A stretch of DNA of 64,000 nt from the NCBI GenBank assembly GCA_944333345.1, contig CALVKW010000001.1, forward strand, positions 5,594-69,593, given 5' to 3'. Origin of the DNA: an uncultured Bacilli bacterium. GTDB taxonomy: Bacteria; Bacillota_I; Bacilli_A; RF39; UBA660. The notes below the pieces were generated by a model that saw only the letters and a list, made by a program, of their open reading frames with translations, was not told the origin of the DNA and searched no databases. Each line of letters starts with the position of its first letter. The stretch's first letter is position 1. The position numbers and the translations under genes were made by a program. Shown here piece by piece: positions 1 through 64,000 of the stretch.

Positions 1-942
1 TTTACCCGTTTGACCATTCATTGCAAAAGTATACGTTTTATCACGATATTTAATATTAACCATAAAGACAGGTAACATAATATAATTACAATCAGACTTT
101 TGTATGAACAAATCATTTTTCGCAACACTACTAGTCTGATGTCGAACTCTCTCTTGTAACAAAGAAACCGAAGTATTAATGGTTCTACTCTTAGCTCGAT
201 CAATCGCAACAGTATCATCAACATCATATTTTTCAGCTAAAAATCCAGATAAAAAAGCATGATTATAAGTAACTAAATCTTTATACTGAAAAGGCTCCAA
301 AGAATCCATCAAATCATCAGGGAATCTAGAAGAACCATCTGCCAATACTTTATCATAACTCATCTTCCCTTGACACTTTGTTAAGAAAGTATCAGTCTTC
401 GTATATTGATAATTCATATCACTCCAAGATCTAGTATCTGTAGCATTAAATTCGACATCTCCATCCACTTCGAAATCATATGCCCAAAAAGGAATATAAA
501 TTCCCGTAATCTTATCAATATTTTCTTTACGTTTAAAAAGTTTAGGAACTAACGGTTTATGCTTCACTACCTTTTCAAAAGCACCAACAGCATCATTTTT
601 CACTTTCTGGAAAGGAATAATTAAATCAGGAACACGACTATTTTGAATTCTTTCTTTTAATATGGCCGTATTTCCACAATACACACAAAAAGTCGCAGTT
701 GTATTCGCATCTGCAACAATTTCCGCACCACAACTTTTACAACGATAAACATCTGCCTCTTCAACTTTAACATCTTTTTGTACAGTCTTTTGATTTACAT
801 CTTCACTACTAGCATTCTGATATTTCTGCATCTCTTCTAAAGTAAATTGACTACCACAATACTCACATACCCATTTTTGTTCTTTAGGATGAAATATTAT
901 CTTCGCTCCACATGATGGACACTTATGATCTAAAGCCTCCAT
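1..942 (-). CDS. Partial CDS (start at 942, 3' end runs off the window). Protein begins with two CxxC-x(n)-CxxC zinc ribbons (CPSCGA..CEYCG; CKSCGA..CVYCG) followed by an unknown domain.
   Basis: Manual reverse translation is open from 942 to position 1 (MEALDHKCPSCGAKIIFHPKEQKWVCEYCG...). It is absent from the ORF track because it is truncated. Confidence 0.6.
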   Translation of the reverse strand, partial: MEALDHKCPSCGAKIIFHPKEQKWVCEYCGSQFTLEEMQKYQNASSEDVNQKTVQKDVKVEEADVYRCKSCGAEIVADANTTATFCVYCGNTAILKERIQNSRVPDLIIPFQKVKNDAVGAFEKVVKHKPLVPKLFKRKENIDKITGIYIPFWAYDFEVDGDVEFNATDTRSWSDMNYQYTKTDTFLTKCQGKMSYDKVLADGSSRFPDDLMDSLEPFQYKDLVTYNHAFLSGFLAEKYDVDDTVAIDRAKSRTINTSVSLLQERVRHQTSSVAKNDLFIQKSDCNYIMLPVFMVNIKYRDKTYTFAMNGQTGK

Positions 943-981
943 GACACCACCTCTACTATATATAATATATCATAATTTTAA

Positions 982-1689
982 TTAATAAGAAACTAAATCA
1001 TTACAAACCCAAACTCTTTTAACAATATCTTTTACATAACTACCACAATAACTACACTGATGAGTTTTAAAATCAATACGAGGAGAGCCACAATTAGGGC
1101 ATTGAATTCCTAACACTTTACTATACTTATCTATATTAGAACTATCTAATATATAAATATATTGAATACGAAAACGATCTTGTACTTTTCTCATAAATTT
1201 TCCATTCTCATATAAATAATATTCTAAACTACTTCCAAAAGTAATTGTTGAAACACTACCATCACTCTCATATTTACTAACAACCGTCTTATGAAATTTA
1301 ATCTTTTTAAAGGATATTTTCTTATCTTTAAACTCTTGTATTTTCTTATCAACACTACTTTTAATTTTATCACTATCAATACCAAAACTATTTTTATTCT
1401 CAATTGCATGAAAATAATCCAAAATATTTTTCTCACATTCTCTTTTTAATTCATTAATATTAAGATCAGGAAAATCATCTTTAATCCTAGTCAAATATAA
1501 AGAATCCATACTAGATAAAGATTTAGGAATACTCTCGTCTTCTCTCTTTGCTTGTTCTACTAAATTAGAAAAACTAGAAACACCTAAAAATTTCTTAACC
1601 TTATAAAATAAAACATATCCTAAAACAAGAATAATCAAAATTAAAACTAAAACAATAATTAATCCAATAAGAAAAATCATATTCTTCAC
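982..1689 (-). CDS. Membrane-anchored protein with a C-terminal double zinc ribbon (CPNCGS..CSYCGS)
   Basis: N-terminal hydrophobic helix and C-terminal CxxC..CxxC motif. No catalytic motif is visible. Confidence 0.5.
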   Translation of the reverse strand: MKNMIFLIGLIIVLVLILIILVLGYVLFYKVKKFLGVSSFSNLVEQAKREDESIPKSLSSMDSLYLTRIKDDFPDLNINELKRECEKNILDYFHAIENKNSFGIDSDKIKSSVDKKIQEFKDKKISFKKIKFHKTVVSKYESDGSVSTITFGSSLEYYLYENGKFMRKVQDRFRIQYIYILDSSNIDKYSKVLGIQCPNCGSPRIDFKTHQCSYCGSYVKDIVKRVWVCNDLVSY

Positions 1690-1729
1690 CCTATATTTAG
1701 CATATCAAAAAAATATAAAAAAAAGAAGA

Positions 1730-1873
1730 TTATTCATCTTCTAAATGTTGTAAAGTAGACTCTTTGTCAACTGCTTCAACCAATAATTTACCTTCTTTAG
1801 AGTTACTATCAATATGAATATTTTTAAGACCACTTTCATGGCTTACAACGTCACATCTTTTTTCATCTTCCAT
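1730..1873 (-). CDS. Possible small ORF of 47 aa (MEDEKRCDVVSHESGLKNIHIDSNSKEGKLLVEAVDKESTLQHLEDE)
   Basis: Found by manual translation of the intergenic region. The RBS is weak and the ORF is not in the track. Confidence 0.2.
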   Translation of the reverse strand: MEDEKRCDVVSHESGLKNIHIDSNSKEGKLLVEAVDKESTLQHLEDE

Positions 1874-1926
1874 AATATCACCATTATTAATATAGGCAAA
1901 AAAGATAAAAATATACTATTATCTAA

Positions 1927-2841
1927 TTATTTATATTTTTTAGATTTAGAAGATGGATGAAAGAAAGGAACATCATTAACCCAGTCATCAATAATCTCTT
2001 CAGTTAATGCGTATTTTCCCCGATTAGCATATCCCAAGCAATGCTTTTCAATATGAAAGTCACTTCCACCACTTTTTAGCAACCCATATTGATCACAATA
2101 TCCCAATAAGAAATTTATTTGCTCCTCATTATGTTTACGATGACAACATTCAATTCCATCAATAATTCCTTCTTCTCTAAAAGTATCGATAATAGAAACG
2201 ATATTATCTAATCCATACACAAAAGGATGAGCAAAAAATGCCTTGCCACCTGCTTTATGAATTAAAGAAGTGACATAATAAACATCACAAGCATTCTGTG
2301 TATTATCTATATAAAAAGGGCTGGATGGCTCACAAAAATGTTTACGATAAAAAGTACTTCTATCATAGATGCCAAGGGAATCTAAAATAGCTTTATTTTC
2401 CTCATAACCAATAATATCATCTAATAAAACATCATTTGCCATATTATGAGCACTATTTATCTTTAAATCCTGTGTGTAACAAATCTGTAAACCATCACAT
2501 ATTGACTTCAAATGATTTAAAATAGACGTTTCCTTATCAACAGTAGTATGAACAAACCCTCTTTTGATAATTTCACTTTTTCTCATAACATCTAAATCGA
2601 TACCATATCCTAACATATCAAACAAACGTCCTTGATAACAAAATTCCAATTCAACACCAGGAATTATTTTTCCACTATAAGTAGAAAAAATATCAATCTC
2701 TTCTAAATCACGATAGGCATTAATATTATTATGATCTGTTATAGAAATAATTTTAAGTTTTTTTAATTCTGCCTTCTCCAAGATTTCTTTAGTCGTAAAA
2801 TCCCCATCAGAATTAACAGTATGAATATGTAAATCAATCAT
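1927..2841 (-). CDS. PHP-domain metal-dependent phosphoesterase
   Basis: N-terminal MIDLHIHTxxSDG signature of the PHP (polymerase/histidinol phosphatase) fold. Confidence 0.75.
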   Translation of the reverse strand: MIDLHIHTVNSDGDFTTKEILEKAELKKLKIISITDHNNINAYRDLEEIDIFSTYSGKIIPGVELEFCYQGRLFDMLGYGIDLDVMRKSEIIKRGFVHTTVDKETSILNHLKSICDGLQICYTQDLKINSAHNMANDVLLDDIIGYEENKAILDSLGIYDRSTFYRKHFCEPSSPFYIDNTQNACDVYYVTSLIHKAGGKAFFAHPFVYGLDNIVSIIDTFREEGIIDGIECCHRKHNEEQINFLLGYCDQYGLLKSGGSDFHIEKHCLGYANRGKYALTEEIIDDWVNDVPFFHPSSKSKKYK

Positions 2842-2861
2842 ATTTCCTCCTAGAACAGATT

Positions 2862-4154
2862 TTAATTTTCATCAGCTGGCATCAAAACTTCTTTACCACC
2901 CATATAAGGTTGCAATACTTTAGGAATTCTAATACTTCCGTCTTCTTGATAATTATTTTCAAGGAAAGCAATAAGACCACGAGGAGTCGCAACCACGGTA
3001 TTATTCAAAGTATATAAGAAATAAGTTCCTTTTTCTCCTTTTTTACGAATACCAAGGCGTCTAGCTTGAGCATCTCCTAAGTTAGAACAACTTCCAACTT
3101 CAAAATACTTCTTTTGTCTTGGACTCCAAGCTTCTACATCACATGACTTAACTTTTAAATCAGCAAGATCCCCACTACAACATTCAAGTTGTCTTACCGG
3201 AATATCCAAACTTCTAAAGAAGTCAACAGTCAACTTCCACATCTTTTCATACCAATCCATAGACTCTTCAGGTTCACAGATAACAATCATCTCTTGTTTT
3301 TCAAATTGATGAACACGGTAAAGTCCTCTCTCTTCTAATCCATGAGAACCACCTTCTTTTCTAAAACAAGGAGAATAACTTGTCATATGAATAGGAAGTT
3401 CGCTATCCTTAATAATTTGATCTTTAAATTTACCAATCATAGAATGTTCACTAGTTCCAATTAAATATAAATCTTCTCCTTCAATCTTATACATCATAGC
3501 TTCCATCTCAGGAAAAGACATAACCCCAGTAACCACATCACTATGAATCATAAATGGTGGAATAGCATAAGTAAATCCAGCATCAATCATATAATCTCTA
3601 GCATATGCAAGCATAGCTTCATGAAGACGAGCAATATCTCCTAGTAAGTAATAAAAACCTTGTCCACTAGTTCTACCAGCTGCATCTTTATCCATACCAT
3701 GAAATCTAGCTATAATATCAGCATGATAGGGAATTTCATAATCTGGAACAACGGGATCCCCAAATTTTTGTACTTCCACATTTTCGCTATCATCACGACC
3801 AATGGGAACAGAAGGATCCATAATCTGAGGAATTACCATCATACGATCCTTAATCTCACGAGAAAGTTCTTCCTGCTCTTTCTCTAAGGCACTAATTTCA
3901 TCAGCAGTCTTCGCAATATCGGCTTTAATTTTCTCAGCCTCATCTTTTTTACCTTCCTTCATTAATTTTCCAATTTCGCCACTCATACGATTTTTATCAG
4001 CTTTTAATCCATCAGCTTTTACTTGTACTTCACGTACTCTCTTATCCATATCATAAACTTCATCTACCAAAGGAAGTTTTTCATCTTGAAACTTCTTTTT
4101 AATATTTTCCTTTACTAAATCCTTATCTTCTCTAATTAATCTAATATCTATCAT
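2862..4154 (-). CDS. serS: Serine--tRNA ligase
   Basis: N-terminal coiled-coil arm and class II core motifs (GFTYAIPPFM..., GTSEHSMIG) over a typical length of 430 aa. Confidence 0.95.
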   Translation of the reverse strand: MIDIRLIREDKDLVKENIKKKFQDEKLPLVDEVYDMDKRVREVQVKADGLKADKNRMSGEIGKLMKEGKKDEAEKIKADIAKTADEISALEKEQEELSREIKDRMMVIPQIMDPSVPIGRDDSENVEVQKFGDPVVPDYEIPYHADIIARFHGMDKDAAGRTSGQGFYYLLGDIARLHEAMLAYARDYMIDAGFTYAIPPFMIHSDVVTGVMSFPEMEAMMYKIEGEDLYLIGTSEHSMIGKFKDQIIKDSELPIHMTSYSPCFRKEGGSHGLEERGLYRVHQFEKQEMIVICEPEESMDWYEKMWKLTVDFFRSLDIPVRQLECCSGDLADLKVKSCDVEAWSPRQKKYFEVGSCSNLGDAQARRLGIRKKGEKGTYFLYTLNNTVVATPRGLIAFLENNYQEDGSIRIPKVLQPYMGGKEVLMPADEN

Positions 4155-4156
4155 AT

Positions 4157-5089
4157 CTATACCTCTCTTCTAAATAATTTATTATAACTATTTTTATATA
4201 ACACTTTATCAATATCTTCTTCTGTAAAAGTATCCTTCAATAAAGCTCTAATTTGCTTACCAACCATACCATAATCAAAAATCTGTATATCATCCTCATC
4301 TCCAAATAAAGCTGGCCCAAATTTCATATCATCCGTAGAAACACCAATCGAGTCAATGCCAAGTAAGTCCCGAACATGAACGATATGCTCTACATACTTC
4401 TTAGAAAGTTCTTCTCTATCTTCACTCGAGGAGACAAATGGCCCATAAGAAACAAGTCCGATAACCGGTGATAATTCTTTTAAAGATAGTAACTGCTCAT
4501 CACTCAAATTTCTAGGATGAGAATATAAATCATAACAATTCGAATGACTAGCAATCACAGTAACATCTTTTCCCTTTCTTTTTTCTTCTTTTAAAAGCTC
4601 TATAGTATCAGAAAAAGTAGCAGGATTCATATGTGATAAATCAATACTAATACCTAAATCAACTGCTTTTTGAAGTAATTCTTTACCTTCATCAGTAAGT
4701 CCCTCTTGACTACGATTACCAGAGCCATAACGATTCTTATTATTCCATACAAGTAAAATATTACGAAGACCTAATTTATAAAGTTCCTCTAACTCTTCAG
4801 GACTATGAATAAAGTCACAACCTTCAATACTATAAACGACATCCAAATTAGGAAAATATTTTTGAAATAAATGAGTCGCTATACGAAATCTTTCAATAAC
4901 ATCAATAGGTTCAAACAACTCGCCCATCTCTTCCTTCATTTCCTCTTCATTCATAAAATAAAGATTAGCGACCACTCCTCGAACTTCATTTTCTTTATAA
5001 TACTCTTGCACTTTCTTTATATAACTAAAATCATTTTTCTTATAACAATAATATAAAATGGATAATAAATCATAATGTAAATCAATCAT
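4157..5089 (-). CDS. Membrane dipeptidase, peptidase family M19 (renal-dipeptidase-like). Likely start is MIDLHYDLL at 5089.
   Basis: M19 blocks are present: LLVWNNKNRYGSGN, GLTDEGKELL..LGISIDLSHMNP, VIASHSN..HPRNLSDEQL. Its stop codon lies 2 nt before the serS ATG, indicating translational coupling. Confidence 0.7.
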   Translation of the reverse strand: MIDLHYDLLSILYYCYKKNDFSYIKKVQEYYKENEVRGVVANLYFMNEEEMKEEMGELFEPIDVIERFRIATHLFQKYFPNLDVVYSIEGCDFIHSPEELEELYKLGLRNILLVWNNKNRYGSGNRSQEGLTDEGKELLQKAVDLGISIDLSHMNPATFSDTIELLKEEKRKGKDVTVIASHSNCYDLYSHPRNLSDEQLLSLKELSPVIGLVSYGPFVSSSEDREELSKKYVEHIVHVRDLLGIDSIGVSTDDMKFGPALFGDEDDIQIFDYGMVGKQIRALLKDTFTEEDIDKVLYKNSYNKLFRREV

Positions 5090-5101
5090 AAAACCATCTC
5101 C

Positions 5102-5325
5102 TAAAAACAAAAAAAGAACAGTACAAGGAGTGCAAATGCACGGTACCATCCTTTTTTTTACTCAAAGTGTAACGAACTTCTCCGGAATAATTCATCTATA
5201 GAGTAGATAAATAAGTCTTTAATATCGTTTCCACCAACCACGATTTCTCTCTAATTAAAGTTTCTTATTATTAGTTCTAATCATCGATTTGTTAATAGTA
5301 TATACCATTTTTTACAAATTATCAA
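5102..5325 (-). promoter_or_regulatory. Candidate T-box riboswitch leader (promoter, T-box motif and intrinsic terminator) upstream of the dipeptidase-serS operon
   Basis: On the minus strand the motif AAAAAAGGAUGGUACCGUG matches the T-box consensus AAUUAGGGUGGUACCGCG in 11 of 13 core positions. It overlaps the 5' arm of a long hairpin (GGAUGGUAC...GUACUGUUC) followed by a U-run, placed immediately before the RBS AGGAGAUGG and the ATG. A sigma-A-like promoter sits upstream: TTGATA, 17-nt spacer, TATACT. Serine codons occur in the leader (UCU-A, UCC-G). Confidence 0.55.
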
Positions 5326-6476
5326 TCTTTTTTACAGGTATTAACATATTCAGGCATTTGAACACTATCCATCTTCTCTATTTCACTCATATGAAGCAAT
5401 TTAGAATCTACATTATCAAAACCATACTCTCCATCAGTAAGAGTAACAAAATACTGATAATTATTTTTCTTTTTAACAACTCTAATATATCCTTTTAGTT
5501 TCCCTCCATTCATAGAAGAACGGATAGGAAGAAATGAATACATGGTTAAATCACTAGCATTAGAGAATGGAATATAATACTCTCCATCTTTCTCTGTAAT
5601 CATATTACCATCACAATTATAAATACCATCTACAACATCTGTGTTAACTGTATTAACGAAAGAACTGACATCTAAAACATAAAATATTTCTCTGCAAATA
5701 TATGCAGTTGGTGTAAAGGCAAATCCCAAAAAAACTAAAAAGAACAGTATAGAATAAACAAAAGCTGGTATTTGAGCATTTCTTCTTTTCCCACTAGTGA
5801 CAAACTGTGGATACTTTTCACCATTCCCTTCATAAACAGCTCTATCATCGATAGCGATAATAGGTAGCATAACAAAAGGGAAAAACAAAGTAAGCCAACC
5901 ACTTTTACCAAAAACTCTTCCCAAGCGATAATTTGCATATAACGCATAAATCTCTCCAAAAATGGGAATAAGTAAAAATAAAAATTTCCATCCATTACCT
6001 ACGGCAATATCAAAATAAGCATATTGACTATAAAATGGTATTAAAGGAGTAAACCCAGAATACCCCCCCTTCATATAAATAGCGGAATTAACGATGATAA
6101 AAAAGGTTACAATAAAATATATAATACAAACAACGAAAAGAAAGCTGAGAGAATAATTTAACCAAAAATAAGCAAGTCCTCCTAAAATGATAGTAAAAAG
6201 TAGCAACAAAAGAATTGCCGATTTAGTATCAATAAAACCCTTCTTATTTTTAGTCTTTGTCTCATAAGTTCTACCAGCAAACTCAACAGTATCAACTTCA
6301 TGTTTCTTAGGATCATTATAATCTTGATTAGCTTTATCAAACTCTTCCGGCGTAATATAGGTTTTCATTTTCTGGTTATCCGGATGATCATAATTCAAAG
6401 CACCACACTTCATGCAATATCTTTGCTTAGAATCCATCTCAGCACCACATCTAGGACAAATCATATCAAACACCAC
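5322..6476 (-). CDS. Polytopic membrane protein with an N-terminal zinc ribbon (CPRCGA..CMKCGA)
   Basis: CxxC..CxxC motif at the N-terminus followed by multiple hydrophobic helices. Confidence 0.5.
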   Translation of the reverse strand: MVFDMICPRCGAEMDSKQRYCMKCGALNYDHPDNQKMKTYITPEEFDKANQDYNDPKKHEVDTVEFAGRTYETKTKNKKGFIDTKSAILLLLLFTIILGGLAYFWLNYSLSFLFVVCIIYFIVTFFIIVNSAIYMKGGYSGFTPLIPFYSQYAYFDIAVGNGWKFLFLLIPIFGEIYALYANYRLGRVFGKSGWLTLFFPFVMLPIIAIDDRAVYEGNGEKYPQFVTSGKRRNAQIPAFVYSILFFLVFLGFAFTPTAYICREIFYVLDVSSFVNTVNTDVVDGIYNCDGNMITEKDGEYYIPFSNASDLTMYSFLPIRSSMNGGKLKGYIRVVKKKNNYQYFVTLTDGEYGFDNVDSKLLHMSEIEKMDSVQMPEYVNTCKKD

Positions 6477-6522
6477 CCTATCTATTTACTAGTTTATCAC
6501 GATAAGGAAGAAAAAAAAAGAC

Positions 6523-6783
6523 CTATTTGGCCTCTATAATTAACTTAATAGCAGTACGTTCCTCTCCATCAATAGCAATATCTTGAAAAGCTGGAATACA
6601 TACTAGATTTTTCCCAGAAGGAGCAACAAATCCTCTAGCAATCGCAACTGCTTTAATTGCTTGATTAAGTGCTCCAGCCCCAACAGCTTGAATTTCAACA
6701 GTCCCCTTCTCACGAAAGACATTAGCTAAAGCTCCCGCAACACTATTAGGATTAGATTTACTACTTACTTTCAATGTTTCCAT
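6523..6783 (-). CDS. spoVS: Stage V sporulation protein S
   Basis: METLKVSSKSNPNSVAGALANV...AVGAGALNQAIKAVAIARGFVAPSG...CIPAF..IDGEERTAIKL is near-identical in pattern to B. subtilis SpoVS (86 aa). An RBS, AGAGAGGAA, lies before this ATG. The track ORF carries a spurious N-terminal extension. Confidence 0.9.
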   Translation of the reverse strand: METLKVSSKSNPNSVAGALANVFREKGTVEIQAVGAGALNQAIKAVAIARGFVAPSGKNLVCIPAFQDIAIDGEERTAIKLIIEAK

Positions 6784-6844
6784 AAATATAAATTCCTCTC
6801 TTTCTATATCAATAATATATGAATGAAAGAAGAAAATATGATAC

Positions 6845-7753
6845 TTAATCAACTTTTTGAATTGCTTCTTTAATAACCCGGATACTACGGTTTAATTTTA
6901 GAGATTCCTCTTCAGTTAAATCAACAAATACTCTTCCCTTAGCCCCTCTTTTATTAACAATAGTAGGAACCCCAATAAACACATTATTTTCCTTATCATA
7001 AGTAGAAACTGTAATGATAGTATTTTCATCTCCCAAAATAGCATTCGTAATATAAGCTAAACACATACCGATACCGTAATAAGTCGCACCTTTTCTATCA
7101 ATAATTTTATAGGCTGCATTTTTAACTTCTTCGCTAATAGCATCTTTTTCAGCATCAGATAAAAATTTATCTATATTTTGTAATCCTACAGTAGCATGAT
7201 TCCAAGGAACAAATTCACTATCACCATGTTCGCCTATAACATAAGCATGAATGTTTTTAGGACCTATCCCCAACTTTTCTCCAATTAAATAACGAAGACG
7301 AGAGGTATCTAAACTTGTACCACTTCCCAAAACACGATGATAATCAAACTCAGAATATTTCCATGTAAGGTAGGTCATAACATCAACAGGATTTGTTGCG
7401 ACTAAAAAGATACCTTTAAATCCGCTTTTGACTACTTCCTTAACAATAGACTTAAAAATTTTACTATTTTTAGAAATCAAATCCATTCTAGTTTCTCCAT
7501 GTACTTGACTAGCACCAGCAGCAATAACCACAATCTTAGCATCACAACAATCATCATAGCCACCACATCGAATATCAATTTTGGAAGGAGCAAAAGCAAG
7601 ACAATGATTTAAATCCATCACTTCACCTTCCACGCGTTCATGATTCACATCCACTAATATCAATTCATTTACATTAGTTCGTTGATTAAGTAATGCATAA
7701 GCATAACTCATTCCAACATTACCGCATCCAATAATAACAACTTTATTATGCAT
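6845..7753 (-). CDS. ldh: L-lactate dehydrogenase
   Basis: NAD-binding motif VVIIGCGNVG and LDH core blocks. An RBS, GAGGAGGAG, precedes the internal MHNK start. Confidence 0.9.
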   Translation of the reverse strand: MHNKVVIIGCGNVGMSYAYALLNQRTNVNELILVDVNHERVEGEVMDLNHCLAFAPSKIDIRCGGYDDCCDAKIVVIAAGASQVHGETRMDLISKNSKIFKSIVKEVVKSGFKGIFLVATNPVDVMTYLTWKYSEFDYHRVLGSGTSLDTSRLRYLIGEKLGIGPKNIHAYVIGEHGDSEFVPWNHATVGLQNIDKFLSDAEKDAISEEVKNAAYKIIDRKGATYYGIGMCLAYITNAILGDENTIITVSTYDKENNVFIGVPTIVNKRGAKGRVFVDLTEEESLKLNRSIRVIKEAIQKVD

Positions 7754-7998
7754 ATTACTCCTCCTCATCATTTGCATTCCTACATTTTTTTAATTCTCAA
7801 AATTTTCAATCATACAATTATTTGCATCTTCACCAGCGTACTTTTCAAGAACTTCATCTTTTGATTCTAATAAGGATACATCAATTGATAATCCTTTACT
7901 TTATCAGATGTAACTATTCTTTCCCCAATGTATAAATTGTCTCGAAAACCGCAAGCCAAGCCTCACTGATACTTTCAATTTTTCCAAAACAATTCACA

Positions 7999-8592
7999 TT
8001 ACTTATTAAGCCCTTTCAAAAATTCACATATATCTTGAGCAACAACTTTATCATGATCATTTTGAATAGCCTGTGCAAGTTCTTCTTTTGTCCAAACCAC
8101 AAGAGACAAATCATTTAAAATATCATTAAATGTTTGTACTGTACTTGAATCATCAGAATTTCTTTCTAATTCATAATGATCTCCCATGAAACAATTAAGC
8201 TTTACCGTCAGTTGAACACCATCAGAAGTAACATAATCCGTTCTGTCAAATGTTCTGACAAAACCATTTTTCACATCAAGTACTTTAAGTAATACCCCAA
8301 TTGCTTCATAGGATTCTGCCGAACAATTTATAGTATATTCTTTTCTTTCAAAGTCTAATGCATTTCCTAACTTAATTTTAATTTTAATGCCTGAATCGCG
8401 AATATCTATAATGAGTCTTCCTTTACCACCAGCTACACTACCAATCGTGGGAATATGATCCGTATCACAATAAATACTAACTTGTCTATAGGTATGTTCT
8501 TTCCAACCTGCTTTTTTTGCATAAATACTAATTTTCTTTGCAATTTCCTTATCTAAGGAACCTCGTACTTCTTTTTCAATAATATTACTCAT
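7999..8592 (-). CDS. CYTH-like domain protein (putative triphosphate tunnel metalloenzyme or class IV adenylate-cyclase-like)
   Basis: N-terminal E-x-E-x-R/K pattern (EKEVRG) and a length of about 190 aa. The match is weak. Confidence 0.35.
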   Translation of the reverse strand: MSNIIEKEVRGSLDKEIAKKISIYAKKAGWKEHTYRQVSIYCDTDHIPTIGSVAGGKGRLIIDIRDSGIKIKIKLGNALDFERKEYTINCSAESYEAIGVLLKVLDVKNGFVRTFDRTDYVTSDGVQLTVKLNCFMGDHYELERNSDDSSTVQTFNDILNDLSLVVWTKEELAQAIQNDHDKVVAQDICEFLKGLNK

Positions 8593-9001
8593 TTTTCATT
8601 CCTCCTATTTTTTTAAATCAACTATATTTTCATCAAACAGGACTTTTTCACTCGTGGAAATCCTCTAACATTTGTATTTAACACATACCATTTTAAGCAA
8701 CATTCCAACTTATCTCTAGTTTTTCACTAGTAAAAATCCCACTTTTATAAATATTCCCAAGAAAAACAGAAGCTTTCCGTACTTCTCACTACTTGCCCAA
8801 AGTTAATCTCGAATCTGATTTTAAAATAAGTAACAAAATAGGTTCATGCTTCAGATGTTCATATCTCTGATCTGATTCTACTTATAATTCAATAACGACT
8901 ACAACACAATTATTTATCTGCTCCTAGTTTTCATTCCTTACCAATCATGTCTTTTCTGTTTGTTTACAGATTTGAGGTGTTCTCTTTCTTTTACACGCTT
9001 T

Positions 9002-10069
9002 TCATTTTCTTTCAATATATTTCATAATCTCCTCTGTAATTACTTCATACCCTTCATCAGAAATATGTAACCCATCTTTAGTATATTCATTCTTAATTTT
9101 AACCTCAGAAGACTCAGAATCAACTAATAGAGAAAACAAATCAATATAAGTAATATTTTCATCTTTACAGTACTTCTCCAACTCTTGATTAATTTCAACG
9201 ATTTCTTCATTAGTACGATTACTAGCAGCTGGTCTTTCTTCATCCACCGGATAAATAGATTCTAAATAGATTTCCGCATATGGACGATTCTTCTGTATTT
9301 CTTCAATAATTTTCTTAATATGAGAAACAATATCATCAATAGATAATTTCTGATCAATATCATTGGTACCAATAAGTAAAAATATTTTAGAAGGATTATA
9401 TTGATATACCCTTTTCCCCATATCATCCAAAATATCTTCAGTAACATTTCCTTGCACCCCACTATTAACAACAGGCATATCAGGATAATATACATCCAAA
9501 TCATAAAATTCGGTAATAGAATCTCCTAAAAACAAATAATTATCATCAACTATCACAACTTCTTTTTCTTTCGTAACAACCTTAGGTTCTACAGGACGAG
9601 TAAGTAAATAAATACAAAAGGCTAATATTCCTAACAACAGAATTACCACAAAAAGAAAAATAATAAATCTAAAAACTCTTAATTTAGGTTTTCTACGTTT
9701 CTCAATAGACTCTCTACGTATTTTATCCTGTTCATAAGACTTATTTAAATCTTTAATAATTTTTTCCTTTTTCTTTTTTTTATTTTCAACAAAACTAGTA
9801 TCTAACTCATCAGAAAATGTCATATCATCAAAATTAAAAATTTGCTGTTTCGTAATACTATAATCATCTGGATATAAATTCTGATGACGATTCTCACGAC
9901 TATATTGACTTTTAGTATTATTTCCATCTCTTTTATTATCATTAGATTTATGATACTTATTATTCTTATAACTATTTTTAGAATAATTCTTCTTAGAATT
10001 GTTATTGTGATTTCTATTTTGCTCTATTTTTTTATTATTACTACCCATAATATCACATCCCATACGCAA
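9002..10069 (-). CDS. SGNH/GDSL-family hydrolase with an N-terminal Asn/Lys-rich low-complexity region and one transmembrane helix
   Basis: The FLGDSITE block (GDS motif) is followed by a GTNDI block. The N-terminal 130 aa are N/K-rich, followed by a hydrophobic anchor. Confidence 0.7.
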   Translation of the reverse strand: MRMGCDIMGSNNKKIEQNRNHNNNSKKNYSKNSYKNNKYHKSNDNKRDGNNTKSQYSRENRHQNLYPDDYSITKQQIFNFDDMTFSDELDTSFVENKKKKKEKIIKDLNKSYEQDKIRRESIEKRRKPKLRVFRFIIFLFVVILLLGILAFCIYLLTRPVEPKVVTKEKEVVIVDDNYLFLGDSITEFYDLDVYYPDMPVVNSGVQGNVTEDILDDMGKRVYQYNPSKIFLLIGTNDIDQKLSIDDIVSHIKKIIEEIQKNRPYAEIYLESIYPVDEERPAASNRTNEEIVEINQELEKYCKDENITYIDLFSLLVDSESSEVKIKNEYTKDGLHISDEGYEVITEEIMKYIERK

Positions 10070-10139
10070 AAAAAGGTAAAACTACCTTTTACTTTAAATC
10101 TAATTTGATTATACTAATTTTGTTTCAAATAGTCAATTT

Positions 10140-11330
10140 CTAAGTAAAGAAAAAATGAAAATTTCCCGATACAGAATCAACAATTCCTTTAATAAAGAGT
10201 TGTATAAAAGAAAGAGAATTTACATCATCAGAAACAGTTAAATTACCTTCTGTAATCTTCTTACCATCAACTTTTACAACAACTCTTCCAACAACATCAC
10301 CTTTTTTAACTGGCAAATCCAAGGAATTAAATTCTAAATCATAAGAATATTTTTGCTTTGTACTAGATTTTTCAGTTAAAACTCCGATATCTGAAATAGG
10401 AACAAGAGAAACTTCTGTTTTTGTCGCTTTATCCAAAGGAATCGTCTTCAAAACTTCCCCTTTTCCTTTTACTAAATCCATCTGATAATGATTAAATCCA
10501 TAATCAAGCAAACTCATAGCTTCTTGATTCCTAATATTACTATTTTCTTCTCCTAAAACAACGGCAATAAATCGAAGATTATCTTTTTTGGCAGTAGCAG
10601 CAAGACAATATTTTGCCGCATCCGTATGTCCTGTTTTTAATCCATCAGCACCTTCATAAAATCGTACTAATTTATTAGTATTGACAAGCCAAAATTTATT
10701 TGCAGTATCTTCTCTTAAATAATCTTCATAAACGGATGAAAATTCTAAAATCTCAGGATAATTAATCACCAATTCTCTAGCAATCATTGCCATATCACGA
10801 GCACTAGAATAATGTCCTTCTTCATCAAGACCAGTACAATTTTTAAACACGGTATGCTCAAGTCCCAAATCTTTTACTTTTTGATTCATTTGTTTAACAA
10901 ATGCCGCCTCACTTCCCGCCAAAACCTCGGCCATCTGAACCGTAGCATCATTAGCACTAGCCATAGAGATTCCTTTAAATAAATCCCTAACACTAATTTC
11001 TTCACCAACACTTAAATAAATTTGTGATCCTCCCATATCAGCAGCAGTCTGACTAACAGTAACAACATCTTCCCAAGAAATTTTCTCATCACGAATAGCA
11101 TCTAATATTAAAATTTGTGCCACCATTTTCGTCATAGAAGCAACCGCCACTTCTTTATCAGCTTCTTTCTCAAAAACAATTTTACCTGTATTAGCCTCCA
11201 TCAAAACTCCACTGACAGCACCAGGAATTAACTCCGTTTCAACGCTTTCCTCTTCTAAAGCACTAACTGATAAAATATTAACAGAAAAAAGACACAAAAA
11301 ACATAAAAATATAACTAACCCTTTTCTCAT
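10140..11330 (-). CDS. Serine-type D-Ala-D-Ala carboxypeptidase (PBP5/DacA/DacB family)
   Basis: Signal peptide is present. The SxxK motif is ASMTK, and SxN and KTG blocks are consistent with the low-molecular-weight PBP class. Confidence 0.8.
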   Translation of the reverse strand: MRKGLVIFLCFLCLFSVNILSVSALEEESVETELIPGAVSGVLMEANTGKIVFEKEADKEVAVASMTKMVAQILILDAIRDEKISWEDVVTVSQTAADMGGSQIYLSVGEEISVRDLFKGISMASANDATVQMAEVLAGSEAAFVKQMNQKVKDLGLEHTVFKNCTGLDEEGHYSSARDMAMIARELVINYPEILEFSSVYEDYLREDTANKFWLVNTNKLVRFYEGADGLKTGHTDAAKYCLAATAKKDNLRFIAVVLGEENSNIRNQEAMSLLDYGFNHYQMDLVKGKGEVLKTIPLDKATKTEVSLVPISDIGVLTEKSSTKQKYSYDLEFNSLDLPVKKGDVVGRVVVKVDGKKITEGNLTVSDDVNSLSFIQLFIKGIVDSVSGNFHFFFT

Positions 11331-11398
11331 ACATCCCTCCACTATTTTTTATGTAAATATGAAAAAAATTATACATAAATTGAGAAAAGAATGATATT

Positions 11399-12271
11399 AT
11401 GAAACTAGGTGATACAATGAAAAAGAAAAAAAGAAAATTAAAAAAGAAAGTAAAAATAGTTTTAACTTTTCTAATATGCATCATAATCATCACAACAACA
11501 ATCTTAATATCTACAAAGAATGAAAGTAAAACACCAGAAAAAACTTTAACTCAAGAAGAAGAGTTAAAAAAGATACCATACTATAAAGAAGAAAATAAAG
11601 ATAGATATATATCCTATCAAAAAGAAAATAAAAATTTAGACACAGAAGAAATCGTTACAAATGTAAATATTGGAATTGATAAACCATATTATACAAATAC
11701 AAAACAAGCAGAAAACTTAAATACAAATATTATTTTAGTAAATAAATATAATTATCTAACAGAAGACTACGTACCAGAAAATCTAGAGGAGATTGACACA
11801 ACATATGCAAGAAGCGGAATGCAATTAGTTAGTGAAGCAAAAGAAGCATTTGAAACATTAGCTGAAAATGCCAAAGAGGATAACATGACAATTATCGCAA
11901 TGTCCAGCTACAGAAGTTATGACTATCAAGTAGATTTATATAATAGATATGTAGAAACAGATGGAAAAGAAGCTGCAGATACCTATTCAGCAAGAGCTGG
12001 GTTTTCAGAACATCAAACAGGTCTTGTAGTAGATGTCTATAACGGAGATTTACCTTACACCTCATTTGAAGAAACAGAAGAATTTGAATGGATGCAAGAA
12101 AATGCTTATAAATACGGATTTATTTTAAGATTTCCAAAAGATAAAACCGATATTACAGGGTATGAATATGAATCATGGCACTATCGCTATGTAGGAAAAG
12201 AAGTAGCAAAATATATTCATGATAACCATTCAACTTTAGAAGAATATATCGCAAAAAAGGTTGAGAACTAA
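11399..12271 (+). CDS. VanY-type D,D-carboxypeptidase (peptidase M15B), membrane-anchored. The true start may be the ATG at 11417.
   Basis: SSYRSYDYQ, SEHQTGLVVD and ESWHYRYVG blocks are typical of VanY/M15B. An N-terminal K-rich segment is followed by a transmembrane helix. Confidence 0.8.
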   Translation: MKLGDTMKKKKRKLKKKVKIVLTFLICIIIITTTILISTKNESKTPEKTLTQEEELKKIPYYKEENKDRYISYQKENKNLDTEEIVTNVNIGIDKPYYTNTKQAENLNTNIILVNKYNYLTEDYVPENLEEIDTTYARSGMQLVSEAKEAFETLAENAKEDNMTIIAMSSYRSYDYQVDLYNRYVETDGKEAADTYSARAGFSEHQTGLVVDVYNGDLPYTSFEETEEFEWMQENAYKYGFILRFPKDKTDITGYEYESWHYRYVGKEVAKYIHDNHSTLEEYIAKKVEN

Positions 12272-12286
12272 TTCTCAACCTTTTCA
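12259..12286 (+). terminator. Intrinsic terminator (GGTTGAGAA-CTAA-TTCTCAACC followed by TTTTC), bidirectional between convergent genes
   Basis: A perfect 9-bp inverted repeat followed by a T-run overlaps the stop codon of the VanY-type gene. Confidence 0.5.
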
Positions 12287-12864
12287 TTATCAAATTTTCT
12301 CTTAAAAAACATAAACAAATGATAAAAGAATGTAACAACAATCCAAAGTAAAAATATCAAATTACTAAATTGCACAACAGCTAAAATCGGTTCATTCTGA
12401 TATAAGGTAACAGGATCCGCTAAATCCATTTGACCAATGACAGTAAAACTGACAAACATAGAGAAAAACAAAAAGACAAATGACATACAAAAATAATTAA
12501 AAACTTTCTTAAATGTTGTTAATTTTTTACTAAACAAGGTATAAATAAATATAAAAATAGAAAGTACAAATAGAAAAAAGAAAACAATAGTAGAAGGGAA
12601 ATAATAATAATCCATAACTTTCATTATAAAAGAATCAATACAAGTAAGTGCATAAGAAGAAAAAGAAAATATAAAAACAAAAATAGAGAAGATAGCAAAA
12701 ATAAAAAGAGCAATAGGAACTACTTTATTTTTTATTCTAATATTAAAAACAACTAATAAAAATAATAAAAGAAAAAACAAAAATATTTCTATAAACATAA
12801 AAGATGAAAATAATGATTGAAAAATTATTTTCATCTTATCAAATAACCCTAGTTCCATATACAC
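12268..12864 (-). CDS. Polytopic membrane protein of unknown function, last gene of the adhesin-sortase cluster
   Basis: Five or six hydrophobic helices. It lies 8 nt downstream of the sortase gene on the same strand. Confidence 0.45.
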   Translation of the reverse strand: MYMELGLFDKMKIIFQSLFSSFMFIEIFLFFLLLFLLVVFNIRIKNKVVPIALFIFAIFSIFVFIFSFSSYALTCIDSFIMKVMDYYYFPSTIVFFFLFVLSIFIFIYTLFSKKLTTFKKVFNYFCMSFVFLFFSMFVSFTVIGQMDLADPVTLYQNEPILAVVQFSNLIFLLWIVVTFFYHLFMFFKRKFDNEKVEN

Positions 12865-12872
12865 ACCTCCTA

Positions 12873-13547
12873 TTATACCAACTCAGCAATATAAATAGTT
12901 TGCGTTGTATCATCATTTTTAGTACATGTAATTAACGTTAAAGTAGTACGATTATAATTTCTATAAATTGCTACTTTTCCAGTTTTAGGCACTGTATAAA
13001 TATTAACGATTTGATATCTATATCTTTGACCATGATACGTAATATAAGCATAATCACCAATATTCAACCTATATAAATATGCAAAAAACGAAATATAGGC
13101 ATCACCAGAATGAGCCATTAACATTAAATTACCATTAACAACATCAGGCATACTAGATCCTTGAACTGTTGATACATTATACTGAATACTATTATATCGG
13201 GAATCAGTATTATAAAACCCTCTTTTTAATCCTATCTTAGGGATTTCAAGCACCCCTGCATATCTACTATAATCAATCTCTTGTTCTGATTGTTGATAAA
13301 CTGTTCCATCAGAAACATTATCAACAGTTGGAACATCAATTTCATTCTCTTCACTCATCGGTATATCCATCCCTAAACTTGCAATCTCCATATTTGCAAA
13401 TACCTGATTTTTTAAAAATACCAAATGATTATAAGAAAGAACAAATAATCCTATAAATACAAGGAAAGAGCCGAGTAATAATAACTGACTCTTTCTAAGT
13501 ATTCTTTTATTATTGTTGCTGTCTTTCTTTTGGTTTCGTGTTAGCAT
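12873..13547 (-). CDS. Sortase (transpeptidase, SrtB-like). The likely start is the ATG at 13547, since the track ORF begins at a GTG.
   Basis: N-terminal membrane anchor, a conserved His in LMLMAHSGD, the TLxTC active-site motif (TLTLITC), and a downstream Arg. Confidence 0.8.
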   Translation of the reverse strand: MLTRNQKKDSNNNKRILRKSQLLLLGSFLVFIGLFVLSYNHLVFLKNQVFANMEIASLGMDIPMSEENEIDVPTVDNVSDGTVYQQSEQEIDYSRYAGVLEIPKIGLKRGFYNTDSRYNSIQYNVSTVQGSSMPDVVNGNLMLMAHSGDAYISFFAYLYRLNIGDYAYITYHGQRYRYQIVNIYTVPKTGKVAIYRNYNRTTLTLITCTKNDDTTQTIYIAELV

Positions 13548-14748
13548 AAATGATACCCACTCCACACAATAATACTATTAGACCAACAAAGTAAACAGAT
13601 TGTGCAAGAGTCATTCCAGTATCAGGCACTTCTGGAGTATAATCAATACTTATAGGTACATAAGCAGAGTGTGTAGTTTCTACCGTAAATACAGTACTAA
13701 CTGTTTGAGCACCAGTAGCTCGATAATAATATCCATCATAACCTCTGAATGTTCCTTCAACAGCGATTTGAATATCTTTTGTTTCTTCAGTAACTTTATC
13801 AACAGGAACCCTAACATAGAATCTTGCAAGATTCGTAGTATCTTCTACTTCTTGTCCATTTTCGTTTACTAGAATGGTTCCTTCTGGAGCTCCATCAATT
13901 CTAACTGTAAAATGATCTATATTATTAGGAGCAGTATTAGAAACGGTAATTAATGAAGTTTGATAGTACTTCTCATCTTCCGTCATAGAAATCTCATTAT
14001 TTGCTTTACTAATTTGCATTTGACCATTAGCAGAAGTCGTATTTTTCGCATTTTCAACTAAAGGTACGATATAAGTATCATAGAAAGTAGCGGTTGCTGT
14101 TGCTTGCGTATCAGAAGTATAACATCCATTTACATCACAAACATGATAATCACCACCATCTTGCCAATAAATTCTAGTGGCCACTCTCATATTATCCAAA
14201 TTACCAGTAGTTTGATCATTGGTAATATTACTATTATCGGCAGCCCCTGTCTGATACAAATATTCCCAAATAGCAGCTTGCGTAATCCAAGCTTGAACCT
14301 CATCTGCGAACTCATTACCAGAGCTATCCTTAAATGTTACATGAGGAGAAGAATTAGCCATCACATATAGCAATCCTTGATCAGTAATTTGTTCACTCTT
14401 AGATAAAGTTATACCACCTTGATAACCAATATCTCTTTCCAAACAGAAAATAGGAATACCGCTTTCTGTAGAATACATCTGTATTGGATAGGCTGAACCA
14501 GCACCACCATTAGAACCATAAATAACAACACCCGTTGGATTAGCAGTTTTAAAACTATCACCCAAATCCGTCTCAGGAATCGTATCGGGAGCAGCATAAG
14601 AAATATTTCCACTTCCAAGACCGATTACTAAGAAAGAAAAAAACGACACTAAAAACATCGAAATAGTTAACTTTTTAGATAACTGTGATTTAAAAAGTTG
14701 TTGAAATATAGACTGTTTTTTATTGTTTTCCATATATATTTTCTCCAT
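13510..14748 (-). CDS. Cell-wall-anchored surface adhesin with a thioester domain (TED) and a sortase sorting signal
   Basis: Signal peptide is present. A Cys lies in the F-C-L-E context and there is a TQAAIW (TQxA[IV]W) motif, both characteristic of internal thioester (Cys-Gln) adhesin domains. The C-terminus reads EVPDTG, then a hydrophobic stretch, then a KPKERQQQ tail. Confidence 0.65.
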   Translation of the reverse strand: MEKIYMENNKKQSIFQQLFKSQLSKKLTISMFLVSFFSFLVIGLGSGNISYAAPDTIPETDLGDSFKTANPTGVVIYGSNGGAGSAYPIQMYSTESGIPIFCLERDIGYQGGITLSKSEQITDQGLLYVMANSSPHVTFKDSSGNEFADEVQAWITQAAIWEYLYQTGAADNSNITNDQTTGNLDNMRVATRIYWQDGGDYHVCDVNGCYTSDTQATATATFYDTYIVPLVENAKNTTSANGQMQISKANNEISMTEDEKYYQTSLITVSNTAPNNIDHFTVRIDGAPEGTILVNENGQEVEDTTNLARFYVRVPVDKVTEETKDIQIAVEGTFRGYDGYYYRATGAQTVSTVFTVETTHSAYVPISIDYTPEVPDTGMTLAQSVYFVGLIVLLCGVGIIYANTKPKERQQQ

Positions 14749-14805
14749 AATACACCACCTTTATATTATTATTATAACATAGTTTTTTATTTTTCAATCT
14801 TTTTT

Positions 14806-16032
14806 TTATTTTATTAAAAAAATGTCTTCTAATCTTTGTAAACGAGGAGCCTTAGTATAATAAATTTTAGCTAAACTATCACCTTTTTTTATTATATCTC
14901 CCACTTGTACTAACAACTCAATTCCAACGCCATAATCAATAGCATCTTCTTTAGACACACGACCAGCTCCCAAAGAAACAGAAAGCTTACCTAACTCTAT
15001 AGCAGAAATCCCCACAATCTTACCACTTTTAGAAGCCTTTAATACTTTCACTTTTTTACTTACAGAAAGATTTTTTAAATTTCCATGTTGTGCATCAACA
15101 AGCTCTAAAAATTTTTGATAAGCGTCCCCAGATTGAATAGACTGTCTAACCATATCCATGGCATCTTCTTTAGGAACCCCTTTTGACATACATAACATTT
15201 CGCTAGCAAGTTCTAAACATAATTTTGTCAAATTATTATCTCTTTCTTCTCCTTTTAGAACTTTCATAGCTTCCATTACTTCCAAACTATTACCGATGCA
15301 ATATCCTAACGGTGTATCCATATCACTAATAATAGTATGTACCTCTTTTTGATAAACTTTTCCTATTTTAATAACTAAATCACTTAATTTTTCAGCATCT
15401 TCCTTGGTCTGTAAAAGTGCACCATTACCAACCTTAATATCGATTAATATCTTATCGGCCCCTCCAGCGATTTTTTTACTCATAATACTAGAAGCAATAA
15501 GTGGAATAGAAGAGACTGTTCCCGTAACATCACGCAAAGCATAAATCTTTTTATCCATAGGTGCAAGACTAGCTGTCTGCCCTGTAATAACAATGCCAAT
15601 ATCTTGAACTTGGTGCATTACTTCCTCTTCAGATAAATCAATTCGAAATCCAGGAATACTTTCCAACTTATCAATAGTACCTCCAGTATATCCTAGCCCT
15701 CTACCACTCATTTTTAAAACAGGAACACCAAGGCTTGCAACAATAGGAGCAATAATTAAAGTTGTTTTATCACCAATCCCACCAGTAGAATGTTTATCCA
15801 CTGTAATAGCATGCAAAAAACTCAAATCTAAAGTATCTCCACTATCAATAAATACCTTGGTCAAAGCAAAAGTTTCTTCTTCGCTCATGCCTTGAATACA
15901 AATAGCCATAAGCAAACTAGACATCTGATAATCTTTAACTTTCCCCTCTAAATAACCATTAAAAAAAGTATCTAATTCGTGAAAACTTAACTCTTCTCCT
16001 AATCTTTTTTTATTTATAATATCAACAATCAT
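14806..16032 (-). CDS. pdp: Pyrimidine-nucleoside (thymidine) phosphorylase
   Basis: HSTGGIGDKTT phosphate-binding motif within typical family blocks. The length is 408 aa. Confidence 0.9.
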   Translation of the reverse strand: MIVDIINKKRLGEELSFHELDTFFNGYLEGKVKDYQMSSLLMAICIQGMSEEETFALTKVFIDSGDTLDLSFLHAITVDKHSTGGIGDKTTLIIAPIVASLGVPVLKMSGRGLGYTGGTIDKLESIPGFRIDLSEEEVMHQVQDIGIVITGQTASLAPMDKKIYALRDVTGTVSSIPLIASSIMSKKIAGGADKILIDIKVGNGALLQTKEDAEKLSDLVIKIGKVYQKEVHTIISDMDTPLGYCIGNSLEVMEAMKVLKGEERDNNLTKLCLELASEMLCMSKGVPKEDAMDMVRQSIQSGDAYQKFLELVDAQHGNLKNLSVSKKVKVLKASKSGKIVGISAIELGKLSVSLGAGRVSKEDAIDYGVGIELLVQVGDIIKKGDSLAKIYYTKAPRLQRLEDIFLIK

Positions 16033-16436
16033 AAAATCTCCTTTCGAAATACCGTAGTTTCTCGAACCTGAAACCCTAATTTATGATACAAATGATGGGC
16101 AGCAACTCTAGATGGATTAGAAGTTAGCTCTAAATAAGAAATATTCTTATCCTGACATAACTGAAAAACATACTGAAATAACTTACTAGCAATTCCCTGA
16201 TTTTGATAAGCACTTCTAACACAGACATACTCTACAAAATAAAATTTTTGATTGCGTATAGGATCAATACAATAATGCAGCAATAAATGACCAATTACCT
16301 TCTCATTAGAAACAGCAATCAATTGAGCATCATCTTTAGAAAGCTTACCACTCATAGAAACACCAAAAGCTTCTTCTAATAATTCATTTAAAGATTGTAA
16401 ATATTGTTCTTCAAAATGCTTTATTTCCATATACAC
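16029..16436 (-). CDS. GNAT-family N-acetyltransferase
   Basis: Acetyl-CoA binding block VRSAYQNQGIASKL (the Q/RxxGxG/A motif). The ORF overlaps the pdp start by 4 nt. Confidence 0.75.
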   Translation of the reverse strand: MYMEIKHFEEQYLQSLNELLEEAFGVSMSGKLSKDDAQLIAVSNEKVIGHLLLHYCIDPIRNQKFYFVEYVCVRSAYQNQGIASKLFQYVFQLCQDKNISYLELTSNPSRVAAHHLYHKLGFQVRETTVFRKEIL

Positions 16437-16526
16437 CCTACCTTAGTATTACTATCATATCAAAAAAAATATATGAATTCTAGTACTTTTCCAAATAATT
16501 ATCCAAAAGAAAAGAAGAAAAAGAAT

Positions 16527-16865
16527 TTATTCTTTCTCCTCTTTTGTTTTAGATGAAGTTAAAAATGTAACTTTTTCTCCAATCACCTCCATAATATTCT
16601 CTTTTTTCTCACCCTTTTCTACAATCCGTGATTGTAATCTTCCCTTTAAACCGACAATATCTCCTTTTTTACAGTACTCTTTTGTATTTTCTGCTACATT
16701 ATCAAAGATAAGACAACGAATAAAATCCGTATCATAATTACCTTCCATATTTTTAAAACTTCTAGGAATAGCAAGGGTAAGAGTTGAAAATTTTTTACCA
16801 TTATCATTCTTCTTTAACTCAAGATCATACACAATCCTACCAACCAAGACCACCTGATTTAACAT
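16527..16865 (-). CDS. ssb: Single-stranded DNA-binding protein, short SsbB-like form
   Basis: MLNQVVLVGRI start and OB-fold blocks. At 112 aa it lacks the long acidic tail. Confidence 0.8.
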   Translation of the reverse strand: MLNQVVLVGRIVYDLELKKNDNGKKFSTLTLAIPRSFKNMEGNYDTDFIRCLIFDNVAENTKEYCKKGDIVGLKGRLQSRIVEKGEKKENIMEVIGEKVTFLTSSKTKEEKE

Positions 16866-17023
16866 ATCTCACCTCCTTTCTCCTCCATCATAGAAAAAGA
16901 AAGAAAAAAAGACAAACAACGAAAACATAAAAAGTACACAAAACAACAAAACAAAAAGAAGATACCCTATATAAAAAACCTTCTTTTCAAAACAAACTAT
17001 AACCAAATAAATAACTTTACTAA

Positions 17024-18223
17024 TTAGGTAACAATTTGAAAAACCTTTTTACAATTTCTTAAAGCCGCAACTAAAATATCAATTTCCTCTTTTGTATTAT
17101 AAAAATACAAACTAATTCTTACAGTAGATGGAATTCCCATATCTTCCTTCAACATTTTACTACAGTGATTACCTGCTCTCACACAAATATGAAAGGAATT
17201 TAAGTATTTAGAAACATCCATACTAGATACTCCTTCCACATTAAAAGCTAAAATTCCACTTTCAGAATCAGAATTATATAAAATAATAGATGGAATATCT
17301 TTTAATTTCGCAACTAAATATTTTTTTAATTCCTGTTCATACTGACTAATAGAATCCATACCAATTTCTAACAAATATTCAATAGCACTTTTAAGTCCTA
17401 AAACCTCTCCAATAGGAGGAGTACCCGCTTCAAACTTTACAGGACCATCTTTTAATTGATATTTTCCATCACTAGTAAAGGATAAATTCATACCACCGCC
17501 ATAAAAGACAGGAACCATTTCGTTTAATAATTCTTCTCTAGCAACCAGCACCCCAACACCAGTAGGAGCACACATTTTATGTCCAGAAAAACTTAAAAAA
17601 TCAATAAAACTATTTTGAAAATCAATACTCATATGAGGAACACTTTGGGCACCATCCACATGAAATAAAATATTCCCATCACGACACAACTTACCTATAC
17701 GAACAATATCTCTTACATCACCAATTACATTCGTAACATGAGCTAAAGAAATAACTTTAGTACGCTCCGTAATACTTTGAACGACATCTTTATAATCGAT
17801 AGAATAATTAGAATTAAGAGGAATATAACGAACTACAATTCCAATCTCTTCAGCAAGTCTCAGCCAAGGCAAAATATTAGATGCATGTTCTGCTTTTGTA
17901 AGCAAAACTTCATCACCAGGTTTTAAATGATATTTCATATATCCAAAGACAACCAAATTAATAGAGTGAGTAGCCCCACTAGTAAAAATAACTTCTTTGG
18001 CACTAGCACAATGAACAAATTTTTGAACAGTAAACCGAGCTTCATCATATAAATAATCGGAAATAATAGCACTATCATAAATCCCTCGGTGAATATTAGC
18101 AGTATAATACCTATAATAATCATCCACAGCATCAATAACACACTTCGGTTTTAATGTAGTAGCAGCATTATCAAAATAAATAATAGATTTATTATTTAAA
18201 ATAGGAAAGTCTAAACGCTTCAT
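17024..18223 (-). CDS. Cysteine desulfurase (class V aminotransferase, SufS/CsdA-like group II)
   Basis: PLP-lysine block SGHKMCAPTGVGVL and N-terminal FDNAATT. The RBS GAGGGGTGGG precedes the MKRLDFP start. Confidence 0.85.
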   Translation of the reverse strand: MKRLDFPILNNKSIIYFDNAATTLKPKCVIDAVDDYYRYYTANIHRGIYDSAIISDYLYDEARFTVQKFVHCASAKEVIFTSGATHSINLVVFGYMKYHLKPGDEVLLTKAEHASNILPWLRLAEEIGIVVRYIPLNSNYSIDYKDVVQSITERTKVISLAHVTNVIGDVRDIVRIGKLCRDGNILFHVDGAQSVPHMSIDFQNSFIDFLSFSGHKMCAPTGVGVLVAREELLNEMVPVFYGGGMNLSFTSDGKYQLKDGPVKFEAGTPPIGEVLGLKSAIEYLLEIGMDSISQYEQELKKYLVAKLKDIPSIILYNSDSESGILAFNVEGVSSMDVSKYLNSFHICVRAGNHCSKMLKEDMGIPSTVRISLYFYNTKEEIDILVAALRNCKKVFQIVT

Positions 18224-18320
18224 AGTCCCACCCCTCAAAGATATAATATCTTATGAAAGAAAAGAAAAAGAGACTATAACATTAAACTATTTCAAAAGAA
18301 AAAAGTATCAAAATTGATAC

Positions 18321-19694
18321 TTAAGCTACTCTTTTATATTGCACCTCAGTACTTCCATAAGAGGCAGGTGCAGTTAACTCTGCACGCATTTTTCTAAAAG
18401 CATCTTCTAAACTAACAACTCTTTGTTGTAATCTATCGTTTTCACGTTGTAGTCTTTCATTTTCAGCTTTTAACTCATCAACTTCATGGCCTTGTTGTTG
18501 AGCACTTTGAAGTCGTTCTTGCAATGTTAATATTTTTAAATCCTTCTGTTTTAACTCTTGTTGTTGTTTTTTATTTTCTTGAACTAATCCACCAACAGCA
18601 GTAACCACATCATCAAAAGAATCACCACTATTACTATTTGATTCCAAAGAAGTGTTTTCATCTTTTTTACTTTCTTCTTCTACATCATTAGTATCTGTAG
18701 AATTCAAAGAAACTACTCCTAATTGATCATTATTATCAGAATTGGAACGAATGATAGGAATATCACCAAAACTACTTTCTCTTGGCTTTTTAGATTCAAA
18801 AATATCATTTTGTTCTTTTTCTGCAAAAATGGAATCAGGCTTAACCTCTGATAAAGGTTGAGCAAACGAATCAACTTTAGCAGGTTGTTCAACAGGCACT
18901 ATCTTCTTCTCTTCTACAACTTTCTCCGTTTCCAAATTAGTAGAATTATTCTCCATAGGTAAAGAAGAATTTAAAGCTGTATCAATAGTTTCCTTAGGAA
19001 CTTCTACACTAGCAATATCGATTGGAGGCTGCTTCGTCGTTGGCTGCTCTGGTTCTACAACAGGAAGAGGTCCTGCAAAATTATCATTAAATACAGGAGC
19101 ATTACGTGCAACTTCAACAATTGGAGAATCAGCAACATTAACACTACAATAAAATGAATCATCCGTCATACAAATAAAACTATAGTATTTATTATCTAAT
19201 ATATTTTTACCATCAATCGTATAAAGTGTTCCTTCAGAAAATCTATCATTTAAAAGAAATTTTCCAGTACCATGTGTTTCTTTATTTATTCTATCTTTAA
19301 TATTATTATCCGTATCAACCATTCTAGTAGCGGCGTTAGGATCATCTCGAGAAGCTATAGCATCAAGTACAGTCTTTGTTTGAGCTATATTTCTAATAAC
19401 TAATAAATATTTATCATCAATAATTCGAATATCCCTATTTTCAAAAGGAATAATAATATTACCCTGCTTACTAATAAGGCCAAGCGATGTTTTTGGAATT
19501 TCAGGATCTATCGCTTCTTTTAATAAAGGAGAAGCAATTAAAAAGTCATTATCCAAATTTCTATTATTTAATTTATAATAAGTTTCTTGTGTATTTCCAG
19601 TTGTAATTGTGACATAATTACAATAAAGATCGGACATTCCCTTATAAGTAGAAATTTTCCCCCTATTAAATACTACTTGCCTTCCCTCATGCAT
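18321..19694 (-). CDS. Hypothetical protein with a structured N-terminal domain, a P/E/S-rich linker and a C-terminal coiled coil
   Basis: No catalytic motifs. The C-terminal 80 aa are heptad-like and rich in Q, E, L and R. Confidence 0.5.
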   Translation of the reverse strand: MHEGRQVVFNRGKISTYKGMSDLYCNYVTITTGNTQETYYKLNNRNLDNDFLIASPLLKEAIDPEIPKTSLGLISKQGNIIIPFENRDIRIIDDKYLLVIRNIAQTKTVLDAIASRDDPNAATRMVDTDNNIKDRINKETHGTGKFLLNDRFSEGTLYTIDGKNILDNKYYSFICMTDDSFYCSVNVADSPIVEVARNAPVFNDNFAGPLPVVEPEQPTTKQPPIDIASVEVPKETIDTALNSSLPMENNSTNLETEKVVEEKKIVPVEQPAKVDSFAQPLSEVKPDSIFAEKEQNDIFESKKPRESSFGDIPIIRSNSDNNDQLGVVSLNSTDTNDVEEESKKDENTSLESNSNSGDSFDDVVTAVGGLVQENKKQQQELKQKDLKILTLQERLQSAQQQGHEVDELKAENERLQRENDRLQQRVVSLEDAFRKMRAELTAPASYGSTEVQYKRVA

Positions 19695-19833
19695 AACAAC
19701 ACACCACCTTATTATATACTTCTAATCATAATAATATCACAACTCCCCTTTGAAAACAACTATTTTCCAAACAAATTTCTAAAATAAAATTGCAAAAAAC
19801 TACAGAAATAGATACAATAATATTGGTGATAAA

Positions 19834-20583
19834 ATGCGACAAGATAAAAAATTAATGTTAGGAATGACAATACTTTTTTTAATCACTTTTATTTTTTTTG
19901 GAACCCTTATAACAACAGAAAAATTAGCTCCCTATTACACCGATAAAATAAAAGAAAGATTCGAAAATTATATTAAAGAAAACTATAAAGAAGAAAATAA
20001 CAATCTAAAAATTGGAATAATAACTTATAAAAATCAACAATATAAAGCTAAAGTATCAAACAAAAATAATAAAGACCTATATTTTACGATAACCTATCAA
20101 AACAAAGAAATAAAAGATACATATAAAAAAGACTATTTAGAAGGAAGAACACTTTTAAATAAATTAGAAAAAAATCTGGAAGAAAAAATAAAAGAAAATA
20201 CAAACCAAAGTGTCTCTATCTCAATTCCTTTACCACTAAATGAATACACAAATAAAATACAAGAAAACCTAATAAATAACAATCTAGAAAACACTAAAAT
20301 ATATGATATTGAATTCACAATAAATAGTAATATAGAAACAACAGACATCGTAAATAAAATGGAAGAAATAGTAACAGAATTATCATCTATGAATATATAT
20401 CCAAATCACTACAATATAACAATTAAAAACAAAAAAAGCAAATTAACCATAAATAACTTAACAAACAATACAATAGAAAAAACAACTCTAACTCAGATAA
20501 TTAGTGATATAATAGCTAATAATGAAAGTGATATTATAAAAACAAATAATATCTCTTATCAATATACAAATAAAGGAGAATGA
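19834..20583 (+). CDS. Hypothetical membrane-anchored protein, K/N-rich
   Basis: N-terminal transmembrane helix with an RBS-like upstream sequence. No recognisable motif. Confidence 0.45.
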   Translation: MRQDKKLMLGMTILFLITFIFFGTLITTEKLAPYYTDKIKERFENYIKENYKEENNNLKIGIITYKNQQYKAKVSNKNNKDLYFTITYQNKEIKDTYKKDYLEGRTLLNKLEKNLEEKIKENTNQSVSISIPLPLNEYTNKIQENLINNNLENTKIYDIEFTINSNIETTDIVNKMEEIVTELSSMNIYPNHYNITIKNKKSKLTINNLTNNTIEKTTLTQIISDIIANNESDIIKTNNISYQYTNKGE

Positions 20584-20587
20584 TAAA

Positions 20588-20986
20588 ATGAACGATTGTA
20601 TTTTTTGTAAAATCATCAACAACGAACTACCATCTAAAACAGTATATGAAGATAGTGAAATAAAAATAATTATGAATATTAATCCTATTAGTAATGGACA
20701 CTTATTAATAATGCCAAAAAAGCATTATGAAAACATCTTAGATATTGCAGAAGAAACATTAATGCATGCTATGAAAATATTACGAGAAAACATATATCCT
20801 ATACTAAAAGAAAAACTAAACTGTGAAGGTTTTACAATCTGTGAAAACAACTTTTTAGGACAAGACATTAAACATTTTCATATACACGTAATACCAAGAT
20901 ATCAAAATGACCAAATAGATTTTAATTACAATAAAGAACAATTAAAAGATTTAGATGAAATATTTAAAGTCTTACAAGACAAGTAA
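20588..20986 (+). CDS. HIT-family (histidine triad) nucleotide hydrolase
   Basis: HxHxHxx motif HFHIHVIP and N-terminal CIFCKI. Confidence 0.85.
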   Translation: MNDCIFCKIINNELPSKTVYEDSEIKIIMNINPISNGHLLIMPKKHYENILDIAEETLMHAMKILRENIYPILKEKLNCEGFTICENNFLGQDIKHFHIHVIPRYQNDQIDFNYNKEQLKDLDEIFKVLQDK

Positions 20987-21482
20987 GAATACAGTCAAAA
21001 ATAATTAAAACGAAAGCCAAGATACTAAACCATCTTGGCATTTTTTTTATTACTTTTTCTTCTAATGGTAAAACCACAAAAACTAATAATAAAGAAAAAA
21101 ATCCCCATAGTAAACTCATTCCCAAAGAAATATAAGGACCAATATTATATTTTTGATCTCTATAATCCCAAAAGTGCTTATGAAATAAAGACTCTATCAC
21201 AATACCACCTAGCCACTCTAGTAAAGACAACAAGAAAAAAACAGCAACAAACAAAATAACAGTTTTCCATAATTTAGAAATCTTCAATTTATGAAAAATA
21301 AGTTTACTTAAAAAAGCAATAATGACAGCACCAAATCCATAAACAGGAATCCAAGGGCCAAATAAAATACCATTATTCATATTAGGAAAGAAAAAAGTCT
21401 TCAAAGATGTTTCCAATAGAAATCCAATAAAAGAATTAATAAAAAATAAATTTAAATAATAATACATAAAATCACCATTCAT
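20964..21482 (-). CDS. Small polytopic membrane protein, reminiscent of the DUF1113 / putative ABC-transporter type IV membrane family
   Basis: Four or five transmembrane helices and a GPWIPVYGFG block. The family assignment is tentative. Confidence 0.4.
   Translation of the reverse strand: MNGDFMYYYLNLFFINSFIGFLLETSLKTFFFPNMNNGILFGPWIPVYGFGAVIIAFLSKLIFHKLKISKLWKTVILFVAVFFLLSLLEWLGGIVIESLFHKHFWDYRDQKYNIGPYISLGMSLLWGFFSLLLVFVVLPLEEKVIKKMPRWFSILAFVLIIFDCILTCLVRL
21016..21048 (+). terminator. Intrinsic terminator (GCCAAGAT...ATCTTGGC followed by a T8 run) downstream of the HIT gene
   Basis: An 8-bp perfect stem plus a T-run. It lies within the 3' coding end of the convergent minus-strand gene. 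Confidence 0.45.
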
Positions 21483-21527
21483 AGTATACCCAAAAAAAAG
21501 ATAAGAATGAAAATTCTTACCTATTTT

Positions 21528-21635
21528 TTAATAACACATTGTCCCACCTAAAATAATAGCTAATAAAATATATAAAACAATAATGATAACAAAGCTATTA
21601 TTTCTTCTTGGAGCACTATTCTCAGAACAAGACAT
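21528..21635 (-). CDS. Tiny transmembrane peptide (35 aa), YjcZ/TIGR01732-like sporulation peptide
   Basis: MSCSENSAPRRNNSFVIIIVLYILLAIILGGTMCY is preceded by a strong RBS AAGGAGGTG. The hydrophobic core resembles FALIVVLFILLIIVG of the Bacillus tiny-TM family. It is not in the ORF track. Confidence 0.55.
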   Translation of the reverse strand: MSCSENSAPRRNNSFVIIIVLYILLAIILGGTMCY

Positions 21636-21647
21636 TAAAACACCTCC

Positions 21648-21728
21648 TTAAATATAAGCACCTAAGATAATAATTAAAAGAATGAACAAAACTAATACGA
21701 TAGCTGAAGACGAAATATAATTACTCAT
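21648..21728 (-). CDS. Tiny transmembrane peptide (26 aa), a tandem paralogue of the preceding one
   Basis: MSNYISSSAIVLVLFILLIIILGAYI is preceded by the RBS GGAGGAAAAG. Tandem arrangement is typical of this family. It is not in the ORF track. Confidence 0.55.
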   Translation of the reverse strand: MSNYISSSAIVLVLFILLIIILGAYI

Positions 21729-21859
21729 ATCTTTTCCTCCTTTTTTTATGCTTTCATGATATTCTATGGCAAAATCAAAAATTGTGTGAGTATATATAGT
21801 ATATTTATTGCACGAATTTATTTTTTTTGCTATGATATTCTTTGATTAGGAGGAATAAT

Positions 21860-22858
21860 ATGAATAAAAAAATAGGAATTAGTCTCTGCATTTTAAGCTT
21901 ATTAACATTAACAGTAACAGGATGTGGAAAAACCGCTAAATTAGATGATGAAACAACAGCAGTAGCTCTAGATGGCATAAAAATATCGGCAACAGAATAC
22001 TATAATGAAATTAAACAATCAAACATTTCAAGGTTAGTAGACATGATTGATCATGAATTATTTGATGAAGAATACGAAACAACAGAGGAAGAAGATCAAG
22101 CGGTAGAAGAACAAATAAATCAATTAAAAAGCTCGTACGAAGATGAAACAACATTTCAAAATGTCATTCAACAATATTTTGGAGTATCAACAGAAGAGGA
22201 ACTAGAAGATATGTTAAGATTAGAATATAAAAGAAATGAAGCTGTAATCGACTACATTGGGGACAATTTATCAGATAATGAAATACAAAAATATTATGAT
22301 GAAAATATTATTGGAGATATAAAAGCAAGTCATATTTTAATTACGCCAGAGGTAGATAATGATGCAACAGATGAAGAAAAAGAAAAAGCGGAAGAAAAAG
22401 CAGAACGTCAAGCAAAAAAGATTATTAAAAAATTAAACAACGGGGAAGACTTTGCAGAATTAGCAAAAGAATATTCTGATGATTCTGCCACCGCAGAAGA
22501 TGGAGGAAATTTAGGCTTTTTTAACACGGATGATATGGATGAAAACTTCATGGCAGCAGTAAAAAAGTTAGATATTGACGAATATACGAAAGAGCCAGTA
22601 AAAACACAATATGGTTATCATATAATATTGAAAACTGACCAGGAAGAAAAACCAAAATTAAAAAAAGTAAAAGCAGAAATCAAAGAAACGTTAGCAAATA
22701 ATAAATTAGATAACGATTCGACCCTACACTATCAAACACTAATGGACATTAGAGAAGAAAATAATATGAAGTGGAACGACGATAAATTAGAAAAACAGTA
22801 TAAGGAACTAATGGATCAATTACTACAAGCTGCTTCAACTAATACCACAACAAATTAA
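21860..22858 (+). CDS. prsA: Foldase lipoprotein PrsA (parvulin-type peptidyl-prolyl isomerase)
   Basis: Lipobox LTVTGC after the signal peptide. Parvulin domain blocks are ASHILI and GGNLGFF..M. The RBS AGGAGGAA precedes the ATG at 21860. Confidence 0.85.
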   Translation: MNKKIGISLCILSLLTLTVTGCGKTAKLDDETTAVALDGIKISATEYYNEIKQSNISRLVDMIDHELFDEEYETTEEEDQAVEEQINQLKSSYEDETTFQNVIQQYFGVSTEEELEDMLRLEYKRNEAVIDYIGDNLSDNEIQKYYDENIIGDIKASHILITPEVDNDATDEEKEKAEEKAERQAKKIIKKLNNGEDFAELAKEYSDDSATAEDGGNLGFFNTDDMDENFMAAVKKLDIDEYTKEPVKTQYGYHIILKTDQEEKPKLKKVKAEIKETLANNKLDNDSTLHYQTLMDIREENNMKWNDDKLEKQYKELMDQLLQAASTNTTTN

Positions 22859-22888
22859 AAAAGTACCCAAGGAGGTACTTTTATTTGG
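22858..22888 (+). terminator. Intrinsic terminator (AGTACC-CAAGGA-GGTACT followed by TTTATTT)
   Basis: An inverted repeat plus a T-rich tract sits directly after the prsA stop. Confidence 0.45.
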
Positions 22889-24299
22889 CCTTAAAAATAA
22901 CACAAGTCTTATCACGATAAATAAGTTGATACTGAGATTGATCACTTAAATAACTAGCAAGGCCAATTTTTCTAGGAACAATAAAATAATCAAAATCATA
23001 TTTCTCTATTAATTTAGGAAACCGATAAGAAAGTCTAGAAATATCCTGATAATCTTCATATATATATTTAGAATATAAATCTGCCCTACCATCAATAAAA
23101 ACAGGAATATCTTGATAAATTAAATAAGCACCATAATCATAATAATTAAATAATCTCTCTGGCTTTTCCTCTTTCAAAACGGAAATAGCCTTCTCTGATA
23201 ATGTCTTAGTAGATATTACTTTAGAATAAGAAAAACGAGTAGAAAAAAGTATAATTAACAATATGGAAAAGATAAAAACCAAAGAACCAGAATGTGCATC
23301 GAGCTTTCTTTTAGGAATATAATAAAAAATAAAAAATGACCAAGCTATATAACTAAAAAACCAAAAACGAATACTCTTTAATCCCAAATACAAAAAGAAT
23401 AAATAAAATATTGCATCCATAAATCGAATCTTTTTTTTACTAAAAATCATAATAATAAGAACAAATAAACTAAATCCAAAATAAAGATAATGAGATAAAG
23501 TGTTCAAATTACTAGGCTGCCATTCAGCAATTGTAGAAAGCATTAAGCTATCAGCCATATTCTGATATGGATAAAATATCATGGTAATACCATGCGGATT
23601 AATTGCAATAGCAAAAATACATAAAATAGAAACAATAAAATAAGTAATAATTTGTTTTTTTGTTAATCTAATAGCTTCAATCTTAGAAAATGAAAATGAA
23701 AACAATCCACAAAAAATAGCCAATAAACAAAGTAAATAAGGTAAATTAGAAGAGCCACCATGTACATTTGCCCAAAATAAACTAATAGGAACTAAAAAGA
23801 AAATTCGTTTAGAATTAGGATGATAGAAATAATAATACACAAAATAAATACTAACCGCAAGTAACAAAAAACTAAGAAGCTGTGGCCTACCGCTTAAACT
23901 AACAAAAATTAACATAAAGAAAATTGTCCAAAGTAAAGCAAACGGAAAATTTTTTAAATATTCCTTTTTTTGCACAAGAAAAATAAAAAACAACAACCCA
24001 AGTACAATAACAAAAGCATAAACAAACAAATGTAAACGACCAAAGATAATAGATAACGAATAAAGTAACACTTCAAATAACCATTCATGAGAAATCCAAG
24101 AATATTGAAATAAACTCCAAGAAAAAATATCTTTTGTCAAAATAGTAGAATTAGTAACCATTTCTTCTCCTGCTTTATAATGCCAAAAATAATCTATATC
24201 TACTCTTAAAAATAACATTAAAAACAAAGCAAAACAAAACAAGAAAAAAGAAAAAGATATTTCTAATTTGTGCTTTTTAACAAACTCTCTAATCTTCAT
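22881..24299 (-). CDS. Large polytopic membrane protein (12 or more transmembrane helices), possibly a GT-C-type glycosyltransferase or ligase-like protein
   Basis: Hydrophobicity pattern only. No soluble-domain motif is present. Confidence 0.4.
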   Translation of the reverse strand: MKIREFVKKHKLEISFSFFLFCFALFLMLFLRVDIDYFWHYKAGEEMVTNSTILTKDIFSWSLFQYSWISHEWLFEVLLYSLSIIFGRLHLFVYAFVIVLGLLFFIFLVQKKEYLKNFPFALLWTIFFMLIFVSLSGRPQLLSFLLLAVSIYFVYYYFYHPNSKRIFFLVPISLFWANVHGGSSNLPYLLCLLAIFCGLFSFSFSKIEAIRLTKKQIITYFIVSILCIFAIAINPHGITMIFYPYQNMADSLMLSTIAEWQPSNLNTLSHYLYFGFSLFVLIIMIFSKKKIRFMDAIFYLFFLYLGLKSIRFWFFSYIAWSFFIFYYIPKRKLDAHSGSLVFIFSILLIILFSTRFSYSKVISTKTLSEKAISVLKEEKPERLFNYYDYGAYLIYQDIPVFIDGRADLYSKYIYEDYQDISRLSYRFPKLIEKYDFDYFIVPRKIGLASYLSDQSQYQLIYRDKTCVIFKAK

Positions 24300-25047
24300 A
24301 ATATAAACCTTTCTGATAAAGTTTCTCTTTAATTTTATATTCTAATTCCCCTCCAGAATATTTTTTACTAAGTCTACGATACAATTTCTCCGCCTCTCTT
24401 TTAGAAATATCTTTAGTGTCAGAAAAATCCATTTTAGATAATATTTCCTCTATATTAGAAATATCATATCCTAAGACTTGTAAATCATGAACAAGCTTTC
24501 GCTTTAAAACAGCTCCTCCTCTGCTCCGATTACTCTTAAGTAAACGACTAGCGACTTTTTCTATTTTAGGAAGTTGCTCTTCCTTCGTAAAAACAGAAAT
24601 TTCTGAGAAAATAATATCAGAAGAAACACCTTTATCTAATAACTCTTTTTCTATTTTTCTTGGCCCTTTGGAAGTGGTAATCATTTGCTGATTAATATAG
24701 GCTTTAGCAAAGCTTCTATCATCCAAATATCCTTGCCCCAATAATTTAGAAATAGCTTTTTCCACAAGTTCCTGTGGATACTGTTTTTTCAATAACAACT
24801 CTCTTAAGTCTTTTACAGATTTAAATCTACTCTTTAATGACTTTAAAGCAACATAATAAACATCATACTCCTGATTCGCTTGCAAAATCATATCACGTTT
24901 ATCATCGGAAATAGACTTCTTTAACAACAAATCAAAATTTAAAATAACTTCTTCATATAAAGACAACTCTTCTCCAGATTCGAGCATTAATTCATACTGA
25001 CCATTTTTCTTCTTCTTGTATTTTAATATTTTCATACTATCACCCAA
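24289..25047 (-). CDS. recX: Regulatory protein RecX
   Basis: Repeated three-helix RecX modules (LLKKQYPQELVEKAISKLLGQGYLDDRSFAKAYIN). Confidence 0.8.
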   Translation of the reverse strand: MGDSMKILKYKKKKNGQYELMLESGEELSLYEEVILNFDLLLKKSISDDKRDMILQANQEYDVYYVALKSLKSRFKSVKDLRELLLKKQYPQELVEKAISKLLGQGYLDDRSFAKAYINQQMITTSKGPRKIEKELLDKGVSSDIIFSEISVFTKEEQLPKIEKVASRLLKSNRSRGGAVLKRKLVHDLQVLGYDISNIEEILSKMDFSDTKDISKREAEKLYRRLSKKYSGGELEYKIKEKLYQKGLYYED

Positions 25048-25083
25048 AAATAGTATAACATGAAAAAAAGAAGAAAAGTAACA

Positions 25084-25287
25084 TTACTCTCCTCTTTTTA
25101 TTTCAATAAGTCCTTCTGTAATTTCTTCTAACGCTTTCCCAATGTTTTTAGTACTCTTATAAGCATTCACAGGCATTTGTAAATAACCAGTTTTAGAAAT
25201 TTCTTTACTACGTCTTGCCGCAATATGTACTAATTCATATTTTGAGTCAACAATATTTAATAATTTATCAATAGAAGGATAAATCAT
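25084..25287 (-). CDS. rpoZ: DNA-directed RNA polymerase subunit omega
   Basis: MIYPSIDKLL..DSKYELVHIAARRSKEI matches the RpoZ N-terminal signature. The length is about 67 aa. Confidence 0.85.
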   Translation of the reverse strand: MIYPSIDKLLNIVDSKYELVHIAARRSKEISKTGYLQMPVNAYKSTKNIGKALEEITEGLIEIKRGE

Positions 25288-25378
25288 TCGTATCACACTC
25301 CCTATCATTAGAATAAAACACTAAAGAAAAATAATCAAGGAAGCTGACAAAATTAGACACAAATAAATGCCAAATATT

Positions 25379-25807
25379 TTAAATAGACGGAGAACCAATA
25401 AAAGAAGACTCATTTTCCTGAAAATACAATAAGCAAATAATACCAACAATCAATAACAAACTACCAAATACTTTTACAAAATATAAATCCTTTTGATTAT
25501 CACTTACCGCTTGATATTTTTTTATATTTCTAACAAAAAAATAGAAATATATAAACAATGAAATTGTTAATGTAAAAGTAAAGATATGATTAGCTTCTGC
25601 TTTATAAAAGTTGCAACGTTTACGCAAATATTCTTTATCATCATAATCACCTAAAATATTTAAAAATGAAAGAATGATAAAAACACACCATAAAAAATCT
25701 TCAAAATTTAATCTAGAAATTTCCTTAGTTACATCTTCCATCATAATTAAATATATTATTGAAAGCAACAAAAAAGAGCAAGAACTATAATAAAATAGTC
25801 TGCTCAC
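25379..25807 (-). CDS. Hypothetical membrane protein (142 aa)
   Basis: Four hydrophobic helices and no recognisable motif. Confidence 0.4.
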   Translation of the reverse strand: MSRLFYYSSCSFLLLSIIYLIMMEDVTKEISRLNFEDFLWCVFIILSFLNILGDYDDKEYLRKRCNFYKAEANHIFTFTLTISLFIYFYFFVRNIKKYQAVSDNQKDLYFVKVFGSLLLIVGIICLLYFQENESSFIGSPSI

Positions 25808-25828
25808 GAATAGACTATAAAACTAAAA

Positions 25829-26170
25829 TTATCTAAATTGACTGCAGGAACCACATTGTACATTGCTTACAACATTTTCTTCTGAGCAAGTATATTGTGG
25901 ACGATAAGTATGTCTAAATATATGATGATTAATGATTCTTGTATGAATTGGACATACATGTGGAACATCATGAACTATAGTTTTATGAATACATTTTTGT
26001 TGAACACCTTCTTGAACTGGACATCCCATACTAGGATTCATGTTCATGTTCATATTCATACCAGTACTATCATTACTCATCATATTAATATCCACATTCA
26101 TATCATTATCTACCATATTATTATTCCCCATAACAGTAGAATCAAAGTCGAAACTATTTTGATCAAACAT
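25829..26170 (-). CDS. cotD: Spore coat protein, CotD family (His/Pro-rich)
   Basis: IVHDVPHVCPIHTRIINHHIFRHTYRPQY resembles CotD (IVPHIHPQHTTNVNHQHFQHVHYFPH). An N-terminal Met/Asn-rich repeat is also present. Confidence 0.6.
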   Translation of the reverse strand: MFDQNSFDFDSTVMGNNNMVDNDMNVDINMMSNDSTGMNMNMNMNPSMGCPVQEGVQQKCIHKTIVHDVPHVCPIHTRIINHHIFRHTYRPQYTCSEENVVSNVQCGSCSQFR

Positions 26171-26229
26171 TCTAATTACCTCCTATATCTTATCATATGT
26201 AGGAAAAAGTTTTAGAAAACGACAAATGC

Positions 26230-26260
26230 CCAAAAAAAGTATTACACGAAGTAATACTTT
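26230..26260 (-). terminator. Intrinsic terminator after ffh (AAGTATTAC-loop-GTAATACTT followed by a U7 run on the minus strand)
   Basis: A perfect 9-bp inverted repeat overlaps the ffh stop and is followed on the minus strand by TTTTTTT. Confidence 0.5.
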
Positions 26261-27566
26261 AAAAAGGCAATTTCATATTTCCATTAGAAAATTGCTTCAT
26301 CATTTTCTTCATCTGATCAAATTGTTGAAGTAATTTATTAACTTCTTGCACAGATGTACCACTCCCATTCGCAATTCTTGTTTTTCTACTTGCCTTAATA
26401 ATTTCTGGATGACGTCTTTCTTTTGGTGTCATAGATAATACAATAGCTTCAATATGCGCAAGTTGTTTCGGATCAATTTTAACATTATTAAGTCCCATCT
26501 TTTTAGCACCAGGAATTAATTTTAATAAATTTTCAAGCGGACCCAACTTTTTCATCTGTTTCATGGTAGAAAGAAAATCTTCCAAATCAAATTTTCCTTG
26601 TTGCATTCTTCTAGCCGTTTTTTCAGCCTCTTTCTCATCAATCGCATCCGTTGCTTTTTCTACTAAAGATACAATATCTCCCATACCAAGGATACGACCA
26701 GCCATACGTTCAGGATCAAAAGAATCAAGTCCATCTAATTTTTCAGAAACACCAATAAATTTAATAGGTACATGTGTTAAATGACGAACAGAAAGTGCAA
26801 CACCGCCTCTAGTATCACCATCTAATTTTGTAAGAACAACACCAGTAAGCGGAAGTTTATCATGAAACCCCGTAATAACATTAATAGCATCTTGACCCAT
26901 CATAGAATCAATAACTAACAAAATCTCATCTGGATTTACCTCAATACGAATATTTTCAAGTTCATCCATTAGTGCTTCATCAATATGAAGTCGACCAGCA
27001 GTATCAATTAAAACATAGTCATAACCATTTTCTTTCGCATAAGAAATCGCATTTTTAGAAATGGCAACAGGATCCCCACTACCTTCATCATAAACCTCAA
27101 TATTTAACTGTTTTCCAATTTGTTTTAACTGATCAATAGCAGCAGGACGATAAACATCACAAGCAACTAACAATGGTTTTTTAGCATGTTTCTTTCTTAA
27201 AAAATTAGCTAACTTCCCAATCGTAGTAGTCTTACCAGAACCTTGAAGACCAACTAGCATTAAAACCACAGGATTACCTTTTAAACAAATATCAGCTTGT
27301 TCTCCTCCAAGTAATTCAGTAAGTTCATCTTTTACAATTTTAACAAACAAATCTCCCGGATGGATACTGCTAGCAACTTCTTCTCCTAAAGCCTTTTCTT
27401 TAACTGTATTTGTAAATTCTTTTACTACTTTATAGTTAACATCTGCTTCTAATAATGCAAGTCGTATTTCCCGCATCATATCAGAAATATTATCTTCTGT
27501 AATCTTTCCATAACCTTTTATTTTGTGAATCGCATTCTGTAAACGATCTCCTAAACTTTCAAACAT
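26259..27566 (-). CDS. ffh: Signal recognition particle protein Ffh
   Basis: N domain, G domain with GLQGSGKTTT and DTAGR, and a Met-rich M domain. Confidence 0.97.
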   Translation of the reverse strand: MFESLGDRLQNAIHKIKGYGKITEDNISDMMREIRLALLEADVNYKVVKEFTNTVKEKALGEEVASSIHPGDLFVKIVKDELTELLGGEQADICLKGNPVVLMLVGLQGSGKTTTIGKLANFLRKKHAKKPLLVACDVYRPAAIDQLKQIGKQLNIEVYDEGSGDPVAISKNAISYAKENGYDYVLIDTAGRLHIDEALMDELENIRIEVNPDEILLVIDSMMGQDAINVITGFHDKLPLTGVVLTKLDGDTRGGVALSVRHLTHVPIKFIGVSEKLDGLDSFDPERMAGRILGMGDIVSLVEKATDAIDEKEAEKTARRMQQGKFDLEDFLSTMKQMKKLGPLENLLKLIPGAKKMGLNNVKIDPKQLAHIEAIVLSMTPKERRHPEIIKASRKTRIANGSGTSVQEVNKLLQQFDQMKKMMKQFSNGNMKLPF

Positions 27567-27605
27567 ATAATCACCTATTGTTTATTATACAAAAAAATAA
27601 AAAAC

Positions 27606-27636
27606 AAGTAAATGAAAAAAACAGGTTACCCTGTTT
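27606..27636 (-). terminator. Intrinsic terminator after the HerA-like gene (AACAGG-GTAA-CCTGTT followed by a U-run), separating it from ffh
   Basis: The hairpin immediately follows the stop codon and is followed on the minus strand by TTTTTTTCATTT. Confidence 0.5.
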
Positions 27637-30007
27637 ATTCCAACATATCATTCGGAGTAATAGCCACCAATGGAGTACCATTTTGAGTAACACCAGTAAC
27701 AGAATTGCTATCACTGCCATTATTAATAGATAAAATATTAGATAAATTATTATCTGCTTCTGCATCATCTAAAGTAGGAAAATCATCAGAGTCTGAATCG
27801 TCGTCAAGATTTAATGTATTATTTCCCAAAGCAGGAGGTTCTAACGGACTACTGACACTGTTAGAGCTTTCTACAGGAGTATCAAAATTAAATATTGCTC
27901 CACTAGTATTTACATCTTGATTATTAACTGTGCTAGGAGTTGGAGAATCTGTAATTTCAACCAATGGTTTTTGAGGACTAACACCTTCAGAGGTAATAGA
28001 AGGAATAGGTCCCATAGACTGTTCAGGCATACTAACAGGAGTAGGCTCAGAAGGCTCTTCTACCATCCCACCTAAATTTTTAGAAAGATCATCAAATTCT
28101 TTATTTAAATTCCCATCGGAAAAACTATTAGTAGTACTAAAAGAAGAATCAGAAATATTAGAATTTACTGGTGTGGAAGGAACGGAAGGAATAGAAATAG
28201 AAGCAGTAGCAGGACTTTCTTCTGGTACAGTTCTTCTCGTTCCACCTCCAGAACCATTACCATTCCAAATTGTAACAACATCACAGTTTCCACTCCATGG
28301 AGCAGGGTTAGGCATCTCCAATTTACAAATTAATGGTATTTTAAATGCCATACCAAATCCTAAACAAGTACCAGATTGTAACGTCTTTTGTTTCTCAACA
28401 ATTTCATCACTAATATTAGGAACCATCTTTCGGATATAATCTACATCAGTAGGGTGATTCATTTTAAATATTAAGAAATTAGAGCATTGAGAAATAACAG
28501 TATCAGAAAGTTCAACTGGTCTTTGTGATATAAGACCTAATAAAACTCCATACTTACGCCCCTCTTTAGCAATACGTTCAAATATATTATAACCAATCAA
28601 GAAACGGTCTGTATCATTCTGAATATAACGGTGAGCTTCTTCAACAATAATATGAAAAGGAATACTAGCTCTCTCTTTTAATCCTTTAGCAAACTCAAAT
28701 ACCAAACGGGAATAAATCTTAGTAATAACTTTAGCAAAGTCATCATCAACATCATCCAAATTGAAATTAACAATTTGATATTTACGACCATTATTAATAA
28801 GTAAAGAAGACAAATAACTCTCTAATGAAATATAATTAGGGACATCAAAGAACTTCGCATTTTCTCCAACAATTAAAGAATGTAGACGGACTTTAATAGT
28901 AACAGCATCACCGTAGGTATTTTCATTACGAAGCCATCCTTCACTAATCAAAGTAAAGTTAAGAGCTTTCTCTAAAGTATCTAGAGTATAGAAAACTCCA
29001 CCTTTAGGCTCATAATTATCATATTCATTTTTAATAAATGAAGAAACATACTCGGTAAGCAATACACTTTCAGAAAACTGTCCTTGAGAATCAATTAAGA
29101 AACATTCACGGAATTTTCTAGTATATCCAATACCTTGTACAGGAGCCTCTAAATTAAATTGAGGTGTAGAACAACTAGCCAAAATAGAAAATATTTCATT
29201 TCTCTTATTAGGAGAAGTCTCATTGGTGTAAAGAATGGTCATAATAGCTTTCGCAATCAAATGATTCTTATAGTTATTAGCATCCATATCCGTCTGTGAA
29301 AATATTAATGCTAACTTTAACATTCTTTCAATAATTGGTAATTGAGAATGATTTGTAGCTTGTAATAACAAAGCTAAATCACTAGCATTAAGTAACCAAA
29401 TAGGAAGACGCAATTTCTCACCAATTCCATCCACTTCATTCGTACTAAAAAAGCGATAATGATAATTAGGATTAATAGAATTTAAATTGTTAAAAGCGTT
29501 ATAATATTCACCAGAAGAATCAAAAAGTAAGATATTTGCTTTATAAGGAAACAATCTTTGATCATGAAACATATTTTGAAAAAGACGAGATACTCCACAA
29601 GATTTACCACTACCACTGTTACCAAAAATAGCAAAGTGATTACTAAAAAAATTATTAACATCTAAATAAACTGGAAAATCATTATAAAAGGGACTAACAC
29701 CAAATCTCATATATCCTTCTTTATCTTCTCCAACAATCATAGGAATCTCGGACTGATCAATAACACGAATAGAAGCATCCAATGCTGGTTTACGAATCGT
29801 ACCACCAATTAACCTACCATTAACAATCTCACCTAAAAACCTAGCTTTAACAATATCTTTATCTAAGTCGTCTACTTCACCCAATACTTTTTTATCTTTA
29901 TCTTCAAATATAAGATGCAAATTCATCAAATTAACAGTCAAATGATCTGCATCTTTCAAACGGATATTTGCAGAATGATCACTAATATAAACTATTCTAT
30001 CAAACAT
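27635..30007 (-). CDS. HerA/DUF87-family (FtsK-HerA superfamily) ATPase with a roughly 230-aa disordered, acidic, S/T/P-rich C-terminal tail
   Basis: Walker A is GNSGSGKS. Walker B is HIIVEEAHRY. HerA-type blocks are ISQRPVELSDTVISQCSNFLIFKMNHPTD. The N-terminal region resembles a HAS-barrel. No NurA or Sir2 partner lies in cis. Confidence 0.8.
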   Translation of the reverse strand: MFDRIVYISDHSANIRLKDADHLTVNLMNLHLIFEDKDKKVLGEVDDLDKDIVKARFLGEIVNGRLIGGTIRKPALDASIRVIDQSEIPMIVGEDKEGYMRFGVSPFYNDFPVYLDVNNFFSNHFAIFGNSGSGKSCGVSRLFQNMFHDQRLFPYKANILLFDSSGEYYNAFNNLNSINPNYHYRFFSTNEVDGIGEKLRLPIWLLNASDLALLLQATNHSQLPIIERMLKLALIFSQTDMDANNYKNHLIAKAIMTILYTNETSPNKRNEIFSILASCSTPQFNLEAPVQGIGYTRKFRECFLIDSQGQFSESVLLTEYVSSFIKNEYDNYEPKGGVFYTLDTLEKALNFTLISEGWLRNENTYGDAVTIKVRLHSLIVGENAKFFDVPNYISLESYLSSLLINNGRKYQIVNFNLDDVDDDFAKVITKIYSRLVFEFAKGLKERASIPFHIIVEEAHRYIQNDTDRFLIGYNIFERIAKEGRKYGVLLGLISQRPVELSDTVISQCSNFLIFKMNHPTDVDYIRKMVPNISDEIVEKQKTLQSGTCLGFGMAFKIPLICKLEMPNPAPWSGNCDVVTIWNGNGSGGGTRRTVPEESPATASISIPSVPSTPVNSNISDSSFSTTNSFSDGNLNKEFDDLSKNLGGMVEEPSEPTPVSMPEQSMGPIPSITSEGVSPQKPLVEITDSPTPSTVNNQDVNTSGAIFNFDTPVESSNSVSSPLEPPALGNNTLNLDDDSDSDDFPTLDDAEADNNLSNILSINNGSDSNSVTGVTQNGTPLVAITPNDMLE

Positions 30008-30142
30008 AACAGTCCCCTCTTTACACTTTATCTATTCTAATATTGATTATACTAACAATCTGTCTTTTTTTCAAGACAAAATATAGAGCATTTACAAAAT
30101 AAAAATAATATGATAAAATAGCAGACACTATGGAGGGATAGG

Positions 30143-31000
30143 ATGCAAGAAAATATAGACAGTTTAAATACATTAGAAAATTTAAAAGGACAGTATCGAA
30201 CAAAAACAGCAAAAGTAAACGAACGGATTACTACAGAAGAAGAAAATATAAGAAGACAATTAGATAAAGAAAGATTACCAAAAAAAATACTAAATACTGA
30301 AGAATGGAACAAAAGAGTAACCCAATATTTATATTCCATTAATATTTGGGATATCAGTTTTCTAAACTATAACATGAAAATAGAAAAAAGTTTTAATAAT
30401 AAAGGATCTATCTACAGCACACAATTGTTTTTTTTAGATGAAGAAATGAAAAAAATAGCTCAAAGCTATGGAATTGATAATGAATGGGATTTATTTACTA
30501 TAATGTTAGATTATCAATCTATGAAAAAAGGCCATGCTATAATACAGGATAAAAATTTTATAATTGCATGGAACAAAGCAAATACACTGGGCCACTTAGA
30601 TAAGATTTTTCAAAATGAACAAAATCGCCTAGATTATCAAGGGACTTATGCCGCCTTTCAATATGTAAAAAAACACATTGGAGAAAGACTATCAACCACC
30701 ACAAAAGGGAATGAAGAAGAATTAGTATGGAAAGACTTTGATAAAAAGAAAATAATAGTAACTGAAAATTTAGCACCTATCGCATCCTATATATTAACGC
30801 AAAGAAATCAAATTCCAGGAGCTAGAGTATTTGTAAACAATGGTGGACTATCAAGAACAACAAAAAAGAAAAAAGAATGCTCACCTACCTATGTTCAAAA
30901 AAGACTTATTGACGCCATTGCCTTCGGTACAACCATAGAAAAATTACAACAACAAAACTATGAAGATACCAAACAACTAATATATTTACCAAAAAAATAG
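30143..31000 (+). CDS. Hypothetical protein (285 aa), K-rich, divergently transcribed from the HerA-like gene
   Basis: Good RBS GGAGGGATAGG. A sigma-A-like promoter sits upstream (TTTACA, 17-nt spacer, TAAAAT). No recognisable domain. Confidence 0.55.
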   Translation: MQENIDSLNTLENLKGQYRTKTAKVNERITTEEENIRRQLDKERLPKKILNTEEWNKRVTQYLYSINIWDISFLNYNMKIEKSFNNKGSIYSTQLFFLDEEMKKIAQSYGIDNEWDLFTIMLDYQSMKKGHAIIQDKNFIIAWNKANTLGHLDKIFQNEQNRLDYQGTYAAFQYVKKHIGERLSTTTKGNEEELVWKDFDKKKIIVTENLAPIASYILTQRNQIPGARVFVNNGGLSRTTKKKKECSPTYVQKRLIDAIAFGTTIEKLQQQNYEDTKQLIYLPKK

Positions 31001-31023
31001 TATCACCCAAGATACTATTTTTA
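30991..31023 (+). terminator. Bidirectional intrinsic terminator (A-run, TAGTATC-ACCCAA-GATACTA, T-run) between the 285-aa gene and ylxM
   Basis: A perfect 7-bp stem flanked by A7 and T5 runs overlaps the stop codons of both convergent genes. Confidence 0.55.
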
Positions 31024-31335
31024 TATTAACTCTTCTAATTGCTTTCTAATAGATAAATTATCAACAGATTGACTTAGTTCTTCTAATTTCTTTCTTTTTT
31101 CTAGTAACTGAAGTTTTTCTTCATATTCTTCTAACTTTTCTGTAACAATATGAATTTGTTTAAAAATTGCATTACGACTAACACCATAATTTTCAGCCAT
31201 CTCACCCAAACTTAAATTCTGAAAATAATAATCTTCAAAATAGTTTTTCTGCTTTGTAGTTAATAATTCATGATATAAATCATATAATTCTCCATAATAC
31301 ACAAAATCTTCCATATTACACTCCTGAAACAGCAA
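31021..31335 (-). CDS. ylxM: UPF0122 putative DNA-binding protein YlxM (helix-turn-helix, SRP operon)
   Basis: YGELYDLYHELLTTKQKNYFEDYYFQNLSLGEMAENYGVSRNAIFKQI is a typical YlxM core. The length is 104 aa. Confidence 0.8.
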   Translation of the reverse strand: MLFQECNMEDFVYYGELYDLYHELLTTKQKNYFEDYYFQNLSLGEMAENYGVSRNAIFKQIHIVTEKLEEYEEKLQLLEKRKKLEELSQSVDNLSIRKQLEELI

Positions 31336-31642
31336 GATAAAGAAGTAAATCTAAAATCAATAAAAATATTCCAACAATCGAATAACAAATAGTCATTTTC
31401 TTTCTTCTATAAATTATTTGATTATTATAAGCCATAACAAGTAAAGTAATACCTAGAAACAATTGAAATAAATAAAGAACAGAGGAATCAAAAAGATACC
31501 AAACGAAAAGTCCTATGGTAAAAAAAGTTAAAAATAATTGAATATTAATAAAAATAATATTAAATCTAGTAATTGGTCTACTCTGTTGCTCTGCCTTCTT
31601 TTCTTGATTGCTTTCTTTTTTACTCTTCTTTCTCTTCGCCAT
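31316..31642 (-). CDS. Small membrane protein of unknown function (start probably MAKRKK)
   Basis: A K-rich N-terminus is followed by three hydrophobic helices. It lies between ftsY and ylxM. Confidence 0.4.
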   Translation of the reverse strand: MAKRKKSKKESNQEKKAEQQSRPITRFNIIFINIQLFLTFFTIGLFVWYLFDSSVLYLFQLFLGITLLVMAYNNQIIYRRKKMTICYSIVGIFLLILDLLLYLAVSGV

Positions 31643-31643
31643 A

Positions 31644-32657
31644 TTACACCATATCCTTAAACAATCCATAAATATATTTCTCTATATCAAATACTTGTAA
31701 ATCTTCTTTAGCTTCACCTAAACCAATAAATTTCACTGGAAGCCCTACTTGTTCTTTAATAGCCAAAACAATACCACCTTTTGCAGTACCATCTAATTTT
31801 GTTAAGACAATTCCTGTAATATCAGTAATTTCTTTAAAAGCTTTTGCTTGACTAATACCATTTTGTCCAGTAGTAGCATCAATTACAAGTAATGTCTCAT
31901 GCGGACCATCATCAATAATTCCTTGAATAACCTTATTAATTTTTTCCAACTCTTTCATTAAATTAACTTTATTTTGTAATCTCCCCGCAGTATCAATTAA
32001 TACCACATCAAACGCTTCTTGTTTAGCCATTTGACATCCATCATAAACAACACTAGCGGGATCACTCCCCTCTTCTTTTCCATAAAAAGAAACTCCTACT
32101 TTTTCACTCCAAAGACGTAACTGCTCTACAGCACCAGCACGGAAAGTATCTGCAGCAACAAGCAATACTTTTTTCCCTTCTTCCTTCATCTTCCAAGCAA
32201 TTTTACCAATAGTAGTTGTTTTTCCAACCCCATTAACACCAACAAACAAAAGAACCGTAGGACCATTTTCTTGATATTTAATCTTACTAGATAAAACTTC
32301 ATCTCCTACATAAATGATAAACAATTCATCCACAATAATTTCTTTTAATAATTCAGGATCACTAATTTTTTCTTTCGCTGCTCTATCTTTTAATCGATCA
32401 ACAAAATCCATAACCGTATTAACACCAATATCAGCCATAATTAATATTTCTTCCAACTCATCAAAATAATCATCATTAATAGTACGATATTTATTAGTTA
32501 AGTTAGCAAGTTTCGATACAAATCCCTGTCTGGACTTACTAAGCCCCTTTTCATAAACTTTTACTTCTTCTACTACTTCATTTTCTTCTTTTTTTATATC
32601 AGAAGAAATATCTTTATTTCCCTGAAACATATTTTTTAATTTATTAAAAATACCCAT
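31644..32657 (-). CDS. ftsY: Signal recognition particle receptor FtsY
   Basis: SRP GTPase domain with GVNGVGKTTT and DTAGR. An acidic N-terminal region is present. The start is probably MGIFNKLKNMF. Confidence 0.95.
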   Translation of the reverse strand: MGIFNKLKNMFQGNKDISSDIKKEENEVVEEVKVYEKGLSKSRQGFVSKLANLTNKYRTINDDYFDELEEILIMADIGVNTVMDFVDRLKDRAAKEKISDPELLKEIIVDELFIIYVGDEVLSSKIKYQENGPTVLLFVGVNGVGKTTTIGKIAWKMKEEGKKVLLVAADTFRAGAVEQLRLWSEKVGVSFYGKEEGSDPASVVYDGCQMAKQEAFDVVLIDTAGRLQNKVNLMKELEKINKVIQGIIDDGPHETLLVIDATTGQNGISQAKAFKEITDITGIVLTKLDGTAKGGIVLAIKEQVGLPVKFIGLGEAKEDLQVFDIEKYIYGLFKDMV

Positions 32658-32725
32658 AATAATCACCAACACTATTTTAACATAGAATAACACCCTTTAC
32701 AACGAAGAAAAAATAGTGCTAAGCA

Positions 32726-34387
32726 CTATCTTTGTGGAAAAGAGATAATATTAGATTTAACATATGGCTTTCCTTCAACCTCTACAGTATTAGGAAATTT
32801 ACCACGTAAACGAGAAACCAAACGCTCTCTTCTACTTTCATAAATACGTTCACAACTAGAAATAGCGTCACAAACATCTTCTAAATCTACTTGATCATGT
32901 TCATGAAAAGAAGCAAAAGCAAATGATTTTTCTAAAACAGAAAGAACTAAATGAGGATTATATTGCATATCATCATTAACTCTTCCCTTCTTATCCGTTC
33001 CTTGAATTAAAGTATCAAAAATTTTCATCTTCTCATCATTATTAAATGCAAACTCAACACCGGTCAATTCTTCATATCTTGAAATAGAACCATTCAAAAT
33101 AGAATACAAAATATCATTTTCAGGTTCTTTCAAAGTAATGGTATCAAATCTTCTTCGAAAGGCATCATCCATAGCAAAATACTTTTGATATTCCTCCGTA
33201 GTAGTTGCTCCAATCATCTGAATATCCCCACGAGATAAATAAGGTTTTAACATATTCATAAAATCAAGACCATCACTACTAGAAGCTCCGGTTCCTTTTA
33301 CTGTATGAATCTCATCCAAAAACAAAATAGTATTTTTATCTTCTCTAATTGCTTTCAATAAAGATTCTACTCTTTCTTCAAACTCTCCTCGATATTTCGC
33401 ATCAGCAATAAGTTCTGAAGTATTAATCATTAAAATTCTCTTATCTAAAAGACATTCTGGAACCATACGATTTTGAATACGATAAGCAATACCTTCTACA
33501 AGAGCCGTTTTTCCCACTCCAGCAGGCCCTAACAAAATAAGTGATCTAGTAATCAAAGAAACAATAGCTTGATCTATCTCTTTTTCTCTACCAATCGCAG
33601 GATTCATCACAAAATCCTCATCGGTTAAATATTTACCATAATCTTTTAAAGGTTCTTTTGCTTTCGATATTCCCAAAAGTTTATTCATAAAGTCAGCGGC
33701 TTCTTCCTCACATTTTTTCTTAACCTCTGGATGTTCCGTAAGATATTCATCAACTTTTATATTTACTCTATCAATAAAATAACGTTCTACTAATTTAGAA
33801 GAAAAAATAGAATCTTTAGAAACTTTCGATATCACTTCAGATACAATAGATGAATTTCTTTCAGAATTGAACAAATCAACAACTAAAGCTTCCGGACTAA
33901 CCAAGAAATAACGAGAAATTAATAATTTTTCCATCGGTGCAAAATACTTAGAATAACAAGAGTCAATACTTTCTTCATCCGCTTCCAAAACGGAATATCT
34001 ATCAATATCTGGAAAACATTCCAAAACTTTCTCAAGAGTAATATTAAAATCACCAAACAATTCTTTCGCATCATTATCCGTAGTTAATACAGCCAAAAGC
34101 AAAGATAAACTTCTTTTATCCACATGATTTAACATATTGTTTTTTAACATATTGTTTTTTTCACCAAAATAAGAATCAAGTTCAGAAAGTGGACTACTAC
34201 CAGTAAGAATATCTAATGGCATTCCTAAAAAACTGGGTTTAGAACTCATTTCCGACTTTTCAAAAGAAAGTGGTTGATTAACAATACCTGCGTACCAATG
34301 AGCAGCCTCTCGTAAAATATCATAAACTTCAGGTGTCATATTTCCTTTCATTTCATCATCCCCCATAACTGTGAACATATTATACAA
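32726..34387 (-). CDS. ClpA/ClpB/ClpC-family AAA+ ATPase carrying only an N-domain-like region and the first nucleotide-binding module (D1). There is no D2 and no ClpP-docking loop.
   Basis: The Clp-N-like repeat is LSLLLAVLTTDNDAKELFGDF. D1 blocks are NPAIGREKEIDQAIVSL, GPAGVGKTALVEG, LFLDEIHTV, the sensor GATTTEEYQKYFAMDDAFRRRF, and EPENDILYSIL. The protein ends about 70 aa after D1. Confidence 0.75.
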   Translation of the reverse strand: MYNMFTVMGDDEMKGNMTPEVYDILREAAHWYAGIVNQPLSFEKSEMSSKPSFLGMPLDILTGSSPLSELDSYFGEKNNMLKNNMLNHVDKRSLSLLLAVLTTDNDAKELFGDFNITLEKVLECFPDIDRYSVLEADEESIDSCYSKYFAPMEKLLISRYFLVSPEALVVDLFNSERNSSIVSEVISKVSKDSIFSSKLVERYFIDRVNIKVDEYLTEHPEVKKKCEEEAADFMNKLLGISKAKEPLKDYGKYLTDEDFVMNPAIGREKEIDQAIVSLITRSLILLGPAGVGKTALVEGIAYRIQNRMVPECLLDKRILMINTSELIADAKYRGEFEERVESLLKAIREDKNTILFLDEIHTVKGTGASSSDGLDFMNMLKPYLSRGDIQMIGATTTEEYQKYFAMDDAFRRRFDTITLKEPENDILYSILNGSISRYEELTGVEFAFNNDEKMKIFDTLIQGTDKKGRVNDDMQYNPHLVLSVLEKSFAFASFHEHDQVDLEDVCDAISSCERIYESRRERLVSRLRGKFPNTVEVEGKPYVKSNIISFPQR

Positions 34388-34488
34388 TAAAAATCAAAAA
34401 AAAGCAACAAAAATAAAGTAGACAAAAAATGAAAAATATAGTATAATTTCATAGTCAGCTTAACGAAATAAAAAAGAAAGGAGTTAAC

Positions 34489-36165
34489 ATGAATAAACCA
34501 AATGAAACAAAAATTATTGTTTTAGGTGGTCTCGGAGAAGTCGGAAAAAATATGTATTGTGTAATGCATAACGACGCAATTGTAATTATTGATGCCGGTG
34601 TTAGTTTCCCTGAAAGTGAACTGATGGGAGTAGATTATGTTTTACCTGATTTTACATTTTTAAAAGAAAACGAAGATAAAATAAAGGCACTTTTAATCAC
34701 ACATGGTCATGAAGATCATATTGGAGGAATTCCATTTTTACTACAAAGTATTAACATTCCTGCTATATATGCACCAAACCATGCTAAAGAATTAATTGCT
34801 GTAAAATTACAAGATAAAAACATAAGATACGATAATTTATATGTATATACAGAAGACACTAAATTGAAGTTTAAAGAAATCGAAATTGAATTTTTTAGAG
34901 TAACTCACTCGATTCCAGATTCTCATGGAATTAGTATTAAAACACCAGATGGAAGAATCGTAACAACAGGAGATTATAAATTTGATCTTACTCCAATTGG
35001 ACCTATGGCTAATTTATATAAAATGGCAACTCTTGGAGAAGAAGGTGTTGATTTATTTATTGGTGACTCTACAAACGCCTTAAATGAAGGATTTTCAACA
35101 AGTGAATCTGTAGTAGATGAAACTTTAGGAGAAATGTTTGATAAACATAAGACAAATCGTATTATTATCGCAACATTTGCTTCTAATATCTATCGTATCA
35201 AACACATCTTTGAGACTTGCTACAAACACAATAGAAAAATATGCATCTTCGGTAGAAGTATGGAAAATAATATTAATATTTCTCTAAATGCTGGTTACAT
35301 TAATCATAAAGAATTGTTAGTATCACCTGAAGAAGCAAACAATTTAAAACCTGGAGAAGTAACAATTCTTTGTACAGGAAGTCAAGGAGAACCCCTTGCC
35401 GCCTTATCAAGAATTTCGAATGGTACACACAAGCAAATAAAATTAAGACCAGATGATGTAGTAATTTTCTCATCTAGTGCCATTCCAGGAAATGCGTTAA
35501 GTATAACTAAAACTATTAATAAATTATGTCTAAAAGGAGTAAAAGTTTATACAAACTCATCTCTTGCAGACTTACATACATCAGGGCATGCTAATGAAGA
35601 AGAAATCAAATTAGCAATCCGCTTATTAAAACCAAAATATTTAATGCCATTCCATGGTGACTATCGTATGTTAAAACGCCAAGCAGATGTTGGAATTAGT
35701 TGTGGCATACCAAAAGAAAATACTTTTATTCTAAAAAATGGTGACAGCTTAATCCTAAAAAATCATGTAATAACAAAAGGAGAAAGTATGCCAGGAGCTG
35801 ACGTCTATGTAGATGGAAATAGAATAGGAGAAATTGGTAGTGCTGTAATCAAAGACAGAAAAATCATGGCAAATGATGGTATCTTAGTAGTTATCATTAA
35901 TGTAAACATGAAAAAAAGAGAACTATTAATTAAACCAAATATTACAACAAGAGGTTTTGTCTTAGTAAATGAAAATGAAGAATTAATTCATAAAATAGAA
36001 GACAAAGCAGAAACAATTATAAAATCCGAGTTAACAAATCCTAAAACAACATTTCAATCATTAAAAAATGATATAACAGAAGAATTATATCCATTTATTA
36101 ATGAATTAACTGGTAGAAAACCAATTATTCTGCCAATTATATTAGACATAAAAAAAGAAAAATAG
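34489..36165 (+). CDS. rnj: Ribonuclease J
   Basis: Metallo-beta-lactamase HGHEDHIG motif, beta-CASP domain and C-terminal domain. The length is 558 aa. Confidence 0.95.
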   Translation: MNKPNETKIIVLGGLGEVGKNMYCVMHNDAIVIIDAGVSFPESELMGVDYVLPDFTFLKENEDKIKALLITHGHEDHIGGIPFLLQSINIPAIYAPNHAKELIAVKLQDKNIRYDNLYVYTEDTKLKFKEIEIEFFRVTHSIPDSHGISIKTPDGRIVTTGDYKFDLTPIGPMANLYKMATLGEEGVDLFIGDSTNALNEGFSTSESVVDETLGEMFDKHKTNRIIIATFASNIYRIKHIFETCYKHNRKICIFGRSMENNINISLNAGYINHKELLVSPEEANNLKPGEVTILCTGSQGEPLAALSRISNGTHKQIKLRPDDVVIFSSSAIPGNALSITKTINKLCLKGVKVYTNSSLADLHTSGHANEEEIKLAIRLLKPKYLMPFHGDYRMLKRQADVGISCGIPKENTFILKNGDSLILKNHVITKGESMPGADVYVDGNRIGEIGSAVIKDRKIMANDGILVVIINVNMKKRELLIKPNITTRGFVLVNENEELIHKIEDKAETIIKSELTNPKTTFQSLKNDITEELYPFINELTGRKPIILPIILDIKKEK

Positions 36166-36188
36166 GCAACTAAGCCTATTTTTTTTGA
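36161..36188 (+). terminator. Intrinsic terminator after rnj (ATAGGC-AACTAA-GCCTAT followed by a T8 run)
   Basis: A hairpin plus a T-run sits immediately at the rnj stop. Confidence 0.5.
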
Positions 36189-36652
36189 TATATTTTCTGA
36201 ATCATAGTTAAACTAATTTTAGGATAAAAATCAGGAATTTCACACAAAGTTTTTAATTCCTCAGGAATTCCCCGAAAAGGGCGAACAAAAGAACGAACAA
36301 CAAATTGTTCTTTGCCTTGTAATTCCATACGATAAAGCAAATCTTCATAGTTTTCTATATTTAATAAATAAGGAAGAATATCTTCGTTTCCACCACAAGA
36401 ATAATAGTTTTTTATTTGATAAGAAAGGAAAGATAAAGCAGGTCTGCTATCCAAATAATTGGGGTTTAAAAAAGTTCTAAAATTATGATTTAAAATAAGT
36501 AAACATCGATAAGCTTCATAAGAATACGTATCATCATGAAATATGATAGACTCTAAAATACAATTTATATCATATAAAGTATTAATAACTGTATTATTAT
36601 TCTCATCTAAAAAGCGGTTACTTTCATCAATTAACCATTGATATTTATTTTC
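36176..36652 (-). CDS. Hypothetical protein (about 158 aa) between rny and rnj
   Basis: ORF with no recognisable motif. Confidence 0.4.
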   Translation of the reverse strand, partial: ENKYQWLIDESNRFLDENNNTVINTLYDINCILESIIFHDDTYSYEAYRCLLILNHNFRTFLNPNYLDSRPALSFLSYQIKNYYSCGGNEDILPYLLNIENYEDLLYRMELQGKEQFVVRSFVRPFRGIPEELKTLCEIPDFYPKISLTMIQKIYQKK

Positions 36653-36682
36653 CATCGAATCCCTCCAAAAAAAAGAAAGCAA

Positions 36683-38236
36683 CTATTTTGCTTCCTCTTG
36701 TGCTCTTGTTTCACGAACAACTGTAATTTTTATTGTTCCAGGATACTTCATATTAGCTTCTATTTGCTCTTTTACTTCTCTAGCAATTCGATGAGCTTCT
36801 AAGTCATCAACCTCTTCCGGTTTAACAATAACTCTTAACTCACGACCAGCTTGAACAGCATAAGACTTTTCAACACCTGGAATATGATTTCCAACTTCCT
36901 CAAGTTGAGAAAGACGTTTAATATAATTTTCTAAAGAGTCATTTCTAGCTCCTGGACGAGAAGCAGATAAAGCATCTGCAATCGCAACAATACTAGCAAT
37001 AACACTAGTAGCCTGTGTATCACCATGATGAGAAGCAATAGCATTAATAACTATATCATCTTCTTTATACTTTTTAGCAATATCAACACCAATATCTACA
37101 TGGCTTCCCTCTATCTCATGATCAATAGCCTTTCCTATGTCATGCAAAAGACCGGCACGTTTTGCTAACGTTACATTCTCACCCAACTCACTAGCAAGAA
37201 GACCAGATAGATGAGCAACTTCAATAGAATGTTGTAAAGCATTTTGACCATAACTAGTTCTAAAATAAAGTTTACCAATAAGTTCAATCAAAGCAGGGTC
37301 AAATTTAGTAAGCCCTAATTCAAAAGTAGCGTCTTGTCCATGCTCAATAATTTGTTGTTTCATATCTTGACAAACCTTATCATAAAGTTCTTCGATTCTT
37401 GTTGGATGAATACGACCATCTTTAATCAAAGTTTCCAAAGTAACTCTAGCCGTTTCACGACGTAGTGGATCAAAACTAGATAAAACAACAGCCTCTGGAG
37501 TATCATCAATAATTAAATCCACTCCTGTAATTGCTTCAATCGTACGAATATTACGACCTTCACGTCCAATAATACGACCTTTCATTTCATCATTTGGCAA
37601 ATCTACAACGGTAACTGTTTGTTCGCTAGCGATATCTGCAGCATATTTTTGCATAGAAGTAACAATTAATTCTCGCGCTTTTCTATCTGCCATAAGTTTT
37701 GCTTCATTTTCGCTTTCTCGAACAAACTCAGCAATCTCTTTGCTCATATTTTCTCGCACTTGACTCATAACAAGTTCTTTTGCTTTTTCTTTGCTAAATC
37801 CCGAAATTTTTTCTAATAAATCCAATTGCTCTTTTTTTATTTCATCCACTTTACTTTTTTCATTTTGGATTTCAAGTTGTTTTTGAGAAAGTTTTTCTTC
37901 ACGTTCATCTAAAGAAGCTTCTCTTTTTTGATAAAGTTCATCTCTTTTATCAATACTGGCTTCTCTTTGTAATAATCTACTTTCTGATTCTTTTATTTCT
38001 TCTTTTTTCTCACGAATCTCTTTATCTAAATCCATTTTTAATTTATGTGCTTCTTCCTTTTGTTCTAAGGCAGCATCTCTGCGCATCTTTTCAATTTCTT
38101 TTTTGGCATGATCCATAAGAGCTGTAACTTTTCTAGAAGCAACACTAACTCTAATACTATTTATAACAAATGCTATAAAAAGCCCTATAAGTAATCCAAG
38201 TACTACAAGTAAAATGGAGAAAAAACTATTATCCAT
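36683..38236 (-). CDS. rny: Ribonuclease Y
   Basis: N-terminal transmembrane helix, coiled coil, KH domain ([12 protein letters not shown]) and HD domain (HDIGK). Confidence 0.95.
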
Positions 38237-38261
38237 ATATTCCCTCCATCTAGATTAAGGA

Positions 38262-38290
38262 AAACCCCTAAATCTACTTCTATTGTAGTT
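38262..38290 (-). promoter_or_regulatory. Sigma-A-type promoter for rny (TTGACA, 17-nt spacer, TACAAT)
   Basis: A consensus -35 and a near-consensus -10 lie about 30 nt upstream of the GGAGGGAA RBS of rny. Confidence 0.45.
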
Positions 38291-38358
38291 TTATTTCGAT
38301 GCAATGTCAAGCAAAAGAAAAAGTCCACAATAAGTATCATGGACAAAATTCGTCTTCC

Positions 38359-38887
38359 TTAACATAAGATACCACGTTGCATATTAGGTTCTTTTTTTCG
38401 AGCTTTTGATACATCCTCAAAATGATATTCAACCAAGTCACAAGCAAAGGTATTGGCTTCGACAGCCCAAGATTCAGCCATCACTCTATGATGCGTAAAA
38501 GGTTGCAAAAAAATAGGGTTAGAAGAATTCCTTACAATATCATCATATTCTAAAAGATCAAATCTTCGAATCTCATCAATTTTTATTTTTTCTAAATAAG
38601 ACTGAATAACTCTTTTAGCTCTTTCATTACAAAATGAGAAATCACAAACAATATCTGCCATAAGATGCAAATCAATAATACCATGCTTAGGCTTAAAAAC
38701 AGAAAGCAGATTACCAGTTGTATACCCTGGTTTAAAAAAAACATTATTAGAATAAGTACTATCTAATTTCATATAATATATTTCATTAACAAAACTAACT
38801 TCATCAAAATAAGAAAGATGTCCCAAAACTTCTTTAATCATATTTTCTTCTTTATCATAATAACAAAAGATCACTTCACGATTTTCC
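38359..38887 (-). CDS. Hypothetical protein (about 176 aa; start probably MENREVIF) between murE and rny
   Basis: ORF with no recognisable motif. A hairpin plus T-run terminator follows at about 38309-38345. Confidence 0.4.
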
Positions 38888-38987
38888 ATCAAAATTCTCC
38901 TTTTACATAAGTATTTATCCAATTTATCGGCAAATAAAATTATGACAAACTTTTCTGTCATAATTTGTCGAATTTTGTCGAATTTTG

Positions 38988-40400
38988 CTATTTTTGCAAA
39001 ATTTTTTGAATTACTTCATAATCAGAATAAGAAATACGCCGATCAAAAATTGCCATATAATTGTCTCGTCCTTTACCTATGATTGCAACAACATCTCCTT
39101 CTAAGGCTACGCTAAAAGCACAGGAAATTGCCTGTTTTCGATTCCTAATAAAAGTATAATTTTCTTCTTTATGACTACCAATCATTTGTAAAGCAATTTC
39201 ATAAGGATCTTCATCTCTAGGATCGTCCATAGTAAACACTATATAATCTGCATATTGAAATAAAATATCCCCTATTCTAGGACGTTTTTCCACTTCTCTT
39301 CCTCCAGCGGCCCCCGTAACAACAATAATTCTTCGATAATGTGATAAACTTTGGAGTAAATTTAAAATACCATTTTCTGTATGAGCATAATCAAGCAAAA
39401 CAGTAAACCCGCGCAAATCATAGAAAAGTTCTCTTCTTCCCAAAACAGGAGGCATCTTAGCAATAGAAGAAATTAAACACAAATCAGAAAATGCAAAACT
39501 GCGAACAATAAGCCAAGACAACACGACATTGTAAATATTATAATTTCCTAAAAAAGGACTACAGAAATTATATTTTTCCCCTTTACACTTCACATTAAAA
39601 TATACATTTTTTTGACATTCTTTTACATTTGAAATAACATAATCATTGTAGCTAGAAAAGCCAAATGTTATTTTATTATTGACAGACAACATTTGACAAT
39701 TTTCATCATCTCCATTAATAAATATCTTTCCTTCGTTTTTACATAAAGTAGTTAATCTAAATTTAGAATTTATATAATTTTCAACAGTTTTATGAATATT
39801 TAAATGATCTTCTGTAATATTGGTGAATGCTATTACATCAAACATAATAGAATCTACTCTATGATGAAGCATAGCCTCACTAGACACTTCCATGACAATA
39901 AATTTACATTTATGTTCTCTTATCACAGAAAAAAAGCGATAAAGTTCCTCAATACAGGGTGTAGTATTATTTGTTGGATAAATATCATTGCCGCAGTAAA
40001 GTCCATTCGTCCCAATATATGCCGTTGGAACAAAAAGATTCAAAAGATTTCTTGTAATAATAGAAGTAGTTGTCTTTCCATCTGTTCCCGTGATTCCAAT
40101 AAATTTAAATGCATCGCTTTTTACATCGTAAAATTTCTCGCATATTGAAATCAAAGTCTCATTGATATCAGAAACTATTATCGTAGGAACAGAAAAATTA
40201 CTTTCTCTATCTACAACAACAGCCACAGCACCGTGGTCAATAGCATCGGAAACATAGTCATAATGGTCTACATGAAAACCTTTAATTGCGATAAACAAAA
40301 AACCGGGTTCTATATTTCTAGAATCCGTAGAGATACCAGAAATGTCTATGGGAAAATCACAATTTAATAACTGGTTTAACTTTTTCATTATACACCTCAA
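38988..40400 (-). CDS. murE: UDP-N-acetylmuramoyl-L-alanyl-D-glutamate--2,6-diaminopimelate ligase (MurE-type Mur ligase)
   Basis: MurE/F-type N-domain, P-loop GITGTDGKTTT, and C-terminal DDPRDEDP (a DNPR-like motif with Arg retained). Confidence 0.75.
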   Translation of the reverse strand: MRCIMKKLNQLLNCDFPIDISGISTDSRNIEPGFLFIAIKGFHVDHYDYVSDAIDHGAVAVVVDRESNFSVPTIIVSDINETLISICEKFYDVKSDAFKFIGITGTDGKTTTSIITRNLLNLFVPTAYIGTNGLYCGNDIYPTNNTTPCIEELYRFFSVIREHKCKFIVMEVSSEAMLHHRVDSIMFDVIAFTNITEDHLNIHKTVENYINSKFRLTTLCKNEGKIFINGDDENCQMLSVNNKITFGFSSYNDYVISNVKECQKNVYFNVKCKGEKYNFCSPFLGNYNIYNVVLSWLIVRSFAFSDLCLISSIAKMPPVLGRRELFYDLRGFTVLLDYAHTENGILNLLQSLSHYRRIIVVTGAAGGREVEKRPRIGDILFQYADYIVFTMDDPRDEDPYEIALQMIGSHKEENYTFIRNRKQAISCAFSVALEGDVVAIIGKGRDNYMAIFDRRISYSDYEVIQKILQK

Positions 40401-40429
40401 ATTAATATATGAAAAAAAAGGAAAAAATA

Positions 40430-41473
40430 TTAACTATCCTTTTCCTTTTTTTCAGGTGTAGAACCACCTAACGAAATATCATAATATTCACGAACTTTTT
40501 TCTCAATTTCTTGACATAACTCTGGAGTATCTTTAAGTAGTAACTTAACATTTTCTTTACCTTGACCAAGCTTTTCTCCTTGATAAGAATACCAAGCACC
40601 CGTCTTTTCCACAATTCCAGCTTCTACCGCTAAATCAATAACCTCACCTTCATGTGATACACCTTCACCATACATAATATCAACAGTAGCAGTCTTAAAT
40701 GGTGGAGCAACCTTATTCTTAACTACTTTAATAGTAGTCTTATTACCAACAACACCATCACCCATTTTTAATTGTTCATTACGACGAATATCTAAACGTA
40801 TAGTAGAATAGAATTTCAATGCTCTTCCACCCGGTGTTGTCTCAGGATTTCCAAACATAACTCCAACTTTCTCACGTAATTGATTAATAAAAATAGCAAT
40901 CGTATTTGTCTTATTAATAGTACCAGAAAGTTTTCTAAGTGCCTGAGACATCAAACGAGCCTGAAGTCCAACATGAGAATCTCCCATTTCACCATCAATT
41001 TCCGCTTGAGGTACTAAAGCAGCCACAGAATCTATAACAACAATACTAATAGCTTCACTTCGTACCAAGGCTTCACAAATTTCCAAAGCTTGTTCTCCAG
41101 TATCAGGTTGAGAAAGCAAAAGTTCATCCACATTAACACCTAAACGAGCAGCGTAAACTGGATCAAGAGCATGCTCTGCATCAATAAATGCAGCCCTTCC
41201 ACCAGTCTTTTGCACCTCAGCAATTGCTTGTAATGCAAAAGTAGTTTTACCACTAGACTCAGGGCCATAAATTTCAATAATTCTACCCCTAGGATATCCT
41301 CCAACACCTAGTGCAATATCAAGCGATAAACACCCGCTAGAAACAACATCCACTTTCATATGTTTGCTATCACCTAACTTCATAATAGAGCCTTTACCAA
41401 ATTGCTTTTCTATATCATTTAATACTTGTTCTAAAGCCTTATCCTTTGAAACTTCTTTACTTACACTTTTCAT
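40430..41473 (-). CDS. recA: Recombinase RecA
   Basis: The GPESSGKTT Walker A motif and RecA core are present. The RBS AGGAGGAA precedes the MKSVSKE start. Confidence 0.97.
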
Positions 41474-41631
41474 AATTCCTCCTAATAACATATCCAAAAG
41501 TATTTACAAATCCATTATATAATAAAAAAAAAGAAAAAGCAATATTTTTTCGAACAATTGTTTTATACCTGTTTTTCTTTTAAAAAATAAAATTTCCTCT
41601 AATCAAATAGAGAAAATTTAAACTTAGAAAA

Positions 41632-42240
41632 TTACGAATTTGTAGTTTCTGATTTACCAAAAATTAAAGCTTTATTCATGTTAAAATATTGAATAGCAGA
41701 AACAATAGATAAAATGGTAGCGATATACAATAATATTTCTGAAACACTAATATGAATAAACTCAAATGGCATATTATAGAAAAACGTTAATGTAGTTCCA
41801 ACCATTAAAGTAGCTGTTTTTAATTTTCCAGAACCAATAGCAGCAACTACTCTACCACGTCCAGCTGCTTCCATTTTTATTGCATTAACTACAATATCGC
41901 GAAGAACAACAATAACTGGTATGATTTCATGAATAAATCCCTGAGCTGCTAAAATAATTAACACACTATTAACTAAAGCCTTATCAGCAATAGCATCTAA
42001 CATTTTACCAGTATTAGTAACTTGATTATTTTTTCTTGCTAAATAACCATCTACAAAATCTGTAAGACTAGCGATAATAAAAATACCACCAGCAATCAAA
42101 TAATGTAACTCAACGGTAACTCCTTGTATGCGATAACTAGGAAATTGAATTCCAACACTATAAAATGGGAAACATAATAAAATAATAATGACGACAGTAA
42201 GTAGCAAACGTACCACTGTAATTTTAGTAGGTAAATTCAT
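41632..42240 (-). CDS. pgsA: CDP-diacylglycerol--glycerol-3-phosphate 3-phosphatidyltransferase
   Basis: CDP-alcohol phosphatidyltransferase motif DFVDGYLAR...G...DAIADK. Confidence 0.85.
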   Translation of the reverse strand: MNLPTKITVVRLLLTVVIIILLCFPFYSVGIQFPSYRIQGVTVELHYLIAGGIFIIASLTDFVDGYLARKNNQVTNTGKMLDAIADKALVNSVLIILAAQGFIHEIIPVIVVLRDIVVNAIKMEAAGRGRVVAAIGSGKLKTATLMVGTTLTFFYNMPFEFIHISVSEILLYIATILSIVSAIQYFNMNKALIFGKSETTNS

Positions 42241-42721
42241 CTATATACTCCTTCCTTACCTCTGGCATTAACTCTGTATCAACAACAGGCGCCCTGTTAA
42301 TACTACTAACAATCAAATAAATGATAATAAAGAGCAACAAAATCACAACAGGGATTATAACAAAAGGCCAAATAGATAATTTCTTCTTATGAACTATTGT
42401 ATAAGGTGACTTTATCTTCTTTTGTTCTTTCTCTTCCAACTTACGTTGTGCTTCTTTAATATCTTCTAAAGAAATCTTTGAAGTATGTTCAAATAAAAAA
42501 CCATTGAATTCATCCACTACTTTTTCAGAATCCAGACCTAAATATTTAGCATATTGTCGAACATACTGTTTTAAACTATAAACATCTTTAAAAGCTCGTA
42601 CATTACCACTTTCTATATTGTCAAGTTGAGATGTAGAAAGTCCTAAATCTTCTGCAGCTTCTTCCATACTAACACCATTATCAATTCTAGTATGTTTTAA
42701 ATATTCACCGAGTTCTTTCAT
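42224..42721 (-). CDS. rodZ: RodZ/YmfM-like helix-turn-helix membrane protein
   Basis: An XRE-type HTH at the N-terminus and a single transmembrane helix. Its position upstream of pgsA-recA mirrors B. subtilis ymfM. Confidence 0.65.
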   Translation of the reverse strand: MKELGEYLKHTRIDNGVSMEEAAEDLGLSTSQLDNIESGNVRAFKDVYSLKQYVRQYAKYLGLDSEKVVDEFNGFLFEHTSKISLEDIKEAQRKLEEKEQKKIKSPYTIVHKKKLSIWPFVIIPVVILLLFIIIYLIVSSINRAPVVDTELMPEVRKEYIDEFTY

Positions 42722-42744
42722 ACAAACACCTCACTATATAATAA

Positions 42745-43098
42745 ACAAATTAATATAAATAAGCCATGTTCTGTTCCTGTTCCCAGGCGACAAACATTTA
42801 TCTACCATTACTGGTCCCTAACTCCATTCGTTTCTTTTGTTAGAGCTCCCCTACCAAATTTGGGTTTCTCGCTCGCGGGGTTTACCACGTTTCACTCTTT
42901 TGTTTCCAAAAGCCTCGTCACTGCGGCACGTTATGGAATAAATCATATCAAAGACTTAGATTATCTCCCGCCGTTAGCAATAGCTACCTTAGGTTATTTT
43001 TTCCCTAAGCACGAACACTACAATCATCACAGACTGTGCGAGCATGGACTTTCCTCTAATATTAAAATATCAGCGTTTGTCTATATATTAATTGTCAT
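42745..43098 (-). ncRNA. rnpB: RNase P RNA, type B (Bacillus-type)
   Basis: The minus-strand sequence contains universally conserved blocks also found in B. subtilis rnpB: GAGGAAAGUCCAUGCUCGCAC, GGUAAACCCC..GAGCGAGAAACCCAAAUUUGGUAGGGGA, and 3' ACAUGGCUUA. The segment is locally GC-rich and sits directly downstream of gpsB, as in Bacillus. The ends are approximate. Confidence 0.85.
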
Positions 43099-43429
43099 TA
43101 TCATTTTTACTTCCATATACCAATTTTTCAAGTTGAGAAAGACGTCTTAAAATATCTAAATTAGTAACTTCCGGAACTTCTACATTACTGCGAGCAACTT
43201 CCACACTCATCTTAGAATTACGAAGTTCTTGTTTTAAATTCATAATCTCTCCTAATAGATCTGCCTTCTCCTTTTCTAAATTATTAATGATATTTAAGAA
43301 CTGTTCGTAGTCCCCAATAATAATATCAAGAAACTGGTCTACTTCTTTTAAACGGTATCCACGAGTATCAATTTTAAACTCTTTCTCTAGAATATCTTGT
43401 GGCATAAGTGTAATCTTATTCTGATACAT
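43088..43429 (-). CDS. gpsB: Cell-cycle protein GpsB (DivIVA-domain)
   Basis: DILEKEFKIDTRGYRLKEVDQFLD is the canonical GpsB/DivIVA N-terminal domain. Synteny with rnpB supports the call. Confidence 0.85.
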   Translation of the reverse strand: MYQNKITLMPQDILEKEFKIDTRGYRLKEVDQFLDIIIGDYEQFLNIINNLEKEKADLLGEIMNLKQELRNSKMSVEVARSNVEVPEVTNLDILRRLSQLEKLVYGSKNDNDN

Positions 43430-43716
43430 GTTATCACCAATCCCTTACAGTAATATTATGTCATTTATTAACTTTTTTGTCAATTATCTAGACGTCGTTT
43501 TATGGAGTTAAAAGAAACTCTTATTTTTGCATCTTTAGTCTTCCAAGAAAGCATAGCAAGAAGACGTATCGCTTCAAAATTATTCATAGCATCACCAAAA
43601 AAAATAATACAAGAAAAAATAAGAAATAGCACGCACTTCGACAAAACATCTCAAAAACAGACAAAAAAAAACCTGACAGTAAATAACAACAAATATATAA
43701 TAATAAGGAGGAAGAA

Positions 43717-43914
43717 ATGAATAATCGTATAAAAGAAATTCTATATAGCATGGCAGTAGAAGAACACAATATTTGGATATTACATAACCAAGAATTAATG
43801 CCACTATACAAACCAGATCAAGAAAGATTAGATAAAGTAGCAATAACCGGAGAAAATTTTAAACAAGCAACAAAATATTTGGATAAATCATATGAAGAAA
43901 CATCAGAAGAATAA
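43717..43914 (+). CDS. Hypothetical 65-aa protein with a strong RBS (AAGGAGGAAGAA). It is in the same reading frame as the next ORF, separated from it only by a TAA stop and 10 codons.
   Basis: ORF plus RBS. No motif. Confidence 0.35.
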   Translation: MNNRIKEILYSMAVEEHNIWILHNQELMPLYKPDQERLDKVAITGENFKQATKYLDKSYEETSEE

Positions 43915-43944
43915 AAAAATGCACTAATATCATATATAAATACA

Positions 43945-44400
43945 ATGTACAACATAGTAATAGAATTAAAATTAGATGAAAAATTAGGCTTAACAACAGA
44001 AGAACTTAAAAATGCATTAGCAAAAAGTGAACACGAGAGAAGAAAATCTTGGTTTGAATATCAACCAGGAAATGAAAAAGCCATCTTTAGCAAAGACAGC
44101 TATGAAAAATATTGGCCAGAAGAAATGCAAACACCCTTTAGTAAATTAAGTTTAGGATTACAATATTGGGATTTAGAAGAAGTTAGAAAAAGATTTTCAT
44201 TTATATATGCTGCTTGTGATAAAAGAAAAATGACATCACCACAAGAAGACTATTTTGCTACTATTTTAAATGAATTGGATTTAATGATGGAAATGAGAAA
44301 TCCAGATACAAATCATAATATGTACAATAGATTTGAACAAGATTTAATTCCCCAAGAAAAAGAACAATTTGAAAAAAACAAAAACAAAAAGACGAATTAA
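43945..44400 (+). CDS. Hypothetical 151-aa protein
   Basis: ORF in frame with the upstream 65-aa ORF. No motif. Confidence 0.4.
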   Translation: MYNIVIELKLDEKLGLTTEELKNALAKSEHERRKSWFEYQPGNEKAIFSKDSYEKYWPEEMQTPFSKLSLGLQYWDLEEVRKRFSFIYAACDKRKMTSPQEDYFATILNELDLMMEMRNPDTNHNMYNRFEQDLIPQEKEQFEKNKNKKTN

Positions 44401-44515
44401 TCAAAAAGATTGGTCTTTTTTAATTGTTTATAATATATTTCAAAAGTTATAATTTTATGATGCAAAATATAGAAAAATTATAAAATATATAGTATAATAC
44501 AAAATAGGTGATGAG

Positions 44516-45085
44516 ATGAACTATCCAAATGGAATCAAAAAGCAAGAAAATACATCCCCAATCACATATAGAAACAGAGGAATGTCATTAGAAAGCGACC
44601 TTAATGAATCCAATGAATATTATAGAGAAATAGATAAAGCATATATATATAAAAAACCGACTCCGGTAAAAATTGTAAAAGTAAATTATCCCTCAAGGGA
44701 TAAAGCAGTAATTACAGAAGCATATTACACAATTCCTTCCACAACAGACTATAACGGTCTATATAAAGGAAGATATATTGATTTCGAAGCCAAAGAAACA
44801 AAGAACAAAACATCTTTTCCTCTAGCTAATATTCACTCACACCAAATTAAGCATATAAAAAATATATATAATCATCAAGGAATTGTATTTCTCATTGTTA
44901 GATTCATACATTATAATGAAACCTTTTTACTATTAGGAAAAGATTTTCTTGAATTTATTGAAACAAAAAATCGTAAATCAATTCCATACTCTTTCTTTCA
45001 AGAAAAGGGATATTTATTAAAAGATGGTTATAGACCAAGAATCGACTACTTAAAAGTAGTAGATACAATTATTGGAGGTATATAA
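44516..45085 (+). CDS. recU: Holliday junction resolvase RecU
   Basis: NRGMSLESDLNESNEYY and the downstream core match RecU/PrfA. A -10 TATAAT and RBS GGTGATG lie upstream. The ORF overlaps the ponA start, matching the recU-ponA operon of Bacilli. Confidence 0.9.
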   Translation: MNYPNGIKKQENTSPITYRNRGMSLESDLNESNEYYREIDKAYIYKKPTPVKIVKVNYPSRDKAVITEAYYTIPSTTDYNGLYKGRYIDFEAKETKNKTSFPLANIHSHQIKHIKNIYNHQGIVFLIVRFIHYNETFLLLGKDFLEFIETKNRKSIPYSFFQEKGYLLKDGYRPRIDYLKVVDTIIGGI

Positions 45086-47801
45086 AATGCAGAAAAAAGT
45101 AATAAAAAGGAAAAGTACTCCTAAAAAAAGAGCCACCAGTACAAAAAGCAATAACGGTACAAGAGAATATAACTTCAAAAAGAAAACTCAAACAAATACA
45201 AAAAAACAAAATCAAAATCAAAATATTCTAATTGCCTGTTGGATAGCCTTCGTCGCAATACTTCTTCTATGTTATTTAAAACTAGGATTAGTATTTACTT
45301 TAATTACGGCAATTGGTATTGGTGTTATTATTGGAGTTTCCCATTTATTAAGAAAAGCAAAAAATGACAAAAAGAAAAAGAAAATTATAAATATCATTCT
45401 AATTATTATCTTAGGTTTAGGTATCCTATGTCTAATCTTATTTGCCGCATTCTTAATCTATATCACAGTAACTGCCCCAGAATTTGACGCAGAAAAACTA
45501 GATACAAAAGAAATGAGTATTTTTTACGATAAAGATGGCAACCGTGTAGCAGAAACAGGAGACGAACGAAGAGAAAAAATCACCTATGATGATCTTCCAC
45601 AGGTCTTTATTGATGCTCTTGTTGCAACAGAGGATTCCAGATTTTTTGAACATAATGGATTTGATGCCCCAAGATTTTTAAAAGCTAGTGTTGGACAATT
45701 ATTAGGAAACTCTGATGCCGGAGGAGCTTCTACAATTTCAATGCAAGTCATAAAAAACACTATGACCTCATCAAAAGATAGTGGCATTGAGGGTATCATC
45801 CGTAAATTTACCGATATATATTTAGCTGTCTTCAAACTAGAAAAAAGCTATACAAAGGAACAAATTATTGAATTTTATGTCAACAACCATGGATTAGGAG
45901 GAATGATTTATGGTGTAGAAGAAGCAGCTCAAACTTACTTCGGAAAAAATGCCAGCGACTTAAATCTAAGTGAAGCTGCAATTCTTGCCGGGATGTTTCA
46001 AGCTCCAACCTATTATAAGCCAGATATTAATCCCGAAAATGCAGCAAAAAGAAGAAAAACAGTATTATATTTAATGGTAAGACATGGATATATTACGCAA
46101 GAACAAGCGGATATTGCAAATAGCATTCCAGTAGAAGATTTGCTAGTAGAACAAACAGCCTCATCTGACCCATATCAAGGATATATAGATACAGTAACGA
46201 AAGAGCTAGAAGAAAAATATGGAATCGATCCAAATAAAACACCTGTAGAAGTTTATACAAATTTAGATAGAACAAAACAAGAAGCCGTAAACTCTGTCAT
46301 GAATGGAGAAAGTTATACTTGGATTGACGATCGTGTTCAAGCAGGAATTACAGTATTAGATTCAGAGACTGGAAAGGTTTTAGCTATAGGAGCTGGTAGA
46401 AATAGAGCTGCTGGTGCCTGGAATTATGCAGTAGATAACAAACGTCAACCAGGATCAACAGCAAAACCATTATTTGATTATGGTCCAGGAATTGAATATA
46501 ACAATTGGTCAACCTATACCCTATTTGATGATGCACCATACACATACTCAAATGGACGTTCTATAAAAAACTGGGATAATGGATACTTTGGTACGATTAC
46601 TTTAAGAAGAGCATTATCAACTTCAAGAAATATACCTGCATTAAAAGCATTCCAACAAGTAGACAATGAAAAAATTATAGACTTCGTAGAAAGCCTAGGA
46701 ATTACCCCAGAAGTAGAAAATGGAAAAATACATGAAGCCCATTCAATTGGAGCATTCTCACCTGGTGTGTCTTCAATGGAGATGGCTGGAGCTTATGCAG
46801 CATTCTCAAATGGTGGATATTACACTGAACCACATACAATTGAAAGAATTGTTTACCGTGATACCGGTGAAGTAGTAGAATTTAATGGAGAAACAACCAA
46901 AGTTATGTCTGATGCAACAGCATTTATGATTTCTGATGTATTACAAGATGTAGCACTAACTGGAGGTACTCCAACAAATGTAGCTGCAAAAACTGGTACT
47001 ACAAACTATGATGATGAAACAATGCAAGAATACCGCTTGCCAAGTGATGCTATCAGAGATTCCTGGGTAGTAGGATATTCTACAAAAACAGTAATTGCCT
47101 TATGGTATGGATACGATAAAATCGATTCAACTTACGTATTACACAACGTACCTGCAACTATAGCAAAAGACAGAATCTTCAATGCGTTAGTGAGAGCAGG
47201 TGCAATGGAATCCAATAGAGAAGCATTCGAACAACCTTCCAGCGTTGTACGTCTTGGAATCGTTGCTGGATCTAATCCTCCAAGAGTGGCTGGAAGCGGA
47301 TATACCGGAAGTGTCGTATATGAATACTTCAAGAAGGGATATGAACCTGAAGAAACAGATATATCAAATGTTACTTTAGCAAAACCAGGAAACTTCAGAG
47401 TAACATATGATGAAACAAATAATCGAGTAACCTTATCCTGGTCAGCCGTAAACCCAGGAGATAATGAAGGATTAGGAACTTTCGGATATAACGTTTATTT
47501 AGGATCAACTCTAATAGGTTTTACAGAGAACACAAGTTATACCTATACATTAGGTAACTCATCTCCATACGGAACATATCGAGTAGTTGCAACTTATCAA
47601 GGATATAGTGGATTACAAGGTACTGCCGCAACATACACCTTAGAAGAACCAGAAGAAGAACCAGAAGAACCAACCACTCCAACGGACCCTTATGCCCAGC
47701 AAAAAGAAGAATGTGAAACTCAAGGTGGTACATGGAATAATACAACAAACACATGTACTCCACCTCCTACAGAAGGAGATGGAGGAACAACTACTCCATA
47801 A
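45072..47801 (+). CDS. ponA: Class A penicillin-binding protein 1A/1B (bifunctional glycosyltransferase and transpeptidase) with a C-terminal Fn3-like, P/E/T-rich extension
   Basis: GT51 motifs EDSRFFEHNGFD and the transpeptidase SxxK motif (GSTAKP), with SxN and KTG blocks. Confidence 0.95.
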   Translation: MEVYKMQKKVIKRKSTPKKRATSTKSNNGTREYNFKKKTQTNTKKQNQNQNILIACWIAFVAILLLCYLKLGLVFTLITAIGIGVIIGVSHLLRKAKNDKKKKKIINIILIIILGLGILCLILFAAFLIYITVTAPEFDAEKLDTKEMSIFYDKDGNRVAETGDERREKITYDDLPQVFIDALVATEDSRFFEHNGFDAPRFLKASVGQLLGNSDAGGASTISMQVIKNTMTSSKDSGIEGIIRKFTDIYLAVFKLEKSYTKEQIIEFYVNNHGLGGMIYGVEEAAQTYFGKNASDLNLSEAAILAGMFQAPTYYKPDINPENAAKRRKTVLYLMVRHGYITQEQADIANSIPVEDLLVEQTASSDPYQGYIDTVTKELEEKYGIDPNKTPVEVYTNLDRTKQEAVNSVMNGESYTWIDDRVQAGITVLDSETGKVLAIGAGRNRAAGAWNYAVDNKRQPGSTAKPLFDYGPGIEYNNWSTYTLFDDAPYTYSNGRSIKNWDNGYFGTITLRRALSTSRNIPALKAFQQVDNEKIIDFVESLGITPEVENGKIHEAHSIGAFSPGVSSMEMAGAYAAFSNGGYYTEPHTIERIVYRDTGEVVEFNGETTKVMSDATAFMISDVLQDVALTGGTPTNVAAKTGTTNYDDETMQEYRLPSDAIRDSWVVGYSTKTVIALWYGYDKIDSTYVLHNVPATIAKDRIFNALVRAGAMESNREAFEQPSSVVRLGIVAGSNPPRVAGSGYTGSVVYEYFKKGYEPEETDISNVTLAKPGNFRVTYDETNNRVTLSWSAVNPGDNEGLGTFGYNVYLGSTLIGFTENTSYTYTLGNSSPYGTYRVVATYQGYSGLQGTAATYTLEEPEEEPEEPTTPTDPYAQQKEECETQGGTWNNTTNTCTPPPTEGDGGTTTP

Positions 47802-47803
47802 CA

Positions 47804-47837
47804 AAAAAGAAGAATCAATCAAGATTCTTCTTTTTTT
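47804..47837 (+). terminator. Bidirectional intrinsic terminator (GAAGAATC-AATCAA-GATTCTTC followed by a T7 run) between ponA and nth
   Basis: A perfect 8-bp stem is flanked by A-rich and T-rich runs. Confidence 0.6.
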
Positions 47838-48447
47838 CACGACAAAACTCTTTTAACGGACAATTCTTACATAAAGGTTTTACAGCCTTACAATAGTATC
47901 TTCCAAAAAGTACCATTTGTAAATGAAACTTAGCCCATCTATCTTTTGGTATTTTTCTCATTAATTTCCTTTCAACATCTAAAACAGAATCATTCATATA
48001 AGCTAATTTTAGCCTCTTAGAAACTCGCTCTACATGAGTATCAACCGCAATAGCTGGTAAATGATAAAACTCTGCTAAAAAAACGTTTACAGTCTTTCTA
48101 CCAACGCCAGGAAAGCTCTCTAACACTTCCCTATCCGTTGGAACTACACCATGATACTCATCTACCAATTTAGTAGCAATCCCCATCAAATATTTTGCTT
48201 TAATTCGAAAAGACCCAACTGGACGAATGATATCCTCTAAATCAGCCAAATCTGCATTTTTTATATCTTCCAATGTAGGATAACGAGAAAAGATAATAGG
48301 AGTAACAGAATTTACTCTTTTATCGGTTGATTGAGCACTCAAAACAACAGCCATCAATAATTGATAATCGGTATGATAGATAAGTTCACACTTAGGATCA
48401 GGAAAAAGATAATCTAAATACTCTAGTAACTTATTCGTCATCTTCAT
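47815..48447 (-). CDS. nth: Endonuclease III
   Basis: HhH-GPD motif with PGVGRKTVNVFL, and the [4Fe-4S] cluster CKAVKPLCKNCPLKEFC. The start is probably MKMTNKLL. Confidence 0.9.
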   Translation of the reverse strand: MKMTNKLLEYLDYLFPDPKCELIYHTDYQLLMAVVLSAQSTDKRVNSVTPIIFSRYPTLEDIKNADLADLEDIIRPVGSFRIKAKYLMGIATKLVDEYHGVVPTDREVLESFPGVGRKTVNVFLAEFYHLPAIAVDTHVERVSKRLKLAYMNDSVLDVERKLMRKIPKDRWAKFHLQMVLFGRYYCKAVKPLCKNCPLKEFCREKKKNLD

Positions 48448-49108
48448 CAAACCAATCCCAATCCACAATATCTAAATCAATGTTACTATCTGTCTCTTCT
48501 TCCTTCTTTTGTGCTCTCTTCTTACGATGATTTTCAACATCCTTAGCAGTTTTAATTCCAAGTTTTCCCCACTCATACAAAATCTTATCAATATATCTTA
48601 AATTAGATACTCCATTAAAAGTAGCTTCCTTAATCGCTTCTTTAATCAATTCTTCACTCATATCATTATCAAGCCAAGCCTTAATAATTTCATATTCAAT
48701 TGGACTTAAAGTCCTGCCAAATTCTTTCTCTATTACTTCAAAAATATTAGATTGATAACTATTTTTTTCATTATGATCTTCTACCATAAGTAAGGATATC
48801 TTACGATAAAAGCCATCAAGTAACACAACTTCTTCCATTAATCCCTTATCATTTTTAACAACTTCAACTTGAATTAATTTTTTGTCTGTTAAACCACTAA
48901 TATATTCCATAACCTTAGATAATTCAATATTTAATTCTTTTTCATATTTAGAAGGATTAAACAAACTCTTATCCCCCAATTGATACAAATACATTAAAAA
49001 TACAAATTCTTCTAAAGTAACTTTCAGTTTCTTATAATGTTGTAAAAAGTAAAGAGGAATAACCAAGTGACCTTGTTTTAAAATATCAACAAATTCTGCA
49101 CCCTTCAC
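48431..49108 (-). CDS. dnaD: DnaD-domain replication initiation / membrane attachment protein
   Basis: C-terminal DDBH2 signature LRYIDKILYEWGKLGIKT. The dnaD-nth adjacency matches Bacillus. Confidence 0.75.
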   Translation of the reverse strand: MKGAEFVDILKQGHLVIPLYFLQHYKKLKVTLEEFVFLMYLYQLGDKSLFNPSKYEKELNIELSKVMEYISGLTDKKLIQVEVVKNDKGLMEEVVLLDGFYRKISLLMVEDHNEKNSYQSNIFEVIEKEFGRTLSPIEYEIIKAWLDNDMSEELIKEAIKEATFNGVSNLRYIDKILYEWGKLGIKTAKDVENHRKKRAQKKEEETDSNIDLDIVDWDWFDEDDE

Positions 49109-49168
49109 TTTATCATCTCCTTAAACAATGTCTATATAATACCACAAAATAGATAAGAAAAAAAGCTC

Positions 49169-50269
49169 CTATAAATTAGAAGCAAAATTTTTTTCTATAT
49201 AAGAAAGTAATTGTTGTTTATGATTAGGGATTCTACGATATAATACTTCTCTTTCAATTGTCTCATAAATATCACTCAAATATTCTCCAGGCTCTCTATC
49301 TAAAGCCTTCATAATTTCTTCACTAGAAATATCTAAATCCCCCCTACTATGAATAACTAAAGAATTATAAGACTCTGTAACCTTCTTTTTATCCATTCCT
49401 TTCATTTCAGCTGCCACACTATTAACATATAGTCCATAATGATATAAAGCCATAGGATCTAAATTATTTAATTTTAAAACATCACGAATATCTTTCATCA
49501 TCTCTTTTTCATTATTAGAGAATGGATAAATATTATCTACGTCTAAAACACTCCATATTCCTACTAAACTATTCGTATTTAAAACATCTGATAAATGTTC
49601 CAACTCCAAATTTTTATCCAAATGAAATTCTAACAAAAGCTCAATTCCCTTTTTTGCATACCCACTAGCAAATATTTTATCTAATTCTTCTTTTTTCCTT
49701 TGATAAGAAATGGAACTTAATAAATGACGACAATCTCTTATCGCCTGAACAACTTCAGTATCCAATTGGAAATCAAGAACAGTTGCGAATCGTATAGCCC
49801 TAAGAATTCTTAAAGCATCTTCACGAAACTTCTCATTAGCATCTCCTATAGAACGAATTAATTTCCGATTTAAATCATCTCTTCCGCCCAAAAAATCAAT
49901 AATTTCTCCATTTTCATCAATACATATAGAATTAACAGTAAAATCCCTTCGTAATAAATCTTGGTATAAATCATCAATATATTGAATCTCTACTGGCTTA
50001 CGATGATTTTTATAACTAAATTCTTTACGGAATGTTGTGATTTCAAAACGAATTCCATACTTTTTTACAATAACAGAACCATAATCCTCTGTTGGTAAAA
50101 AAGAATCCTCAAATACTTCCTTAATCTCCTTTGGAGTAGCATTAGTAGCAATATCTACATCTTGAGAGTCAATTCCTAGTAAATAATCTCTAACAAATCC
50201 TCCAACAATATAAGCTTTATAATTATGTGCAACAAGCTCATTAACAAGCTTTAATGCATTATCTAACAT
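49169..50269 (-). CDS. cca: CCA-adding tRNA nucleotidyltransferase
   Basis: PolyA-polymerase head-domain motif GGFVRDYLLG..DVDIAT and a downstream HD-like region. Confidence 0.85.
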   Translation of the reverse strand: MLDNALKLVNELVAHNYKAYIVGGFVRDYLLGIDSQDVDIATNATPKEIKEVFEDSFLPTEDYGSVIVKKYGIRFEITTFRKEFSYKNHRKPVEIQYIDDLYQDLLRRDFTVNSICIDENGEIIDFLGGRDDLNRKLIRSIGDANEKFREDALRILRAIRFATVLDFQLDTEVVQAIRDCRHLLSSISYQRKKEELDKIFASGYAKKGIELLLEFHLDKNLELEHLSDVLNTNSLVGIWSVLDVDNIYPFSNNEKEMMKDIRDVLKLNNLDPMALYHYGLYVNSVAAEMKGMDKKKVTESYNSLVIHSRGDLDISSEEIMKALDREPGEYLSDIYETIEREVLYRRIPNHKQQLLSYIEKNFASNL

Positions 50270-50372
50270 AGTATCACCATAAATAGTATATCATATTTTA
50301 TAAAACTTGAAAATTGAAAAACCAAAAGTAAGTGTCAAAAAAAGAGATGGAATTCATCTCTTAACTTATTTA

Positions 50373-50645
50373 TTAGTTTACAGCATCTTTTAATGCAGAA
50401 CCAGCCTTGAAAGTAACAGCATTTCTAGCAGGAATAGTAACTGTTTCACCAGTTCTAGGATTACGACCATCACGAGCCGCTCTCTCAGATACAGCAAATG
50501 TTCCAAATCCAGCTACAGGAACTTTGTCTCCATTAGCTAAAGCATTTTTAATAACTTTAAAAGTAGCATCAAATGCTTTTGTTGCATCTGCTTTTGTTAA
50601 TCCTGCTTCTTCAGCAATAGCTTCTACTAAATCAACTTTCTTCAT
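50373..50645 (-). CDS. hup: DNA-binding protein HU
   Basis: A near-canonical HU sequence (MKKVDLVEAIAEEAGLTKADA...GFGTFAVSERAARDGRNPRTGE). Elevated GC and codon bias fit a highly expressed gene. Confidence 0.95.
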   Translation of the reverse strand: MKKVDLVEAIAEEAGLTKADATKAFDATFKVIKNALANGDKVPVAGFGTFAVSERAARDGRNPRTGETVTIPARNAVTFKAGSALKDAVN

Positions 50646-50743
50646 TAATATATACCTCCCTAATAATATTAATTAAGCACCTTTATGCTTACATATAAAA
50701 TTTACCATGTTTCTATACAAAATGCAAGAAATATCAACAAATT

Positions 50744-51082
50744 TTACGAACTTTTACGCAAGGATTCATCAATAGAAGTAAGAAGAGAAATAATATGACC
50801 TATAGCATAAAAGAATAAGCAAACCAAAAAGGAAATAAACCAAAAAAATATCATTAGAGAAAAATTAAATTCCGTAGAAGTACAAACCCCATAAAGATTA
50901 GAACTAGTTCCACAAGCAGGAAACAAATTACCTAAAATAATTCCAAAACAGAAACATACTAAAAATACCACAATAGCAAATTTCTGATAACCATTAAAAG
51001 TATACTTAGATACCTCTTTTGTAATATTTTTTAATTTAGGAAGATCTTCTTTTTCACGTTCAATTTCTTCAAACATATTCAT
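50744..51082 (-). CDS. Hypothetical small membrane protein
   Basis: Two or three hydrophobic helices. It abuts the next membrane-protein gene. Confidence 0.35.
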   Translation of the reverse strand: MNMFEEIEREKEDLPKLKNITKEVSKYTFNGYQKFAIVVFLVCFCFGIILGNLFPACGTSSNLYGVCTSTEFNFSLMIFFWFISFLVCLFFYAIGHIISLLTSIDESLRKSS

Positions 51083-51084
51083 AT

Positions 51085-51945
51085 CTATTCATCCTCCTTC
51101 TTTTTACTAACTTTTTTAGAAGTAGTCTTCTTTTTAGTATTCTTACTCTCTTTCTTTTTTTCTGTTTTTTGCTCTTTTTTTTCATCCAATTTATCTTCTA
51201 CAATAGCAGTAGCAGACTTGACAGCATCAGTCACAGAATCAGTAATATCATCAACAACCTCATCTAATTTATCTTTTACTTGTTCTACCTTTTCTTTAAT
51301 TTCTTCAATGCTTGTATTAGGATTTATTTTTTTCTCTTTATTATCTAAAAAGCATCCATACAAGAAAACATATCTAGCAAATAAAACCATATAACAAGCA
51401 TCTAATATGGAAAGTATTGTTCCATCCAATTCTGTAGTAGCAATTAAATCAAGAGCCAAAAGTACTACAGTAAGCACAATAATTGCATAAAAATATCCAT
51501 CATTTTTTATTTCATTAAATGGTGACTTTGCCAAATGAAATTCTCTCCATACCCTAGTCCTACGGAAAAGTGTATGAAATAAATAAACAAATAATACTAT
51601 ATGTAGGGCACAATCTACTAAAGTCTCTAAAGAAAAGCTCTGGAAAACTGTTAGTATCGAAGTAATACTAGTAATAAAATATAATAGTATTAAAAAAACA
51701 TTTAAGAAATCAAAATATCTCTTACCAATTTTAGTCTTCAGTGCTACAAAATATACCAAAACAATTAAGTAAACACTATTATGATTAATAATACTACTTA
51801 AAATCTCATGTGTACTTAAATTATTATTTACAGCAAAAGATTGACTCAAAATAATAACGACTGCGATAAGTCCAATAATTAAATTAGTAATAAACCCAGG
51901 GTTATCATACCATTCAATTTCTGCTTTTTTATTTTCTAATTCCAT
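51085..51945 (-). CDS. Hypothetical polytopic membrane protein with a Lys-rich C-terminal tail
   Basis: Five or more hydrophobic helices. The C-terminus is KKKESKNTKKKTTSKKVSKKKEDE. Confidence 0.4.
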   Translation of the reverse strand: MELENKKAEIEWYDNPGFITNLIIGLIAVVIILSQSFAVNNNLSTHEILSSIINHNSVYLIVLVYFVALKTKIGKRYFDFLNVFLILLYFITSITSILTVFQSFSLETLVDCALHIVLFVYLFHTLFRRTRVWREFHLAKSPFNEIKNDGYFYAIIVLTVVLLALDLIATTELDGTILSILDACYMVLFARYVFLYGCFLDNKEKKINPNTSIEEIKEKVEQVKDKLDEVVDDITDSVTDAVKSATAIVEDKLDEKKEQKTEKKKESKNTKKKTTSKKVSKKKEDE

Positions 51946-52066
51946 CTATATCCTCCTAACTATTAATATTATACCATATAATATAAAAACTTTTTGTGAA
52001 GATATGAATTTTTCTTTAAAATTTGACAATCCTATGATATAATACCAGTGAATTGGAGGGGATAGT

Positions 52067-53371
52067 ATGATACCTACAGTAGCTTTAGTTGGAAGACCAA
52101 ATGTCGGCAAATCCACCTTATTTAATAAAATCGTTGGAAAAAAAATTTCTATCATAGAAGATAAACCAGGTGTAACTAGAGATAGAATCTATCAAGAAAC
52201 AACTTATAATAACAAACCCTTTTATTTAATAGATACCGGTGGAATTGATGCTAGCAAAATGAAGTTTAATGATGAAATAAAAATGCAAGCAGAAATTGCT
52301 ATTAAAGAAGCTGATATTGTTGTTTTTATTGTAGATGGAAAAGAAGGACTTACTAGTAATGACTTAATCGTACGAGACCTACTAAGAAAAAGCAAAAAAG
52401 AAGTAATTGTTGCGATTAATAAAATAGATAATAAAGAGGCCCAAGACAACATCTATGATTTCTATGAATTAGGCTTTAATACCTATATCCCTATTAGCAG
52501 TATTCATAACACTGGATATATTGAATTAATGGATGAAATAACAAAAAATTTCCAAGAAAAAGAAGAAACCAAAGATACTAGATTAAAATTCTCCATTATT
52601 GGAAGACCAAATGTAGGAAAAAGTAGTTTAATGAATACCCTATTAAATGAGGAACGTGTCGTTGTCTCTGACATTGCCGGAACAACACGTGATTCTATTG
52701 ACTCCATATTAAAATATCATAATGAAGAATATATCTTAATTGATACTGCTGGAATGAGAAAAAAAGGAAAAATATTTGAATCCGTAGAAAAATATAGCTT
52801 ATTCCGTTCTCTAAAAGCCATTGACAGAAGTGATATTTGTCTAGTAGTAATTAATGCGGAAGAAGGAATTAAAGAACATGATAAACATATCGCAGGATAT
52901 GCAATAGAAAGAGGTAAAGGATTAATCTTTGTAGTAAATAAATGGGACACCGTTAAAGACACAACAATTCCCGAGTTTGAAAAAAAGATGCGAGCAGAAT
53001 TCCAATTTGCAACCTATGCTCCTATTGTTTACCTATCAGCTTTAACAAAGAAAAGAATCCACACATTAATGCCAGAAATTATTAAAGTAGGAGAAAATAT
53101 CAAACGAGAAATACCTACAAGTCTATTAAACAATGTAATATTAGATGCATATCAATTAAATATTCCACCATCATATAAAGGCAAAAGATTAAAAATATTT
53201 TTCACATCACAAACAGGTACAAAACCTCCAAAATTCACTTTACGTGTAAATAATAAAGGCCTAATACATTTTTCTTATGAAAGATACTTAGAAAATAAAT
53301 TAAGAGAAAATTTCGAATTAGAAGGAACTCCAATCGCCCTACAATTTAAAAATAGAAATGGGGAAGAATAA
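52067..53371 (+). CDS. der: Ribosome-associated GTPase Der/EngA (tandem GTPase domains plus KH-like domain)
   Basis: Two G domains (GRPNVGKST at the N-terminus and GRPNVGKSS mid-protein) and a C-terminal KH-like domain. Confidence 0.95.
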   Translation: MIPTVALVGRPNVGKSTLFNKIVGKKISIIEDKPGVTRDRIYQETTYNNKPFYLIDTGGIDASKMKFNDEIKMQAEIAIKEADIVVFIVDGKEGLTSNDLIVRDLLRKSKKEVIVAINKIDNKEAQDNIYDFYELGFNTYIPISSIHNTGYIELMDEITKNFQEKEETKDTRLKFSIIGRPNVGKSSLMNTLLNEERVVVSDIAGTTRDSIDSILKYHNEEYILIDTAGMRKKGKIFESVEKYSLFRSLKAIDRSDICLVVINAEEGIKEHDKHIAGYAIERGKGLIFVVNKWDTVKDTTIPEFEKKMRAEFQFATYAPIVYLSALTKKRIHTLMPEIIKVGENIKREIPTSLLNNVILDAYQLNIPPSYKGKRLKIFFTSQTGTKPPKFTLRVNNKGLIHFSYERYLENKLRENFELEGTPIALQFKNRNGEE

Positions 53372-53681
53372 TATGTTAATGGGAAATAATTTTAACAATA
53401 ACAATAATTCAAGCTTTGTAAAACCACTAGGAAATCATTTTGAAAACAATCAATTTGTAAATAAAAATAAAGAATTTCAAGAAAGAATGAGTAATATACA
53501 ATCACAAAAAAACATCTTTACACAAGACATTAAAACACAACAACATATAAACCCAACAAACAAAAACGATATGTATGACAAAACCTTAGCTTTATTACAT
53601 GAACGACTACAACAGGGAAGTATTACGTTAGAAGAATTTAATAAAAAATGCAGAGATTTAGCAAAAAAAAGGCAAAATTAA
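53358..53681 (+). CDS. Hypothetical Asn-rich protein with a SHOCT-like C-terminus (LLHERLQQGSITLEEFNKK)
   Basis: The RBS GGGGAAG precedes the ATG. The ORF overlaps the der 3' end by 14 nt. The SHOCT resemblance is weak. Confidence 0.35.
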   Translation: MGKNNMLMGNNFNNNNNSSFVKPLGNHFENNQFVNKNKEFQERMSNIQSQKNIFTQDIKTQQHINPTNKNDMYDKTLALLHERLQQGSITLEEFNKKCRDLAKKRQN

Positions 53682-53708
53682 AATCAACCTAAGTTGATTT
53701 TTTTTCTA
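53680..53708 (+). terminator. Bidirectional intrinsic terminator (AATCAAC-CTAA-GTTGATT followed by a T9 run)
   Basis: The stem-loop plus T-run lies between the convergent 107-aa and 951-aa genes. Confidence 0.5.
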
Positions 53709-56544
53709 TCTTAATTTTCTGAGGGGCTTTGTCTTTCTTGGAATTATCAAGTAAAAAATAATATAGAGAACCTTTAGTAATTGGAATACCCATATTGCTT
53801 AATTCTTCCGTAGCAAAATCCAAATCTTTAGCACGATAAGAAACTTTATGATTACCCAAATAAATATTTCCTGGATAAATTTTACTAACTCTACTCATTT
53901 CGGCTAATTTATTAACAGAAATAGAAAGAAAAATATCAGGGTGTTTAGTCAAATAGTTATTAATATTATCAGATTCCCATACTCGACCAATTTTTGATGC
54001 AATATCAGCAATAAATCGAGGGGAATAACCATATCTTTGATAATGTTTCACAAGATTATAAGGAACTTTTTGTTGCTGACACCTAAACATCTCATGATAA
54101 ATCTGCTTACTAGCATCGACCATAGCACACAAAAATCTTTTACGAATAGCCGCGGCTTTCTTATCAACACGAGCACTAACATCGGAATCCATATTTACAC
54201 ATAACCTACGATAAAATCTAAAATCATTCATAGAAATACCTGAGGATTGACAAAACTTACCAATAGTAGACTCATCAGAATCAACAAATTTTTTCATAAT
54301 ATCTAAAACGTTTTTTCCATATAAGTCAATATTCTCTTTCAATCTTTCTTTCGCTCTTTGTTTCGTAGATTCTCTCAACTGTTCACGGTGTCTTAAATCG
54401 ATACCCTCACGTCTTTCATGATATAAATTTAAAACACTAGCATCTTCGTCCACATCCAAATCACTCTCCAAAGATGCTTTCAATAACCTACGTTGTTTTT
54501 CAAAAGAAATGTGAAACTTTTCTTTCGCAGCTTGATAGAACTCATTCATACTAGAAAAATCATGACTAAAAAAGAACATAAATAATTTATTAGCATCCTT
54601 AACATCATCCATATATTTTCTAGCATCAGAAAAACTTATCTCTTGTATATCGCGAAGCCTGATTTCTTCACTCAACTGTCTCTTCATAACTAAAAGGGAA
54701 TCTTTTTCCTTTGGCATTTTAGAAATAGCAGAATCAATAATATCTAGAGCTTGTTTAGGAACATAGTCCGCTTGATCAACATAACGTAATATACTCTTCC
54801 CTGCTTGCATAAAAAGAATCATATTTCTAGCTTCCTCTAAAGCAATTTCATCGATTCGCTTTTGATAATAGTCACGATGTTGAGCAAAAAAATCTTTTTT
54901 AGTTAATTGCTGAGGTCTTGAATATGGTAGTTGCCCATTCAAATTTTTCCAATGAGTTTTTGCAGAATCAAAAGTGAATTCTTTTAAAGAACTTTGTTCA
55001 AAAAACAAATCTTTCCTTCTAAGAAGGCGGTTATAGTTTGCATCAATTCTCTCACTTGAAAATAAAGGGAGAGTAAAATAAGAAGGATTTTCTTTTTTAT
55101 TAAACCAAATACATAATGCCTCAACCGCTTCTTGCTCTTCTTTTGGAACAAATTCCATTAAAAAAGAATGTAAAGTATAATCAGGAAGAGTTGCTAATTT
55201 TTCAGCATAAGGTAAAAATCTATTATAATTATCTGTAGAATAAACAGTTTCCATGTTCTGTAGCTTAATTTTTGCCCGTTTAATATCATCATCTAACAAT
55301 ACTTTACCAGACTTTGTCTTCATTAACACCTCACAAAAAGGAATATATCGGGGACGTATAGTATGTTGATAAAATAAATCAAACATATAAAAATCAAAAT
55401 CCCGACTTCCCCTATATTTGCAAGAAGAAAAATTTATATCCAAAGAATTCATATAAGAAGAAAAATCTTTAAAATTAAACTCAAACTTATTTTTTCTATA
55501 TTCATAACATATCGTATATATTTTATGGAAAAATTCAGAAGATACCTTTGGTAATAAAGAAGAATCAAGTTTCTTTTCAAGTAACTGTTGTAAATCATCT
55601 TTAGGAACAATCTCCCCCGACTCCTCAAAAGTATGAATAAACGATAAGATTTGATCAAAAGTAAATACAGATTTATCTTTATATAAATGCTCAAGCTGTG
55701 GAATATGATAAAAATTTTGAGCATAATCGGTCTGTAATAATAAAACTAATTCTGGAGTAATTTCAGGATTATCAATAGAAGCAAAAACATCGTTTACATA
55801 CAAATATAAATTATTATATTTTTCTAAATTAATATCCATAGGTAAAAATTGAGAAAATACTTTAATTTTGTTATCAATATCTTCTAAAGTAACATCATCA
55901 AGCCTTAAGATATTTTCAATAACACTCTTTTCATGTCTAAAAAGAGGTATAGAAGAATAATTTAATAATTGATTTAATAATTGATAATCATCTTCTGTAA
56001 TAATATAATTGGGATTTGTAGTAATCGCATCCAAAGATGCTAACATAGCAAAAACATCACCATAAGCTCCATCTAATTTTTCTTCATGAGTTGGCATATT
56101 ATCTTCAAAATATTGTAAATTATTACCAAGTAATTCCTGCGTTAATCTCTGATATGGATTAGAAGACCAAATCAAATAATAAATAATAGGCAAATATAAA
56201 AAATCAGGAAGATTAGGATAATCCTTAGACTTTAATCTCTTCTCTATCGAAAAGGGTAAAGTAACTAAAGTATCATTCTTTCTATGACTTGGAACAATAT
56301 TATTAAAATATCGATATGCCATAGAAAATAAATCATTATCATCAAATTCAACTGGACTATAATCAATTAATAAATCATTAATTTCTTCTAAAGTAAACTG
56401 ATTCCTTGTAATAATAGAATCCACATTATGACGATCATCAGAAGGAATCGTATCTAAATAATATTCCACGTATTTAAGCATTTTCATCTTTAAATATATT
56501 TCCAAGGATTCACAAAATTTATTTGTATAATAATTCTTTTCCAT
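53689..56544 (-). CDS. Large hypothetical protein (951 aa) with no recognisable motifs
   Basis: A long uninterrupted ORF with biased composition (Y/F/D/L-rich, probably helical). It has no Walker, nuclease or transmembrane signatures. It lies between terminators and is divergent from spoVIF. Confidence 0.55.
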   Translation of the reverse strand: MEKNYYTNKFCESLEIYLKMKMLKYVEYYLDTIPSDDRHNVDSIITRNQFTLEEINDLLIDYSPVEFDDNDLFSMAYRYFNNIVPSHRKNDTLVTLPFSIEKRLKSKDYPNLPDFLYLPIIYYLIWSSNPYQRLTQELLGNNLQYFEDNMPTHEEKLDGAYGDVFAMLASLDAITTNPNYIITEDDYQLLNQLLNYSSIPLFRHEKSVIENILRLDDVTLEDIDNKIKVFSQFLPMDINLEKYNNLYLYVNDVFASIDNPEITPELVLLLQTDYAQNFYHIPQLEHLYKDKSVFTFDQILSFIHTFEESGEIVPKDDLQQLLEKKLDSSLLPKVSSEFFHKIYTICYEYRKNKFEFNFKDFSSYMNSLDINFSSCKYRGSRDFDFYMFDLFYQHTIRPRYIPFCEVLMKTKSGKVLLDDDIKRAKIKLQNMETVYSTDNYNRFLPYAEKLATLPDYTLHSFLMEFVPKEEQEAVEALCIWFNKKENPSYFTLPLFSSERIDANYNRLLRRKDLFFEQSSLKEFTFDSAKTHWKNLNGQLPYSRPQQLTKKDFFAQHRDYYQKRIDEIALEEARNMILFMQAGKSILRYVDQADYVPKQALDIIDSAISKMPKEKDSLLVMKRQLSEEIRLRDIQEISFSDARKYMDDVKDANKLFMFFFSHDFSSMNEFYQAAKEKFHISFEKQRRLLKASLESDLDVDEDASVLNLYHERREGIDLRHREQLRESTKQRAKERLKENIDLYGKNVLDIMKKFVDSDESTIGKFCQSSGISMNDFRFYRRLCVNMDSDVSARVDKKAAAIRKRFLCAMVDASKQIYHEMFRCQQQKVPYNLVKHYQRYGYSPRFIADIASKIGRVWESDNINNYLTKHPDIFLSISVNKLAEMSRVSKIYPGNIYLGNHKVSYRAKDLDFATEELSNMGIPITKGSLYYFLLDNSKKDKAPQKIKIEKKST

Positions 56545-56633
56545 AGTATTATATCCCCCAATTAGTGGCTAAATTATATCATAATTATTAAAAAAAGTCA
56601 ACGAAATGCATATACTAAGATAGGAGGAAGTAT

Positions 56634-56873
56634 ATGTTTGGAGATAACTTTTTTAAACGTGTCGAAAATAAAACAAATGTAGATAAAAATACAATTTTAT
56701 CTTTAGCAAAAAAAATACAAAACGCAAATATGAAAGATGAAAAAACATTAAGAGAAGTAATAAAAGAAATAAGTGAGATGACAGGAAAAGAAGTAACAAA
56801 AGAAAAAGAAGATAAAATTATAAATGCAATCTTAAAAGATAACGTTCCACAAAACATAGATAAAATGTTTTAA
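56634..56873 (+). CDS. spoVIF: Stage VI sporulation protein F (SpoVIF/YjcC family)
   Basis: MFGDNFFKRVENKT...IQNANMKDEKTLREVI aligns with B. subtilis SpoVIF (QFFKKIEQKT...LQNANFKDENTVRNVI). The RBS is TAGGAGGAAG. Confidence 0.7.
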   Translation: MFGDNFFKRVENKTNVDKNTILSLAKKIQNANMKDEKTLREVIKEISEMTGKEVTKEKEDKIINAILKDNVPQNIDKMF

Positions 56874-56940
56874 ATACCATTAAGGTATTTTTCTTATGTT
56901 AAAATTATGTTAAAATAAAAGAAAGTAAGAAGGTGTTCAT

Positions 56941-57975
56941 ATGTACTGTTTTAGATGTGGTACCAAAGTAGATGATAAGATAGAATATTGTCCTCATTGT
57001 GGAGCAAATGTAAAAGAGGAATTAGCAAGATATAGCTATCCAAGGAATCAACAAGAAGAGCAAAAGCCAAAAATAAATCAAACTCATGAAGATCAATACA
57101 TATATAGTCTAAAGTATAGTTATGGAGATAAGGAAGAATTTATAAGAGCTTATGTAAGAAATAATTATGATAAAATTAAAAATTCAAAATTTTCACTTTC
57201 TACATTCTTTTTTGGACCTATTTATTTCTTTTACAGAAAATTATATAAAATAGGTATAATATGGTTAGTAATCAGTATCATCCTCGGATGGGCCTTTCCA
57301 ATTCTAGCACTAATAATTAGAATTATACTTTCTATAAACTTTTCAAACACATATTTAAAAGAAGTTGAAAAAAGAGTAAAAACAATCAGAACACAAAATA
57401 AAAATTTAGACAAAGAAACATTATTAAACCGTTGTAAAATAAAAGGTGGTACAAATATCCTAATAGTCATTATTTATATTGTTTTTTGGATAATAGTAAT
57501 AATATCGTTCATAACCTATTTCACCCAAAATATATATCAAGAATTAACACAGTCTACATTAGAAAATGAGGAGAATTTTTCTATAGGAAATATCTCCTAT
57601 ACAATTCCCGAAGGATTTAGTCAAAATGGAATTTCAACATATAAATATTATGGTATATATACAGACACAGGATACTGTAACATTTCATTTTCATTAGACA
57701 GTAATACAAACTACTACACAACAGAAGAAGAATATCTAACAAGTATCACAACCCATACCGACGAAAGTTATATAATAAGTCCAATGGATGATATCAGATT
57801 AAATAATAGGCCATGGAAACATATAACAATAGCGTCTTCCTATGATATAAATGACAATTATGTAATGAGAACACCAGATTATATTTACGAAATAGAAACA
57901 AGATATAGTCCAGAAGAGACAAAATGCAAGGAATATTATAATCAAATATTAAATTCCATAACTTATAAAGAATGA
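56941..57975 (+). CDS. Zinc-ribbon plus DUF2628-like membrane protein
   Basis: N-terminal CFRCG..CPHCG ribbon. The FFFGPIYFFYRKLYKIG block resembles the DUF2628 signature. Several transmembrane helices follow. Confidence 0.55.
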   Translation: MYCFRCGTKVDDKIEYCPHCGANVKEELARYSYPRNQQEEQKPKINQTHEDQYIYSLKYSYGDKEEFIRAYVRNNYDKIKNSKFSLSTFFFGPIYFFYRKLYKIGIIWLVISIILGWAFPILALIIRIILSINFSNTYLKEVEKRVKTIRTQNKNLDKETLLNRCKIKGGTNILIVIIYIVFWIIVIISFITYFTQNIYQELTQSTLENEENFSIGNISYTIPEGFSQNGISTYKYYGIYTDTGYCNISFSLDSNTNYYTTEEEYLTSITTHTDESYIISPMDDIRLNNRPWKHITIASSYDINDNYVMRTPDYIYEIETRYSPEETKCKEYYNQILNSITYKE

Positions 57976-58039
57976 TAAAAATATCGTTCTTTTTTTTTAT
58001 TTAGTAGCATAAAGTTAACTGTATAAGGAGAATGTGTAT

Positions 58040-59515
58040 ATGGATAAACAAGAAATTATTAAAAATATTGCAAAGAGAAGCGGCGGAGATATTTATCTAG
58101 GTGTGGTAGGTGCAGTAAGAACAGGTAAATCCACTTTTATTAAAAGAATGGTAGAGACTTTAATTGTTCCTAACATTGAAGATGAATATGAAAGAAAAAG
58201 AGCATTAGATGAAATACCTCAAAGTGCTGCTGGAAAAACAATCATGACAACGGAACCAAAATTTGTCCCTAATAATACTGCCAAAATAAAAATTGACGAC
58301 TTTACTTGTAATATTAGATTAATAGACTGCGTAGGATACATGATAGATAAAGCTCTGGGAGCAACAGATGAAAATGGTCCAAGAATGGTAAAAACACCAT
58401 GGTACACAGAAGAAATCCCATTTATAGAAGCTGCAGAAATAGGAACAGAAAAAGTAATTAAAGATCACTCTACTATCGGTATTGTAATAACAACAGATGG
58501 CTCTATTGGAGAATTTGAAAGAGGAGACTATATTGAAGCCGAAACAAGAGTCATAGAGGAGCTAAAAAGTATTGGCAAACCATTTATTGTAATTTTAAAC
58601 TCTACTCACCCAACACTACCAGAAACACAAAGAATGGCTGAAGCATTAAAAGAAGAACACCAAATTCCTGTACTTCCTATTAGTATAGAAGCAATGAACG
58701 AAAAAGATATGTATGATATATTAAGAGAAGCTCTATACGAATTTCCAGTTTTAGAAGTAAAAGTAAATATGCCAGAATGGATAGCAATATTAAATCCCGA
58801 TCATCCAGTAAAAGAAAATTACATAAATGCTATTAGAGAAAGTGTAATAGAAATAGACAAATTAAAAGATATAGAACATATTACAGAACACTTTTTAAAT
58901 AATAACATGATAGAAAAAGCTTATTTATCAGAAGTAGATCCCGCAACCGGTATCATTACCATTACTTTGACTGCTCCAGGAAATTTATATAATGAAGTAT
59001 TAACAGACATTATCAAAATAGATGTAAAAAATAAAGCGGATTTACTAGCTTTATTCCAAGAATTCAATACCGCAAAAAAAGAGTATGACCAAATAAAATA
59101 TGCTCTAAAAATGGTAAAACAAACCGGTTATGGAGTAGCGACACCATCTATCGAAGACATGAAATTAGACAAACCAGAAATCGTAAAACAAGGTCCTAGA
59201 TATGGCGTAAAATTAAAAGCCGTTGCTCCATCAATTCATATGATTAGAGTCGATGTAGAATCCACATTTGAACCAATCATCGGTAGTGAAGTACAAAGTA
59301 AAGAATTAATAGACTATTTAACAAAAGACAAAGAGAAAAATCCAAGTGAAATATGGAAAAGCGAAATATTTGGTCGAAGTCTTGATTCTATTGTTCAAGA
59401 AGGAATTCAATCTAAAATTAACATGATGCCAGATAACATCAGATTAAAATTACAAACTACTCTAACAAAAGTAGTAAACAAAGGATCAAATAATATGATA
59501 GCAATAGTAATATAA
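58040..59515 (+). CDS. spoIVA: Stage IV sporulation protein A (spore coat basement-layer ATPase)
   Basis: NIAKRSGGDIYLGVVGAVRTGKSTFIKRMVE...PQSAAGKTIMTTEPKFVPN is near-identical to the B. subtilis SpoIVA N-terminus. The RBS AAGGAG lies 8 nt upstream of the ATG at 58040. Confidence 0.95.
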   Translation: MDKQEIIKNIAKRSGGDIYLGVVGAVRTGKSTFIKRMVETLIVPNIEDEYERKRALDEIPQSAAGKTIMTTEPKFVPNNTAKIKIDDFTCNIRLIDCVGYMIDKALGATDENGPRMVKTPWYTEEIPFIEAAEIGTEKVIKDHSTIGIVITTDGSIGEFERGDYIEAETRVIEELKSIGKPFIVILNSTHPTLPETQRMAEALKEEHQIPVLPISIEAMNEKDMYDILREALYEFPVLEVKVNMPEWIAILNPDHPVKENYINAIRESVIEIDKLKDIEHITEHFLNNNMIEKAYLSEVDPATGIITITLTAPGNLYNEVLTDIIKIDVKNKADLLALFQEFNTAKKEYDQIKYALKMVKQTGYGVATPSIEDMKLDKPEIVKQGPRYGVKLKAVAPSIHMIRVDVESTFEPIIGSEVQSKELIDYLTKDKEKNPSEIWKSEIFGRSLDSIVQEGIQSKINMMPDNIRLKLQTTLTKVVNKGSNNMIAIVI

Positions 59516-59517
59516 AA

Positions 59518-59548
59518 AACACTCCACATAAAATGTGGAATGTTTTAT
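59518..59548 (+). terminator. Intrinsic terminator after spoIVA (AACACTCCACAT-AAA-ATGTGGAATGTT followed by a T-rich tract)
   Basis: A 12-bp stem with one mismatch plus a T-rich tract sits right after the stop. Confidence 0.45.
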
Positions 59549-60240
59549 TATGATTGAACAAGAGAAGTAAGAGAAGTATATTGATTTACTAAATCTTCTG
59601 TTGAAAACTGAATTTCATTATTTTCAATTTTCCAATCATTCTGATAAGTAGATAAAAAAGAAAGCACTTCTAGACTACCATCATAAATTTGATTAAGATT
59701 ATCTTTACTTTGAACTAAAGACTCTTTAACATTTTGTAATTTATCATAAATTCCATAATTAAACATCATATCTTCAAATAGATTTTGATAATAAGAAGAA
59801 AGATCACTTCCCTGAATAAATTCCTGAATAGATGATTTCTCACAAAAAGAAAGTAAGGTATCCATATCTTGATTAAATTTTTCTTTCTGCTCTGATAAAT
59901 AATCAATACTAGTAGAAAAATTAGGACCATCTTCCATATAATTTGAAACAGAAAGTAACGATTTCAACTTTTCATCTTGACTATAAGAATTAACAATCTC
60001 AAATTGCTTTCTAAATTGCGAAAGATAAGATTGAATAGACTCTTCCACCACCAAATAATCACCAGTAACGTTAGAATCAGAAAAAGAAACATCATCTAAT
60101 AAATTTTGTTTAGAAAATTCTAAAACATCACTTGCTAGTCGTTCTTCTTGCACTTCTCTATTAATAAAAAAATATCCAACAAATAAAACGACGAGCAAAA
60201 CTAAAAATAAAACTATATATAAATATTTATATTTCCTCAT
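59548..60240 (-). CDS. Hypothetical membrane-anchored protein (230 aa)
   Basis: N-terminal transmembrane helix and no motif. Confidence 0.4.
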   Translation of the reverse strand: MRKYKYLYIVLFLVLLVVLFVGYFFINREVQEERLASDVLEFSKQNLLDDVSFSDSNVTGDYLVVEESIQSYLSQFRKQFEIVNSYSQDEKLKSLLSVSNYMEDGPNFSTSIDYLSEQKEKFNQDMDTLLSFCEKSSIQEFIQGSDLSSYYQNLFEDMMFNYGIYDKLQNVKESLVQSKDNLNQIYDGSLEVLSFLSTYQNDWKIENNEIQFSTEDLVNQYTSLTSLVQS

Positions 60241-60288
60241 AAAATCACCAAGTCATATTATAAGACAAATATCTGAAAAAATCAAAAA

Positions 60289-60738
60289 TTAACACTTCCT
60301 CCAATGTTTCATAACAGAATATAAACTGTCACCATAAATAAAATCACCAAATTCTAAAACAGATAAAATATCACTAATATCATCTACATCACAATAAAAA
60401 TTATTCTTGTCTGTATAAATGGAAACATTTCTAGGTAAAACAAAATAATCAGAAGTTTTAAAATAAACCTTCTCATCTAAAAAAACTACTACTCTAAAAT
60501 CTAAAGAATTATCATATTCAAATTCCTCTACTTGCAGCAAATCTAAAAACAAACCAACTTTTCTATGAACATAAACTTTTACTTTATAAAAACCACGTAA
60601 TAATAACTTATCTTTTAATTTTTCAAGTAATAACTTAACTGTTTTAACAATACTATCTTTCGTAAATTCTATATCTTCTAAATAAAAAGAATTAAAAAAG
60701 ATTAAAAAATGACGTAAATTAATTCTTTCAATTTTCAT
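60289..60738 (-). CDS. mecA: MecA-like adaptor protein (short form, about 149 aa)
   Basis: The MKIERIN start is comparable to MecA MEIERIN. The C-terminal EFGDF block is comparable to MecA RFGDFED. The RBS AGGTGGA precedes this ATG. Confidence 0.5.
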   Translation of the reverse strand: MKIERINLRHFLIFFNSFYLEDIEFTKDSIVKTVKLLLEKLKDKLLLRGFYKVKVYVHRKVGLFLDLLQVEEFEYDNSLDFRVVVFLDEKVYFKTSDYFVLPRNVSIYTDKNNFYCDVDDISDILSVLEFGDFIYGDSLYSVMKHWRKC

Positions 60739-60769
60739 ATATCCACCTAATGTAATATATGAAAAAAGT

Positions 60770-61366
60770 CTAAATAACATCACCGTTAATTAGACTTTCT
60801 ATTTTTTTAACTACTTCTTTCACTCCTAATTTAGTAACGCTAGAAAAAACTACCAAATCATCTCCAACTACTAAATCTAAAGTATCTAAAATATCTTTTA
60901 AATTTTTTTCTTTTTTACTACCACCGACTTTATCAGCTTTCGTTGCAATAACAGTAACTGGTAAATTATAATACTTTAAAAAATTATACATTAATAAATC
61001 ATCTTCTGTAGGTTTATGACGAAAATCGATCAATAGAAAAACTCTTTTCAATACATCACGCTTTTCTAAATATTCTTCTATCATCATACCAAATTTAGAT
61101 TGTGTTTTTTTATCAACAGAAGCATAACCATAACCAGGGACATCAATTAAGTAAAAACTATCATTCACAGAATAAAAATTTAAGGTTTGTGTTTTTCCTG
61201 GCCGAGAAGAAGTATATGCTAAATTTTTTCTAGAAAGTATCGCATTAATAAAACTACTCTTTCCAACATTACTACGACCTACTAATAAAAATTCGGGTTT
61301 CCCTTCTTCAGGATACTGACTTCGTCTTGTCGCAATAATTTCCAAACTAGCATCTTTAATTACCAT
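60770..61366 (-). CDS. engB: Ribosome biogenesis GTPase EngB/YsxC
   Basis: GRSNVGKSS P-loop with DxPG and KxDK blocks. The length is about 198 aa. Confidence 0.9.
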   Translation of the reverse strand: MVIKDASLEIIATRRSQYPEEGKPEFLLVGRSNVGKSSFINAILSRKNLAYTSSRPGKTQTLNFYSVNDSFYLIDVPGYGYASVDKKTQSKFGMMIEEYLEKRDVLKRVFLLIDFRHKPTEDDLLMYNFLKYYNLPVTVIATKADKVGGSKKEKNLKDILDTLDLVVGDDLVVFSSVTKLGVKEVVKKIESLINGDVI

Positions 61367-62315
61367 CTGACTTCACCTCACTATTATATTCCATCAATAC
61401 TTGATCTAAATCTCTCATAAGATCCATAGCCTCATCAAAAGTTTTTACCCTAGCTCCACTAGCAAATTTATGTCCTCCACCATGATACTTTTCTGCAATA
61501 TGATTAATAATAGGACCACGAGATCGAATAGAAATACGAATTTGCTTATTCTTAATATCTTCAGTAATTGTTGCCCAAACAAGAACTTCTTTAATAAAAT
61601 TAAAATCATTAATCATATTACCAGCAGAAGCACTGTCAACACCCAATTTCTGAATAATCGCATCCGTAATTTTTATATATCCCAAACCATGTTCAGAAAC
61701 TACCATATTAGAAGAAATATAACCTTCTAATCGTACTTCATTTAAAGGTCTAAGATAAAGTTTTTGATATGCCTGAGAAATATCAAAAGGATATTTAGCT
61801 AAATAATAAGAAACCAAAGAAAATGTCTCAGAAGTACAACTATTAAACAAAAAACGATTAGAGTCAGATACAAGACCCATAAATAACAATTCTGAAATAC
61901 TAGAATTTACTAATAATTTTGTTTGTAATAGAAAATCCATAATGATTTCACAAGTAGAAGATGCTTTATCATCTATATATTCTAGCCCTTGAAAAGACTC
62001 GACAAATGGATGATGATCTATCTTAATAACATCAGAAAATTTAGAAACATCCACAGAATCCACTCTCTTTTTATCAGGTGTATCCAAAACAATTAATAAA
62101 GCGTCCTCTACTTCCTCTAACCGATCAAGCTTTCCAATATGAATAAACTTAGCACTACCAGTACCAACGGATAATACCTTTTTATCAGGAAAATTTAATT
62201 TAATTACATCCCTAAGAGCAAGCTGACTACATAAAGCATCAGGATCAACACCAATATGTCTAGCAATTACAATAGTATTATACTTTTTTATCATCTTTAG
62301 TATCTTTTTATACAT
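61356..62315 (-). CDS. nrnA: DHH/DHHA1 phosphoesterase (NrnA-like oligoribonuclease / pAp phosphatase)
   Basis: DHH motif (IKIDHHP), the N-terminal Asp cluster (HIGVDPDALCS), and a C-terminal GGGH (DHHA1) block. Confidence 0.8.
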   Translation of the reverse strand: MYKKILKMIKKYNTIVIARHIGVDPDALCSQLALRDVIKLNFPDKKVLSVGTGSAKFIHIGKLDRLEEVEDALLIVLDTPDKKRVDSVDVSKFSDVIKIDHHPFVESFQGLEYIDDKASSTCEIIMDFLLQTKLLVNSSISELLFMGLVSDSNRFLFNSCTSETFSLVSYYLAKYPFDISQAYQKLYLRPLNEVRLEGYISSNMVVSEHGLGYIKITDAIIQKLGVDSASAGNMINDFNFIKEVLVWATITEDIKNKQIRISIRSRGPIINHIAEKYHGGGHKFASGARVKTFDEAMDLMRDLDQVLMEYNSEVKSDGN

Positions 62316-62325
62316 ACTAATCTTC

Positions 62326-63507
62326 CTATCTATTAATCAAATCTAACGTATCTCTAGCAATCATTAATTCTTCATCCGTTGAAATAACATAAACTGCAAT
62401 GGAAGAATCATCTGTACTAATTTTAACAACTTCTCCACGCTTATTATTTTGATCCAAATCAATTTTTACTCCTAAACAAGCAAGTTCTTCACAAATCTGT
62501 CTACGAACAGGAATACTGTTTTCTCCAACTCCTGCAGTAAAGGCAATGACATCAGCACCACCTAATAATACATAATATTGAGCAATATAGTCAACGACAC
62601 GACGTACATATTTATCACGAGCAATAACAGCTTTTTCATCCTGAAGATCACAACGCTCTAAAATATCACGCATATCACTGCTGTATTCACTTATTCCAAA
62701 TAACCCACTTTTCTTATTTAAATCATCAATAACTTCACTTGCATTCTTTCCTTCTTGCTCCATAACATAAGGAATAATAGAAGGATCGATATCACCAGAA
62801 CGAGTTCCCATCATAATACCAGCAAGAGGAGTAAATCCCATAGAAGTATCAACACATTTACCATCTTTAACAGCAGTAATACTTCCGCCATTACCAATAT
62901 GACAACTAATTAAACGGAATTCATCCTTTCCCAAAATATTCTTAACCATATTAGTAATATAACGATGAGAAGTACCATGGAAACCATATTTACGAACTCC
63001 ATAATCCTGATACCAAGAATAAGGAACAGGATAAAGATATGTCGTAGCATCCATACTTTGATGAAATGCTGTATCAAACACTCCCACCATAGGAACATTA
63101 GGTAAAACTTCTCTAAAGGCATTAATACCTAAAATATTAGCAGGATTATGAAGTGGAGCAAAGCATTTAAATTTTTCTAAATCCTCCACAACTTCATCAG
63201 TGATAATAACAGATTCACTATATTTATCTTTACCATGAACCAAACGATGTCCTACACCATCAATTTCATCTAAAGAATGAATAATTCCCAAATCAACTAA
63301 TTTATCTAATAAAACTTTAACAGCATCAGTATGAGTATTTAACTCTATCTCCTGACTAATTTTCTCTCCATTAAATTTAATTGTATATTTACTTCCTTCA
63401 ATACCAATACGTTCAAATAGTCCACTAGCAATAACACTTTCATCAGTCATATTAAACAAGCTGAATTTTAAGGAACTACTTCCCGCATTAATAGAAATAA
63501 TTTTCAT
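62326..63507 (-). CDS. ackA: Acetate kinase
   Basis: MKIISINAGSSSLKF N-terminus and ASKHGT-fold blocks. The length is 393 aa. Confidence 0.95.
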   Translation of the reverse strand: MKIISINAGSSSLKFSLFNMTDESVIASGLFERIGIEGSKYTIKFNGEKISQEIELNTHTDAVKVLLDKLVDLGIIHSLDEIDGVGHRLVHGKDKYSESVIITDEVVEDLEKFKCFAPLHNPANILGINAFREVLPNVPMVGVFDTAFHQSMDATTYLYPVPYSWYQDYGVRKYGFHGTSHRYITNMVKNILGKDEFRLISCHIGNGGSITAVKDGKCVDTSMGFTPLAGIMMGTRSGDIDPSIIPYVMEQEGKNASEVIDDLNKKSGLFGISEYSSDMRDILERCDLQDEKAVIARDKYVRRVVDYIAQYYVLLGGADVIAFTAGVGENSIPVRRQICEELACLGVKIDLDQNNKRGEVVKISTDDSSIAVYVISTDEELMIARDTLDLINR

Positions 63508-63559
63508 AACATCCCTCTTTCCATAATCTATAACTATTATACTACAAGGTAACTAAAAA

Positions 63560-64000
63560 TCAAAGGAAAAGAAGTATTAGAAAACTAAAAGCCAAACTAA
63601 TAACAACTAAAAACAAAAGTAAAAAGCTAGTCGTAAAAGCAGCATTTGATTTCTGATAGACCTTAACATTTTCGGCACTATAAGTTGGAGCTTGCTCAAA
63701 TTGTACAATATTCGCTTCTTGCATTATTTGAGACTGAACTGTTAAAGTAGAGCCATCAGAAGAACTAAATTGATAGTCATTATCTTCATTTATCTTATGC
63801 ATACTGTCAGAATCCATACTAGCAATTAAAGAGCTTTTTAACTCTTCGCTTTCACTACTATTACAACGCATATGAATAGGTTGAACATCACTTTCTTCTT
63901 TACCAACAACAATAGATACAGAATCTCCATCTTGTCTAAGAATAATATCTGCTCCAGAAATTCCCTGATCAACTAAATTTTGACGATAAGTAGCAATAAT
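63560..64000 (-). CDS. Partial CDS (5' end beyond the window). The protein ends in a hydrophobic C-terminal anchor.
   Basis: Manual translation is open from 64000 down to the stop at 63560 (..IIATYRQNLVDQGISGADIILRQDGDSVSIVVGKEE...FLLLFLVVISLAFSFLILLFL). The track shows only the internal Met segment. Confidence 0.4.
   Translation of the reverse strand: MIATYRQNLVDQGISGADIILRQDGDSVSIVVGKEESDVQPIHMRCNSSESEELKSSLIASMDSDSMHKINEDNDYQFSSSDGSTLTVQSQIMQEANIVQFEQAPTYSAENVKVYQKSNAAFTTSFLLLFLVVISLAFSFLILLFL

Follow-up and report, generated by a model that had tools for sequence, protein, structure and literature searches.

The minus-strand leader that precedes the M19 hydrolase gene and serS in the window, i.e., the whole 64,000-nt stretch of DNA analyzed here, is very probably a serine-specific, transcription-attenuating T-box in front of a two-gene operon. 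The switch most likely turns on the dipeptidase and serS genes together when serine is short. A T-box before serS is textbook, and the existence of the switch as such is ordinary; judged by alignment and folding, the element appears to be a structural variant, which is predicted to lack Stem III and to use a terminator that captures the T-box strand, and which stands before an unusual first gene.

Positions 5325 to 5103 of the minus strand comprise a promoter and the full-length leader, followed by the RBS, the M19 gene, and serS. The elements outside the leader are as follows:

5320..5325, minus strand: putative −35 hexamer TTGATA (consensus scan, 10/12 matches together with the −10; position conserved)
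5297..5302, minus strand: putative −10 hexamer TATACT, 17 nt from the −35 (consensus scan and positional conservation)
5097..5102, minus strand: RBS AGGAGA of the M19 gene (from the sequence; similar purine-rich RBS in most aligned relatives)
4157..5089, minus strand: M19-family (renal-dipeptidase-like) metallohydrolase, 310 aa (PF01244, E=1.8e-46)
2862..4154, minus strand: serS, seryl-tRNA synthetase, 430 aa (TIGR00414, 399.6 bits; PF02403, PF00587)

Read on the minus strand, the gap measures 232 nt from the stop of the upstream DUF5684/zinc-ribbon ORF (5322–5324) to the M19 ATG (5089–5087). The promoter proposed in the first-pass annotation (TTGATA, 17 nt, TATACT) was found in its place. Promoter-like hexamers show no enrichment in this AT-rich region in the consensus scan, and the promoter is called because the pair is positionally conserved: In 57 of 62 related loci, a −35/−10 pair scoring at least 9/12 keeps a constant distance to the leader. 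This conservation supports a promoter of the leader's own, and the position of the −10 hexamer would put the transcription start at ~5290.

Both gene identities given at first pass were borne out by the Pfam (Peptidase_M19) and NCBIfam (TIGR00414) matches listed above. The M19 stop codon TAG (4159–4157) is followed by AT and then by the serS ATG (4154–4152), and the serS RBS GAGG lies inside the end of the M19 gene. This 2-nt junction, from which co-transcription and coupling had been proposed, is typical of the family: The two genes are −14 to +5 nt apart in 54 of 67 loci, with 14 ATGA overlaps, and are probably translationally coupled. Metagenomes are the only source of homologues of the M19 protein. 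A scan of species-representative genomes yielded 80 loci, all from gut MAGs labelled uncultured Bacilli, Tenericutes, or Mycoplasmatota; Candidatus Faecimonas is among them. In 67 of the 80, serS lies downstream of the M19 gene, and a profile built from the leaders detects a T-box upstream of M19 in 65 loci, including 64 of the 67 that are linked to serS. With the same profile, no T-box was found at the 11 loci where a second M19 paralog (~46% identity) occurs without serS; at one of these (L068), the paralog is surrounded by CvpA, RNase HIII, and unknowns, neighbors that give no hint of its role. A PHP-domain gene (1927–2841) begins 20 nt after serS in the window with no predicted terminator between them. 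As a candidate third member of the operon it was rejected, being downstream of serS in none of the 67 related loci.

The T-box model RF00230 aligns end to end (model 1–219 of 219) to positions 5293–5123 of the minus strand. At 63.6 bits (E=1.2e-13 locally, 1.8e-11 across all 64 kb of the window), the match is far better than chance would give but lies under the Rfam gathering score of 93; it was obtained with an E-value threshold in place of the gathering score. Run over the whole window at the gathering score, the default Rfam search returned RNase P class B only and no T-box; no further T-box was found in the window at E≤0.01. The low score arises because the alignment deletes 21 consensus positions of Stem II together with all of Stem III, and because the S-turns are AU-rich variants. 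Against the family profile, the window leader scores E=5e-43, and two orthologous leaders (L020 and L021) exceed the gathering score with 95.8 and 102.2 bits, the only ones to do so among 16 tested family leaders. The RF00230 alignment places the GA/K-turn base, AGAGA, GGUUGGUG, the F-box, and the T-box. Homology and the presence of all tRNA-contacting motifs identify the element as a T-box. Up to the T-box sequence, the leader is predicted to be built as follows:

5195..5287, minus strand: Stem I with GA/K-turn base, specifier loop, AG bay, and distal loop (RF00230 alignment)
5246..5250, minus strand: AG bay AGAGA (aligned to the AGAGA of the model; four of five positions invariant, the fifth nearly so, alignment A2)
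5229..5239, minus strand: Stem I distal loop GGUUGGUGGAA (GNUGGNA-like; G68, T70, G71, A74, and A75 invariant)
5205..5207, minus strand: specifier codon UCU (Ser) (RF00230 alignment; the purine A follows at 5204)
5185..5193, minus strand: miniature Stem II hairpin GAAUUAUUC (helix 6: 3/3 pairs compensatory, 81.8% paired)
5170..5184, minus strand: Stem IIA hairpin CGG-AGAAGU-UCG and F-box CGUUA (RF00230; helix 7: 83.9% paired)
5154..5169, minus strand: A-rich linker, predicted single-stranded, in the usual place of Stem III (Stem III columns deleted in the RF00230 alignment)

Serine specificity is read from the specifier loop. UCU (T96, C97, T98) is invariant in all 56 leaders of alignment A2, and the A after it almost so. 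The S-turn motifs in the loop are degenerate (AAUA for AGUA, UUA for GAA). One sub-clade has the textbook context GAA-UCU-A. The first-pass annotation had called a Ser-type T-box and pointed to two serine codons followed by a purine, UCU-A and UCC-G. The call agrees with the full-length RF00230 match, and both codons are present, of which UCU-A occupies the specifier position and UCC-G sits in Stem II/IIA outside it. UCU would require wobble pairing (G-U or U-U) with GGA or UGA, the anticodons usual for tRNA-Ser in bacteria. ARAGORN and Rfam found no tRNA-Ser gene in the window or in loci L001–L080.

The predicted structure is supported by covariation. We computed it on the antiterminator-state structure of the 56 leaders, in which pairing holds in 87.5% of cells and both sides have changed in 25 pairs; none of 500 shuffles matched the observed covariation values, and slid controls reached 34–52% pairing. 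Stem I, the short Stem II, and A2 covary. Helices 1–5 of Stem I are 72–99.6% paired, and 16 of their 20 pairs show compensatory changes. The conserved AG bay and distal loop would together form the platform for the tRNA elbow. Stem II is far shorter than in the Rfam consensus, and relatives have versions of 5–6 bp. The F-box reads CGUUA in the window and CCGUUA in most relatives, with C129, G130, T131, and T132 invariant.

The 5′ part of the leader bears on the suggestion, made at first pass, that the leader may be a minimal T-box of the glyQS type without Stem II. To our knowledge, only Gly T-boxes lack Stem II, the F-box, and the IIA/B pseudoknot. The leader resembles the glyQS T-box in its short length (~200 nt) and in transcription attenuation, but its architecture is the reverse: The miniature, covarying Stem II, the conserved IIA, and the F-box are kept, and Stem III is missing. 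The glyQS-like reading was therefore rejected. For the IIB pairing of the pseudoknot, the best complementarity across the family equals that of shuffles (4.0 vs. 3.8). A 5-bp pairing of IIB type (GAAGU/ACUUU) is present in the sub-clade of the window leader.

A score under the gathering threshold, the missing Stem III, a vestigial Stem II, and degenerate S-turn motifs are also what one would see in a decaying T-box relic, which no longer senses tRNA and serves as a constitutive leader or as a plain attenuator set in some other way. We regard such decay as very unlikely. Although the 56 leaders come from species with M19 proteins as little as 45% identical, the specifier, AG bay, distal loop, F-box, and bulge show no or almost no variation among them, and the helices covary. 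A relic would not keep UCU in every one of these leaders, nor would it preserve the complementarity of the terminator arm through substitutions.

The absence of Stem III sets the leader apart from the Rfam consensus. Throughout the family, the segment between F-box and T-box is 15–20 nt long, A-rich, and unstructured, and the purine flanks of Stem III (GAGUA ... AA) are retained while the hairpin is gone. The mean MFE of the linker is −0.13 kcal/mol compared to −0.18 kcal/mol in shuffles and falls below −1 kcal/mol in only two of the 56 leaders; RNAalifold predicts no Stem III hairpin in the linker. Similarly, the 32 nt upstream of the T-box fold with a mean of −2.5 kcal/mol, compared to −8.2 kcal/mol in 114 unrelated metagenome T-boxes. 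Because the orthologues that pass the gathering score (L020 and L021) lack Stem III too, we treat the Stem III-less leader as a variant within RF00230 and do not exclude it from the family.

The 3′ part of the leader contains the antiterminator and the terminator, for which alignment and folding give the following elements:

5125..5153, minus strand: T-box sequence and antiterminator AAGGAUGGUACCGUGCAUUUGCACUCCUU (A1 AAGGA/UCCUU, bulge UGGUACC, A2 GUGC-AUUU-GCAC)
5116..5124, minus strand: terminator 3′ arm GUACUGUUC (pairs with the T-box strand GGAUGGUAC; MFE folds)
5103..5115, minus strand: U-tract UUUUUUUGUUUUU (directly after the terminator 3′ arm)

The T-box motif AAAAAAGGAUGGUACCGUG, with UGGU at 5148–5145, was found where it had been described at first pass, and the antiterminator AGGAUGGUACCGUGC has a 7-nt bulge of the form UGGNACC. 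A1 is paired in 100% and A2 in 99.1% of cases, with compensatory changes in three of the four A2 pairs. Folding the leader gave two alternatives, an antiterminator at −7.8 kcal/mol and a terminator at −19.0 kcal/mol (with its A/U extension; the core amounts to −11.9 kcal/mol), which are mutually exclusive, sharing the AGGA strand. The terminator is a 9-bp stem of GGAUGGUAC and GUACUGUUC with three G-U pairs, followed by the U-tract. As the first-pass annotation had it, the T-box strand itself serves as the 5′ arm, and this arm takes in UGGUAC from the bulge; 63 of 65 relatives share the geometry. The A2 hairpin still caps the helix, and UCCUU, pushed out of its pairing, comes to lie in an internal loop.

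In the textbook T-box, the T-box sequence forms the 5′ side of the antiterminator, and it is the 3′ side of the antiterminator that joins the terminator (PMC8002221). The predicted terminator here captures the T-box (5′) strand, not the antiterminator 3′ strand, and is thus in a non-canonical register. Across the 56 leaders, the terminator helix is 90.4% paired, and RNAalifold predicts the same helix unguided. In eight of 13 terminator pairs, variation is confined to the 3′ arm (G-U to G-C, U-A to U-G), and where the bulge has UGGC in place of UGGU, the partner A is changed to G. As the T-box strand is almost invariant, the support for the terminator consists mostly of one-sided variation with few double compensatory changes. 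In some relatives, the 3′ arm literally reads ACCA or GCCA. Applied to both groups, one classifier found the T-box-strand geometry in 63 of 65 family members but in only one of 89 generic control T-boxes, which were picked by the exact motif AGGGTGGTACCGCG and are therefore a sample biased toward canonical elements.

The genome of one family member (L080) offers a further comparison, since it carries a second T-box (L080:1381-1632, 112.6 bits) of the same lineage and the same RNA family. In contrast to the leaders described here, this element has a full Stem II and a Stem III. Its terminator is of the canonical kind, recruiting CCCAAA of the 3′ strand while the T-box strand stays free, and the gene under its control encodes a stand-alone aminoacyl-tRNA editing domain (PF04073). 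Together with the classifier contrast, this canonical element assigns the unusual features to the M19–serS T-box itself rather than to the lineage or to the folding method.

Alternatively, the architecture could be canonical after all, with a non-Watson–Crick or tertiary equivalent of Stem III in the linker and a terminator register that is an artefact of nearest-neighbor folding. Weak A-U hairpins of 2–4 bp can indeed be drawn in some members, e.g., UUU-GAGU-AAA in the window, and one family member (L028) has a canonical terminator. However, the linker MFE equals that of shuffles, with no hairpin, in 54 of 56 leaders, and downstream of UCCUU in the window, nothing is complementary to GCACUCCUU except the 5 nt of the RBS. 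Moreover, the classifier separates family from controls by the same rule, and RNAalifold arrives at the same helix. A hidden canonical architecture is thus unlikely, although we assign it a small chance.

The displaced UCCUU also raises the question of translational control. Actinobacterial ileS T-boxes act by anti-SD pairing, and in the window, CUCCU (5126–5130), the A1 3′ strand that the terminator fold leaves unpaired in the internal loop, is complementary over 5 bp to AGGAG (5098–5102) of the RBS. A translational T-box, alone or added to attenuation, could operate if the freed CUCCU paired with the RBS. This pairing amounts to only −4.5 kcal/mol across a 23-nt loop, for which reason SD sequestration was rejected as the main mechanism, and a UCCU-like sequence comes automatically with every T-box. 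In addition, 63 of 65 relatives keep the strong hairpin with UUUUUUUGUUUUU directly behind it, the hallmark of a transcription terminator. We therefore consider translational control in either form highly improbable, more so than decay or a hidden canonical fold.

From the motifs and the two folds, we infer that the leader binds tRNA-Ser, responds to its charging, and terminates transcription in vivo. Transcription would start ~7 nt downstream of TATACT. Stem I would present UCU to the tRNA-Ser anticodon and would dock the tRNA elbow through its AG bay and distal loop. The 3′ NCCA of an uncharged tRNA would base-pair with UGGU and hold the weak antiterminator, allowing RNA polymerase to read into the M19 gene and serS. 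With charged tRNA, the next nine transcribed bases, GUACUGUUC, would instead pair with GGAUGGUAC, displacing UCCUU; the terminator arm would then occupy the very bulge bases used by the tRNA end, and the hairpin, abutting the U-tract, would end transcription. Since the terminator is predicted to capture the T-box strand, its arm and the tRNA acceptor end would compete for the same four bulge nucleotides.

The first gene of the operon probably encodes an active metallohydrolase. PF01244 matches residues 2–303 with 159.2 bits (cut-off 26), whereas no NCBIfam model names the M19 protein. Residues H5, D7, E89, H153, H182, and D253 are invariant in 16 homologues (alignment A1); these correspond to what we take to be the ligands of the binuclear metal site (HxD, a bridging Glu, and two His) and the catalytic Asp of DPEP1. 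The closest solved structures are those of Listeria Lmo2462 (3neh, 3lu2), of which 3neh matches at E=2.7e-15 over residues 85–300 only. The SHMN, SHSN, and TDD motifs align with the matching motifs of 3neh, and a WNN motif is shared with Lmo2462. Like Lmo2462 and human DPEP1 (1itq), the protein is covered by PF01244 over its whole length and keeps the metal-ligand positions (HxD, E89, H153, H182, D253); the relationship is distant.

What such an enzyme does under a serine switch can be approached through its regulation. For transporters, substrates have been assigned on the basis of T-box specifiers (PMC2494555). In the same way, a role in serine supply is predicted for the M19 protein, as 64 species have its gene downstream of a Ser specifier. 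We consider this a reasonable prediction; liberating Ser from dipeptides would be one example. In comparative T-box studies, the regulated classes are synthetases, biosynthetic genes, and transporters, and peptidases are unmentioned (PMC3766115, PMC2494555). In the literature searched, we found no report of an M19 gene under T-box control, or of a T-box combined with serS and a dipeptidase, in line with the earlier remark that an M19 gene heading a serS T-box operon is unusual.

Measured against known systems, the leader combines familiar and deviating features. At least 29 of 34 Firmicutes are reported to have serS under conserved T-box control (PMC2494555). With the Bacillota serS T-boxes (RF00230), the leader shares the Ser specifier, AG bay, distal loop, F-box, UGGN bulge, U-tract terminator, and serS itself. 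Unlike in these, an M19 hydrolase gene precedes serS here, there is no Stem III, Stem II is cut to a hairpin of 3–6 bp, the T-box strand is the terminator 5′ arm, and the specifier is UCU; the Ser specifiers reported are AGC and UCC (PMC8002221). The serA T-box of Paenibacillus polymyxa, which has been tested experimentally and requires the U-run of its terminator for repression, likewise has serine specificity, a UGGU bulge, and an intrinsic terminator with a U-run (PMC8002221). It differs in its length of 280 nt, in having Stems I, II, and III and an AGC specifier, in controlling serine biosynthesis, and in its canonical strand exchange, in which UCGUCCCU pairs with the T-box (PMC8002221). 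With moderate confidence, we consider the architecture undescribed, a judgment that refers to the systems compared here and to the literature searched.

If the proposed competition between terminator and tRNA 3′ end takes place, it would represent a strand-exchange logic unlike that of the textbook, seen in ~1% of the generic T-box sample. With Stem III absent, one may ask how well the leader tells charged from uncharged tRNA, and more than 60 covarying natural leaders without Stem III provide a ready-made test of what the stem is needed for. As 14 of 16 tested family leaders and the window leader itself lie under the gathering score, standard annotation misses most of them. For an uncharacterized M19 subfamily from uncultured gut Bacilli, reasoning from the specifier predicts a serine-related role. 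Tentatively, and with rather more doubt than confidence, the leaders may represent a clade-wide class of Stem III-less T-boxes in at least 65 species-level genomes of uncultured gut Bacilli, with an OFF state in which the downstream arm pairs with the bulge for the tRNA acceptor end and the terminator thus mimics the tRNA 3′ end, and with an M19 hydrolase in the serine-starvation regulon. If this is true, the class would predict a peptidase that releases serine in organisms poor in biosynthetic pathways.

An ORF that encodes an HD-domain protein of about 165-170 aa was found repeatedly at the T-box/M19/serS locus, in 16 species, and is absent from the window. It matches PF13328 (HD_4) weakly and carries motifs resembling those of RelA/SpoT hydrolases (HL..V and LLHD..ED). 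Its placement varies between the T-box/M19 interval, the M19/serS interval, and positions immediately outside the operon; at the related loci L004, L006, L007, L009, L010, and L011, it lies immediately 5' of the promoter. Other copies are located as follows.

HD-domain ORF at further related loci
L012:3507-4004
L013:941-1438
L016:3495-4004
L018:3513-4004
L040:2520-3026
L041:3764-4276
L051:2748-3263
L062:4896-5408
L063:4924-5430

Additional genes occur in individual operons. At L063 (one MAG), the T-box, M19, and HD genes are followed by two serS-like genes (5433-6671 and 6824-8101). Insertions between the Ser T-box and M19, each in a single species, comprise a gene for a cytidine/deoxycytidylate deaminase-domain fusion protein (L014:3154-3999) and a 145-aa ORF (L016:3065-3502).

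Other features of the window
1927-2841, minus strand: PHP-domain protein gene
6523-6852, minus strand: SpoVS homologue
6845-7777, minus strand: L-lactate/malate dehydrogenase
42755-43089, minus strand: RNase P RNA class B (285 bits)

The PHP-domain protein, weakly matching RNase RNM and 3',5'-nucleoside bisphosphate phosphatase, is encoded 20 nt after serS, and no terminator was predicted in this gap; serS-PHP adjacency recurs in none of the related loci. Upstream of the T-box/M19/serS locus, the annotated ORFs of the SpoVS homologue and the dehydrogenase overlap by 8 nt. The class B RNase P RNA is consistent with a Bacillota/Mycoplasmatota-type organism.

The related locus L080 harbors a second T-box, which is canonical: Stem II is complete, Stem III is present, and the terminator is of the standard type. 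The specifier of this T-box may be AAC (Asn), and a gene for a free-standing aminoacyl-tRNA editing-domain protein lies downstream.

Second T-box and downstream gene at L080
1381-1632, plus strand: canonical T-box (112.6 bits)
1690-2268, plus strand: editing-domain protein gene (PF04073)

MAGs with the T-box-linked M19 gene also carry another M19 paralog, about 46% identical and adjoined by neither a T-box nor serS (L065-L071, L074, and L076-L078; for example, L068:4001-4975). T-box-linked copy and paralog are paired within one MAG in L001/L068, L008/L066, and L013/L077. This coexistence suggests that the T-box-linked M19 copy is specialised.

Follow-up and report, generated by a model that had tools for sequence, protein, structure and literature searches.

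A conserved RF39 cassette of a stalk-less thioester-domain protein, a predicted Gln-type sortase and a candidate membrane partner

Gene Layout of the Cassette

The window, that is, the whole 64,000-nt stretch of DNA analyzed here (GCA_944333345.1 CALVKW010000001.1:5594-69593), is derived from an uncultured Bacilli bacterium and contains, at 12268-14748 on the minus strand, three co-directional open reading frames forming one operon-like cassette. The features of the cassette are as follows.

14768-14797, minus strand: promoter-like site, TTGAAA ... TGTTATAAT, with an extended -10 (consensus scan; pattern match only)
14754-14760, minus strand: ribosome-binding site of gene 1, AGGTGG, following the promoter-like site (sequence)
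13510-14748, minus strand: gene 1, secreted Class II thioester-domain (TED) protein of 412 aa, without a stalk and ending in a sorting signal (Pfam, AF2, Foldseek)
14593-14748, minus strand: long Sec-type signal peptide, aa 1-52 (family conservation)
14443-14445, minus strand: Cys102 in P-I-F-C-L-E-R, predicted to form the thioester, [YFL]C-Phi-zeta motif (conservation, BaTIE alignment)
14263-14280, minus strand: TQAAIW, aa 156-161, TQxxPhiW motif in helix alpha2 (sequence, conservation)
13705-13707, minus strand: Gln348 in G-A-Q-T-V-S at the tip of the long beta-hairpin, predicted to form the thioester (co-conservation, BaTIE alignment)
13615-13629, minus strand: VPDTG pentapeptide, aa 374-378, within EVPDTG at 373-378 (sequence)
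13513-13608, minus strand: hydrophobic helix, aa 381-403 (AQSVYFVGLIVLLCGVGIIYAN), and positive tail TKPKERQQQ (sequence)
12873-13547, minus strand: gene 2, sortase of 224 aa with a membrane anchor, member of an unclassified Gln-type subfamily (Pfam Sortase)
13110-13112, minus strand: catalytic His146 in L-M-A-H-S-G-D, aligned with SrtA His120 and invariant in the subfamily alignment
12924-12926, minus strand: catalytic Cys208 in T-L-T-L-I-T-C, invariant (alignment)
12900-12902, minus strand: Gln216 in T-T-Q-T-I-Y-I-A-E-L-V, at the canonical Arg position and the start of strand beta8 (alignments)
12268-12858, minus strand: gene 3, 196-aa polytopic membrane protein (hydropathy, AF2 model)

This arrangement agrees with an earlier interpretation made without database searches (hereafter the sequence-only reading), which had described a cluster of three co-directional genes with the sortase start overlapping the 3′ end of the adhesin gene. 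Counted from the ATG at 13547, the start backed by homologs and preceded by a GGAG ribosome-binding site, the two genes share 38 nt; counted from the GTG at 13565, to which the mechanical call of the reading frame extends, they share 56 nt. Homologs begin at M7 of that call. The ATG of gene 3 lies 14 nt past the sortase stop codon and is preceded by a GGAGG ribosome-binding site. The promoter-like site is located in a 57-nt gap after a pyrimidine-nucleoside phosphorylase gene. The neighbors of the cassette, as assigned by Pfam, encode VanY (PF02557, 146 bits) and a PBP5-type Peptidase_S11 (253 bits), with the VanY gene being convergent with the cassette and not co-transcribed with it.

The Thioester-Domain Protein

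A TED had been suspected in the gene 1 product, and its presence was borne out both by Pfam (PF08341 at residues 100-178, scoring 30 bits where the gathering score is 22) and by the AF2 model (pLDDT 76.6), for which Foldseek returned 6fwy (3.8e-12) and 6fwv (1.2e-11), each with probability 1.0, and no other significant match. Both of these structures are solved Class II TEDs. In the model, a beta-sandwich (244-315) is followed by a long hairpin (325-367, strands 325-343 and 353-367), and the predicted fold is that of a Class II TED, a fold in which a beta-sandwich interrupts the head and a long hairpin brings the Gln back to it as a slipknot. The signal peptide comprises a conserved n-region (S.FQQ..K..LSKKL) and then a hydrophobic core, modeled at low pLDDT as a helix at 20-43; cleavage is likely at S-Y-A|A, as judged from the -3/-1 rule.

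The F-C-L-E (101-104) and TQAAIW motifs were located as described in the sequence-only reading, which had taken the Gln of TQxA[IV]W for the thioester partner. That assignment requires revision, because in published structures the Gln of TQxxPhiW is a helper that flanks the thioester and does not form the bond (PMC6194298). By analogy with these structures (PMC6194298), the predicted role of Gln157 and Trp161 is to flank the thioester without forming it; both residues are kept in 89 of 89 clade members, including paralogs devoid of the Cys. Cys102, in turn, is retained in 121 of 121 close homologs and in 82 of 89 proteins across the clade, and aligns with Cys71 of BaTIE. Gln348 is present in 83 of 89, is lost jointly with Cys102 in six of the seven Cys-less paralogs, and corresponds to BaTIE Gln266 to within one residue, as reckoned from the offset of the phmmer alignment. 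Since the two residues are co-conserved and co-lost, and since their positions agree with Cys71 and Gln266 of BaTIE, we infer Cys102-Gln348 to be the thioester pair.

No CnaB/SpaA-type isopeptide or ester stalk following the TED was matched by Pfam in the gene 1 product, and in the AF2 model VPDTG comes just ~7 residues past the last TED strand. The protein, for which 493 homologs were found, is a stalk-less TED adhesin and a protein of an ordinary kind. SpaA domains are present in the distant relatives L090 and L093.

The Sorting Signal

The C-terminus of the gene 1 product has the tripartite organization of a sorting signal—VPDTG, a 23-residue hydrophobic helix, and KPKERQQQ—as the sequence-only reading had noted, and a scan of C-termini showed it to be the only protein with such a signal in the 64-kb window. 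None of the NCBIfam models, including those for LPXTG anchors, matched it. VPDTG had been thought to depart from known motifs; it is, however, the exact sorting signal of Streptococcus pneumoniae RrgC, and group A streptococcal pilus subunits carry VPPTG and EVPTG. Within the family, the pentapeptide conforms to x-P-[D/N/S]-T-[G/S/A], the Thr being kept in 85 of 85 members and the Pro in 80 of 85.

The helix is far better conserved than the adhesin head, with mean pairwise identities among 85 clade members of 62% for the helix versus 23% for the TED, and Y386, G389, G396, G398, Y401, and N403 are near-invariant. This difference suggests, at the level of sequence, that the sorting-signal helix is specifically recognized in the membrane. 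The ribosome-binding site of the sortase gene (GGAG within codons 395-397) could account for part of the conservation; the gene overlap itself spans just aa 401-412.

The Gln-Type Sortase

The identification of the second gene as a sortase with a TLTLITC active site is upheld by Pfam (PF04203, 58 bits versus a cut-off of 26.6). The protein has an N-terminal transmembrane helix (~aa 22-44) and ends at strand beta8, without a C-terminal anchor. Its designation as SrtB-like is not supported: no cut-off of the NCBIfam class models was reached, the best match being to class C (NF033745, 61.8 bits versus 160), no class A or B model was among the matches at E <= 0.1, and none of its 25-33 PDB matches was an SrtB structure. 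Assignment to class B was rejected on these grounds. Class C was likewise set aside, given the score far below the cut-off, the lack of a C-terminal anchor, and the absence of the lid motif DP[WFY], the region aligned to the lid of 24rr being a non-conserved acidic linker. Class D scores were also too low (32.3 versus 165 for NF033746 and 41.4 versus 140 for NF058671).

All sortases have been said to possess a His-Cys-Arg triad (PMC13257024), with the Arg contacting the P4 and P3 carbonyls and the Thr before the Cys forming the oxyanion hole (PMC9520033). In gene 2, the residue aligned to Arg197 of SrtA is Gln216 (MAFFT), and the family Gln is aligned to the Arg of Bacillus anthracis SrtA (HMMER). 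This Gln occupies the Arg position in ~150 diverse representatives and at 80 of 80 genomic loci; no Arg follows the catalytic Cys in gene 2, and no other Arg is invariant in the subfamily. By contrast, His and Cys, the nearly invariant Thr207 immediately before Cys208, and TLTLITC as a whole are kept across sequences down to ~32% identity. Because every characterized sortase needs the Arg, alanine mutants being dead according to the literature, a naturally occurring enzyme with Gln might work slowly or have some other function. SrtA evolved to carry Ser in place of the Arg is nevertheless efficient, with altered specificity (PMC9520033), and Gln at this position would, by analogy, be compatible with activity. 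The Gln-type subfamily, together with its membrane partner, appears to be undescribed so far.

The Membrane Protein Encoded by Gene 3

The third gene had been described as encoding a six-helix membrane protein. It is indeed polytopic, although hydropathy and the AF2 model (pLDDT 75) suggest ~5 transmembrane segments and one or two shorter helices instead of six. Neither a Pfam or NCBIfam hit nor a PDB fold match was obtained, and the conserved motifs are FSSF, N39, Y.YFPS, LY.N, and Q.SN. Gene 3 is directly downstream of the sortase gene at each of the 76 loci whose sequence reaches that far, and L090, where the surrounding chromosome differs, has a distant homolog at the corresponding place.

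Conservation in RF39 and Relatives

The cassette was compared among 80 genomes of uncultured gut Bacilli of the RF39 type (order RF39) and proved to be fixed among them. In 79 of them, the TED gene overlaps the sortase gene by 35-60 nt and ends in x-P-[D/N/S]-T-[G/S/A], with VPDTS and VPDTA among the signals in the clade. Furthermore, distant Gln-type sortases (32-39% identity, other contexts) adjoin substrates with VPNTG, VPSTG, VPKTA, VPNTE, and VPNTS. Since Gln-type sortases thus adjoin V-P-x-T-x substrates everywhere, sequence context supports a sortase dedicated to its own substrate and specific for V-P-x-T-x, in line with the dedicated enzyme of non-LPxTG specificity proposed earlier.

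Seven related loci contain two or three tandem TED paralogs, some of which lack the Cys or Gln. A SpaA-domain LPVTG protein is encoded nearby in the relative L006, and at one distant locus SipW-like and TasA-like genes accompany a Gln-type sortase. VanY adjoins the cassette at 64 of 80 loci and PBP5 at 55 of 80, and the region comprising SSB, GNAT, pdp, the cassette, VanY, PBP5, and GDSL is syntenic across the clade.

Comparison with Known Systems

The closest known proteins are the Class II TIE proteins, namely BaTIE (6fwv, B. anthracis), EfmTIE86 (6fwy, Enterococcus faecium), SaTIE (Staphylococcus aureus), and TIEpLS20 (pLS20), in which, as in gene 1, a signal peptide is followed by a Class II TED whose head carries an inserted beta-sandwich and a hairpin. 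Despite a sequence identity of 13-16%, the [YFL]C-Phi-zeta Cys, the TQxxPhiW helper, and the late Gln are shared. Unlike these proteins, gene 1 passes from the TED directly to the sorting signal without a CnaB/SpaA isopeptide stalk, carries VPDTG in place of LPxTG, and has its own sortase gene next to it instead of depending on the housekeeping SrtA; TIEpLS20 does without a sortase.

Cpa of the Streptococcus pyogenes FCT pilus resembles the cassette in being a TED tip adhesin with a V-P-type signal (VPPTG, EVPTG), a co-encoded dedicated sortase (SrtC1/SrtC2), and an accessory membrane protein (SipA/LepA). Its TEDs, however, are of Class I, and it is joined to the major pilin FctA, no such pilin being encoded beside gene 1. 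SipA/LepA, moreover, is described as a signal-peptidase homolog, unlike the ~5-helix gene 3 protein, which belongs to no known family. The group A streptococcal pilus enzyme has been described as a class B sortase (PMC3019223). S. pneumoniae pilus-1 RrgC, with its identical pentapeptide, lacks a TED and forms the base of the pilus; the enzymes that process it, class C sortases or SrtA, possess the usual Cys-His-Arg triad.

Class D sortases are similarly small, dedicated, and anchored only at the N-terminus. Bacillus subtilis YhcS acts with YhcR (LPDTS) and YfkN (LPDTA), whose x-P-D-T-[S/A] signals resemble VPDTS and VPDTA of the clade, and Clostridium perfringens SrtD (4d70) is the second-best structural relative of gene 2 by profile (62 bits). 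P4 is Leu in class D substrates but Val or Ala in the RF39 clade, and 4d70 keeps the catalytic Arg (DRYIV) where gene 2 has Gln216. We know of no membrane partner gene for class D sortases. The AbpA-SrtB locus of oral streptococci also pairs an adhesin bearing a novel sorting signal with its own sortase, in a two-gene unit (PMC4974636); that locus differs from the cassette in having a class B enzyme, an adhesin unrelated to TEDs, and no third membrane gene.

Proposed Mechanism and Alternatives

We consider it probable that the cassette is a self-contained three-gene surface-display module and a vertically inherited core locus of RF39, operating in the following manner. The gene 1 product would leave the cytoplasm via Sec and stay tethered to the membrane through its C-terminal helix, its Class II TED folding as a single unit in which the predicted Cys102-Gln348 thioester would be attacked by a target amine to give a covalent bond. 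The sortase, translationally coupled to its substrate gene, would read V-P-D-T|G, cut at the predicted site after Thr377 by means of Cys208 and His146, and pass the TED protein to a peptidoglycan precursor, with the amine of m-DAP in lipid II as the most likely acceptor; for most RF39, peptidoglycan of the m-DAP type has been predicted (PMC10868615). The canonical Arg ordinarily makes hydrogen bonds to the backbone at P4 and P3 (PMC9520033), and its replacement by Gln would go with V-P-x-T-x specificity, not with a loss of activity. Gene 3 would be an obligatory membrane partner, and either it or the anchor helix of the sortase may dock the conserved signal helix so as to present or clear it. 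The stalk-less TED would then end up at the wall surface; because it has no stalk and only ~7 linker residues, it could instead be buried in a thick Gram-positive wall.

It is unlikely, in our estimation, that the cassette assembles a pilus or polymer, with a class C-like polymerase joining TED subunits to one another or to another pilin such that the TED sits at a fiber tip and not directly on the wall. The best class-level scores of gene 2 are indeed to class C models and structures, VPDTG, VPPTG, and EVPTG mark streptococcal pilus subunits, and the tandem TED paralogs at seven loci, some without Cys or Gln, could be shaft or base subunits; the LPVTG protein of L006 and the SipW-like and TasA-like genes at a distant locus would also fit. 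A major-pilin gene is nevertheless absent from the window, which holds a single substrate gene, and from most of the 80 loci. The TED family, moreover, has no invariant lysine (K117 comes closest, in 68 of 89) and showed no pilin motif of the YPKN type, while gene 2 has neither the lid nor the C-terminal anchor and falls far under the class C cut-off. A similarly low probability is given to an Arg-less sortase that performs no transpeptidation, being a binding or scaffolding pseudo-enzyme or a mere hydrolase, with the TED protein released or kept in the membrane by its conserved helix, as part of a complex that also contains the sortase and the gene 3 protein. This would be in keeping with the subfamily-wide loss of the Arg, without any other invariant one, with the conservation of the post-pentapeptide helix as in a functional transmembrane segment and not a disposable signal, and with the reduced, partly incomplete wall synthesis of RF39 (PMC10868615). 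Invariance of His, Cys, and TLTLITC down to ~32% identity would, however, be unexpected in a dead enzyme; the pentapeptide Thr and Pro are conserved like the helix, which indicates that the scissile site matters; and the Arg-to-Ser SrtA variant is catalytically efficient (PMC9520033).

The sequence-only reading had also placed the cassette in a cell-wall-remodelling neighborhood with VanY and PBP5. The two neighbors are indeed there, and both act on stem peptides according to Pfam, so that one unit preparing, for example, the acceptor stem peptide can be envisaged from their frequent adjacency. Such a unit is nonetheless highly improbable: the adjacency is attributable to vertical inheritance of a region syntenic across the clade, the VanY gene is convergent and not co-transcribed, an AbiE insertion in L006 parts the cassette from VanY while leaving the cassette intact, and the distant cassette of L090 lies between unrelated genes, away from these carboxypeptidases.

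A bolder form of the display-module reading, which we hold only tentatively, is that the His-Cys-Gln sortases constitute a distinct class for V-P-x-T-x, working as a multi-component machine in which gene 3 would recognize the substrate helix, much as exosortase and rhombosortase systems recognize an entire C-terminal domain. Were this so, the Gln-type sortase may be the main or only route of covalent surface display in the genome-reduced RF39, and its single cargo a fast-evolving covalent "harpoon" for host mucus or partner bacteria. What appears to be new here is the Gln-type sortase with its membrane partner as a sorting variant, whereas the adhesin type is known. The sortase without the canonical Arg, the adhesin without a stalk, and the unusually conserved signal helix are points additional to those of the sequence-only reading.

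Arrangement of the cassette

Three open reading frames, all on the minus strand and read in the same direction, occupy positions 12268-14748 and form a cassette whose sortase carries Gln at the position of the canonical catalytic Arg (referred to below as Gln-type).

Features of the cassette in the window
13510-14748, minus strand: gene 1, thioester-domain (TED) adhesin, 412 aa
13540-13608, within gene 1: helix of the sorting signal, TED residues 381-403
Start at ATG 13547, where homologs begin (ORF call from GTG 13565), minus strand: gene 2, sortase, 224 aa, preceded by a GGAG ribosome-binding site
12900-12902, within gene 2: Gln216, in place of the catalytic Arg
Most likely start at 12858, minus strand: gene 3, membrane protein, 196 aa, 14 nt past the sortase stop and with a GGAGG site before the start

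Genes 1 and 2 share 38 nt. In the 57-nt gap 5′ of gene 1 lie an AGGTGG ribosome-binding site and a promoter-like site whose -10 element is of the extended type. The motifs quoted in the sequence-only reading of this DNA (FCLE, TQAAIW, EVPDTG, the hydrophobic helix, KPKERQQQ, and TLTLITC) were all found in the sequence.

The thioester-domain protein

A TED in gene 1 had been proposed from motifs, and the Pfam model (PF08341) indeed matches the protein with 30 bits against a gathering score of 22. An AlphaFold2 model built from 52 family members has a mean pLDDT of 76.6, with most of residues 60-370 above 80, and the only significant fold matches among PDB chains are EfmTIE86-TED (6fwy, E = 3.8e-12) and BaTIE (6fwv, E = 1.2e-11), both with probability 1.0 and both Class II TED structures. 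This link to Class II TEDs came only from the fold search and from single-sequence phmmer; the family profile returned nothing useful against PDB sequences. The last strand of the TED fold ends at residue 367 and the pentapeptide of the sorting signal starts at residue 374, and no CnaB, SpaA, or other stalk domain was found in the protein. Gene 1 encodes a minimal new TED adhesin within a known family. Its signal peptide has an unusually long and conserved n-region (S.FQQ..K..LSKKL; 14701-14748, TED residues 1-16, and residues 13-27), which differs from the YSIRK motif and could serve as a targeting feature.

The Gln of TQAAIW (residues 156-161) had been taken for the thioester Gln, an assignment rejected on the strength of the paper that solved the Class II structures and of covariation within the family. 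The Gln and Trp of this TQxxΦW helper motif lie on helix α2, beside the thioester, and are not essential for the bond, whereas the thioester of BaTIE joins Cys71 to Gln266 (PMC6194298). In the phmmer alignment of gene 1 with 6fwv, Cys102 pairs with Cys71; by the same offset, Gln266 falls within one residue of Gln348, in the context G-A-Q-T-V-S. Among 89 aligned sequences (88 TED-family proteins from 79 related loci and the window protein), Cys102 is retained in 82 and Gln348 in 83, and six of the seven Cys-less paralogs lack Gln348 as well, while Gln157 and Trp161 are present in all 89, Cys-less copies included. Taken together, the BaTIE alignment, the joint loss in paralogs, and the published role of TQxxΦW lead us to assign Cys102-Gln348 as the predicted thioester pair. 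Gln263, invariant in close homologs, was rejected as a partner, since only 57 of the 89 sequences across the clade retain it and it aligns with Glu in BaTIE.

Additional TED paralogs without the thioester Cys in loci of relatives
L027, 4704-5708
L039, 3301-4275
L041, 4474-5691
L049, 4717-5691
L058, 4610-5782
L072, 5812-7020
L079, 5836-7011

These copies belong to the seven loci, out of the 80 examined, in which two or three TED paralogs stand in tandem; TQxxΦW is kept in all of them. Three of the Cys-less paralogs (324-334 aa, C-terminus ..IKF) also lack the sorting signal. Such proteins might serve as decoys unable to react, as shaft-like subunits, or as secreted forms.

A sortase with Gln in place of the catalytic Arg

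All sortases are said to carry a His-Cys-Arg triad (PMC13257024), and reviews and primary papers state likewise. In gene 2, the sequence downstream of the TLTLITC Cys is TKNDDTTQTIYIAELV, after which the protein ends, and contains no Arg. In a MAFFT alignment, R197 of Staphylococcus aureus SrtA (R-K-I-F-V-A-T-E-V) pairs with Gln216 (Q-T-I-Y-I-A-E-L-V), and HMMER likewise pairs the family Gln with the catalytic Arg of Bacillus anthracis SrtA; the alignment with 4d70 slips by one residue at its extreme end. At the alternative position, residue 215, family members differ (T, K, R, S, and others), and the window sortase has Thr. His146, Cys208, and Lys188-x-Gly190 are invariant in the subfamily and Thr207 nearly so, and no invariant Arg occurs anywhere in the Gln-type alignment.

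Searched exhaustively with phmmer, 1.84 billion cluster representatives yielded 1794 matches. Among the best 150 of these (32-77% identity), nearly all full-length sequences contain the pattern C-x(6-9)-Q-[TIVS]-[IV]-x-I, which also occurs in 80 of 80 genomic loci. The Gln subfamily spans at least 150 cluster representatives at 50% identity (P0361-P0510) and loci L009-L096; the replacement of Arg by Gln is not confined to one genus.

Structures of Streptococcus pyogenes SrtA-substrate complexes show the Arg hydrogen-bonding to the backbone carbonyls of P4 and P3, with the oxyanion hole formed by the Thr preceding the Cys; the Arg is now argued to position the substrate without stabilizing the oxyanion, and an evolved SrtA with Ser for Arg is an efficient transpeptidase of changed specificity (PMC9520033). 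On these grounds, an active Gln-type enzyme is plausible. A large natural Gln subfamily that keeps the His, the Cys, and TLxTC amounts to a natural experiment on the role of the Arg.

The Pfam Sortase match spans the whole of gene 2, but the label SrtB-like given to it earlier is unsupported, because the NCBIfam class A and B models do not match at E ≤ 0.1 and the best models, class C (61.8 against a cut-off of 160) and class D (32.3 against 165), are far below threshold. Among solved structures, the family profile is closest to 24rr, a class C enzyme (65.5 bits), followed by Clostridium perfringens SrtD (4d70, 62 bits) and B. anthracis SrtA (2kw8, 56.9 bits), so that the family is about equidistant from three classes. 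Its sole membrane anchor is N-terminal, and a conserved lid motif is missing.

Pairing with V-P-x-T-x sorting signals

In close homologs of gene 1, the pentapeptide is VPDTS (72), VPDTG (30), VPSTG (8), VPNTS (7), or VPPTG (2). Over the whole clade it broadens to x-P-[D/N/S]-T-[G/S/A]; all 85 members have the Thr and 80 of them the Pro. VPDTG had been regarded as a non-canonical departure from known signals; it is, however, identical to the signal of the Streptococcus pneumoniae pilus subunit RrgC (PMC5640630, PMC2674936). Pilus subunits of group A streptococci, including the TED adhesin Cpa, end in VPPTG, EVPTG, or QVPTG (PMC7900414), and the substrates of Bacillus subtilis YhcS in LPDTS or LPDTA (PMC11231552). 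The argument for a dedicated sortase specificity from the novelty of VPDTG thus falls, while the specificity itself is supported on comparative grounds: genes for distant Gln-type sortases (32-39% identity), although their surroundings are unrelated, likewise overlap a substrate gene that lies upstream and ends in V-P-x-T-x.

Substrates of distant Gln-type sortases
L090: TED with three SpaA-type repeats, 601 aa; VPNTG; followed by a 278-aa membrane protein
L093: TED with SpaA, 711 aa; VPSTG
L092: CnaB-like protein; VPKTA; followed by TasA-like and SipW-like genes
L095 and L096: giant repeat protein; VPNTE
L089: VPNTS; contig resembles a mobile element

It is this pairing of a Gln-type sortase with V-P-x-T-x substrates, rather than the pentapeptide, that seems to be new. 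The two genes downstream of the L092 sortase (973-2109) encode a TasA/camelysin-like protein, whose signal peptide (..GGTLAYFT..) resembles the SipW-dependent type, and a SipW-like signal peptidase (..SGSMEP..), an arrangement that recalls the SipA/LepA accessory of streptococcal pili. At L089 (1042-1692), NikA-like and phage replication-organizer genes follow the sortase; some Gln-type members may ride mobile elements, as the pLS20 TED adhesin does.

The conserved signal helix and gene 3

Conservation along the gene 1 protein is uneven.

Mean pairwise identity over 85 clade members
TED head: 23%
Beta-sandwich and hairpin: 30%
Pentapeptide: 67%
Transmembrane helix after the pentapeptide: 62%
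Tail: 45%

The fast-changing TED head is what would be expected of a ligand-binding or immune-exposed surface, and the signal helix is about three times as conserved. Y386, G389, L393, G396, G398, Y401, and N403 are near-invariant, and the glycines (G389-x6-G396-x-G398) form a pattern typical of helix packing. Ordinary LPxTG signals are not known to conserve the sequence of their hydrophobic segment. The overlap with the sortase gene takes in residues 401-412 only, and the sortase ribosome-binding site (GGAG) lies within codons 395-397 and may account for a small part of the helix conservation. The remainder points to a specific contact between helices, the partner being either the sortase anchor or gene 3.

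The gene 3 protein has about five hydrophobic segments; seven helices, two of them short or amphipathic, are seen in its AlphaFold2 model. Its conserved polar positions include S18, S19, N39, Y.YFPS (residues 84-89), Y153, Q163, and S165. Neither it nor 34 relatives match Pfam, the window protein has no NCBIfam match, a Foldseek search against the PDB gave nothing below E = 2.7, and public records list it as hypothetical. Against the gene 3 profile, the membrane protein at L090 scores E = 2e-10, a value carrying a large composition bias, and it shares the motifs DSF..YFP and LY.NE...Q.S. Because gene 3 is strictly linked to the cassette, it is probably part of the machine. Together, the strongly conserved helix and the obligatory membrane partner hint at a step of recognition that classical sortases are not known to have.

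Distribution in RF39-type genomes

When one genome per species was scanned with the sortase-family alignment, at least 579 relatives were found. All of the best 80 come from uncultured gut metagenome-assembled genomes (human, goat, rabbit, chicken, deer, and yak), labeled Bacilli, Mollicutes, Tenericutes, Mycoplasmatota, or Erysipelotrichaceae, with a few Muribaculaceae or Acidaminococcus bins that are taken to be mislabeled or contaminated; the named relatives are Candidatus Faecimonas, which corresponds to GTDB genus CAG-877 of family CAG-611 in order RF39. A TED-family gene lies directly upstream of the sortase in 79 of these loci, nearly always overlapping it, and a gene 3 homolog directly downstream in 76, the other four reaching a contig edge. 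The cassette is a fixed unit of this uncultured gut lineage and is inherited vertically. No second sortase substrate was found in the 64-kb window.

Common to the clade is the order SSB, GNAT, pyrimidine-nucleoside phosphorylase, cassette, VanY (convergent), PBP5, and GDSL, with the phosphorylase present in 74, VanY in 64, and PBP5 in 55 of the 80 loci. In one relative, L006, an AbiE module (AbiEi/AbiEii), absent from the window, sits between the cassette and VanY, and a distant version of the cassette occurs in a quite different gene context.

Proposed mechanism and alternatives

In the best-supported reading, which we hold to be reasonably probable, the gene 1 protein would be exported by Sec, Cys102 and Gln348 would form a thioester in the TED, and Cys208 and His146 of the sortase would cleave after Thr377 and transfer the TED protein to a wall precursor. 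An m-DAP peptidoglycan is predicted for RF39 (PMC10868615).

The TED subunits might instead be polymerized in a pilus-like manner, but the TED family has no invariant lysine that could act as a pilin-type acceptor. Were the sortase a non-catalytic scaffold, with the TED protein retained in the membrane, the invariance of His, Cys, and TLxTC down to about 32% identity would be hard to explain; with the Thr before the Cys also conserved, a dead enzyme is unlikely. The sequence-only reading named the neighbors as a VanY-type carboxypeptidase and a DacB-like PBP and placed them with the cassette in one cell-wall-remodeling neighborhood, which would make them a functional unit; a domain search identifies a VanY-family carboxypeptidase and a PBP5-type DD-carboxypeptidase. 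Since the surrounding gene order is conserved across the clade, shared ancestry explains this neighborhood; with AbiE splitting one locus, the distant cassette located elsewhere, and no supporting evidence seen, the carboxypeptidases were rejected as members of the system.

The literature searched contained no account of Arg-less or Gln-type sortases, nor of sortases in RF39. The combination of His-Cys-Gln sortases, V-P-x-T-x substrates, a conserved helix, and a membrane partner accordingly appears undescribed there and, since the subfamily has Gln, contradicts the universality of His-Cys-Arg (PMC13257024); it is possible that curated databases already separate the subfamily. Current class-specific or anchor models recognize none of the three cassette proteins, which databases leave unnamed or hypothetical, so that their numbers will be underestimated in surveys of sortases and adhesins. 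For the related orders RFN20 and ML615J-28, one survey deduced "reduced surface protein expression" from missing srtA/B orthologs. RF39 is an abundant, uncultured gut lineage with very small genomes, and a covalent-adhesin cassette that is universally retained is a concrete lead to its attachment and the target thereof. The Gln subfamily could also yield orthogonal V-P-x-T enzymes for sortase-mediated ligation.

Other features of the window and of L006

L006 encodes a 524-aa SpaA-domain protein with a canonical LPVTG between SSB and GNAT, absent from the window; this protein and the AbiE module are the features at 4643-6217 and 10809-12244, respectively. The sole Rfam match in the window at gathering thresholds is a class B bacterial RNase P RNA (42755-43089, minus strand, 285 bits), which fits a Bacillota origin. 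Across positions 1-64000, G+C is low (24-37%) and GC skew is negative over nearly the entire length, and the majority of genes at 9000-19700 lie on the minus strand, which fits one replichore of a small AT-rich genome.

What the first reader, a model, noticed from the sequence alone, without database searches (positions are those of the whole stretch)
27606..31023. Two-gene insertion splits the conserved ylxM-ffh pair: a HerA/DUF87-family ATPase with a long disordered acidic tail, plus a divergent orphan gene
In Bacilli, Clostridia and most other Firmicutes, ylxM sits immediately upstream of ffh in one operon. Here 3.4 kb lies between them. On the ffh strand is a 790-aa FtsK-HerA-superfamily ATPase (Walker A GNSGSGKS, Walker B VEEAHRY, HerA blocks ISQRPVEL..ISQCSNF). 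It carries a roughly 230-aa S/T/P/D-rich low-complexity tail, which is unusual for HerA. Transcribed divergently from it is a 285-aa lysine-rich protein with no recognisable domain but its own promoter and RBS. Intrinsic terminators at both ends (27606-27636 and 30991-31023) insulate the unit from ylxM and ffh. Bacterial HerA homologues normally work with a cis-encoded nuclease or effector: NurA in DNA end resection, or Sir2 or DUF4297 in anti-phage systems. No such partner lies in the operon here. The divergent 285-aa protein may therefore be a new partner or effector. The weak IWD...FLDEEMK pattern in it is not diagnostic. The pair could be a new defence or DNA-processing module sitting in a conserved integration hotspot.
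Basis: partly seen in the sequence, partly recalled or inferred. Interest (0 to 1): 0.75.

Follow-up and report, generated by a model that had tools for sequence, protein, structure and literature searches.

The report
Conserved orphan HerA ATPase beside ffh
The ATPase between ylxM and ffh is not a mobile anti-phage insert: it is a strongly conserved HerA-type motor with a floppy acidic tail, fixed at this spot in about 80 species of an uncultured gut bacterial order, and the 285-aa gene beside it is an occasional, unrelated passenger.

Summary
A 790-aa HerA/DUF87 ATPase with a ~220-aa disordered acidic tail and a divergent 285-aa orphan gene lie between ylxM and ffh, with hairpin terminators at both ends.

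The interpretation as a two-gene defence module in an integration hotspot does not hold.
- In 80 species-level genomes of RF39-type uncultured Bacilli, herA sits between ylxM and ffh on the same strand (ylxM upstream 64/66, ffh downstream 52/55).
- herA has its own conserved promoter and terminator.
- Its core is under purifying selection at least as strong as ffh (dN/dS 0.02-0.05), and its divergence tracks that of Ffh.
- It has normal GC content and no nuclease, Sir2 or DUF4297 partner.
- The 285-aa gene occurs in only 8 of 86 loci, as one of many alternative occupants of a variable slot upstream of the herA promoter. Its relatives elsewhere lack HerA neighbours, and some follow spoVA genes. 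Its confident all-alpha model matches no known fold.

Most likely herA encodes a housekeeping hexameric nucleic-acid translocase. Its hypervariable tail carries conserved short C-terminal motifs that probably dock partners encoded elsewhere. That function is inferred, not shown. I rate it a new variant of a known kind, of moderate interest.

The parts
27635..30007 (-). herA-like gene, 790 aa (stop codon 27635-27637)
   Evidence: ORF list. Pfam DUF87 above the gathering score. PADLOC HerA E 2e-108. Closest solved relatives are HerA of HerA-DUF4297 (9c1m, 8xau) and Sir2-HerA systems.
28295..30007 (-). HerA core, residues 1-571: N-terminal barrel region, RecA-like ATPase and helical insertion
   Evidence: 77-98% identical over about 585 aa in 80 species. 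Catalytic residues K135, E456/E457, R484 and Q495-R496-P497 are invariant in 29 diverse sequences. dN/dS is 0.02-0.05.
29600..29623 (-). Walker A GNSGSGKS (residues 129-136)
   Evidence: Coordinates. G129, N130, G132, G134, K135 and S136 are invariant and S133 nearly so; S131 varies.
28625..28645 (-). Walker B VEEAHRY (residues 455-461)
   Evidence: Coordinates. E456 to Y461 are invariant; V455 varies.
27638..28294 (-). Disordered acidic S/T/P/N/Q-rich tail (residues 572-790)
   Evidence: Composition. A tail is present in all 78 distinct orthologues: 35-409 aa, median 194, median net charge -17, hypervariable in sequence.
27638..27679 (-). Conserved C-terminal short motif GTPLVAITPNDMLE (residues 777-790)
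   Evidence: The only part of the tail conserved among close relatives. A P-L-[IVLM]-x-[ILFV] motif lies in the last 30 residues of 46 of 78 orthologues. An acidic run ending in F or Y lies at the end of 19 of 78.
27779..27814 (-). Internal tail motif LNLDDDSDSDDF (residues 732-743), resembling the acidic-DF C-termini of more distant orthologues
27950..27970 (-). Internal tail motif KPLVEIT (residues 680-686), a second copy of the PLhxh motif
27619..27636 (-). Intrinsic terminator hairpin plus T-run directly after the herA stop
   Evidence: Scan and fold (-13 kcal/mol, z -3.7). A hairpin plus T-run is present in 62 of 62 herA-ffh intergenic regions, with differing stem sequences.
27584..27612 (-). 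ffh promoter-like site TTTACT-17-TATAAT, followed by the RBS AGGTGA
   Evidence: TTTACT...TGTATAAT...AGGTGAT is conserved in relatives.
30046..30074 (-). herA promoter TTGAAA-17-TATAAT (11 of 12 matches)
   Evidence: The same CTTG[TA]AAA-17-TATAAT element lies upstream of herA in species that lack ORF285.
30008..30045 (-). herA 5' leader with the conserved ...AGAATAGA...AAAGAGGGG RBS region
   Evidence: Sequence. Conserved in the ~100-bp ylxM-herA gaps of relatives.
30091..30119 (+). ORF285 promoter-like site TTTACA-17-TAAAAT with TG, followed by the RBS GGAGGG
30143..31000 (+). ORF285: member of an uncharacterised all-alpha Bacillota family and a sporadic occupant of the slot upstream of herA
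   Evidence: No library hit. 89 cluster representatives found. AF2 model pLDDT 94 and pTM 0.82, with no fold match. dN/dS 0.29-0.65. Present in 8 of 86 loci.
30993..31022 (.). Bidirectional terminator between the convergent ORF285 and ylxM: perfect 12-bp stem with an A-run and a T-run
   Evidence: Sequence. Folds at -11.7 kcal/mol (z -7.2) on the + strand and -12 kcal/mol on the - strand.
31021..31335 (-). ylxM (UPF0122), the conserved upstream neighbour
   Evidence: Pfam E 1e-24. Upstream of herA on the same strand in 64 of 66 testable loci.
26259..27566 (-). ffh, the conserved downstream neighbour
   Evidence: Pfam SRP54 and SRP_SPB. Downstream of herA on the same strand in 52 of 55 testable loci.

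Best explanation
Shown: herA here is a vertically inherited gene whose conservation matches that of housekeeping genes, in a clade of uncultured, low-GC gut Bacilli (GTDB order RF39, around family CAG-611/Ca. Faecimonas). It is a monocistronic unit with its own sigma-A-type promoter and intrinsic terminator, locked between the ftsY-ylxM unit and a separately promoted ffh. Its ATPase core keeps every catalytic residue and is under very strong purifying selection. Its C-terminal tail is a hypervariable acidic disordered linker that ends in, and in this genome also contains, short conserved hydrophobic-acidic motifs. ORF285 is not part of this unit. It is one of many alternative genes found in a variable slot between the ylxM terminator and the herA promoter.

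Inferred: the protein forms a HerA-type hexameric ring that uses ATP to translocate on nucleic acid, most likely DNA. It probably serves a constitutive chromosome-maintenance task (repair or end processing, or segregation) rather than phage defence. The six flexible tails would act as tethers whose terminal motifs dock a partner or partners encoded elsewhere in the genome. That would stand in for the cis-encoded nuclease or Sir2 partner of other HerA systems. ORF285 most likely has an unrelated, possibly sporulation-linked, role.
For: Identity: Pfam DUF87, PADLOC HerA E 2e-108, and PDB HerA chains at E 3e-54 to 3e-27 by profile search.

Fixed position: 80 species-level genomes show ftsY-small ORF-ylxM-herA-ffh. 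ylxM is upstream in 64/66 and ffh downstream in 52/55.

Selection: core dN/dS is 0.02-0.05 against 0.03-0.06 for ffh. The core is more conserved than FtsY in 65 of 68 loci and than YlxM in 65 of 65. Catalytic residues are invariant.

Vertical descent: HerA and Ffh distance matrices correlate (Mantel r 0.59, 0 of 999 permutations reach it). GC is 30.8% against 30.0% for the window. There are essentially no phage homologues, and plasmid homologues reach only 27-31% identity.

Own transcription unit: the promoter and leader are conserved in the ~100-bp ylxM-herA gaps, and a terminator follows herA in 62 of 62 loci.

Tail: present in all orthologues, with recurring C-terminal motifs.

ORF285 is separable: present in 8 of 86 loci, absent from genomes with 96-97% identical HerA, and found elsewhere without HerA.
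Against: No experiment or direct computation shows the substrate or the cellular role. The closest characterised relatives are all anti-phage HerAs, so a fixed immune function is not excluded. The position between SRP genes could instead point to a protein-targeting role. The tail motifs are degenerate: 17 of 78 orthologues fit neither simple pattern. No partner has been identified. I could not see how far the family extends beyond the ~123 genomes picked up by two peptide patterns. I could not check whether these genomes lack FtsK/SpoIIIE, AddAB or RecJ. ORF285-family genes lie divergently next to herA in several lineages whose copies have diverged to 36-72% identity (window group, L024, L050, L088), which leaves some room for a functional link.
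Confidence: 0.55

Rival explanations
1. One reading: herA plus ORF285 form a new two-gene anti-phage or DNA-processing module that inserted into an integration hotspot, with ORF285 as the new effector or partner.
For: The closest characterised HerAs belong to two-gene defence systems. ORF285 is adjacent, divergent and uncharacterised. ORF285-family genes lie next to herA in several lineages.
Against: herA is fixed in all relatives, while ORF285 is in 8 of 86 loci. herA dN/dS is 0.02-0.05 and ORF285 dN/dS is 0.29-0.65. There is no compositional anomaly. ORF285 has no PADLOC hit and no nuclease, Sir2 or other known fold. ORF285 relatives occur without HerA. The NCBIfam anti-phage HerA cut-offs are missed by a wide margin (171 against 850 and 134 against 800).
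Confidence: 0.04
2. A domesticated or fixed immune HerA: the gene is still a defence sensor or motor that became fixed in this clade. It would act alone or recruit an effector encoded elsewhere through its tail motifs.
For: The nearest relatives by sequence are anti-phage HerAs. A hypervariable tail could reflect an arms race.
Against: Defence genes are rarely single-locus, syntenic and under dN/dS of about 0.02 across about 80 species. The promoter looks constitutive, and no effector is linked in any locus. The tail varies in length and in low-complexity composition, which looks like linker drift, while its end motifs are kept.
Confidence: 0.12
3. A protein-targeting or secretion role linked to SRP: the ATPase works with FtsY, YlxM and Ffh. 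FtsK/HerA-superfamily members such as EssC and VirB4/VirD4 drive protein or nucleoprotein export.
For: The position between ylxM and ffh is invariant. The superfamily includes secretion ATPases (established knowledge), and there are weak Pfam hits to FtsK_SpoIIIE and TrwB (E 0.02-0.025).
Against: herA is transcribed separately from both neighbours, with its own promoter and terminator. It has no transmembrane segment or signal sequence (sequence). The FtsK and TrwB hits are below their cut-offs. All strong similarity is to DNA-acting HerAs.
Confidence: 0.1
4. ORF285 is a lineage-specific regulator or modulator of herA. The idea rests on the shared divergent promoter region, a layout often seen between regulators and their target genes.
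For: The promoters lie back to back within 135 bp. The same divergent arrangement recurs in L001, L008-L010, L013, L024, L050 and L088. The C-terminal three helices could form a helix-turn-helix-like unit (inspection; not significant in any search).
Against: Most species run the same herA promoter without ORF285. No DNA-binding family or fold was detected. In other Firmicutes the family sits after spoVA genes or alone.
Confidence: 0.1

Closest known systems
HerA of the HerA-DUF4297 anti-phage system (PDB 9c1m, 8xau; bioRxiv 10.1101/2024.10.24.620088; PMC11291478)
   Same: The best solved-structure matches: E 3e-54 and 3e-43 by profile search. They share the Walker A and B motifs, the EGRKYG arginine-finger region, the SQRP motif and the C-terminal beta region up to the PNP-P-S motif.
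   Different: No DUF4297 or Cap4-like nuclease is adjacent. Identity is only about 30%. This gene is chromosomal, syntenic and vertically inherited. It carries a ~200-aa disordered tail beyond the point where the alignment to the solved 571-585-aa chains ends.
HerA of Sir2-HerA anti-phage systems (PDB 8ziq, 8j4u; PMC11472057, PMC11514289), including Listeria and Lactobacillus plasmid copies
   Same: The closest annotated plasmid homologues, at 27-29% identity over 90% of the core. Each is encoded directly after a SIR2 gene.
   Different: No Sir2 gene is found in any of the 86 loci. The NCBIfam anti-phage HerA equivalog cut-offs are not reached. The gene is not on mobile elements.
Archaeal and Deinococcus-type HerA-NurA DNA end-resection motor (PDB 4d2i; PMC12977600)
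   Same: HerA fold family (E 6e-35). It is a chromosomally encoded DNA-repair motor, which is the kind of housekeeping role proposed here.
   Different: No NurA gene is adjacent. The NCBIfam HerA repair equivalogs score 111 against 800 and 92 against 970. The tail is absent from those proteins: the solved chain is 500 aa.
FtsK/SpoIIIE DNA pumps
   Same: Same ASCE P-loop superfamily. FtsK also joins a motor to another module through a long low-complexity linker (established knowledge).
   Different: Pfam FtsK_SpoIIIE scores only 14.8 bits against a cut-off of 24. There is no N-terminal membrane domain. The linker here is C-terminal and ends in a short motif rather than a folded domain.
Acidic C-terminal tails with a terminal aromatic residue in SSB, phage T7 gp2.5 and the gp4 helicase (from memory; a lead, not a test)
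   Same: A globular oligomer, then a flexible acidic segment, then a short hydrophobic or aromatic tip used to dock partner proteins. Many orthologues here end in ...DDDDD..DF[SA].
   Different: No sequence homology. The tail here is much longer. The dominant motif in the window's own lineage is PLVxIT-PxDMLE rather than D-D-D-I-P-F.

Membership tests
HerA / DUF87 (PF01935) clade of the FtsK-HerA superfamily | Sequence match to the family model above the curated threshold | tested here: met
   Pfam DUF87 78.9 bits against a cut-off of 23.2. Ten PADLOC HerA profiles score E < 1e-30.
HerA / DUF87 (PF01935) clade of the FtsK-HerA superfamily | Intact Walker A, Walker B, arginine-finger and sensor motifs of the RecA-like core | tested here: met
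   GNSGSGKS, VEEAHRY, EGRKYG and ISQRP are present. The key catalytic residues are invariant in 29 diverse orthologues.
HerA / DUF87 (PF01935) clade of the FtsK-HerA superfamily | N-terminal HAS-barrel domain | tested here: inconclusive
   Profile alignments to solved HerAs and to PADLOC models begin at residues 44-54. Residues 1-48 are conserved but not aligned. No structure was predicted for this protein because both prediction jobs went to ORF285.
HerA / DUF87 (PF01935) clade of the FtsK-HerA superfamily | Hexameric ring that translocates on DNA | not testable with these tools
   Needs biochemistry or cryo-EM.
Sir2-HerA or HerA-DUF4297 anti-phage systems | A Sir2 or DUF4297 effector gene encoded directly beside herA | tested here: not met
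   Across 86 loci the neighbours are ylxM, ffh and variable cargo. ORF285 has no Pfam or PADLOC hit, and its model is all-alpha with no fold match.
Sir2-HerA or HerA-DUF4297 anti-phage systems | HerA scoring as an NCBIfam anti-phage HerA equivalog | tested here: not met
   NF042944 scores 171 against 850 and NF042943 scores 134 against 800.
Sir2-HerA or HerA-DUF4297 anti-phage systems | Patchy, horizontally mobile distribution typical of defence genes | tested here: not met
   Fixed synteny in 80 species. Mantel r 0.59 with Ffh. Native GC content. dN/dS 0.02-0.05.
Sir2-HerA or HerA-DUF4297 anti-phage systems | Confers phage resistance | not testable with these tools
   Needs a phage challenge experiment.
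HerA-NurA end-resection machinery | An adjacent nurA gene, and HerA scoring as a repair-HerA equivalog | tested here: not met
   No NurA in any locus. NF040937 scores 111 against 800 and NF040819 scores 92 against 970.
FtsK/SpoIIIE | Match to PF01580 above threshold, plus an N-terminal membrane anchor | tested here: not met
   14.8 bits against a cut-off of 24. There is no hydrophobic N-terminal segment in the sequence.
SRP operon (ftsY-ylxM-ffh) as a co-transcribed unit that includes herA | No terminator or promoter between herA and its SRP neighbours | tested here: not met
   A hairpin plus T-run and a promoter lie on both sides of herA, and they are conserved in relatives. This is sequence-based only. 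No transcript data are available.

The most novel reading that the evidence does not exclude
This HerA is an essential, lineage-defining housekeeping motor of RF39-type Bacilli. It would have taken over a core chromosome function normally done by other machines, such as FtsK/SpoIIIE-like DNA pumping during division or sporulation, or end resection. It would be recruited through the short motifs on its six disordered acidic tails rather than through a cis-encoded partner. That would be the first bacterial HerA with a constitutive, non-immune, NurA-independent role.
Probability: 0.2. Interest if true: 0.7.

Novelty: new variant of a known kind. Interest (0 to 1): 0.42.

Why it matters
In the literature I searched, bacterial HerA ATPases are described as partner-dependent anti-phage motors or as NurA-coupled repair motors. 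This one is an orphan. It has no partner gene nearby, is fixed at one chromosomal position across about 80 species of an uncultured, reduced-genome gut order, is conserved about as tightly as Ffh, and carries a long disordered tail with conserved end motifs. If its role is housekeeping, the known biology of the HerA family widens, and the tail motifs point to how such motors might be recruited without an operon partner. For screening, it shows that a defence-model hit (PADLOC HerA, E 1e-108) plus an apparent insertion into a conserved operon can be a clade-wide core gene. Comparative synteny settled the question quickly. ORF285 defines an uncharacterised Bacillota family with a confidently predicted fold that matches nothing in the libraries available here, and a possible link to sporulation.

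Tried and rejected
- ORF285 structure from 14 close homologues gave pLDDT 52 and was unusable. It improved to pLDDT 94 only with the 65-sequence alignment.
- Pfam, NCBIfam, PHROGs and PADLOC scans of ORF285 and 65 relatives gave no consistent family. A profile search of ORF285 against PDB gave nothing below E 0.06. tblastn against plasmids and phages gave no match.
- A literature search for HerA together with ffh or ylxM found nothing relevant. The RF39 sporulation paper does not mention spoIIIE or ftsK, so I could not test the idea that herA replaces FtsK.
- My first automated terminator detector was too strict (30 of 62). A simpler stem plus T-run criterion found 62 of 62.
- I could not see HerA relatives below about 75% full-length identity. 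The homologue search saturated at 8000 close relatives, and the genome scan used only two peptide patterns.
- I considered and rejected a compositional anomaly or recent horizontal transfer, paralogues in the window, and a hidden enzymatic domain in the tail. The tail gave no match in Pfam, PADLOC or NCBIfam when the full-length protein was scanned; PHROGs was run on the core only.

Full report
**1. What is in the sequence**

The window carries, all on the minus strand, ftsY (31644-32693), a small overlapping membrane ORF (31316-31669), ylxM (31021-31335), a 790-aa ORF (27635-30007) and ffh (26259-27566). A 285-aa ORF (30143-31000) lies on the plus strand between ylxM and the 790-aa ORF.

Pfam confirms YlxM/UPF0122, Ffh and, for the 790-aa protein, DUF87 'Helicase HerA central domain' (78.9 bits, cut-off 23.2). 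PADLOC's HerA profiles hit strongly; the best, PDLC04102, scores E 2e-108 over residues 94-582.

Residues 572-790 form a low-complexity tail: 26% S/T, 10% P, 15% D/E and 2% K/R. ORF285 hits nothing in Pfam, PADLOC, NCBIfam or PHROGs.

Both claimed terminators are real hairpins. One is at 27636-27619 (-13 kcal/mol). The other is a perfect 12-bp stem at 30993-31022, flanked by A- and T-runs, so it can terminate both convergent genes (-11.7 kcal/mol, z -7.2). The 135-bp divergent region holds back-to-back promoter-like sites.

**2. The two genes have different histories**

The homologue search for the 790-aa protein saturated at 8000 close relatives, named only 'DUF87 domain-containing protein' from Mycoplasmatota or Ca. 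Faecimonas MAGs. ORF285 had only 20 close homologues.

Gene neighbourhoods of three HerA homologues showed two patterns:
- A close relative (L001) has the same ylxM / ORF285 (antisense) / herA / ffh layout.
- Two others, with 96-97% identical HerA cores, have ylxM-herA-ffh with only about 100 bp between ylxM and herA and no ORF285.

A scan of one genome per GTDB species returned 80 loci whose HerA core (about 585 aa) is 77-98% identical to the window's. I mapped the window's proteins onto all loci:
- ylxM lies upstream on the same strand in 64 of 66 testable loci.
- ffh lies downstream on the same strand in 52 of 55.
- The median ylxM-herA gap is about 105 bp.

A profile of ORF285 finds it in only 8 of 86 loci, always antisense between ylxM and herA. 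Where that gap is enlarged in other species, it holds unrelated cargo: zinc-ribbon and membrane proteins, an acyltransferase-like protein, GNAT- and HD-like proteins. In L050 and L088 it holds a LysR regulator plus a weak radical-SAM-like protein together with a divergent ORF285 homologue. So herA is a fixed feature of the clade, and ORF285 is one occasional occupant of a variable slot.

The clade includes Ca. Faecimonas, which is GTDB genus CAG-877, order RF39, family CAG-611, with 28% GC and a 1.4-Mb genome (PMC8035907). This matches the window's 30% GC.

**3. herA behaves like a core gene**

- Selection. In the six relatives whose HerA core is 92-98% identical, the core has dN/dS of 0.02-0.05. 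This is at or below ffh (0.03-0.06) and well below ftsY (~0.09-0.13) and ylxM (0.06-0.29). ORF285 has 0.29-0.65. In the most distant locus compared (L050, HerA core 82% identical), herA reaches 0.146 against 0.066 for ffh.
- Conservation across 80 species. The core is more conserved than FtsY in 65 of 68 loci and than YlxM in 65 of 65, and close to Ffh and RNase J.
- Vertical descent. Pairwise HerA and Ffh distances correlate (Mantel r 0.59; 0 of 999 permutations reach it).
- Catalytic residues. Walker A K135, Walker B E456/E457, R484 and the Q495-R496-P497 motif are invariant in 29 diverse orthologues.
- Composition and copy number. GC is native (30.8% against 30.0%) and the window holds no paralogue.
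- Mobility. The core has essentially no phage homologues. Plasmid homologues reach only 27-31% identity.

**4. Transcription architecture**

In species without ORF285, the ~100-bp ylxM-herA spacer contains three elements: a hairpin plus T-run after ylxM, a conserved CTTG(T/A)AAA-17-TATAAT promoter, and a conserved leader ending in AGAGGGG. The window's herA promoter (30074-30046) and leader are the same elements. ORF285 therefore sits upstream of an intact herA promoter.

Downstream, all 62 short herA-ffh spacers have a hairpin plus T-run right after the herA stop. The stem sequences differ but always pair. A TTTACT...TGTATAAT promoter and an AGGTGAT RBS for ffh follow.

So herA is a monocistronic unit wedged between two SRP transcription units, not a member of one SRP operon. 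This rests on sequence only; I had no transcript data.

**5. The tail**

All 78 distinct orthologues have a tail. It is 35-409 aa long (median 194), with a median net charge of -17 and hypervariable sequence. The extreme C-terminus is nevertheless conserved:
- P-L-[IVLM]-x-[ILFV], often followed by acidic residues, lies in the last 30 residues of 46 of 78.
- An acidic run ending in F or Y lies at the end of 19 of 78.
- Some orthologues have both.
- Most of the remaining 17 show related L-x-I-D-D-[IV]-[IV] patterns.

The window's tail carries three such elements: KPLVEIT (680-686), LNLDDDSDSDDF (732-743) and the terminal GTPLVAITPNDMLE.

A folded oligomer joined by a variable acidic linker to a conserved short tip is the layout seen in SSB, FtsZ and phage T7 gp2.5/gp4. 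That comparison comes from memory and is a lead, not a test. It suggests the tails dock partner proteins.

**6. Relation to known HerAs**

The best solved relatives are HerA of HerA-DUF4297 (9c1m, 8xau; identified through), Sir2-HerA chains (8ziq, 8j4u) and archaeal HerA (4d2i). The nearest plasmid homologues are encoded directly after SIR2 genes in Listeria and Lactobacillus plasmids.

The window protein misses every curated equivalog cut-off:
- anti-phage HerA: 171 against 850 and 134 against 800
- repair HerA: 111 against 800 and 92 against 970

Its FtsK_SpoIIIE hit is below threshold. No Sir2, DUF4297 or NurA gene is linked in any locus. It is therefore a HerA-family member, but not a member of any characterised HerA system.

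**7. ORF285**

An exhaustive profile search found 89 cluster representatives, with the C-terminal half (about residues 150-286) the most widespread part. With a 65-sequence alignment, AlphaFold gave a confident all-alpha model: pLDDT 94 and pTM 0.82, with a long N-terminal helix followed by a helical globule.

The model has no significant match anywhere:
- Foldseek against PDB: best E 2
- BFVD: best E 0.23
- PDB by sequence profile

No Pfam or NCBIfam family recurs among the 65 members, and there are no plasmid or phage homologues.

Outside the RF39 clade, family members sit alone among unrelated genes (L087, L096). In two separate clusters they sit directly after spoVAC/spoVAEB, near scpA/scpB. 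RF39 is predicted to sporulate (PMC10868615), so a sporulation-linked role is a reasonable lead.

Nothing supports a nuclease, Sir2 or other effector role. A modulatory link to herA, suggested by the shared divergent promoter region, cannot be excluded but is not required, because most species lack the gene.

**8. Verdict**

The model built on it does not stand: this is not a two-gene defence or DNA-processing insertion with ORF285 as the partner.

The best-supported reading is a housekeeping, vertically inherited orphan HerA motor with tail-borne docking motifs. The housekeeping and vertical parts are shown. The DNA-translocase role and partner docking are inferred from family membership and architecture.

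I rate it a new variant of a known kind, of moderate interest. The main open questions are what the motor acts on and what the tail motifs bind.

Noticed in passing
window 30008-30045 (- strand); the ylxM-herA spacers of L011-L086: The herA 5' leader between the -10 box and the start codon is conserved across species and contains repeated ATAG(G/A)G(G) elements, for example ATAGGGGAATATGAATAGAGGGG. This could be more than an RBS, such as a regulatory RNA or a protein-binding site.
   Followed up: partly
L047 5109-7001; L049 1347-2552; L050 3897-7001; L063 3851-7001; L071 4559-7001; L081 5547-7001; L088 3338-6251: The ylxM-herA gap is a variable slot carrying different cargo in different species: zinc-ribbon and membrane proteins, a 370-aa acyltransferase-like protein, and HD- or HIT-like proteins. 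In L050 and L088 it carries a three-gene set: an ORF285 homologue, a LysR regulator and a weak radical-SAM-like protein.
   Followed up: partly
L028, L033, L048, L061, L065 (herA stop to ffh start = 1.2-3.1 kb): A second variable slot lies between the herA terminator and ffh. Some species have 1-3 kb of extra sequence there instead of the usual ~70 bp. I did not examine the contents.
   Followed up: no
L091-L093 and L097: ORF285-family genes (P0159, P0161) lie directly downstream of spoVAC/spoVAEB, near scpA/scpB, in other Firmicutes. This hints at a sporulation-associated function for the uncharacterised family.
   Followed up: partly
window 32726-34387 (- strand): A 553-aa single-AAA-domain ATPase lies upstream of ftsY. 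It is 98-99% identical in the closest relatives (L001, L010), only 40-50% identical in some others (L009, L015, L016, L021) and not detected in many. It is another variable element in this otherwise syntenic region.
   Followed up: no
window 25829-26170 (- strand): A 113-aa protein with an N/M/D-rich low-complexity N-terminus and a Cys/His-rich C-terminal half lies just downstream of ffh in most related loci (59-89% identity). It has no Pfam hit. The His/Cys pattern resembles small spore-coat-type proteins, but that comparison is from memory only.
   Followed up: partly
window 31316-31669 (- strand): A small predicted membrane protein ORF (117 aa) overlaps the end of ftsY and the start of ylxM. 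It is conserved, though fast-evolving (29-73% identity), between ftsY and ylxM in many relatives. It has no Pfam hit.
   Followed up: no
L054, L055, L057: These three species have herA with a short tail (35-92 aa) and no ffh within the downstream flank, so they are exceptions to the synteny. This could reflect rearrangement or assembly breaks.
   Followed up: no
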